29,515 bases of DNA from a bacterium (GCA_027452085.1 DAIDHG010000007.1:1-29515), one strand, 5' to 3'. Shown: positions 1-29,515, numbered from the stretch's first letter. Notes: generated by a model not told the origin, from the sequence alone. Numbers and translations are program-made.

Positions 1-456
1 AAAACCAAATTAACGATTACTCAATCACAACAGTTTTTAGCTCACCATGATTATAAGCAGTTTGCGCCTGATGTAAGCGCAATTTTCAAATTGTGCCGCA
101 ACCGCTTGTTTGAACATGAAGTGGGTACGTTCAATTATTATCTTGAACGTCACAAACTTGGTGCTGCTGAAACACGCCTTGAGCATATGAAAACCGCTTT
201 TCCTGAGCAACGATTCAATCCAAGTATTCTCTCGCTTGAAATTCAATTAGCGCAACTACAAGGGAATAGCACTCTGTGCGAAGAAAAGAAATTAGCACTT
301 GCCTCAATTGATGCAGAACTTGCACGCCGAGCCGTTGAAGGCCAGCGCATCGAAGGCAAAACAACCGCAGAAGAGATTCGTGAAATTCTGGTGGCTCATG
401 GACTTGATGCAAGCAGCGTTGCTGATCCAAGCAGACCGTTTGCCAACTTATTTTAA
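1..456 (+). CDS. Hypothetical helical protein, 5'-truncated by the window edge
   Basis: Frame +1 is open from base 1 (KTKLTITQSQQF...) through the listed 91..456 ORF to TAA at 454-456. It has helical/coiled-coil composition and converges on cdsA. Confidence 0.65.
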   Translation, partial: KTKLTITQSQQFLAHHDYKQFAPDVSAIFKLCRNRLFEHEVGTFNYYLERHKLGAAETRLEHMKTAFPEQRFNPSILSLEIQLAQLQGNSTLCEEKKLALASIDAELARRAVEGQRIEGKTTAEEIREILVAHGLDASSVADPSRPFANLF

Positions 457-464
457 CACTCTAT

Positions 465-1133
465 CTAAATAAGCATTTTGACCAAAATATCTCTGAGCGG
501 ATAAAACAAAATCACCGGGAATAAAATCGCATCAAAGCGATCCAACAGACCCCCGTGCCCCGGCAGCAACGAACCTGAATCTTTAACGTGAGCCGATCTT
601 TTCATTGCTGATTCAAACAAATCGCCCGAAAGACCGAGGGCGCAGATGCCAATCACCAGTACTGAGTGCGCGAAAGGATCGATGTGTGGCAAGGTTGCCA
701 ATGTGTAGCATCGAATGAAATAGACTGCATAGAAAACAAGTAAAGCAAACACCAACCCACCGGCCACCCCTTCCCACGTTTTTCCTGGGCTAATCATGGG
801 GGCAATTTTTGTGCGGCCAATCACACAACCAAAAATATATGACCCTGTATCGAAAGCCCAAATAATTGAAAACAGGTATATAAGCAGGTGGCGACTATCG
901 CCGTTCTGATTTAGAAAAATAATAAAAAGGGTTGGGGCTATCGGATATACCGGTGTTGCCATCAACACACGTTTAGTCGTCGAAAGGCGATACCATTCGT
1001 ACACCATGATGATACCGGCCAATGCCATCAACAAAGAAAACAACGGTGGCTGCCAAAAAAATGAGCCAACCACCACAGAACAAAATAGGAGGCCAGTGCT
1101 GGAACGGAGAAATAGATCATTTAATCTTTTCAT
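465..1133 (-). CDS. cdsA: Phosphatidate cytidylyltransferase (CDP-diacylglycerol synthase)
   Basis: Polytopic membrane protein with WAFDTGSY, ISPGKTWEG, GDLFESAMKR-x-x-x-VKDSG and PGHGGLLDRFD motifs of the CTP_transf_1 family. Confidence 0.95.
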   Translation of the reverse strand: MKRLNDLFLRSSTGLLFCSVVVGSFFWQPPLFSLLMALAGIIMVYEWYRLSTTKRVLMATPVYPIAPTLFIIFLNQNGDSRHLLIYLFSIIWAFDTGSYIFGCVIGRTKIAPMISPGKTWEGVAGGLVFALLVFYAVYFIRCYTLATLPHIDPFAHSVLVIGICALGLSGDLFESAMKRSAHVKDSGSLLPGHGGLLDRFDAILFPVILFYPLRDILVKMLI

Positions 1134-1197
1134 AGCACGCGTATGTTAGCCGCAAAAGCAATATAATAAAAGTCTAAATGCCATTTTTGACCATCAT

Positions 1198-1229
1198 CAT
1201 TGCGATTGATGCGGTTGGCGTGGTACAAC
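1198..1229 (+). promoter_or_regulatory. Putative sigma70-like promoter of barrel copy A: TTGCGA-18 bp-TACAAC with extended -10 TG
   Basis: CATTGCGAT(1198-1206)-N14-TGGTACAAC(1221-1229). The same motif and spacing recur at 4568-4599 upstream of paralog B. Confidence 0.55.
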
Positions 1230-1262
1230 AAAGATAGTAATGAACCACAAAAAAGGAATTTC

Positions 1263-2813
1263 ATGAAACGTAACATACAAAGATTATTGGCTTGTCTCAT
1301 GGTATTGCCTCTCACCATTCTTGCGCGAGACAAAGATACAGACTACGCCACGGGCAAATCATTTTTTAGCGTAAACCCACAATACACTACTGGTCGGCCC
1401 GAGCATCTCAGCCTGTATCGTGAAAATCGTATGCACCAACGCGAAAATGGGGTGCAAGGTTCATTTCAAGCAGTTGTTTTTGGCGGTAAATCAACCAATG
1501 ATCGCGGTCTTGCGCGCTACTTCTTCCCTTACCAAAAGGCCTGTTTAAAAATAGCTGAAGGTCCAAATCCTGAACCCTCCGGTGGTGTATTCCCTGGCGG
1601 TGCAGCCGCATTTAAAGATGACGCCTATGATTTGCTGGCACGAAATTTCAACATTGGCACCTACGATAGAAACTTTGAAAGCACCATTCTCATTCGACCG
1701 GAACAAAACTATGTCGGTGGCGCCTTCAACTACCGCCAAGCTAATATCTGTGGCTGCGATAATGGCGGTGTTTGGTTTGATGTTACCGTTCCGGTTTTGC
1801 ATGTAAAAAACAAAGTTAATTTAGAAGAACGGGTTACCACAACAGGTATACCATTGCCAGGAAGCTCGGTTAATATGCGTGCCGCCTTTCTGAATCCCGC
1901 CTGGAACTATGGAAAAATAGCACCGTGCGGCCGTGGCAAAACTGCCGTTGCTGACGCAGAAATTCGCATTGGTCGTGATTTCGTTCATGGCGAAGCTTGC
2001 TTGCTGGATGTATTTACTGGTTTCATTATTCCTGGTGGCAATCGCCCCAATGCCAAATACCTATTTGAACCGGTCGTTGGCCGCAACCATCACTGGGGTA
2101 TTATTTGGGGTGGCGCTGGTTCATTCCGTCTTTGGGAAAATTGCGATGGCAACAACAATATCTTCATTAACCTGGATATGAATAACTATTATCTCTTTAA
2201 AGGCAGAGAACGACGTTCATTTGATCTTTGGGATAAATCGTGGAGCCGTTACATTAATCTGTATACCGATGTTAATGCTACCACCACAATACCAGGCATA
2301 AATGTGCTGACGCAAAATATGAAAATTTCTCCGCACGGTACCTATCAAATTAATACCAGCCTTACCTTCAATTGGGGATGCAACATCCAGTTTGAGGTTG
2401 GTGATTATATGTACTTCCGTGAAGCTGAAGAAGGAAGACTGTGTGGCGGATGGCAAACGGGCCCAGCAATTGCCGGCAATAGCGTTTTACCGCCACAACG
2501 AAGCATGAGCAATGCAACCATGAAGATGTGGAACTACGGATTAATTGAAAATGATGCTGATATGGGCAACTTAAATACGGTGCCAGCTCTTGATACACCG
2601 GTATATCGCCCGATTACTGAGTGCGACCTCAATATACAATCAGCACTCCATCCATTCTGCGGTGGTCATACCATCTACGGCACCTTAGGCTATCAGAATA
2701 AAGATGCTGAGTTCCCGTGGTTCACGGCATTCGGCGCCAGCTATCAAGTGGCGGCAGACAACACCCTGATGCGCCGTTGGTCGGTGTGGGGTAAGGTTGG
2801 CATTTCCCTATAA
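1263..2813 (+). CDS. Putative outer-membrane beta-barrel protein, paralog A (unknown family)
   Basis: Start moved to ATG 1263 (AAGGAA RBS; signal peptide MKRNIQRLLACLMVLPLTILA). Rich in G/N/aromatic residues with alternating amphipathic strands, ending RRWSVWGKVGISL. Aligns end to end by eye with the ORFs at 4711, 7154 and 10823. Confidence 0.75.
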   Translation: MKRNIQRLLACLMVLPLTILARDKDTDYATGKSFFSVNPQYTTGRPEHLSLYRENRMHQRENGVQGSFQAVVFGGKSTNDRGLARYFFPYQKACLKIAEGPNPEPSGGVFPGGAAAFKDDAYDLLARNFNIGTYDRNFESTILIRPEQNYVGGAFNYRQANICGCDNGGVWFDVTVPVLHVKNKVNLEERVTTTGIPLPGSSVNMRAAFLNPAWNYGKIAPCGRGKTAVADAEIRIGRDFVHGEACLLDVFTGFIIPGGNRPNAKYLFEPVVGRNHHWGIIWGGAGSFRLWENCDGNNNIFINLDMNNYYLFKGRERRSFDLWDKSWSRYINLYTDVNATTTIPGINVLTQNMKISPHGTYQINTSLTFNWGCNIQFEVGDYMYFREAEEGRLCGGWQTGPAIAGNSVLPPQRSMSNATMKMWNYGLIENDADMGNLNTVPALDTPVYRPITECDLNIQSALHPFCGGHTIYGTLGYQNKDAEFPWFTAFGASYQVAADNTLMRRWSVWGKVGISL

Positions 2814-2847
2814 CACCGTGAGCCGAAATTAACACCAAAGGAAAGAA

Positions 2848-4512
2848 ATGAAGAAATTAACATTACTCATGCTCATAACGCCAGTCGTATTGTATGGCGA
2901 CTCTTTGCAACAGATAAACAACCGCATTGCACAGCATGATCTCGCGGGCGCTTTAGCACACACGGAAGATGTGAGCGGGATCAACCGCATAAAAGTATTG
3001 CAAAACATTGTGAAAGCGTGGGATCCTACCCAACCAGCTGTATCGGCAGAACAAATTACGAAACGCGCGCATCAGTCACTGCCATCGGCTGAAGCTCATA
3101 AAATCGAAAGCGCCGTAAAAAAGAAATTAGCCGCCCACCCAGCAGCTGCAGCGCCAGGTGGTGTGCGCGTACCAGTCCAACCACAACAACCAGCGCCAGT
3201 AGTGGCACCGATATCAGCACCAGCACAACCAAGCGCACCAATACCACCAGCTCCACCACTTGTAGCTGAAGCTCCCCAAGAGCCATCGGTACCGGTAGCG
3301 CCTGAAGCACCCCCAGCGCCGCCAGCAGCTCCAAAAACATCTGGCATACCAAAGGCCGGCGCAAAACTTAAATCAGTATTGCCCGCACGCACAGAAAATG
3401 AGTCGCTGAATGATTATTATAATCAGGCCATACAAAAATATGATGCTGCTTTAAAAGCAGGAAACCATGGCACGGCTAAAAACATTATTCAACGTTTAGT
3501 TTTCCAAATCCAGAATGATGAAAAAGAGCTTGGCACAGCAGAACATACGCAGATAGCCGCTGCGCTCCATGATTGGGGGCTCTATCCTCTGCACGATCTA
3601 AAAGCATCATTCGGCTCTGGCAATGCACGAACATTAACGGAAATTCAGGAATATTATTTAGATGTAGCAATTCCGACTATTGACCAAGCAATACAAAACA
3701 ACGACGTTGGCCAAGCAGTAACCGGACTTGCCAATCTCGTCATTCAATTTATTAAAGATGCCAACGTATTTGTTTCAAGCGAAACACAACTGGTCGGCAT
3801 CCTTAAACAACTGCGCGACCGCGGCCTGTATCCATTAACACAACTGTATCAAACAGTTCAATGCGTTCACGAGGCGAAGAAAACGGGAGCACCCATAGCT
3901 GCCTGTATAAAAAAGGCTGCAGCACAACCAATTGCGCGACCAACAAGCCCCTTAATACCAAAAGGCCAAGCACCAGATCAACATGCGGTTGATGCGGCAC
4001 AGATGATCCGCCAAGGAAACTTTGCGGGCGCATTAAAATCCATCAGCGCCGCTCGCATTGGCAATCGCAAAAATTTGCTCCTGCAGATTATTGAACGATG
4101 GGATGTCGCAAAAAATAGTGTGAGTGCAAAAGAAATCAGCGAACTGACAAACAATCTTTCCACCTTTGACAAGCAACAAATAGAGCTCAGCTTGAAGGCG
4201 GTTGAATCTGATCCAAATGCACGCACAGCCTTCGAACTCATAGGTAAAGGTGAGTATGGCCAGGCATTTATATTACTTGCAAGCATCAAGAAGGAAAATC
4301 GCCTCTCTGTCTTTGAGAGAATAGCTGACATGTGGCGCGATAAGACACAACCAGCCAAAGGCATGCCATTGGCTTTACCAATAACTATTAGAGGCACACC
4401 ATATACAAAAGTTGATGCTAGCAGCATGTATGCCCGGGCCGGCGAACTTCTGTCAGGAGCTGATCTGGAAATAGCAAATAAAATAGTTGAAGACATCAAG
4501 AAAACAGAATAA
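2848..4512 (+). CDS. Secreted modular partner protein 1: signal peptide, module A, Pro/Ala linker, two LYP modules, two further module A copies
   Basis: AAGGAAAG RBS and signal peptide MKKLTLLMLITPVVLYG. Internal repeats DLAGAL...WDP / NFAGAL...WDV / EYGQAF...WRD, and GLYPL twice. Confidence 0.85.
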   Translation: MKKLTLLMLITPVVLYGDSLQQINNRIAQHDLAGALAHTEDVSGINRIKVLQNIVKAWDPTQPAVSAEQITKRAHQSLPSAEAHKIESAVKKKLAAHPAAAAPGGVRVPVQPQQPAPVVAPISAPAQPSAPIPPAPPLVAEAPQEPSVPVAPEAPPAPPAAPKTSGIPKAGAKLKSVLPARTENESLNDYYNQAIQKYDAALKAGNHGTAKNIIQRLVFQIQNDEKELGTAEHTQIAAALHDWGLYPLHDLKASFGSGNARTLTEIQEYYLDVAIPTIDQAIQNNDVGQAVTGLANLVIQFIKDANVFVSSETQLVGILKQLRDRGLYPLTQLYQTVQCVHEAKKTGAPIAACIKKAAAQPIARPTSPLIPKGQAPDQHAVDAAQMIRQGNFAGALKSISAARIGNRKNLLLQIIERWDVAKNSVSAKEISELTNNLSTFDKQQIELSLKAVESDPNARTAFELIGKGEYGQAFILLASIKKENRLSVFERIADMWRDKTQPAKGMPLALPITIRGTPYTKVDASSMYARAGELLSGADLEIANKIVEDIKKTE

Positions 4513-4567
4513 GTCGTTTAATGTTTAATCGCACGAACCGCATAAAATGGCTGCGTTAATAAGAAAA

Positions 4568-4599
4568 CATTGCAATGAAAAACGACCTAATGCTACAAC
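4568..4599 (+). promoter_or_regulatory. Putative sigma70-like promoter of barrel copy B: TTGCAA-18 bp-TACAAC with extended -10 TG
   Basis: CATTGCAAT(4568-4576)-N14-TGCTACAAC(4591-4599), matching 1198-1229. Confidence 0.55.
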
Positions 4600-4710
4600 T
4601 AAAGTAAGAGCATTAAACATTCGCGCATGAGACGCTTTTAGATACTCGAAGCTTCCCATACTTTTGAGTTATTTATTAGGGTGATTATGGGTACAAAAAA
4701 AGGATTACGT

Positions 4711-6315
4711 ATGAAATTCAACAAGCGATCGCTCGCCATAGGTTTGCTCATGCTTGCCTGTGTTGTACAGGCAGATGAGGATCATCATTCCAATGCAACG
4801 ACCTCTAAAACATTTTTCTCGGTAAACCCACAATTTTCTACCGGTAGACCTGAGTTTCTATCATTTTATCACACCGATCGGATGATGGCTCGAGAAGGTG
4901 GTGTGAAAGGGTCTTTTGAGATCGTGCCCTATGGTGGCCAATCAAACAATCCTGAAGCATTAGGCCGTTACTTTTTCCCATTCCAAAGAAACTACATGAC
5001 CATTGCTGAAGGCCCAGCACCAGTGCTTGGCGGACTCGGCAACGTGATTGGCTTTGCTGGTGGTTCGGCTGCGTATCAAGCTGATAAATATGATTTGCTT
5101 GCGCAAAATTTTAATATCGCCACCACCACAAACTCATATCAAAGTAGAATTTGGATAAAGCCGCAGCAATCGTTTGCCGGTGTTGGTCTCAACTACCGTC
5201 AAAGTTTGCAACCACATTATCCAGACAAAGGGTATTGGTTTGATTTCACCTTACCAGTGTTGTGGGTGAAAAATAAGGTTAATTTACATGAATCAATCAC
5301 CACGTCGGGCGAACCGTTACCCGGCACCAATGCAAACATGATCGCGGCATTCATGAATCCAGAATGGAAGTTTGGGAAAATTGCGCCATGTGGCCGCAGC
5401 AAAACCGGCGTATCGGATATTGAGATTCGTATTGGTCGTGACTCAGTACGTCACCACACCTGCAGATATGGTGGTTTTATCGGCGTAGTATGCCCTACTG
5501 GCAATCGCCCGCATGGTCACTATCTATGGGAACCAATTATTGGTCGCAACCATCACTGGGGGTTTATTTGGGGTAGCTCAGGCACCTTTTTCCTCTGGGA
5601 AAACGAGGTCGGTGATTCAAGCATCCGACTCAACATTGATTTGAACAACAACTATATGTTTGAAGGAAGCGAATTTCGCTCGTTTGATCTTCGAGATAAA
5701 TCATGGAGCCGTTACATTAATATGTATGCCGATTCTATGGCTACAACAACCATCCCAGGTATTAACGTGCTCACGAGAAAATTGAAGGTTCGCCCGCGCG
5801 GCTTATACCAAATAAATTCATCGTGGGAATTCCACTGGCGTGAAAATTTCATCTTTGAAGTTGGTACACAACTATTTGCTCGTCAAACAGAATCAGCACG
5901 TTTGGCCTGCCCGTGGGTTGAGGGGCCTGGTATTGCTGGTACCGCCCTGCCAAGCACGCCAACGACACCGTACAATATTGCCACCCGTACTGAGAGCAAT
6001 GCGAATATGCATACCTGGGACTATGGTTTAATTTCAGATGACGTTGATCAATCAAAAACGGTATTCACCAATGATTGCACGGGCGTTGGGGTCAATACTT
6101 ATATTTTCAGACCAATTAAATTTGAAGATTTAAATATTCAATCTGCGCTTCATCCAACCACATTAGGTCACACAATTTATGGAACGTTTGGCTGGCAAGA
6201 TAAGAAGGCATGCTATCCATGGTTTGTATCTATCGGTGCAAGCTCACAATGGGGGGTAGATAATTCCATCTTGTACCGTTGGTCTGCTTGGGGCAAAGTT
6301 GGTGTATCGGTGTAA
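4711..6315 (+). CDS. Putative outer-membrane beta-barrel protein, paralog B
   Basis: ATG 4711 follows an AAAGGA RBS; signal peptide MKFNKRSLAIGLLMLACVVQA. Shared blocks SKTFFSVNPQ, GKIAPCG, GRNHHWG, DKSWSRY, PGINVLT, QSALHP; C-terminus WSAWGKVGVSV. Confidence 0.75.
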   Translation: MKFNKRSLAIGLLMLACVVQADEDHHSNATTSKTFFSVNPQFSTGRPEFLSFYHTDRMMAREGGVKGSFEIVPYGGQSNNPEALGRYFFPFQRNYMTIAEGPAPVLGGLGNVIGFAGGSAAYQADKYDLLAQNFNIATTTNSYQSRIWIKPQQSFAGVGLNYRQSLQPHYPDKGYWFDFTLPVLWVKNKVNLHESITTSGEPLPGTNANMIAAFMNPEWKFGKIAPCGRSKTGVSDIEIRIGRDSVRHHTCRYGGFIGVVCPTGNRPHGHYLWEPIIGRNHHWGFIWGSSGTFFLWENEVGDSSIRLNIDLNNNYMFEGSEFRSFDLRDKSWSRYINMYADSMATTTIPGINVLTRKLKVRPRGLYQINSSWEFHWRENFIFEVGTQLFARQTESARLACPWVEGPGIAGTALPSTPTTPYNIATRTESNANMHTWDYGLISDDVDQSKTVFTNDCTGVGVNTYIFRPIKFEDLNIQSALHPTTLGHTIYGTFGWQDKKACYPWFVSIGASSQWGVDNSILYRWSAWGKVGVSV

Positions 6316-6396
6316 CAGGATTTAGTTTAATTAGGATTATGTTTGACAGGTCAGGTCTCTTTATAGGAAAGAGCCTGCAATATGAAGGGTGTTCAC

Positions 6397-7128
6397 ATGA
6401 AGAAAAAAACATTATTCATCAATGCGTTATTGCTTCCAGCATTTATCGGTGCATATACCGATGAACAGATGGAAGAAATGATAGAAGCTGGGCAGGAGGC
6501 TGCGCTCTACGCGTATCTCAACCAAAGCCCAGTCGTGGTCAAGCCAAGACCAAAGAAAAAAAATGATAAGCAGATGGCTCCTGCGGTCAGCGTTGTAACA
6601 CAAGAGGCGCAGGTCAGCATTGAGCAGCCGACGGCTGTATCATCAGAGCCTCAGCTTAATGAGCTCGACGATCTTGTGCTTGATGAAATACCATCGGATT
6701 CAATCGAATTGTCTGAAGAACCAGAGACCGAGGTATTGGCTGAAGAAGAACAGGCAGCAAACGATGGAATCGTTGAAGCAGATGAATCGGCAGATGAAAC
6801 TGTTTCTGCGGCAGAGCTCCAACCACCATATGGCATCTATCAAAGCATCATTGAAGAATTTGATGCCTACATGTCTGATGGCAAGGTAAAAAGCCTAAAA
6901 AAAGCATCCGCCATATTAAAACAGCTCGCACAAACATTTAAAGAAGACGCCGAATTTATTGAAAGCAACCAGGATCTCTATACCGCGTTGGTAAGCAAAG
7001 ATCTCTATCCGATTTCAGGGATAAAGAAGGAATATAAGAGGATACAAAATCATATTAAAAAATTGGAAACAAAACCAGGCATTCTAGCGTGGCTCAGAAG
7101 CTGGTTTAGTAAACCCACTGGTAATTAA
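6397..7128 (+). CDS. Secreted partner protein 2: signal peptide, acidic low-complexity tract, LYP module, C-terminal W-rich amphipathic helix
   Basis: Start at ATG 6397 (alternative 6382). Signal peptide MKKKTLFINALLLPAFIGA, E/D-rich middle, ...ALVSKDLYPI..., ending GILAWLRSWFSKP. Confidence 0.8.
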   Translation: MKKKTLFINALLLPAFIGAYTDEQMEEMIEAGQEAALYAYLNQSPVVVKPRPKKKNDKQMAPAVSVVTQEAQVSIEQPTAVSSEPQLNELDDLVLDEIPSDSIELSEEPETEVLAEEEQAANDGIVEADESADETVSAAELQPPYGIYQSIIEEFDAYMSDGKVKSLKKASAILKQLAQTFKEDAEFIESNQDLYTALVSKDLYPISGIKKEYKRIQNHIKKLETKPGILAWLRSWFSKPTGN

Positions 7129-7153
7129 CCCCAAACAACAATAGGAGTTTGAA

Positions 7154-8701
7154 ATGAAAATAAAAAACCTATTACCAATGATGTTATTGCTGCCGTTCAC
7201 CATGCAAGCAGAAGATAATCATGCTGATGATGCAACAAGCAAAACATTTTTCTCGGTAAATCCACACTATTCGACCGGACGCCCAGAACATTTAAGCTTG
7301 TATCGCTATCAGCGCATGCAAGAACGTGAAAACGGGTGCGGTGCCTCTTTCCAAATAGTTGGCTTTGGTGGTAAATCCACCAATTCAAGTGACCTAGCAC
7401 GTTACTTTTTACCCTATCAAAAGAGCTGCTTAGTTATTGCAGAAAGCCCAGATCCAAATCCAGTTGACGGCGCATTCATAGGTGGTTCTCCGTCATTCAA
7501 GAATGATTCGTATGATTTGCTCGCCCGTAACTTTAATATCGAAACTGAAGAGCATAACTTTGAGAGCCGCATTGCGATTCGCCCGAAGCAATCATTTGGC
7601 GGTGCCGCATTAAACTACTCTCAAATGCTTTCTCATTGCGATAATAAAGGCTACTGGTTTGATGTCACCATTCCCGTAGTGCACGTTAAAAACAGTGTGC
7701 ATTTAGAAGAAAAGGTGACCAGCTCATCTGCTCCACTTCCTGGCACATCGGCAAATATGCGCGCCGCATTTATGAATCCAGATTGGAAATATGGAAAAAT
7801 AGCACCGTGCGGCCATGGCAAAACTGCGGTTGGCGATGCTGAAATGCGCTTTGGTCTTGAGATCGTTAATGAAGGTACGTGCAGCTATGGTGGCTGGCTT
7901 GGTTTCATTATCCCTGGCGGCAATCGCCCAAATGCTCGTTACATGTTTGAACCGGTCGTTGGCCGTAACCACCACTGGGGAATCTCATGGGGTAGCTCTA
8001 CCATGTTTGAAGTGTGGGAAAACCAATGCGGTACTTCCAACATCCGTTGGTATTTAGATACTAATAACTACTATCTATTCCAAGCTACCGAGCGTCGTTC
8101 ATTTGATTTACGTGATAAATCATGGAGCCGTTATATGAATCTATTTGCAGATTCAACAGCTACCACAACGATTCCTGGTATCAACGTATTGACCCAAAAA
8201 ATGAAGATCAAACCACAGTGTACATTCCAAATGAATTCAGCCTTCACCTTCGATTGGGGCCCACATTTCCAGCTTGAAGCCGGTGCCCAACTCTACTTCC
8301 GTCAGGCTGAACAAGGAAAACTATGTGGTGGCTGGCAGGAAGGCCCTGCAATTGCTGGCACAAAGTCTGCAACAGCTACCCCAGCAACCTCAATGAGCAA
8401 TGCAACAATGCGCATGTGGGATTATGATTTAATCAATGATGATGCTGACATGTCAGCGTTGCATGTAGACCCTGCGGCTAACACGCCAGTCTATAGAACC
8501 ATTAAGCTTGCTGACCTCAACTTGCAATCTGCATTGCATCCGTTTACCGGTGGTTTCACCTTCTACGGAACATTAGGCTACCAAAACAATGATGCAAATT
8601 ATCCTTGGTTTGCAGCTGTGGGCAGCGGCTATCAGTTGGGATCTGATAATACATTCATGCAGCGTTGGTCTGTATGGGGCAAAATAGGTATGTCTCTCTA
8701 G
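7154..8701 (+). CDS. Putative outer-membrane beta-barrel protein, paralog C (closest to A)
   Basis: AGGAG RBS; signal peptide MKIKNLLPMMLLLPFTMQA; the same conserved blocks; C-terminus QRWSVWGKIGMSL. Confidence 0.75.
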   Translation: MKIKNLLPMMLLLPFTMQAEDNHADDATSKTFFSVNPHYSTGRPEHLSLYRYQRMQERENGCGASFQIVGFGGKSTNSSDLARYFLPYQKSCLVIAESPDPNPVDGAFIGGSPSFKNDSYDLLARNFNIETEEHNFESRIAIRPKQSFGGAALNYSQMLSHCDNKGYWFDVTIPVVHVKNSVHLEEKVTSSSAPLPGTSANMRAAFMNPDWKYGKIAPCGHGKTAVGDAEMRFGLEIVNEGTCSYGGWLGFIIPGGNRPNARYMFEPVVGRNHHWGISWGSSTMFEVWENQCGTSNIRWYLDTNNYYLFQATERRSFDLRDKSWSRYMNLFADSTATTTIPGINVLTQKMKIKPQCTFQMNSAFTFDWGPHFQLEAGAQLYFRQAEQGKLCGGWQEGPAIAGTKSATATPATSMSNATMRMWDYDLINDDADMSALHVDPAANTPVYRTIKLADLNLQSALHPFTGGFTFYGTLGYQNNDANYPWFAAVGSGYQLGSDNTFMQRWSVWGKIGMSL

Positions 8702-8709
8702 GAAATACT

Positions 8710-9267
8710 ATGAAGAGATCACTGTTAATTTTAGCACTTACACCACTCTGTGTGCATGCCGCTGGCAAAAGATCTGGCCGGTTCAGCCCAAGCTTACCTA
8801 CCATCCAAGAAGAAGGTGAACAAAAAGCTGCACTGGCAGAAAAGCAACCAGCCAAGGTAACTATGAGTCAGGAAACCAAAGCAGACCTTATTGCAGCATT
8901 GCATAAAGATAATGCCGAAAAGATAGAGAAGCTTTTGCAACAACATCCTGAATTACTCAACGCACCATTGCACGGTGGTGGATCATTGCTGAACTTAGCG
9001 GCATATCACGACAAGCAAAAAGTTGCCGCATATGTGCTTGACCAAAAAGGCATTCATGTGGATCAGCGCGATAGCGATCAGATGACTCCTCTGATGTGGG
9101 CTGCCACGAAAGGAAATTCTGATATTGCGTCAATGCTCTTGCAACATGGTGCCGATATTTCCTTAACCGATCGGTTTGGAAAAACAGCAAGCTATTATGC
9201 TTCGGCATATCCTGCGATCAAAAAAGAGATTGCTGGATATGAACGGCAACGCAAAAAACAGCGGTAA
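8710..9267 (+). CDS. Signal-peptide-bearing ankyrin-repeat protein
   Basis: ATG 8710 lies 8 bp after the barrel C stop. Signal peptide MKRSLLILALTPLCVHA. Ankyrin repeats GGSLLNLAAYHD..., QMTPLMWAATKGNSDIASMLLQHGADI, FGKTASYYA. Confidence 0.88.
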   Translation: MKRSLLILALTPLCVHAAGKRSGRFSPSLPTIQEEGEQKAALAEKQPAKVTMSQETKADLIAALHKDNAEKIEKLLQQHPELLNAPLHGGGSLLNLAAYHDKQKVAAYVLDQKGIHVDQRDSDQMTPLMWAATKGNSDIASMLLQHGADISLTDRFGKTASYYASAYPAIKKEIAGYERQRKKQR

Positions 9268-9295
9268 GATTACATAGGTAAATATTATCGTCTTT

Positions 9296-9331
9296 AAAAA
9301 GGCCTTCCCTACACCAGGGAAGGCCTTTTTT
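9296..9331. terminator. Intrinsic (potentially bidirectional) terminator
   Basis: Perfect 15-bp inverted repeat AAAAAGGCCTTCCCT-acacc-AGGGAAGGCCTTTTT with A/T tracts on both sides, just downstream of the ankyrin gene. Confidence 0.9.
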
Positions 9332-9394
9332 ATTGCTTTTCACGCGTAATATCCTTTAGGATAAGAGCCAAAGAAGGAAAAACGGAGAGAAGCA

Positions 9395-10717
9395 ATGAAG
9401 AAATTACTTATAACAAGTCTGATAGGCGTATTTTCACTGAATTTGGCTGCATCGAATGCAACCGCAACAGATCTTATACAAGCGGGCAACCTTGCCGGTG
9501 CCTTAGATGAAATTGGCCGTATGCCGCGCACCCAGTGGCAGCAAAAAAAGAAATTACTCATTTCCATTATTAAACAATGGGACCCTACCACACAACCAGA
9601 ACTTGCCCAAAAGATCAAAGAAAAAGCTCGCGGCAACCTAGCGCTCGGTCATGCACAAGAGCTCTATCAACTGGTAAATAAAAAAAGTGCCGCAGCACCG
9701 AGAGCTGCTCCAATACCGCCCGTTAAACGATCCGCCATGCTTGATTATGCTTTAGATGAACCTGATATACCACCCGCACTGCGCACACAAATTAATCAAC
9801 TGCCAGCACCACACATCCAAGAAATTGATGACGCATTAAACAGAGCAGCAAATGAAAATGATTGGAATAATTCAGCAGCAGCACGCATGTTGGTGGCAGC
9901 GGGCGTTGGTGCTGCAGGATTGCATTGGTTATGGAACTGGTTCCATAGCTGGCTCGCTCAACCAGGTGCGCAGCCTGAAAAGCCAGAAGATCAAGCCGCC
10001 TCGGCTCCACAAGAGCCTCAAATGAGAGAAGAAGGAGACCTGGAATCTGCTCAACCAGAACAGAAAAAGAAGGAGGCTGAGGAAAAAGCTCGAGAAGAGA
10101 ATCATCCTGTACGCAGTAAAGAATATGCAAATTACGTTGAAAAATATAAAGAGAAGATTGTTGCGGGTTTTCCGCGGAACATCAATAAATATCTAAGCGC
10201 TGTGAACACCATACCACTTACATTGCAAGCCTTGATTGCCGCAAATAAGCAAATCATACATTTTGAACGCACCCTCAGCTTTAAATCGGTAGATGATATC
10301 TTACATCAGTCACCAGCCATCGAAAAACAACTGATAGGCGAAAATTTATATCCTCTTGATATTTTAACTAAAACGGCAAAAGAACTCTTTGACCGCTTTA
10401 TAAAGCTGGCAGAGAGCGATCTCGGCGCCATTGCCGCATTGCAAAAAGAGTTTGAAGGATCTACGACACGATTGCTTGCTCAAAAGGAACCAATCACCAA
10501 AGATATGCTTCATGAGTTCGCGGCCGATACGGTGCAACTTAAAAATAGATGGAACAAGCTCCATGAAACAGTGGACATATTCAATGTGCCCGCATCTATT
10601 GCTGACGTAACTAAAAAAGAACGTGCCTCGCTTATTCAGAGAATTACCGATCTCAAGCAGCATATTAAAAAGAACGATGCGATCATGTCTCAGCTTCGTA
10701 AACGCGCCGCTCAATAA
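9395..10717 (+). CDS. Secreted/membrane partner protein 3: signal peptide, module A, VAAGVG hydrophobic segment, LYP module, coiled coil
   Basis: GGAGA RBS; MKKLLITSLIGVFSLNLAA; DLIQAGNLAGAL...KLLISIIKQWDPT; MLVAAGVGAAGLHWLWNWFHSWL; QLIGENLYPL. Confidence 0.85.
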   Translation: MKKLLITSLIGVFSLNLAASNATATDLIQAGNLAGALDEIGRMPRTQWQQKKKLLISIIKQWDPTTQPELAQKIKEKARGNLALGHAQELYQLVNKKSAAAPRAAPIPPVKRSAMLDYALDEPDIPPALRTQINQLPAPHIQEIDDALNRAANENDWNNSAAARMLVAAGVGAAGLHWLWNWFHSWLAQPGAQPEKPEDQAASAPQEPQMREEGDLESAQPEQKKKEAEEKAREENHPVRSKEYANYVEKYKEKIVAGFPRNINKYLSAVNTIPLTLQALIAANKQIIHFERTLSFKSVDDILHQSPAIEKQLIGENLYPLDILTKTAKELFDRFIKLAESDLGAIAALQKEFEGSTTRLLAQKEPITKDMLHEFAADTVQLKNRWNKLHETVDIFNVPASIADVTKKERASLIQRITDLKQHIKKNDAIMSQLRKRAAQ

Positions 10718-10822
10718 AAAAGCGACCTATCGACAACCTACGTGATCCTATATACTGATCATTCGAAATTACCTAAATAAATGTAACATCGGCCTTCTTG
10801 GGTGTTTTTTGAAGGGATTAGT

Positions 10823-12400
10823 ATGCTCAAATTGCATGCGCAAAAAAGTTCAGCGCTCATTTTCACGTTCCTGATTTGCGGATCATCATCAGCGCATTCA
10901 GGAGCCACGTCCAAAACATTTTTTTCTGCAACCCCACAATATAGTACCGGCAGCCCTGAGCATATTAGCTTTTATAGAACTGACCGCATGATTGCCTGCA
11001 TGGATAGCTTTGAGGCATCATTCCAAGCAGTTGTATTTGGGAGCGGTTCAACCAATGCAGATGAATTGGCTCGCTATTTTTTTCCTGATCACAAAAAATA
11101 TTTAATGGTTGCCGAAGGGCCAAACACCGTGCCAGATCCACTCTCTACGCCACCCAATGAATTTGTAGGTGGTGCGCAGGCATTTAAAGATAATACATAC
11201 GATCTAATCGCACGCAATTTCAATATCGAAACTGTTGATCACAATTTTCAAAGTATTGTCAGCCTGCAGCCTGAGCAAACATCGGTCGGTTGCGCATTGA
11301 ACTACCGCCAAAACCTATCCTTTTGTTTGCGCAGAGGATTTTGGTTTGACATCACCATCCCAATTGTACGCGTGAGAAATTCGGTAAACCTAGAAGAGCA
11401 TGTCATCACGAGCGGCACGCCACTGCCAGGAACCGCGCACAACATGACCGAAGCATTTTTAAATCGTCAGTGGGAGTATGGCAAAATCTCTCCATGTGGT
11501 TTGGAAAAAAAAGGAATCGCCGATATGGAAATTCGTGTAGGGTATGATGTAATGCGCACCTGCATAAGCAGCCTTGGTGGCTACCTTGGCTGTATCATTC
11601 CTACCGGCAATCGCCCGCATGGTGAATTTTTGTTTGAACCAATTATTGGTCGAAATCGCCACTGGGGCTTAATCTGGGGTGGCGCCGCCACATTTTTCTT
11701 GTGGGAAAATGATGAGGACACGGCGCATATGTATCTGAATATTGAATCAAATAACAACTATCTATTTGAAAGCACTGAACGGCGCTTACTTGATCTACGT
11801 AATAAACCCTGGAGTCGATACATTAATATTTTTGACTCTGCCTCTGCCACGCACACAAGCCCTGGTATTAATCTCTTGACGCAAGATTTAAAAATTAGTC
11901 CGCACGGGCTCTTCCAATTCAACACGGCTCTCACCACCGATTGGTCAGAAAATTTCATGTTTGAAGCTGGCGTACATTCATTGATGCGCAATGCAGAAGA
12001 TGGCTATCCGGTCTGCCAATGGCAAGAAAGTGCTGCAATTGCTGGTGCAGCAGCAGCCAATCCAGAACTGCAAAAAAATTCTGCTGATAGTATGAGCAAT
12101 GCAAACATGCATAGTTGGAATTATGAATTAATAGCCCCTGATGCTGATTTAGCTCATTTACATGCAAGCACAGCAGATAATACGCTTATATTCCGCCCTA
12201 TCCGCGAACAAGATCTAGATATTCAATCAGCGCTCCATCCATTTTATTGTGCATTTACCTGCTATGGCACCCTTGGTTATCAAGATATGGATACTGAATT
12301 CCCTTGGTTTGCTGCCATTGGTGGCGGTTATCAATTTGGTCCAGACAATAGCGCCATGCATCGATGGACACTCTGGGGCAAAGTTTCAGTCTCTGTTTAA
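10823..12400 (+). CDS. Putative outer-membrane beta-barrel protein, paralog D (shares diagnostic residues with B)
   Basis: ATG 10823 follows AAGGGA. Signal-like N-terminus; blocks SKTFFS, GKISPCG, PTGNRPHG, GRNRHWG, WSRY, QSALHP; C-terminus HRWTLWGKVSVSV. Confidence 0.75.
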   Translation: MLKLHAQKSSALIFTFLICGSSSAHSGATSKTFFSATPQYSTGSPEHISFYRTDRMIACMDSFEASFQAVVFGSGSTNADELARYFFPDHKKYLMVAEGPNTVPDPLSTPPNEFVGGAQAFKDNTYDLIARNFNIETVDHNFQSIVSLQPEQTSVGCALNYRQNLSFCLRRGFWFDITIPIVRVRNSVNLEEHVITSGTPLPGTAHNMTEAFLNRQWEYGKISPCGLEKKGIADMEIRVGYDVMRTCISSLGGYLGCIIPTGNRPHGEFLFEPIIGRNRHWGLIWGGAATFFLWENDEDTAHMYLNIESNNNYLFESTERRLLDLRNKPWSRYINIFDSASATHTSPGINLLTQDLKISPHGLFQFNTALTTDWSENFMFEAGVHSLMRNAEDGYPVCQWQESAAIAGAAAANPELQKNSADSMSNANMHSWNYELIAPDADLAHLHASTADNTLIFRPIREQDLDIQSALHPFYCAFTCYGTLGYQDMDTEFPWFAAIGGGYQFGPDNSAMHRWTLWGKVSVSV

Positions 12401-12409
12401 AGGATACGC

Positions 12410-14137
12410 ATGAAGAAGATACAGCTGCTCATCGTCGTTGGGATGAGTATTTCATTGACGGCACATACCAACAATGAAATTCAGGCCTTCATTGATTCTG
12501 CTGATTATGATTCAGCCATGAACTGCATCAGCACACTTCCGGCAGCGCGTGTTGTTGATCGCCAAAAACTTCTGCTCAGCATGCTCGATGCATGGACAAC
12601 AGATGAAGCAGTCGGCAACTATGCATCGCGCATTAAAAAAGCTGCAGATGCACTCGTGGGCGGCAATCGAAATGTTATCTATAAAAGAATCTCTACCTGC
12701 CTGAGCGCTGCTCCTATCTCTGCTCAAGTATCAGTTACAACTCCGGTTGATATACCTGCAACTACGATCATTACCGTCATCCCACCAGCCGAACCAATAG
12801 CACCAGTAGTGTATCTTCCTCAAACAGAAACAGTAACCAACGTTGAAGCCACAGCAAACAGCATTATTGAGCATGATGCTGCAAAAGCACAGCCTCAAGC
12901 GACAGACCTTACACTGCCGCTCATCGATATTCTGCCAATCATTGAAGATCAGATACATATCCCGCAACCCATGGTGATCGATTTCGATACCATCCACGCC
13001 AACAGTTCTGCGCACACTTTTGGCTTCTGGCGCAGCGCCGCTATGGTAGCTGCTGGTGTTGGGCTCGGTATTGCAGGGCTCTGGCAGCTGATCGCCGAGA
13101 AAAAAGAAAATAAAAAAACAACACCAACATCAACTGATGATACAGCTCCTGCAACAGTACATAAATGCACCGAACCAAAAATACCCCTTCGCCAGCAACA
13201 AGAAGCACAGCCATTTTCAGCCATACTGGCACCAAGCAACGTACATGCAGCATCCGGCGCAAATAATCGTGCGCCGAGCTCAGATGTTGAAGATTCAGAG
13301 GAAGAAATAGATGACGACAATCAAGCTTCATCGGATGATGAATCAGTGCACGATAACGAAAAAAAAACCAGCGCCTCACAATTCAGCACACGCAATACAA
13401 AGAGCTCAATATTAAAATTGAACATGCTACCAACCGATTCGGCCGAAGAAGCCAAGGCGGCTCTTGTTAATTTCAGCGGTCAGCTGCATCAAGAACAGGA
13501 GCATTTTGAGGCTCGTATTCAAGCCTATAATCAAAAAGGGCATCTGAAATCAACTGAGCATCGCATGCTGGTGCAACGCAACCAGCACATCGTGCAAGCA
13601 ATAAGAGATCTTACCACTGCCCTTGCAAGCGATTCAATGAGCAAGCTCAGCCTATCAGATCATAATGATTTAGATGGTTACGCAGGTTCATTACTCCACA
13701 AAATAATGGCCAATGAAAATAAGCTTGCAGAGCTGCGAAAAAAAATTCTTGATCCTCGCACGCAAAAGTTTGAAGCGGCTGTTGTCCAAGAAATGCAGCA
13801 ACCGCGTGATGCTAAACAAAGCAAACAATCATCAACAGCCATACCACCGCTGAAATTGCCGACGCAGTTTCACATCGAAGACACAAATAGAACCGAGGAA
13901 ACAGAAACGCCCGATGGTGCAACTCCCAGGCACAGCCCTCAATCAAGCAGATTGAAAGAGCCGCAAATCTTTACCTTTGTGCCAACGCCACTCCAAGCCG
14001 CGTCATCAAATCCACTCTCTTTGTGCGCTGAATCACCGATAAAAGGTGATGCGGCAGCTGATGATGGCATGTATGATGATGATGATGGCTCATTTATGAA
14101 TTCAAGAGAGCTCAATAAAAGCACCGAAGTTAGATAA
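12410..14137 (+). CDS. Secreted/membrane partner protein 4: signal peptide, module A, Pro/Thr linker, VAAGVG hydrophobic segment, acidic tracts, coiled coil
   Basis: The AAGGA RBS overlaps the barrel D stop. MKKIQLLIVVGMSISLTA; FIDSADYDSAM...RQKLLLSMLDAW; FWRSAAMVAAGVGLGIAGLWQLI; SSDVEDSEEEIDDD. Confidence 0.85.
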   Translation: MKKIQLLIVVGMSISLTAHTNNEIQAFIDSADYDSAMNCISTLPAARVVDRQKLLLSMLDAWTTDEAVGNYASRIKKAADALVGGNRNVIYKRISTCLSAAPISAQVSVTTPVDIPATTIITVIPPAEPIAPVVYLPQTETVTNVEATANSIIEHDAAKAQPQATDLTLPLIDILPIIEDQIHIPQPMVIDFDTIHANSSAHTFGFWRSAAMVAAGVGLGIAGLWQLIAEKKENKKTTPTSTDDTAPATVHKCTEPKIPLRQQQEAQPFSAILAPSNVHAASGANNRAPSSDVEDSEEEIDDDNQASSDDESVHDNEKKTSASQFSTRNTKSSILKLNMLPTDSAEEAKAALVNFSGQLHQEQEHFEARIQAYNQKGHLKSTEHRMLVQRNQHIVQAIRDLTTALASDSMSKLSLSDHNDLDGYAGSLLHKIMANENKLAELRKKILDPRTQKFEAAVVQEMQQPRDAKQSKQSSTAIPPLKLPTQFHIEDTNRTEETETPDGATPRHSPQSSRLKEPQIFTFVPTPLQAASSNPLSLCAESPIKGDAAADDGMYDDDDGSFMNSRELNKSTEVR

Positions 14138-14199
14138 TTATGAGATGAAATGTATGCATATGCATAAGCAGATCGAATCATAATGAAACATATTGAAAC

Positions 14200-14462
14200 C
14201 TACGCAGGCGCTGCATCGGCAATAACGTGCTCAACCACATTATTGTGGTAAAAATTATAGGGCGCCTGTGCAGATAAGCCAACATGTATCAATGATGCGT
14301 AATAGATCACCGCTTCTACGTGCTGCAATTTGAAAATAGTAGAAAGCGTCGCATTATCGGCAAAATCAGCTTTTATATCCAGGTCCACGAAATATAATTT
14401 GCTTTCTAATTGTGCAGCAGATCGTCAATAACGATGACGTTGTAGCTCTTTTGCGACAGCAA
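14200..14462 (-). pseudogene. galE: Decayed fragment of UDP-glucose 4-epimerase
   Basis: The minus strand reads LLSQKSYNVIVIDDLLHN* (TAG at 14408-14406). After a frameshift it reads IKADFADNATLSTIFKLQHVEAVIYYASLIHVGLSAQAPYNFYHNNV, matching GalE 'YxVxVIDNL' and 'D..L..IF....EAVIHFA...VGES...P..YY.NNV'. The GxxGxxG N-terminus and the C-terminal two-thirds are absent. Confidence 0.8.
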
Positions 14463-14475
14463 TATGGATAGAAAA

Positions 14476-17067
14476 TTAACCCTGCCCGTGGCATTTTTTG
14501 TATTTCTTGCCACTACCGCACGGGCATGGATCATTGCGACCTACTTTATCTTCAGCGCTGGCTTCTGATCGAATAGAGCTTTCCGAGCTTCCCTGTGAAT
14601 CAGCGCCGACCATGTTGAGTTGTTCAAGTTCGCGTTCACGGCGCTCTTCTAATGTTGTTTGATCAAAGCGTTCAAGATTGAGATGGAACACATGATGCAC
14701 CGCTTCCAAGCGAACTTGTGTCATCATCTCTTGGAACATATCAAACGCTTCGCGCTTATATTCGATCAACGGATTTTTCTGGCCCCAACTGCGCAACCCA
14801 ATACCTTCGCGCAAATTATCAAGATTCAGCATATGCTGCTTCCAAGCCTGATCGATTGTTTCGAGCAACATCCATCGTTCAGCTTGCTCGATAATTTCAG
14901 GCTTTTGTTGCTCACGATACGTTTTGTATTGCTTCAACACAGAGTCAATAACTTCCTTTTGGAATAGTTCGCTGTCACCACCACTCAGCTTTACCGCAAG
15001 CTGATCGGGAGAGCGACCAACTAAATGCGCAACCATAAGCATCACTTTGCCAGCCTCTTCAGCAGTCAGCGTGCGGCTGGTTACGATGCGCGCACACACA
15101 TCTTGCACCGCACCAGTAATAAGATCGTTAATCAATATATGCGTAAGCGGAATCTTGACAGCCTCATCAGCATTTTCCTGCGGCTGCGGATGCACACGTA
15201 GCCCATCTAATATCTCACGACGATATTTGTACACAACCAACCGCTGCTGATTGAGCACATCATCATATTCAAGGGTGTGTTTACGAATATCAAAATTGTG
15301 CTTTTCAACTTTTTCTTGAGCCGACTCGATGATATTGGAAACCATCTTTGACTCGATAACTTCATCTTCCTTCATACCCCAGCTCGCCATACGATTTTTG
15401 ATCGTATCGCCAGCAAAACGGCGAATAAGATCATCTTCCAATGAAATGTAGAAGCGAGATTCTCCTGGATCGCCCTGCCGGCCTGAACGACCGCGCAACT
15501 GATTATCAATACGTCGGCTTTCATGACGCTCGGTACCAAGAATGTATAAACCACCCGCTTGGCGTGAATCAGAGGTAAGTTTAATGTCAGTACCACGGCC
15601 AGCCATATTGGTTGCAATGGTAACGCGCGATGGCTCACCGGCATACGCTACAATCTCAGCCTCGCGCGCGTGATTTTTCGCGTTTAACACATCATGCTCA
15701 ATATTATATGAGGCGAGCACTTGGCTTAATAGTTCAGAGTTCTCAACTGAGATGGTACCAATCAACACCGGCTGCCCTTTTGCATGGCGCTCTTTGATAT
15801 CATCAACAATTGCTTTGTACTTTGCACGGTTGGTTAAGAAAATAAGATCTTCTTTGTCCATGCGAATCATCGGCATATTGGTTGGTATGGTAACCACATC
15901 TAATTTATAAATATTCCAAAACTCTTCTGCTTCCGTCGCTGCCGTACCTGTCATACCAGCCAGCTTTTTATACATGCGGAAATAGTTTTGCAGGGTAATT
16001 GCCGCCAAGGTTTGCGTTTCGCGCTCTATCTCCACGCCCTCTTTTGCTTCCAAGGCTTGGTGTAAGCCATCGCTATAACGGCGGCCGGCTAATATGCGAC
16101 CCGTAAACTCATCAACAATTAATACTTGGCCATCACGCACGATATAATCAACGTCACGTTTGAAAATGACGTGTGCACGCAGCGCCTGGGTTACATGATG
16201 CAACAGATTGATATTGGTAATATCGTAAATATTTTTAACATTAAGCGCTTGTTCAACCTTATCGATGCCCACTTCAGTCAATTGCACCGTGCGTTGCTTT
16301 TCATCAACTTCGTAATCTTCGGGCCCCTTCAAGCGGCCTACCACCTTGTCAGCTTCTTGGTATAAGCGGCTTCCTTCGTCAGTAGAGCCAGAAATGATAA
16401 GCGGTGTACGTGCTTCATCGATTAAAATAGAGTCCACTTCATCAACAATGGCGTAGCTCAACTCGCGCTGCACGTAATCTTCTAAGCGGAATTTCATGTT
16501 GTCGCGCAGATAGTCAAAGCCAAGCTCGCTATTAGTACCATATAGGATATCGGCCTGATATGCTGCCTTACGTTCGTGATCGGCCATGCTATTTTGTAAA
16601 ACACCAACCGATAAACCAAGATGCGTGTAAATTGGGCTCATCCATTCAGCATCGCGACGCGCAAGATAATCATTTACGGTCACCAGGTGTGCGCCCTTGC
16701 CAGCCAATGCATTTAAATAGAGTGGCAATGTTGCCGTTAATGTTTTACCTTCACCCGTTTTCATTTCAGATATTTTGCCTTGGTGCAACACAATGCCACC
16801 TATCAGCTGCACATCGAAATGGCGCATACCGAGTTTTCGTTTGGCCGTTTCACGTACCACGGCAAAAGCTTCTGGCAGAATATCATCAAGATGCCGACCA
16901 TTGGCCAAATGTTGGCGAAACTCTGCGGTTTTGGCTGTGAGTTGATCGTCAGTTAACTGGCTGATTGATGGTTCAAGCGAGTTAATCAATTGAATGGTTG
17001 GCTCAATAGATTTAAGTTTACGAGCATTAGCTGTGCCAAAAACAGCTGCAATTAATCTGGTTATCAT
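14476..17067 (-). CDS. secA: Preprotein translocase ATPase SecA
   Basis: EMKTGEGKT, VTVNDYLARRD, IVDEVDSILIDEARTPLIISG, ATNMAGRGTDI, RRIDNQLRGRSGRQGDPG, and the C-terminal SEC-C motif GRNDPCPCGSGKKYKKCHG. Confidence 0.99.
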   Translation of the reverse strand: MITRLIAAVFGTANARKLKSIEPTIQLINSLEPSISQLTDDQLTAKTAEFRQHLANGRHLDDILPEAFAVVRETAKRKLGMRHFDVQLIGGIVLHQGKISEMKTGEGKTLTATLPLYLNALAGKGAHLVTVNDYLARRDAEWMSPIYTHLGLSVGVLQNSMADHERKAAYQADILYGTNSELGFDYLRDNMKFRLEDYVQRELSYAIVDEVDSILIDEARTPLIISGSTDEGSRLYQEADKVVGRLKGPEDYEVDEKQRTVQLTEVGIDKVEQALNVKNIYDITNINLLHHVTQALRAHVIFKRDVDYIVRDGQVLIVDEFTGRILAGRRYSDGLHQALEAKEGVEIERETQTLAAITLQNYFRMYKKLAGMTGTAATEAEEFWNIYKLDVVTIPTNMPMIRMDKEDLIFLTNRAKYKAIVDDIKERHAKGQPVLIGTISVENSELLSQVLASYNIEHDVLNAKNHAREAEIVAYAGEPSRVTIATNMAGRGTDIKLTSDSRQAGGLYILGTERHESRRIDNQLRGRSGRQGDPGESRFYISLEDDLIRRFAGDTIKNRMASWGMKEDEVIESKMVSNIIESAQEKVEKHNFDIRKHTLEYDDVLNQQRLVVYKYRREILDGLRVHPQPQENADEAVKIPLTHILINDLITGAVQDVCARIVTSRTLTAEEAGKVMLMVAHLVGRSPDQLAVKLSGGDSELFQKEVIDSVLKQYKTYREQQKPEIIEQAERWMLLETIDQAWKQHMLNLDNLREGIGLRSWGQKNPLIEYKREAFDMFQEMMTQVRLEAVHHVFHLNLERFDQTTLEERRERELEQLNMVGADSQGSSESSIRSEASAEDKVGRNDPCPCGSGKKYKKCHGQG

Positions 17068-17117
17068 GATCTCTTTTTCCTGACGAACGTAATAGGGCTA
17101 GCCGAGCTTTGAAAGTA

Positions 17118-17849
17118 TCAGAAATTCGCTAATGTGACCACTGTCATTTGACGTTGTGGTGAATATGCATTTTTGCGAACACTGCAATATCCAGGAATGC
17201 ATACCGTACAATCTTTGTGTTTGTTAATCTTTTTCACGCCAAGAGATTGAAGTTGTAATGCCGCAAAAGTAGGCAAATCAAAATATAGGCGATCACCCTC
17301 TTTTCGAAACGCTTTTATTGCAAAAGGATATGCCGCAAACTCATGGGCAAATGGTGATTGTACCTCGTAGCAACAGCCATGCGCGCTTGGGCCAAAATGA
17401 AATTCCAAATCTGCGGCACAACTGCCAAATTCTTCCTGCGCACGCTCAATGGCTCGTCCAATAATATTCGAGCGAGCACCACGCCACCCGGCATGGATGG
17501 CACCAACAACACTTTTTACCGGATCAAACATCACCACCGGCAAGCAATCGGCGGTAGAAACGCCTAAACCGATACCCGGCACATTGGTTAATAAATAATC
17601 TGCTTCAACTACAAAAGATGGGGTTTTTTTGTGCGCAGCTGCTTGGGTCAGAACCAAGCCATCGGTGCCGTGCACTTGGTGCACAAAAACCAATTGCTTC
17701 AAACCAAGTTGTTTACCTACCGCGGCAAATGGCTCGTGGTTTAATAAGGTTTTTCCATGAAACAAGGCAGGTTCATAGCTGTTTTGTGTTGAGCCAAAAA
17801 ATAGTGTTTCTTTTATCACGTATGAATCCCGATACCTATTACTATACAT
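17118..17849 (-). CDS. pgeF: PgeF/YfiH family purine nucleoside phosphorylase (peptidoglycan editing factor)
   Basis: QVHG, TADCLPV, IHAGWRG, GPSAHGCCYEV, CTVC...SVR motifs. ATG at 17849 is preferred because the TTG at 17858 lies in the terminator tail. Confidence 0.9.
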   Translation of the reverse strand: MYSNRYRDSYVIKETLFFGSTQNSYEPALFHGKTLLNHEPFAAVGKQLGLKQLVFVHQVHGTDGLVLTQAAAHKKTPSFVVEADYLLTNVPGIGLGVSTADCLPVVMFDPVKSVVGAIHAGWRGARSNIIGRAIERAQEEFGSCAADLEFHFGPSAHGCCYEVQSPFAHEFAAYPFAIKAFRKEGDRLYFDLPTFAALQLQSLGVKKINKHKDCTVCIPGYCSVRKNAYSPQRQMTVVTLANF

Positions 17850-17856
17850 AGTATAC

Positions 17857-17897
17857 AAAAAAACTACCCAGCCTCTCTAAGAGAAACTGGGTAGTTT
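17857..17897 (-). terminator. Intrinsic terminator downstream of ftsZ
   Basis: The minus strand reads AAACTACCCAGTTTCTC-tta-GAGAGGCTGGGTAGTTT followed by TTTT, a stem with G-U pairs. Confidence 0.8.
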
Positions 17898-17921
17898 GTA
17901 TTTTTAGGTTTGTTGCTGGAT

Positions 17922-19088
17922 TTAGCGTAGTTGCTTTTCGACTTGTTGCTTGCGTAAGAATGTTGGCACATCCAAGTCATTTGCATCAACACGTTCAACC
18001 ACTGGTATCACATCTTCGCCTTGTTGAGCCTCAACTTTGCGAGATTCAGTGCGAACTTCTTCCTGCGCTACTGCTGGCACCACGTTTACCACCGGTGCCG
18101 CTGCCACTACTTTTGGAAGCTCCTCTGGCTTATTAAAACCAGTAGCAATCACGGTAACATTTACTTCGTCACCCATTTGATCATCAATCACTGAACCAAG
18201 GATGATGTTTGCATCAGCGTCAACTAAATCGTAAATCACCGAAGCTGCTTCGCTAATTTCATGTAAGCCGAGGTTGCGACCGCCAGAAATATTGAGAAGC
18301 ACACCTTTTGCACCAGCGATGCTCATATTCTCAAGCAATGGAGAGCTGATGGCCTGCTGTGCTGCTTGCTTGGCACGGTGCTCGCCCTTGGCTTTACCGG
18401 TACCTAACACCGCCATACCAGTGCCGCGCATGATTTCGCGCATATCGGCAAAATCAACGTTAATGTGGCCCGGCTTCATAATGATATCTGAAATACCTTT
18501 AACGGCTTGGTTTAACACATCGTTAATGCGTGAAAACGCATCGATCATTGACACTTCTTTATCAACCACATCAAGTAATTTTTGGTTTGGCAGCACGATT
18601 AGGGTATCAACTTCCTTTTTCATTACTTCGATTGCTTGATCAGCAACACGCAAACGACGCTTACCTTCAAAGATGAATGGCTTGGTTACCACTGCTACGG
18701 TGAGTATGCCTTTTGATTTGAGCGCGCGAGCAATTACCGGAGCCGCACCAGAACCAGTACCACCGCCCATGCCGGCTGCCACAAAAACAATATCAGCTTC
18801 GCCGATCGCTTCTAATACTTTATCTAAATCTTCTTCAGCTGCGCGGCGACCTAATTCCGGATTTGCGCCAGAGCCAAGACCTTTGGTTGATTTCACCCCA
18901 AGCTGAAGTTTGACTGGCGCTTTCGACATACGGATTGCTTGCGCATCTGTGTTGGCCACAATGAATTCGATGCCATCATAGAAAGCACTTTCAATCATAC
19001 TATTAATGGTATTACCGCCAGCACCACCGACACCAATTACTTTTATCGTTGCACCCAGTGGTACATTCTCTTTTTCAAAATCGATCAT
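17922..19088 (-). CDS. ftsZ: Cell division protein FtsZ
   Basis: IKVIGVGGAGGN, NTDAQA, tubulin signature GMGGGTGSGAAP, INVDFAD, and C-terminal core peptide LDVPTFLRK. AGGAG RBS. Confidence 0.99.
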   Translation of the reverse strand: MIDFEKENVPLGATIKVIGVGGAGGNTINSMIESAFYDGIEFIVANTDAQAIRMSKAPVKLQLGVKSTKGLGSGANPELGRRAAEEDLDKVLEAIGEADIVFVAAGMGGGTGSGAAPVIARALKSKGILTVAVVTKPFIFEGKRRLRVADQAIEVMKKEVDTLIVLPNQKLLDVVDKEVSMIDAFSRINDVLNQAVKGISDIIMKPGHINVDFADMREIMRGTGMAVLGTGKAKGEHRAKQAAQQAISSPLLENMSIAGAKGVLLNISGGRNLGLHEISEAASVIYDLVDADANIILGSVIDDQMGDEVNVTVIATGFNKPEELPKVVAAAPVVNVVPAVAQEEVRTESRKVEAQQGEDVIPVVERVDANDLDVPTFLRKQQVEKQLR

Positions 19089-19250
19089 AATACTCTCCTA
19101 AAAATACATATCTTATTTTGTTATGACCTCAGTGTAGGAAGGGTCGCTTTTGTTAGTCAACAGAATATCTGCGTTCATCAAAAATTTATTATTCCTGAGA
19201 GCTTTTTAAACACAAAAAAAGACACAATTCATGATGGGTTTTTGATTTAC

Positions 19251-19967
19251 CTATTTACCGTGTGGCTGATATCTCATAGGCTTTTTTTTTAAAGCTTCGT
19301 GAATAGTTGGATTTTTTTCGATAACCGTTTGTCTTTGCGGCATTTTAATTACAGGCATTTGAGGTACTGCTCGTGGCGCGTGTGCCCGATTGGGTAGTGT
19401 TGTGGGCCCAGATGCTTTGGGTGTTGCTGGAGCAATAACGGTTGTTGGTTTTTGTGCTATAGGAGCCGCCGTTTTTGCTGACACTGGCTTTGTAATCCCT
19501 GGCACTGGAACCGCCTTCCCTTTTGACAGCCCTTTTTTCATCTGGGCTTCTAAGCTAGCCCAGTATTCTGCCGCATGTTTTTTTCGCGCAGCTTCTTGCG
19601 CTGGAGTTTCTCTTTTCTCAGATGGCGCATAAAATCTGCCGCCGGCTTGTTTATCGGCTATCATTGCGGCTTGACCAATGGTAATAGGTCGCTGCGAATA
19701 ACCGACCGTAATTTCGGTTCCCGGGGGCGGATTTTCACCATGTTTATTGATAAAGCGCGTCGCTGCCTCTGCTACCATTTGTTCGTCGGTCATCCGCTTA
19801 TACCCCAGATTGCGCAGATGCTTTTGCCTTTCCTCGTTTGAAACTTGATAGTAGTTCTGTTGCACTTCGCTTGTATACCGATCAGAACCACCACCAGTCT
19901 CAATATCAGCAAAAGCAGATTGCAAAGAAGCAAGAATAATTACCAATGGTAGATATGTGCGCTTCAT
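19251..19967 (-). CDS. Hypothetical secreted protein between ftsA and ftsZ
   Basis: Signal peptide MKRTYLPLVIILASLQSAFA; starts 8 bp after the ftsA stop; Pro/Ala/Lys-rich C-terminal half. Confidence 0.75.
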   Translation of the reverse strand: MKRTYLPLVIILASLQSAFADIETGGGSDRYTSEVQQNYYQVSNEERQKHLRNLGYKRMTDEQMVAEAATRFINKHGENPPPGTEITVGYSQRPITIGQAAMIADKQAGGRFYAPSEKRETPAQEAARKKHAAEYWASLEAQMKKGLSKGKAVPVPGITKPVSAKTAAPIAQKPTTVIAPATPKASGPTTLPNRAHAPRAVPQMPVIKMPQRQTVIEKNPTIHEALKKKPMRYQPHGK

Positions 19968-19975
19968 AGCTTTCT

Positions 19976-21208
19976 CTAAAAGAAGTCAGCAACCCATGAT
20001 TTCATGCGATCAAACACACGGGTCATCATAGGTTCTTCATGATTTACCTTCATACCAGTTTGTTTCTTGATCGCATGGAGTAAAAGACCATACGCGGTTG
20101 CGTAAATAGGCGAATTGAGTGTCTCTGGCAAAGAATAATAGCTGCGTGGAACGCCGACACGAACCGACACACCAAAGATTTTTTGCGCTACTTCTTTCAT
20201 ACCGCGTAACAGCGAACCGCCCCCGGTGAGCACGAGCCCTGCGCGCATATACGATTGCAGATGATATTTTTCAACTTCTTCATGTACCAAATACAACAAC
20301 TCTTCTGCGCGTGGCGCGATCACCGAAACGAGATCTTGTAATAGTACAATACGGCGCTCGGCCCCCTGCACCATTTCAACTTCAATCAGATCATCTTCAG
20401 ACAACATTTCCATACAAGCCAGACCATATTCACGCTTAATACGCTCCGCTTCTTTAATCGTTGTGCGCAAGCCAACGGCAATATCAGTAGTAAAGTGTGT
20501 ACCAGCCATGGGCAATACCATCGTGTGGCGAATATTTCCCTGCTGATATAAGGCAAAATCAGATGTGCCGCCACCGATATCTAAAACACCAACGCCGAGC
20601 TCTTGCTCATCCTGATTCAATACGGCATCGGCGGATGCAAGTTGTTCAAGAATAATATCGGCAACTTGAACACCAGCCATTTGCACACATTTGACCAAGT
20701 TTTGCACGGAGGCAATACCGCCCGTCACGATATGCACTTGTGACTCAAGGCGAATACCGTACATCCCGATAGGATCTTTTACCCGCGTCTGGCCGTCGAT
20801 TACAAAATATTGCGGCAGCACGTGAAGTAATTGTTGACCTTCTGGAATTGGAATTGCTTGGGCCGCTGCAATAACCGCAGCCACATCATCCGCTCTCACT
20901 TCACCTTTACGAATAGGCACAACCCCGTGCGAGTTCATCGAGCGAATATGGGCACCAGAAATGCCAATATGCGCAGACTCAATAGGGAATCCCGCCATAA
21001 GTTCTGCTTCTTTAACGGCCTCTTTAATCGAATGCACCGTTTTGGCAATGTCAACGACAACGCCTTTACTTAATCCATCAGACGGCGCCTTACCCACACC
21101 AAGTATTTCTAAACTTTCTCCAGTCAAATGATGCGCAATAATCACTACAATTTTTGTAGTGCCCACATCAATTGATACCCATATTTTATCGCTCGTTACG
21201 CTAGCCAT
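19976..21208 (-). CDS. ftsA: Cell division protein FtsA
   Basis: SIDVGTTKI, GLSKGVVVDI, VLDIGGGTSD, GLVLTGGGSLL, YATAYGLL, and C-terminal amphipathic helix RVFDRMKSWVADFF. Start moved to ATG 21208 (GGGAGAG RBS). Confidence 0.98.
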   Translation of the reverse strand: MASVTSDKIWVSIDVGTTKIVVIIAHHLTGESLEILGVGKAPSDGLSKGVVVDIAKTVHSIKEAVKEAELMAGFPIESAHIGISGAHIRSMNSHGVVPIRKGEVRADDVAAVIAAAQAIPIPEGQQLLHVLPQYFVIDGQTRVKDPIGMYGIRLESQVHIVTGGIASVQNLVKCVQMAGVQVADIILEQLASADAVLNQDEQELGVGVLDIGGGTSDFALYQQGNIRHTMVLPMAGTHFTTDIAVGLRTTIKEAERIKREYGLACMEMLSEDDLIEVEMVQGAERRIVLLQDLVSVIAPRAEELLYLVHEEVEKYHLQSYMRAGLVLTGGGSLLRGMKEVAQKIFGVSVRVGVPRSYYSLPETLNSPIYATAYGLLLHAIKKQTGMKVNHEEPMMTRVFDRMKSWVADFF

Positions 21209-21914
21209 GATACTCTCCCAAACTTGCCCCTTGAACCTGTTGTCCGCCCACTTTGAGCCTGTCCAAGGAACCAACCTTTTTTAAATTTTGCATGTTTCCA
21301 AAAGCAACTACTTGTTTTTCAAATCGTACATCAAACTTATCTGCAGGATGTTGAAGCCAAACCTTACGTACTGCTTCAAGAAATTTTGAAGTTTCTTTTA
21401 ATTGTTCGCTGGTGCAAACCATAGAAACTTCTGGTTCGATCAGTTGAAATTCAATACGTGATGGCCTCATCCAGGTAACGGTTCCAGCAGACCAGGTTGC
21501 AGCATCTGCATTCTGCACACACGCAACCAGTTGCTCAGTTCCCATCCGATCAATCTGTGGCACCTGCAACATAGGCAACGTTTGCAGGATAGATTCATGG
21601 TAGGAATGAGCAGATATAACGCTTCCGTTTTCTGCAAGGAGGTTATCGGTATTAATTTTGGCAATCGGATGCCAACTTTGGATGACCATCTCGTGTCGAT
21701 CAGGATGTGCGCTACTTTTTACCAAGCGAATAGATGGATATTTTTCAGTCAAACATTGCGCAAAAGCACTATCGCGAGCAATCGCATCCTGTTCAGACGC
21801 GGATAAATAGGCATCAAAATGAAGAACACGCGGCATCAATGCATGTCTATGCATAGACCATGCGTAGCCACCGAGGAGTAGAGACGCGAAAATAAAGACG
21901 CTGCCCAGCTTCAT
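21201..21914 (-). CDS. Highly divergent FtsQ/DivIB-like protein
   Basis: Lies immediately upstream of ftsA and overlaps it by 8 bp. Single N-terminal TM helix; 'VIQSWHPIAKINTDNLLAENGSVI' and 'KFDVRFEKQVV' resemble FtsQ beta-domain motifs. Start moved to ATG 21914 (AAGGAA RBS). Confidence 0.6.
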   Translation of the reverse strand: MKLGSVFIFASLLLGGYAWSMHRHALMPRVLHFDAYLSASEQDAIARDSAFAQCLTEKYPSIRLVKSSAHPDRHEMVIQSWHPIAKINTDNLLAENGSVISAHSYHESILQTLPMLQVPQIDRMGTEQLVACVQNADAATWSAGTVTWMRPSRIEFQLIEPEVSMVCTSEQLKETSKFLEAVRKVWLQHPADKFDVRFEKQVVAFGNMQNLKKVGSLDRLKVGGQQVQGASLGEYHG

Positions 21915-22026
21915 CAAATTCCTTTTTTTTAATAAGCAATCGGGGCCAGCCCCGTTACCTATCTCTTTAATAACTTTTTTCAGGCTCAAACGTCAATAAA
22001 TAAAACGATAAAAGGGGTTTTTGCTA

Positions 22027-22767
22027 TTAAAGCCGCTTACATTGCGTTGCAACGTAGAACAGAATAATACCAGCCGCAACTGACGCATTATATGAAATAT
22101 CAGTTGCCTTTTGTGGCAAAATAATCGGTGTACCAAGGGCAATAAGCTCGCGAGAAATGCCAGCACCCTCACTGCCGATAACCACGCACAACGGCTCTTG
22201 GTAAGCAACGTTTAAGGCATTCTGACTTTTTTGATGCAAAGCCGTCAGATAGAGATGATAGCCTTGCTGATTAAGAGACTGAGCCCCCGATATTGCCGAC
22301 GGCACAAACAAAATTTCTAAATGTTCAGCTAACCCTGCCGATGATTTTAATGCAACGGCATTGAGCGGCGCCGCATTACGCTGGGAGATGATCACCCCAT
22401 CGACATTGGTGCAATAGGCAGTACGTAAAATGGCGCCAAGATTTCGCGGGTCTTGGATACCATCGAGCAGCAAAAGAAATTTATCTTTGGCCGGGTCAAA
22501 TTGTTTCTTGCGAAAACCAAATGGGGCTGCAAAGCCAACGACGCCCTGATGATCAGTCGTCTGTGCAATATTGGCAAGCGCATCACGCGTTACATACTGC
22601 ACTTCGGTATATGGCGCAAGCCGTTTGGCTATGTCAGGCCATGCCTTGGGTTCGGGTTTTGTGGTATAGATCGTAAATAATTTTCGACGCTTTGCCTTGA
22701 GCAGTTCGATAATAGGATGAATGCCGTAGACAAGTTCGGTATCTAATTGTTTCTTCATGGGAGCCAT
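22027..22767 (-). CDS. rlmB: 23S rRNA (Gm2251) 2'-O-methyltransferase, TrmH/SpoU family
   Basis: VYGIHPIIELL, HQGVV, LDGIQDPRNLGAILRTA, VIGSEGAGI, SYNASVAAGI. The start is uncertain (22767, 22758 or 22788). Confidence 0.9.
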   Translation of the reverse strand: MAPMKKQLDTELVYGIHPIIELLKAKRRKLFTIYTTKPEPKAWPDIAKRLAPYTEVQYVTRDALANIAQTTDHQGVVGFAAPFGFRKKQFDPAKDKFLLLLDGIQDPRNLGAILRTAYCTNVDGVIISQRNAAPLNAVALKSSAGLAEHLEILFVPSAISGAQSLNQQGYHLYLTALHQKSQNALNVAYQEPLCVVIGSEGAGISRELIALGTPIILPQKATDISYNASVAAGIILFYVATQCKRL

Positions 22768-22819
22768 TCTAGCGTTTTTACGCGGCACAGGCTATCTTTA
22801 TCCAGCCATTTGGAGTGCC

Positions 22820-24007
22820 ATGCAAGAGTTAGACCGAAAAAAAATTAATCCAATCACCCGTTTCCCCATCGACGCCGAGCAAAACACACTCGCGGATTCT
22901 TGGATTGAACTGAGCGCCCAGGCGCTTAATCATAACATTGCCACCTACCGCGCACTGGCCCCGTCGCACACAAAACTTGCCGCTGCTGTTAAAGGCAATG
23001 CCTATGGTCACGGCATGATCCCAGTGGCCGCCGTCTTAGACGACCATCCGGCTATTGACTGGTTGTGCACGGCAAGCGTGAGTGAAGCATTAACCTTGCG
23101 TGAGCATGGTATAAAAAAACCAATCATCGTATTGAGTTATCATGATGTATCAGTTGCCGATGCCATTGCCAACGGTATTGACCTGGTTGCCTATGATTTA
23201 GAAAGTGCGCTAGCGATCTCGCGGGCTGCTCAAAACCTGGGTAAAACTGCCAACATACACATCAAACTCGATACCGGCCTTTCTCGCTTGGGCATCCGCG
23301 TTGAGCCAGATACAGTCGATACAACAGTTGCGCTCATAAAACAGATTGAACTATTGCCAGCACTTTCCGTGCGCGCTTTATTTTCACATTTTGCTGATGC
23401 AGAAAGCGATGATCACTCATTTGTGCAGTACCAACAGTCGTTGTTCAATGCAGTGTCATCTCATTTCAAAACTGCCACACATTTTTCCTGCACAGCAGCC
23501 ATCGGCACTATTTCCATAGAGCAATCAGATATTGCACGCTTTGGAATCGGGCTGTATGGGCTGTGGCCGTCGCGAGAAAATCAGACGGCAATAACCTCTC
23601 TTGGCCATAATCTGAAACCAATCCTGCAATGGAAAACCCGCGTTATTCAACTCAAGCAGATAGCAAGCGGCAGCACCATAGGGTATGATCGCACGCATAC
23701 CGTTGCACGCGCTTCAACCATTGCGATTTTGCCCGTTGGTTATGCAGATGGTATTGATCGCAAACTCTCAAATCGAGGTCACGTGGTCATTCAAGGGCAG
23801 GCGGCACCAATCATTGGGCGCGTGTCGATGAACATGACCATTGTCGATGTTACGGATATACCACACATCAAAACAGGTGATGAAGTTTTATTGCTTGGTG
23901 ATCATGCAGCGGTGCACCCCGATACGGTAGCGCGCCATATTGGCACCATTAACTACGAAGTGGTAACGCGCATTTCTCCGCTGATTTCTCGTCACCTCGT
24001 CGCATAA
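22820..24007 (+). CDS. alr: Alanine racemase
   Basis: AVKGNAYGHG (PLP lysine), HIKLDTGLSRLG, SHFADA, RFGIGLYG, IGYDRT, PVGYADG, GTINYE. ATG 22820 has a GGAG RBS and avoids overlap with rlmB. Confidence 0.96.
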   Translation: MQELDRKKINPITRFPIDAEQNTLADSWIELSAQALNHNIATYRALAPSHTKLAAAVKGNAYGHGMIPVAAVLDDHPAIDWLCTASVSEALTLREHGIKKPIIVLSYHDVSVADAIANGIDLVAYDLESALAISRAAQNLGKTANIHIKLDTGLSRLGIRVEPDTVDTTVALIKQIELLPALSVRALFSHFADAESDDHSFVQYQQSLFNAVSSHFKTATHFSCTAAIGTISIEQSDIARFGIGLYGLWPSRENQTAITSLGHNLKPILQWKTRVIQLKQIASGSTIGYDRTHTVARASTIAILPVGYADGIDRKLSNRGHVVIQGQAAPIIGRVSMNMTIVDVTDIPHIKTGDEVLLLGDHAAVHPDTVARHIGTINYEVVTRISPLISRHLVA

Positions 24008-24069
24008 TCTTGCGCACGCATCGGCGCGCGCGTTATGTTGTAAGCGATACCGATACGAGGAGTTTCGCA

Positions 24070-24498
24070 ATGCAAAAAAAATTACTATTTTTTGTTCTCA
24101 TGCTCGGTGCGACCAAAGCAGCGCCGAATACACAACCACCACCGACAGAATTTATAAAAAATAAACATGCGAGTGCGCTTCTTTTCCCATTTTTTGCAGC
24201 TTCTGCGTATTACTTTTTTGATGAAGCAAGCAACTCATTTGATGAGGCAAAAAATGCCATCCGTTCAGTTTGGAATGCTTCCATGCAAAAACGAAGTGGA
24301 TCATGGCTTGCAAAGACCGCAGAATCTATCAGCAAAAAGATCGTGCGACGACGAACCCGCCAAGAACTTTGGTACAAAGAACTTGATAAACAAACCTATT
24401 ACCTGGTTGGCGCAATAGGCATGAGCATTATTACCTGGGCGCTGCGCACCCATTTTCCACAGGCAAAAAAAGTATTGTATATCGGGGAGAAGGGATGA
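24070..24498 (+). CDS. Small signal-peptide membrane protein, unknown function
   Basis: GAGGAG RBS before ATG 24070; MQKKLLFFVLMLGATKA; two further hydrophobic segments. Confidence 0.7.
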   Translation: MQKKLLFFVLMLGATKAAPNTQPPPTEFIKNKHASALLFPFFAASAYYFFDEASNSFDEAKNAIRSVWNASMQKRSGSWLAKTAESISKKIVRRRTRQELWYKELDKQTYYLVGAIGMSIITWALRTHFPQAKKVLYIGEKG

Positions 24499-24926
24499 AG
24501 ACCCTACAAAAAAAATTGATTCTATACAGCTTATTTCTATCGCTGACATATGCACCGTTGCTTGCCGAAGAAAAACAAAAAGCGAAAAACAAACAATCTG
24601 ATGCGGCGGTGGCCCTATACCAATCAGCATATTATGCCGCCAATGTTTCATTGGCATTCTTCGCGCTGGGGCAATCAAGCTATCATCTGGGGAATTTACT
24701 CAGCGGTTGCTGGCTTGAACAACAATTTAAAGATTCTGCTGGCTATAAACAGTCGGTCCGTTTCGGCGTGGGCATGGTAGGCACAAGCCTCTTGCTCGCA
24801 ATCGCCAACGGCCTCAGTCATTTTGGCTATTCAACACTTGCCGGGCAAATTGATAGTGGGCTTGCCCAAACAGAAGATACCGTTGATAGTACAGCACAAG
24901 CTCAGCAAAGCGCATCCATATCCTAA
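24495..24926 (+). CDS. Small signal-peptide membrane protein, probable distant paralog of the upstream gene
   Basis: ATGA overlap with the upstream gene; signal peptide and two hydrophobic segments; shared short motifs in the same order. Confidence 0.7.
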   Translation: MKTLQKKLILYSLFLSLTYAPLLAEEKQKAKNKQSDAAVALYQSAYYAANVSLAFFALGQSSYHLGNLLSGCWLEQQFKDSAGYKQSVRFGVGMVGTSLLLAIANGLSHFGYSTLAGQIDSGLAQTEDTVDSTAQAQQSASIS

Positions 24927-25816
24927 ACGACATCTTTTTTAAGCTGGGATTGTTTGGAGACATCAGACATTTCGGCGCGATAAAAAAGATATAAACCAAT
25001 TGTTATCATCACGCCTGAAATAAGTAGAAGTGCCGTAATCCTCTCGCCTAAAAACAGCCAACCATAAAGAGCCGCGAAACAGGGCATTAACGTGCCGGCA
25101 AACGAAAGCAAAGTTGGGCTATAACTCTTTAACAGCAAACTATACAGCAATGCACTCAGGGCAGTGCTTAGTACCAAGGCACACACCATGCCGGCCACAA
25201 AGGCATTGAGCTGCATATCACACTGCTCGATATAGACGCTGAATGGTATCGCTGCCAAGCCAGCGAGCAGCTGTGTCACCCCAGTTACAAATGCTGGGGC
25301 ATACCCTATTTGCACCAGCTCTTTGACCATGAGCCAGCCATAGGCATATCCAGCCACGGTAAAGAACGTAATAATAAGCGGGACAACAGAGACAGTAGCC
25401 AATGAGCTACTCGCCTCCATAACGCAGGGGATAAGCCCGAGACAGCCAATACCAATGGCAACTAATTTTTTAGGCGACAGTCGCTCACCAAAAAGCACAA
25501 AGGCCAAAATTGCCGTAATGAATGGCACTGCATTGAAGAACATAGAGCTAATTGCTGATGAGAGCACCTGAGCAGTGATGGCACCGCCACAAAAGCTGAC
25601 AAAAAAGCCAAGAAAACTTGCTGCCGCAAAGAGTCGTTTATGGCCGCGTGCGACAGGTTTCCACTGGTCGTTTGCATAGGCCAAACTAAACGATACGCCG
25701 GCACTGAGCAAAAGACGTATCATGACAAAAGTAAACGGGGAAATGGCGCCAACAAGGATTTTTGAAAATGTAAATCCACTGGCGCCAATTGCATTTTGTG
25801 TAAAGATCAAATACAT
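24923..25816 (-). CDS. DMT/EamA family transporter
   Basis: About 10 TM helices in two repeats: SPFTFVMIRLL, PFITAILAFVLFGERL, PCFAALYGWLFLGERIT. Confidence 0.9.
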   Translation of the reverse strand: MYLIFTQNAIGASGFTFSKILVGAISPFTFVMIRLLLSAGVSFSLAYANDQWKPVARGHKRLFAAASFLGFFVSFCGGAITAQVLSSAISSMFFNAVPFITAILAFVLFGERLSPKKLVAIGIGCLGLIPCVMEASSSLATVSVVPLIITFFTVAGYAYGWLMVKELVQIGYAPAFVTGVTQLLAGLAAIPFSVYIEQCDMQLNAFVAGMVCALVLSTALSALLYSLLLKSYSPTLLSFAGTLMPCFAALYGWLFLGERITALLLISGVMITIGLYLFYRAEMSDVSKQSQLKKDVV

Positions 25817-25822
25817 AAAAAA

Positions 25823-26032
25823 TTAGTTCTTGCTTGACCCTTTGCCATCTTTAAATTTATGCCGTCTACGGGTTACCTTTTTCTTTGCCGTGCGTACCTT
25901 TTTTACCAGCACATTCGGCTCATTCTCGTAGCGATACAAATTATCCCAAACCTTTTCACTGGTAGCGCCTTTTCGTCTGCGTTTGGTAATTGGCATTGGC
26001 TCTTTGGTTATCTTAATTCTTTTGGTCGCCAT
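25823..26032 (-). CDS. Small, very basic protein (69 aa)
   Basis: Strong AAGGGAG RBS; fills the namZ-EamA gap; 24 of 69 residues are K or R. Confidence 0.7.
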   Translation of the reverse strand: MATKRIKITKEPMPITKRRRKGATSEKVWDNLYRYENEPNVLVKKVRTAKKKVTRRRHKFKDGKGSSKN

Positions 26033-26065
26033 AATCTTACTCCCTTTTAGAAATAAACAAAAAAA

Positions 26066-27280
26066 CTAGGCAAGATGCGGGCCTGGATGATAGAGCAAGC
26101 AATCCTTTGCCTGAGCCATAAAATCTTTCAGTTGCCCATGCACTTTCTGCGCCAATTCTTGCTTGCTTAAAATGCCTTGTGCGCACCCACGAACACATGG
26201 CGATCCAGCAGCTTTATCAAAAAAGGCACTGAAGGTAATCAGCACATTCTTATTTTGAAAAAAATCGAGCACATAAAGCAACGGTTCTACCGTCGGCAAC
26301 TTATTAATATCGCTAATCCGCAATCGTAAGCCTGCAAATCTTTTTCGTTTGGCTTCATCATAATAGCCAAAGGCAGTGCTTTTAATGCCAAACTTATGTT
26401 CAAGTCCAAGGCTTAATGCCACCCAATCCTTTTGAGAAATATTTAATGATTCTGGCAACATGATGCATTGAAAAGCCGACCGTGTGCCAACGCCCACGTT
26501 GAATGGGCTTATCTCGCCAAGCAAGCCCAAAAACGAGTAGCCAAGCAATGAATGTAAGGAAGCTATATTGGGCGACAGTGGAGCCAACAAGGAGCCTTCA
26601 ACTCCTTTGCGATTATAGTGAGCCAGAGGAATTACATGCAGGTTTGCCGGCTTTTCAAGGATGTGTTTATTAAAATACAAAGCCAACTCTGCCATGGTCA
26701 TGCCGTGGCGCAATGGAATTGGCGCAATACCAATAAATGAAATAAGGCCTGGTTCTACCAAAGGGCCATCGACCAGACCACCAAGTGGGTTGGGCCGATC
26801 AAGAATAATAACCATTTTATTTATTTTAGCCGCGGCTTCGAGCACGCGATACATGGTTGAAACATAGGTGTAATGGCGCATTCCAGCATCTTGTAGATCA
26901 ATAAGTATCGCATCGACATCATGCACTTCATCACTAAACCGGCCCCATGGATTGCCGCCACCTTTGTATAAGCTGATCACCGGCAATTTCGTTTTTACGC
27001 AGTGGCTATCATCTATTTTTTTTTCTGCCAAAGTTTGACCATCAAGGCCATGCTCAGGCACAAAGATCTTTTTAAGCGAATATTTTTGGCGCAACAAAGC
27101 ATCGATGGTGCGTTCACCGCTCGACGTTTTTCCCGTTTGATTGGTGACAATAGCAATTGGTGTTTTATGATTAATAACCTTTTTCAATTCATACAATTGA
27201 TCAGCGCCATAAAATACCGGCACTTGCGCTGTCATTGCGCCACTTAATGCGGCGAGTAAAAAAGAAGTTGTTGAGTACAT
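26066..27280 (-). CDS. namZ: Exo-beta-N-acetylmuramidase NamZ (DUF1343/YbbC family)
   Basis: VTNQTG, FVPEHGL, PVISLY, DLQDAGMRHYTYVSTM, LDRPNPLGG, PIPLRHGMTMAELA, SPNI motifs. Confidence 0.9.
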   Translation of the reverse strand: MYSTTSFLLAALSGAMTAQVPVFYGADQLYELKKVINHKTPIAIVTNQTGKTSSGERTIDALLRQKYSLKKIFVPEHGLDGQTLAEKKIDDSHCVKTKLPVISLYKGGGNPWGRFSDEVHDVDAILIDLQDAGMRHYTYVSTMYRVLEAAAKINKMVIILDRPNPLGGLVDGPLVEPGLISFIGIAPIPLRHGMTMAELALYFNKHILEKPANLHVIPLAHYNRKGVEGSLLAPLSPNIASLHSLLGYSFLGLLGEISPFNVGVGTRSAFQCIMLPESLNISQKDWVALSLGLEHKFGIKSTAFGYYDEAKRKRFAGLRLRISDINKLPTVEPLLYVLDFFQNKNVLITFSAFFDKAAGSPCVRGCAQGILSKQELAQKVHGQLKDFMAQAKDCLLYHPGPHLA

Positions 27281-27383
27281 AGGCTCGTCCTTTAAGAAAT
27301 TTTAATAGTAAGTACAGTGTATCCAACAGCTCAACCATAGAGCAATAGCTCTGCGCATAACAGGCAAACAAGGAAGTTTTTGT

Positions 27384-28676
27384 ATGAGATTTTTATATGC
27401 ACTCTTCATAGGCTTGGCAGCTTCTTCTTTGGCAGCAACGTCCAACGTGCCACTAAACAGTGATCAAGCGATTGTCAAAAAACTCACCCTTGAGCAAAAG
27501 ATTGGCCAGCTGATTATGATGGCCGTGCCCATTAATGATGCAGATCCGCAACTACCAGCAAAGCTAGAGAAGTGGCATTGGCATCCCAATTCTGGCACAG
27601 AGTATGCGCGCCAATTGCTCGAAAAATATCATATAGGATCGGTGTTATTCATTATGGATGGCACTATTGCCTCGCAGGTAGAGGTCACTAACTATTTAAA
27701 CAAACACAACCCATCTGATTTGCCATTATTATTCGCCGCGGATTTTGAGCCCGGCCTCAACTTCTCTCGCATTTCAGATTCAGTTGCGTTGCCACGTGCT
27801 GGCATCTGGCATGAAATTATTGATTGCTATTACCAAAGCCACCCGCAGATAGTAAAAGGCTCAAAGGAAGATAAAGCGCACACACTCTTTTTTGAGCTGG
27901 GTAAAACGCTCGGCCGTCAAGCCAGTTATATGGGGGTGCAGATAGTTTTTGCACCTGTCGTTGATGTAAATTCCAATCCAAACAATCCAGTAATAAATAC
28001 GCGGGCCTTTGGATGCACCCCAGAAAAAGTTATTGAGTGCGCTATTCCGTTTATGCAGGGATTGGAAAATGAGGGAATTCTACCGGTCATTAAGCATGCA
28101 CCAGGCCATGGAGATACTACTGCCGACTCACATTATGATCTACCGGTAGTTAAAAAAACACGAAAGCAGCTTGACCAGATTGAACTAAAACCATTTAAGA
28201 CTTTAATAAAAAAAGGGGCTCCTGCTGTAATGACAGGTCATCTCTTAGTGCCAGCAATTGATAGCCAACTGCCCTGTTCAATATCTGCTGACATGATTCA
28301 GGGATTATTGCAAAAAGAGTTTGGATTCGATGGCTTAGTTTTTTGTGATGCCTTAAATATGCGCGCCCTGAAGGCATATGGTACAAGCGGAGAGTTGGCA
28401 GTACAAGCTTTTAAGGCAGGCACACACCAATTAGTTGGCCCGTATGATGTGCCCATGGCATATGACGCACTCTTAGCAGCGGTACACAAAGGGGAAATTT
28501 CGGTCAAGGAATTAGATGCACGTGTTGCAAAAATAGTTCGTTATAAATGTTTGCTACAAAAGCCGGAACCACTAGATGCTCAACAGGCGAAGAAAATGGT
28601 GACAAGTGCCGATATGCATTTAGTTATAAAACGATTACGCGATTTAGCAGAAGCAGCTGAACAGAAAGAAAAATAG
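27384..28676 (+). CDS. nagZ: GH3 beta-N-acetylglucosaminidase with signal peptide
   Basis: LTLEQKIGQL, FAPVVDVN, PVINTRAFG, KHAPGHG-x4-DSH (NagZ-type signature), VMTGH, FCDALNM. Confidence 0.9.
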   Translation: MRFLYALFIGLAASSLAATSNVPLNSDQAIVKKLTLEQKIGQLIMMAVPINDADPQLPAKLEKWHWHPNSGTEYARQLLEKYHIGSVLFIMDGTIASQVEVTNYLNKHNPSDLPLLFAADFEPGLNFSRISDSVALPRAGIWHEIIDCYYQSHPQIVKGSKEDKAHTLFFELGKTLGRQASYMGVQIVFAPVVDVNSNPNNPVINTRAFGCTPEKVIECAIPFMQGLENEGILPVIKHAPGHGDTTADSHYDLPVVKKTRKQLDQIELKPFKTLIKKGAPAVMTGHLLVPAIDSQLPCSISADMIQGLLQKEFGFDGLVFCDALNMRALKAYGTSGELAVQAFKAGTHQLVGPYDVPMAYDALLAAVHKGEISVKELDARVAKIVRYKCLLQKPEPLDAQQAKKMVTSADMHLVIKRLRDLAEAAEQKEK

Positions 28677-28677
28677 G

Positions 28678-28728
28678 GCAGATACATAAAAAGGGCCGGG
28701 AAATTTCCCGACCCTTTTTTGTATCTGC
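28678..28728. terminator. Bidirectional intrinsic terminator between convergent nagZ and the thioredoxin gene
   Basis: Long imperfect inverted repeat GCAGATACATAAAAAGGGCCGGGA-aatt-TCCCGACCCTTTTTTGTATCTGC with A/T tracts. Confidence 0.85.
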
Positions 28729-28734
28729 TTACTT

Positions 28735-29223
28735 TTAAACGCCGAACTGTTCTTTGAGTAATTGAACAAAACGTTCACGTGTCATAGAACCGGCAGTTTG
28801 GTGCACTACCTTGCCATCTTTGAAGAAAAGAATAGCAGGAATGCCTCGAACATTGTATCGTGAGGCCATGGTTTGTGCTTCGGGATTTTTGCCATCCGTT
28901 TGCACTTTCACAAATTTCACCTTGCCGGCAAACTCTTTGCTTACCTGCTCAAAAACCGGACCAAATTTCTTGCATGGCCCGCAATAGCTACCCCAGAAAT
29001 CAACGACTACTGGTTGTTGTTTACTTGCTTCCTCAACCTCTTGATTGAATGAACGCTTTATTTCTAGATCAACATGGTCGGCAGTGGTATTTGATACCTC
29101 CTCTGCACACGGTTGCGCCACATATTTCCGAGTTGATTTTGCATGATTCATGCGTGGTGTTAATAAAATCGCCATGACAATAGCGCATGCAATGCCTGAT
29201 ACGGTACGTAGATTCTTACTCAT
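28735..29223 (-). CDS. Thioredoxin with N-terminal signal/membrane anchor
   Basis: PVVVDFWGSYCGPCK, VKFVKV, YNVRGIPAILFFKDG; hydrophobic N-terminus; GGGAG RBS. Confidence 0.9.
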   Translation of the reverse strand: MSKNLRTVSGIACAIVMAILLTPRMNHAKSTRKYVAQPCAEEVSNTTADHVDLEIKRSFNQEVEEASKQQPVVVDFWGSYCGPCKKFGPVFEQVSKEFAGKVKFVKVQTDGKNPEAQTMASRYNVRGIPAILFFKDGKVVHQTAGSMTRERFVQLLKEQFGV

Positions 29224-29515
29224 AAGTGCTCCCTGGTTTAAATGTTGTACTACTCATACCTAATTCTATTGTACCAAACTCTACATACGATTCGTCAATG
29301 GTTCAAGATTGCGACTCACACAAAGCTTCCATAATGGTCGTCAATTAAACCAGATAAGTTGACAATATTTAAAAAACAAAAATTGCGAATTTTTGCTTTT
29401 CGTGCGCGCTTTTTTCGCAGTTTGCCTTGCCTGCTACTACCTGTTAACCTTTTGGCTGTTTGTGAAAAAAATTCCAAAAAAATTCCCTAAACACCAGCTG
29501 CCATCAGGCACGGTT

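Follow-up and report, generated by a model that had tools for sequence, protein, structure and literature searches.

When several otherwise divergent exported proteins, encoded beside outer-membrane barrel genes, carry the same domain directly behind their signal peptides, is that domain a signal read by the barrels or a shared inheritance? The question is raised by a bacterial sequence of 29,515 nucleotides (GCA_027452085.1 DAIDHG010000007.1:1-29515), hereafter the window. The initial annotation had described a shared helical module (module A) in the partner proteins of four barrels and proposed that it acts as a barrel-recognition domain analogous to the TPS domain.

All genes of the array lie on the plus strand. 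Barrel B1 (1263..2813, 516 aa from its likely start) is followed by the gene for partner P1 (2848-4512), and barrel B2 (4711..6315, 55% identity to B1) by that for P2 (6382-7128), a partner without module A that carries only a different module, B. Barrel B3 (7154..8701, 63% identity to B1) is followed by an ankyrin-repeat protein with a signal peptide (8710..9267; Pfam Ank_2, E 3e-13), which contains neither module, and by the gene for P3 (9395-10717). Barrel B4 (10823..12400, 53% identity to B1) precedes the gene for P4 (12410-14137). The peptide strings quoted in the initial annotation were all found in the translations of the partner genes. The spacing between a barrel gene and the gene downstream is tight at B1-P1 (34 bp) and B4-P4 (9 bp), and a strong terminator-like hairpin lies between the B3/ankyrin genes and P3.

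P1, P3 and P4 share a layout in which a conserved domain directly follows the signal peptide of otherwise divergent proteins, as had been described. The putative signal peptide of P1 (aa 1-17, MKKLTLLMLITPVVLYG, 2848..2898) was recognized by eye from two N-terminal lysines followed by a hydrophobic run; it has no Cys and is thus not a lipoprotein signal. That of P3 (aa 1-18, 9395..9448) has a hydropathy of 1.57 across aa 4-22, and that of P4 (aa 1-19, 12410..12466) was taken from the translation. Signal peptides were assigned by eye and with a crude hydropathy rule that also flags 101 of 182 control genes. Module A then occupies aa 18-95 of P1 (copy P1a, 2899..3132, delimited with BLASTP and HMMs), aa 19-98 of P3 (9449..9688) and aa 20-99 of P4 (12467..12706, delimited with the P4-type HMM). 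A Pro/Ala-rich linker had been reported behind the module in all three proteins. It is evident in P1 (aa 98-182, 3139..3393), where 25 Pro and 20 Ala occur among 85 residues, including the motif PPAPPL, and in P4 (aa 100-205, 13 Pro among 106); in P3 (aa 99-160, 9 Pro among 62) it is weak.

The relatedness of the copies was assessed by pairwise BLASTP within a set of nine proteins and by leave-group-out HMMs with which every genomic ORF of 50 aa or more (7,204 in total) was searched. By BLASTP, the N-termini of P1 and P3 align at E 1e-7 (108 aa with 33% identity, a stretch that includes the signal peptides), P1 matches the N-terminus of P4 at E 2e-5, and an internal stretch of P1 (aa 383-432) matches P3 aa 24-76 at E 1e-4. 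Among the 7,204 ORFs, a model built from P1a and its orthologue retrieved P3 at E 8e-9, the P4-type model retrieved P3 at 3.8e-4, and the P3-type model retrieved P1a at 3e-3 and the internal copy, P1b (aa 379-457, 3982..4218), at 4.3e-5; the top unrelated ORFs scored between E 0.06 and 2. These alignments and the HMM scores relative to unrelated ORFs establish, at the level of sequence, that P1a, P1b, P3 and P4 are four copies of one module related beyond chance, and the proposal to align the copies and build an HMM has thus yielded significant cross-matches for all four. P1a and P3 are the closest paralogues (30% identity), and P4 is the most distant (20-22%).

Two additional copies had been proposed inside P1. 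The one placed at 3991-4197 corresponds to P1b and is significant; the other, placed at 4222-4341, fits the pattern only. The latter falls in aa 458-554 (4219..4509), which align in register with the module apart from a 19-aa insertion. This stretch scores 3.6 bits (conditional E 0.09) when itself and its orthologue are omitted from the model, and an HMM of this copy and its orthologue found no other module A copy among the 7,204 ORFs. It is plausibly a degenerate tandem copy. A stretch of P2 (MEEMIEAGQEAALYAY) that had been likened to the first helix was rejected as a copy, with -2.3 bits against the module profile, and a distant relationship between modules A and B was also discarded (hhalign probability 6%).

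The P3 copy was folded with AF2, giving a confident model (pLDDT 93.1, pTM 0.83) of five antiparallel helices at residues 3-11, 15-24, 27-43, 51-63 and 66-79. The module thus measures about 80 aa, not the approximately 45 aa first assumed, with two helices beyond the conserved Trp. On the evidence of the model, module A is predicted to be an independently folding five-helix domain resembling the TPR/alpha-solenoid type, as had been suspected. Structure searches returned only generic helical-repeat matches: the best Foldseek E was 0.6 (range 0.6-2.5), and the best VIA Z was 9.1 (range 7-9), under the value of about 13 that the tool gives as noise when the model is helical, with Fis1 and other TPR or helical-repeat structures among these weak matches. 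Pfam searches of P1, P3 and P4 revealed no TPR or other family at E<=0.1, and an ESM Atlas look-up with P3 residues 19-98 gave no usable match. The stacked antiparallel helices recall Fis1, the LpoP C-terminal domain, VPS35 repeats and designed helical repeats, and the first hairpin shares the common TPR pattern G-[DN]-[YFL]-x-x-A-x-x-x-[IL]. Unlike TPR proteins, module A is a single unit of 80 aa rather than a 34-aa periodic repeat, and an invariant Trp ends its helix 3.

The family is small. In a profile search of 1.84 billion proteins, 33 reached E<=1e-3 and about 12 spanned the whole model; all of the latter are P1/P3/P4-type orthologues, six of them assigned by reading the sequences and the other six by matching lengths. 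Five multi-stretch matches that were read each align with no more than short parts of the model. In P0013 and P0026 the match is confined to the first hairpin (positions 2-34 of the model); P0013, P0015, P0021 and P0028 are long helical-repeat proteins. Among 41 related genomes, module A occurs in two, the present one and a congener, at syntenic loci, and the barrel family occurs in all 41. Searches of genome contigs with P3, and of metagenome contigs with the P3-type and P4-type module alignments, detected no relative. By hhalign, none of 20 neighbour gene products from other genera (15 encoded on the same strand directly behind a barrel gene and five from other genes near the G003 and G012 barrels) contains the module. 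The N-termini of the proteins encoded downstream of the G003 and G012 barrels had looked similar by eye, with "GNR" and a hydrophobic helix; they were rejected by the HMM and by hhalign (probabilities <=1.2%). Module A is a domain specific to one genus-level lineage. Across genomes the module does not co-occur with the barrel, being found in 2/41 and the barrel in 41/41; within the genus, all seven module-A genes with visible genomic context (three in this genome, four in the congener) lie in the barrel array. In the congener, two module-A genes (523 and 813 aa) stand in tandem with no barrel gene between them.

Conservation between the two genomes differs among the partners. In P3, module A shows 65% identity to the orthologue and the whole protein 42%; in P4 the values are 50% and 26%. 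In both proteins the module is the best-conserved segment. In P1, copy 2 (63%) and copy 3 (69%) are better conserved than the N-terminal copy (41%), which is not what an N-terminal targeting signal would predict. Barrel orthologues are 64-70% identical. In each of the two genomes the module-A genes are long, uninterrupted ORFs, and their positions are syntenic.

Of the barrels, B1 was modelled by AF2 with pLDDT 79.3 and pTM 0.79, and the model aligns best with the COG4313 channel 4rl8 (VIA Z 23.2, 262 of 267 residues, rmsd 2.7) and with FapF 5o65 (VIA Z 22.0, 255 residues, rmsd 2.6; Foldseek E 6e-10), followed by the autotransporter domains of AIDA-I, Hbp and NalP (VIA Z 18-20). The Omp85 transporters FhaC (VIA Z 10.4) and CdiB (9.3) score far lower. 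A 12-stranded fold is thus predicted, the strand number being taken from the structural matches. COG4313 is, to judge from the title of its structure, a small-molecule channel. Although FapF and COG4313 are the best structural matches, the barrels of the array are, at about 500 aa, twice their size, have large loops, and show no significant sequence relation to them (about 9-11% identity across the aligned residues). No Omp85 or POTRA match was found in Pfam, nor any other family at cut-off in Pfam/NCBIfam, and the best PDB sequence match (E 0.12) was an unrelated protein. The two Omp85 genes of the genome lie outside the array, on contigs C14 and C41, and a search of contigs from other genomes with B1 returned two distant barrels.

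A tree of the barrels places B1-B4 together with their orthologues in a single clade (support 0.999), whose sister is the only barrel of G003 (0.996). Within this clade the orthologues pair up as B1/gB1 (1.0), B2/gB2 (1.0) and B3/gB3 (0.988); B4 is the first to split off, and B1 clusters with B3. As judged from these sequences, the four-barrel array arose by tandem duplication inside this lineage. The relations among the module A copies match this tree, P4 being the most distant and P1a and P3 the closest, and the shared module is thereby explained by descent. The barrels also have recurrent neighbours beyond the genus, where 5 of 14 genes directly downstream of barrels encode proline-rich exported proteins vs 5 of 182 other locus genes (Fisher p 2e-4, with a threshold set after viewing the data and genomes that are related and thus non-independent). 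In the titles and abstract openings returned by a few keyword searches, the barrel family and modules A and B were not described, which is weak evidence that they are new to the literature.

The topology of the partners bears directly on what the module may do. In P4, a transmembrane helix is predicted at aa 210-228 (13037..13093, hydropathy 1.77), followed by the lysine-rich EKKENKK. The segment with its flanking Lys favours a membrane-anchored protein over a released cargo, and the position of the Lys cluster, C-terminal of the helix, suggests an N-out, C-in orientation. The P4-like protein P0011 has the same layout. In P3, aa 161-187 (9875..9955) comprise a hydrophobic segment rich in Gly and Ala and, behind it, an amphipathic stretch rich in Trp; with a maximum 19-aa hydropathy of 1.29, this is a marginal transmembrane candidate. 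P1 has no transmembrane segment.

A docking or secretion signal, by which a cognate barrel would recognize its partner and move it across the outer membrane, as in TPS/TpsB or FapF-substrate pairs, is a tempting interpretation. It would account for the confinement of the seven module-A genes to the barrel array, the tight spacing of B1-P1 and B4-P4, the position of the module directly after the signal peptide with divergent sequence beyond, and its conservation in P3 and P4, and the structural matches of the barrel include the polypeptide-conducting 12-stranded FapF and the autotransporter domains. The resemblance to TPS goes as far as an N-proximal conserved module behind a Sec signal peptide, a variable downstream region and a gene beside an outer-membrane barrel gene. 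The TPS domain, however, is a right-handed beta-helix of about 250 aa, and TpsB is a 16-stranded Omp85 barrel with POTRA domains, whereas module A packs five helices into 80 aa, is present at the C-terminus of P1 as well, and accompanies a barrel that matches 12-stranded structures (Z 18-23) and lacks POTRA domains. The all-helical module and the 12-stranded model speak against the analogy, and no match of P1, P3 or P4 to the Pfam haemagglutination-activity/TPS model was obtained at E<=0.1. A signal is also hard to reconcile with a module so much rarer than the barrel (2/41 vs 41/41 genomes, 0/20 neighbours in other genera), with P2 and the ankyrin protein being equally barrel-adjacent without it, with the well-conserved C-terminal copies of P1, with the strong stop-transfer-like segment of P4, with the tandem genes of the congener, and with the hairpin that divides B3/ankyrin from P3. 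The top structural match is a small-molecule channel, the secretins of the genome could serve Sec-dependent secretion, and to our knowledge a folded five-helix bundle cannot pass a 12-stranded pore. The chances of such a signal are accordingly slim, and the TPS-like role originally proposed is not upheld. A host-directed function of P1, P3 and P4 is unlikely too. They could leave through a type II secretin or in outer-membrane vesicles, with module A binding a host protein and the hydrophobic segment inserting into a host or vacuolar membrane.

Several observations would suit such effectors. Secretins are present in the genome, the partners diverge fast (26% for P4 vs 64-70% for the barrels), modules A and B are found, depending on the protein, on either side of the hydrophobic segment, PPAPPL and the poly-Pro motifs resemble eukaryotic SH3/EVH1/profilin ligands, and the array includes a gene for an ankyrin-repeat protein that has a signal peptide. 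In Deeg 2019 (PMC6561590), signal peptides are given for 44% of the CDS and 78% of the ankyrin proteins of Chromulinavorax, and these proteins are proposed to be secreted. Family searches of P1, P3 and P4 detected no eukaryote-like domain, and an effector role does not explain why, across the order, barrels are linked to proline-rich exported neighbours. A hydrophobicity of 1.77 with a Lys cluster behind it, as in P4, normally arrests a protein in the inner membrane during Sec export. It seems very improbable, finally, that module A is a TPR-like scaffold of the ordinary kind that lacks a specific partner, or that the P genes are fast-evolving fillers sharing a recent duplicate. The first hairpin does match many unrelated TPR-like repeat proteins, the structural matches are generic and the family is restricted to one genus, but in P3 and P4 the module is far better conserved than the remaining sequence, its ORFs are long, intact and syntenic, and no Pfam TPR model reaches E<=0.1.

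The explanation that we favour, with a probability of about one half, is that module A is a lineage-specific binding head of P1, P3 and P4, and that its copies resemble each other because a barrel-plus-partner cassette was duplicated in tandem, with an internal duplication in P1, and not because they share a targeting code. The proteins would be exported by Sec, the leader presumably being removed by signal peptidase I, and module A, once folded in the periplasm, would serve as a head that binds proteins and is carried by a proline-rich spacer. The helix behind this spacer in P4 would anchor the protein N-out in the inner membrane, with the head reaching across the periplasm; the marginal segment of P3 makes the same arrangement much less certain there. 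P1, with no anchor and with heads at both ends, could bridge two ligands. A possible ligand is the periplasmic face of the neighbouring 12-stranded barrels, on which module A may dock. By analogy, P4 recalls TonB and regulators of the Lpo type, which likewise combine a conserved head, a Pro-rich spacer, a membrane anchor and a barrel-linked gene. The order in P4 is reversed relative to TonB, with an N-terminal head after a cleaved signal peptide and the anchor downstream, and module A is related to the TonB C-terminal domain neither in sequence nor in fold. Module B fits less easily. In P1 it is found on module A's side, in P3 and the congener's P4 behind the hydrophobic segment; were this segment to cross the inner membrane, module B would have to function in two different compartments, an awkward consequence. 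The PPAPPL motif, too, changes place, preceding the anchor position in P1 and following it in the congener's P4, which also counts against the favoured explanation. A bolder extension, in which the barrels across the order and their proline-rich exported downstream proteins form an undescribed two-component envelope system of a lineage with reduced genomes, either a FapF-like route by which Sec-exported proteins cross the outer membrane or a periplasm-spanning tether from the inner membrane to the barrel, with module A as the barrel-contacting head of this genus, is a long shot.

A genus-restricted head derived by duplication removes the tempting claim of a new secretion signal, and module A by itself is a modest result, another helical domain confined to one lineage. 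What it leaves for experiment is an uncharacterised 12-stranded barrel family, present in all 41 related genomes searched, and the recurrent proline-rich exported neighbour of these barrels. If the genome belongs to the Dependentiae (TM6), obligate intracellular bacteria with a little-studied envelope, the array bears on the way in which proteins with signal peptides traverse or organise the outer membrane; according to Deeg 2019 (PMC6561590), such peptides are present on almost half of the proteins in this phylum.

An argument for a replacement outer-membrane tether was considered and dropped. Witwinowski et al. (bioRxiv 10.1101/2021.05.31.446380) report no known tether in ten Dependentiae genomes, but the present genome encodes an OmpA-family domain (PF00691, 66.9 bits, contig C1), and a missing tether is therefore not relied on.

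The contig belongs to a 983-kb genome (G000; 88 contigs, 92.9% complete). The window opens with the 3' end of a BamD-like lipoprotein gene (1-456, +) and CdsA (465-1133, minus strand). Four paralogous predicted outer-membrane barrels of about 520 aa each, B1 (1263-2813, +), B2 (4711-6315, +), B3 (7154-8701, +) and B4 (10823-12400, +), are interleaved with the signal-peptide proteins P1 (2848-4512, +), P2 (6382-7128, +) and P3 (9395-10717, +), and a further such protein, P4 (12410-14137, +), ends the array. SecA follows on the minus strand after these first 14 kb. No B or P protein matched a Pfam or NCBIfam family above noise at E<=0.1. A signal-peptide protein with ankyrin repeats (8710-9267, +) lies within the array; it shares 45% identity with its counterpart in the congener G001, and its frame would overlap the end of B3 if an upstream TTG start were used. 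Between this gene and P3 there is a strong terminator-like hairpin (9296-9330, +; 15 pairs, 7 of them G-C, with a T-run), so that P3-B4-P4 may be a transcription unit apart from B2-P2-B3-ankyrin. The genomes of the relatives, about 1 Mb in size, agree with published descriptions of Dependentiae (TM6), and passages of such descriptions also agree with the secretin copies of G000 (Yeoh 2016, PMC4776705) and with a signal-peptide ankyrin protein (Deeg 2019, PMC6561590).

Module A is a new, very narrow family of helical domains. The initial annotation, which described it as shared among the partners, was largely right in this observation, and all peptide strings quoted there were found in the translations. 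In a BLASTP comparison of nine proteins, the N-termini of P1 and P3 matched at E 1e-7 (33% identity over 108 aa, leaders counted), P1 aa 383-432 matched P3 aa 24-76 at 1e-4, and P1 matched P4 at 2e-5. Circularity was avoided by building profiles from single orthologue groups and running each against the genome ORFs. The profile of the first P1 copy (P1a, aa 18-95) recovered P3 at 8e-9 and the second P1 copy (P1b, aa 379-457) at 4e-3, that of P1b recovered P3 at 1.5e-4, the P3-type profile recovered P1b at 4e-5, P1a at 3e-3 and P4 at 0.04, and the P4-type profile recovered P3 at 4e-4. Since unrelated ORFs begin at E 0.06-2 in these searches, the four copies in P1a, P1b, P3 and P4 are related beyond chance. 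The third copy proposed in P1 (4219-4509) aligns in register with the others, but it reaches only 3.6 bits against a model built without it, and a profile made from it matched no other module A copy among the genome ORFs. It is plausibly a degenerate copy. The helix-like stretch noted in P2 scores -2.3 bits against the module profile and is not a copy. No further copy was found with a five-copy profile in the 7,204 genome ORFs, the next best match being at E 0.34.

The unit measures about 80 aa, with two extra helices beyond the conserved Trp. Its AlphaFold2 model (11-copy alignment, target P3 aa 19-98; pLDDT 93.1, pTM 0.83) places helices at 3-11, 15-24, 27-43, 51-63 and 66-79. A Foldseek search of the PDB with this model gave nothing at E<=0.001; the top matches, at E 0.6-2.5, were designed helical repeats, VPS35, Fis1 and LpoP-C. 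An independent structure aligner likewise ranked helical-repeat proteins first, its highest Z (9.1) falling short of the noise level of that tool for helical models. The label "TPR/solenoid-like" is fair as a fold class only, and the matches to the predicted structure indicate no specific family.

The distribution of module A is narrow. Searching 1.84 billion representative proteins with its profile gave 33 matches at E<=1e-3, about 12 of which span the whole model. Six of these correspond by length to P1, P3 and P4 of the window and to three P3/P4-type proteins of the congener, and the other six, inspected individually (P0002, P0005, P0009, P0011, P0012 and P0017), are all P1-, P3- or P4-type orthologues or fragments. 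P0006 was rejected as a junk repeat. Inspection of the multi-stretch matches covered 5 of 20; P0013, P0015, P0021, P0026 and P0028, four of which are long helical-repeat proteins, aligned with no more than brief parts of the model, which for P0013 and P0026 means the first hairpin alone. Of the 41 genomes of the order, two of the same genus, G000 and G001, have the module; there was also one marginal match (E 0.006, in a 42-aa frame with a stop codon). The module A HMM found nothing among barrel neighbours in other genera, and hhalign placed none of 20 such products above a probability of 1.2% (15 same-strand genes directly downstream of a barrel and five others near the G003 and G012 barrels).

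The partners combine module A with several other elements. P1 begins with a signal peptide and module A, from which an 85-aa linker rich in Pro and Ala leads to another type of module, B, present twice, and then to two further module A units, the last of them putative. P2 has a signal peptide, an acidic linker and module B. In P3, a short linker joins the signal peptide and module A to a hydrophobic stretch rich in Gly and Ala, of marginal hydropathy (1.29), after which come a Trp-rich stretch, a coiled-coil-like region and module B. P4 carries a signal peptide, module A, a 106-aa spacer, a clear predicted transmembrane helix (hydropathy 1.77), EKKENKK and a long acidic/coiled C-terminus. Module B (3397-3633 and 3640-3882 in P1, 6820-7059 in P2, 10160-10402 in P3; all +) is about 78 aa long, ends in G-[LFY]-Y-P-[LI] and has no additional copy in the G000 genome. 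It occurs in P1, P2, P3b (twice) and P4 of G001 and, save three marginal matches, is confined to the same genus among 41 relatives; kinship with module A was rejected (hhalign probability 6%). Between G000 and G001, no part of P3 or P4 is better conserved than module A (65% identity in P3, against 42% for the whole protein; 50% in P4, against 26%). In P1, conservation is lowest in the N-terminal copy (41%) and highest in the C-terminal copies (63% and 69%).

A Trp-rich amphipathic motif, which may be a membrane-interface segment, is found in P3 (LHWLWNWFHSWL, 9920-9955) and at the C-terminus of P2 (GILAWLRSWFSK, 7078-7113), and also in G001 P3b, G001 P2 and P0017. PPAPPL is present in linkers of P1 (aa 133-145, about 3244-3282), G001 P1 (twice), G001 P4 and P0011; G001 P4 additionally has LPPPPPPF (loci L025 and L026 for G001 P1 and P4). 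In P4-type proteins, PPAPPL-type motifs lie beyond the predicted transmembrane helix.

Maximum-likelihood analysis of 18 barrels places B1-B4 in a single clade with their orthologues from G001 (gB1-gB3 for B1-B3; support 0.999). The sister of this clade is the only syntenic barrel of G003, a different genus of the same family (0.996). Orthologous pairs are recovered for B1/gB1 (1.0), B2/gB2 (1.0) and B3/gB3 (0.988); B4 is the first branch of the array, and the grouping of B1 with B3 is weak (0.685). Module A branches in the same order, P4-type copies being most distant (20-22% identity) and P1a and P3 the closest paralogues (30%). Tandem duplication of a barrel-plus-partner cassette, later than the divergence from G003 but earlier than that of G000 and G001, would explain the shared module by descent. 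With three taxa, such agreement of trees arises one time in three by chance, so it supports the duplication without proving it. The G001 locus reads B1, P1, B2, P2, B3, ankyrin, two P3-type genes (523 and 813 aa), an opposite-strand 1003-aa gene with a hydrophobic N-terminal segment (L025 15739-18750, -), B4 and P4; the doubled gene and the insertion indicate that the array is still being remodelled.

Module A would be a protein-binding head, folded and under constraint, that Sec exports and a spacer carries; in P4 the spacer would be tied to the inner membrane, and the same arrangement is much less certain in P3. We take this geometry to resemble that of TonB or Lpo. Docking of the head onto the barrel is a possible candidate function. 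The module had been likened to the TPS domain, as a barrel-recognition signal, and neither its distribution nor the partner architecture supports this. As an N-terminal secretion signal for the barrels it fits poorly, since the C-terminal copies of P1 are well conserved, the module is absent from P2 and from the ankyrin protein, the congener has two tandem module A genes with no barrel gene between them, and 39 other genomes possess the barrel family but not the module. Secretion of the P proteins towards a host would suit two points that stand against a head on a spacer, namely that the side of the hydrophobic segment on which module B and PPAPPL lie varies from protein to protein and that an exported ankyrin protein sits within the array; the secretins of the genome could export such proteins.

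The barrels themselves belong to a family present in 41 of 41 genomes of the order, usually in several copies each, with no Pfam match and no PDB sequence match. A strongly conserved motif near the N-terminus, T-S-K-T-F-F-S-V-x-P-x-[FY]-x-T-G-x-P-E, directly precedes the first strand. The AlphaFold2 model (18-sequence alignment; pLDDT 79.3, pTM 0.79) is 12-stranded with large loops, residues 406-447 being a disordered one. It is closest to the COG4313 channel 4rl8 (Z 23.2; 262 of 267 residues aligned, rmsd 2.7) and FapF 5o65 (Z 22.0; Foldseek E 6e-10), followed by the autotransporter domains of AIDA-I, Hbp, NalP and BrkA (Z 18-20) and by KdgM and NanC (Z 17-19). For BamA, Z is about 9.5-12.7. 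As the best matches are 12-stranded barrels and the TpsB-type FhaC (Z 10.4) and CdiB (9.3) fall far lower, B1-B4 are not TpsB-like. Both polypeptide conduits and small-molecule channels are found among the structural neighbours, so the fold alone does not decide the role. A fifth, distant paralogue lies at G000:C34:3686-5167 (-); the 639-aa ORF downstream, transketolase-like by eye and lacking a signal-peptide-like N-terminus, is not a partner.

Proline-rich windows (at least 8 Pro in 30 residues, a threshold set after the data were seen) were present in 5 of 14 same-strand neighbours downstream of syntenic barrels outside the genus versus 5 of 182 other genes of the same loci (Fisher p 2e-4, a value affected by the non-independence of related genomes, 3 of the 14 being GalE-like epimerases). 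The five genes (L031, L034, L037, L040 and L045, in G034, G019, G040, G023 and G026) come from genomes of five other families of the order, each lies immediately downstream of the syntenic barrel, and their products have no detectable homology to P1-P4. A crude hydropathy rule assigns signal peptides to four of them, the G023 product (L040) being signal-peptide-like by eye only. The rule also flags 101 of the 182 controls, and a passage on Chromulinavorax gives signal peptides on 44% of CDS (PMC6561590), so signal peptides alone say little. These sequence patterns hint that barrels and partners are genuinely linked across the order, and the uncharacterised 12-stranded family with its proline-rich exported neighbours is a more interesting object than module A. 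According to a preprint, ten Dependentiae genomes contain none of the known outer-membrane tethers (bioRxiv 10.1101/2021.05.31.446380); in G000, an OmpA-family domain (PF00691, 66.9 bits) occurs in a 214-aa frame (G000:C1:12021-12308, +).
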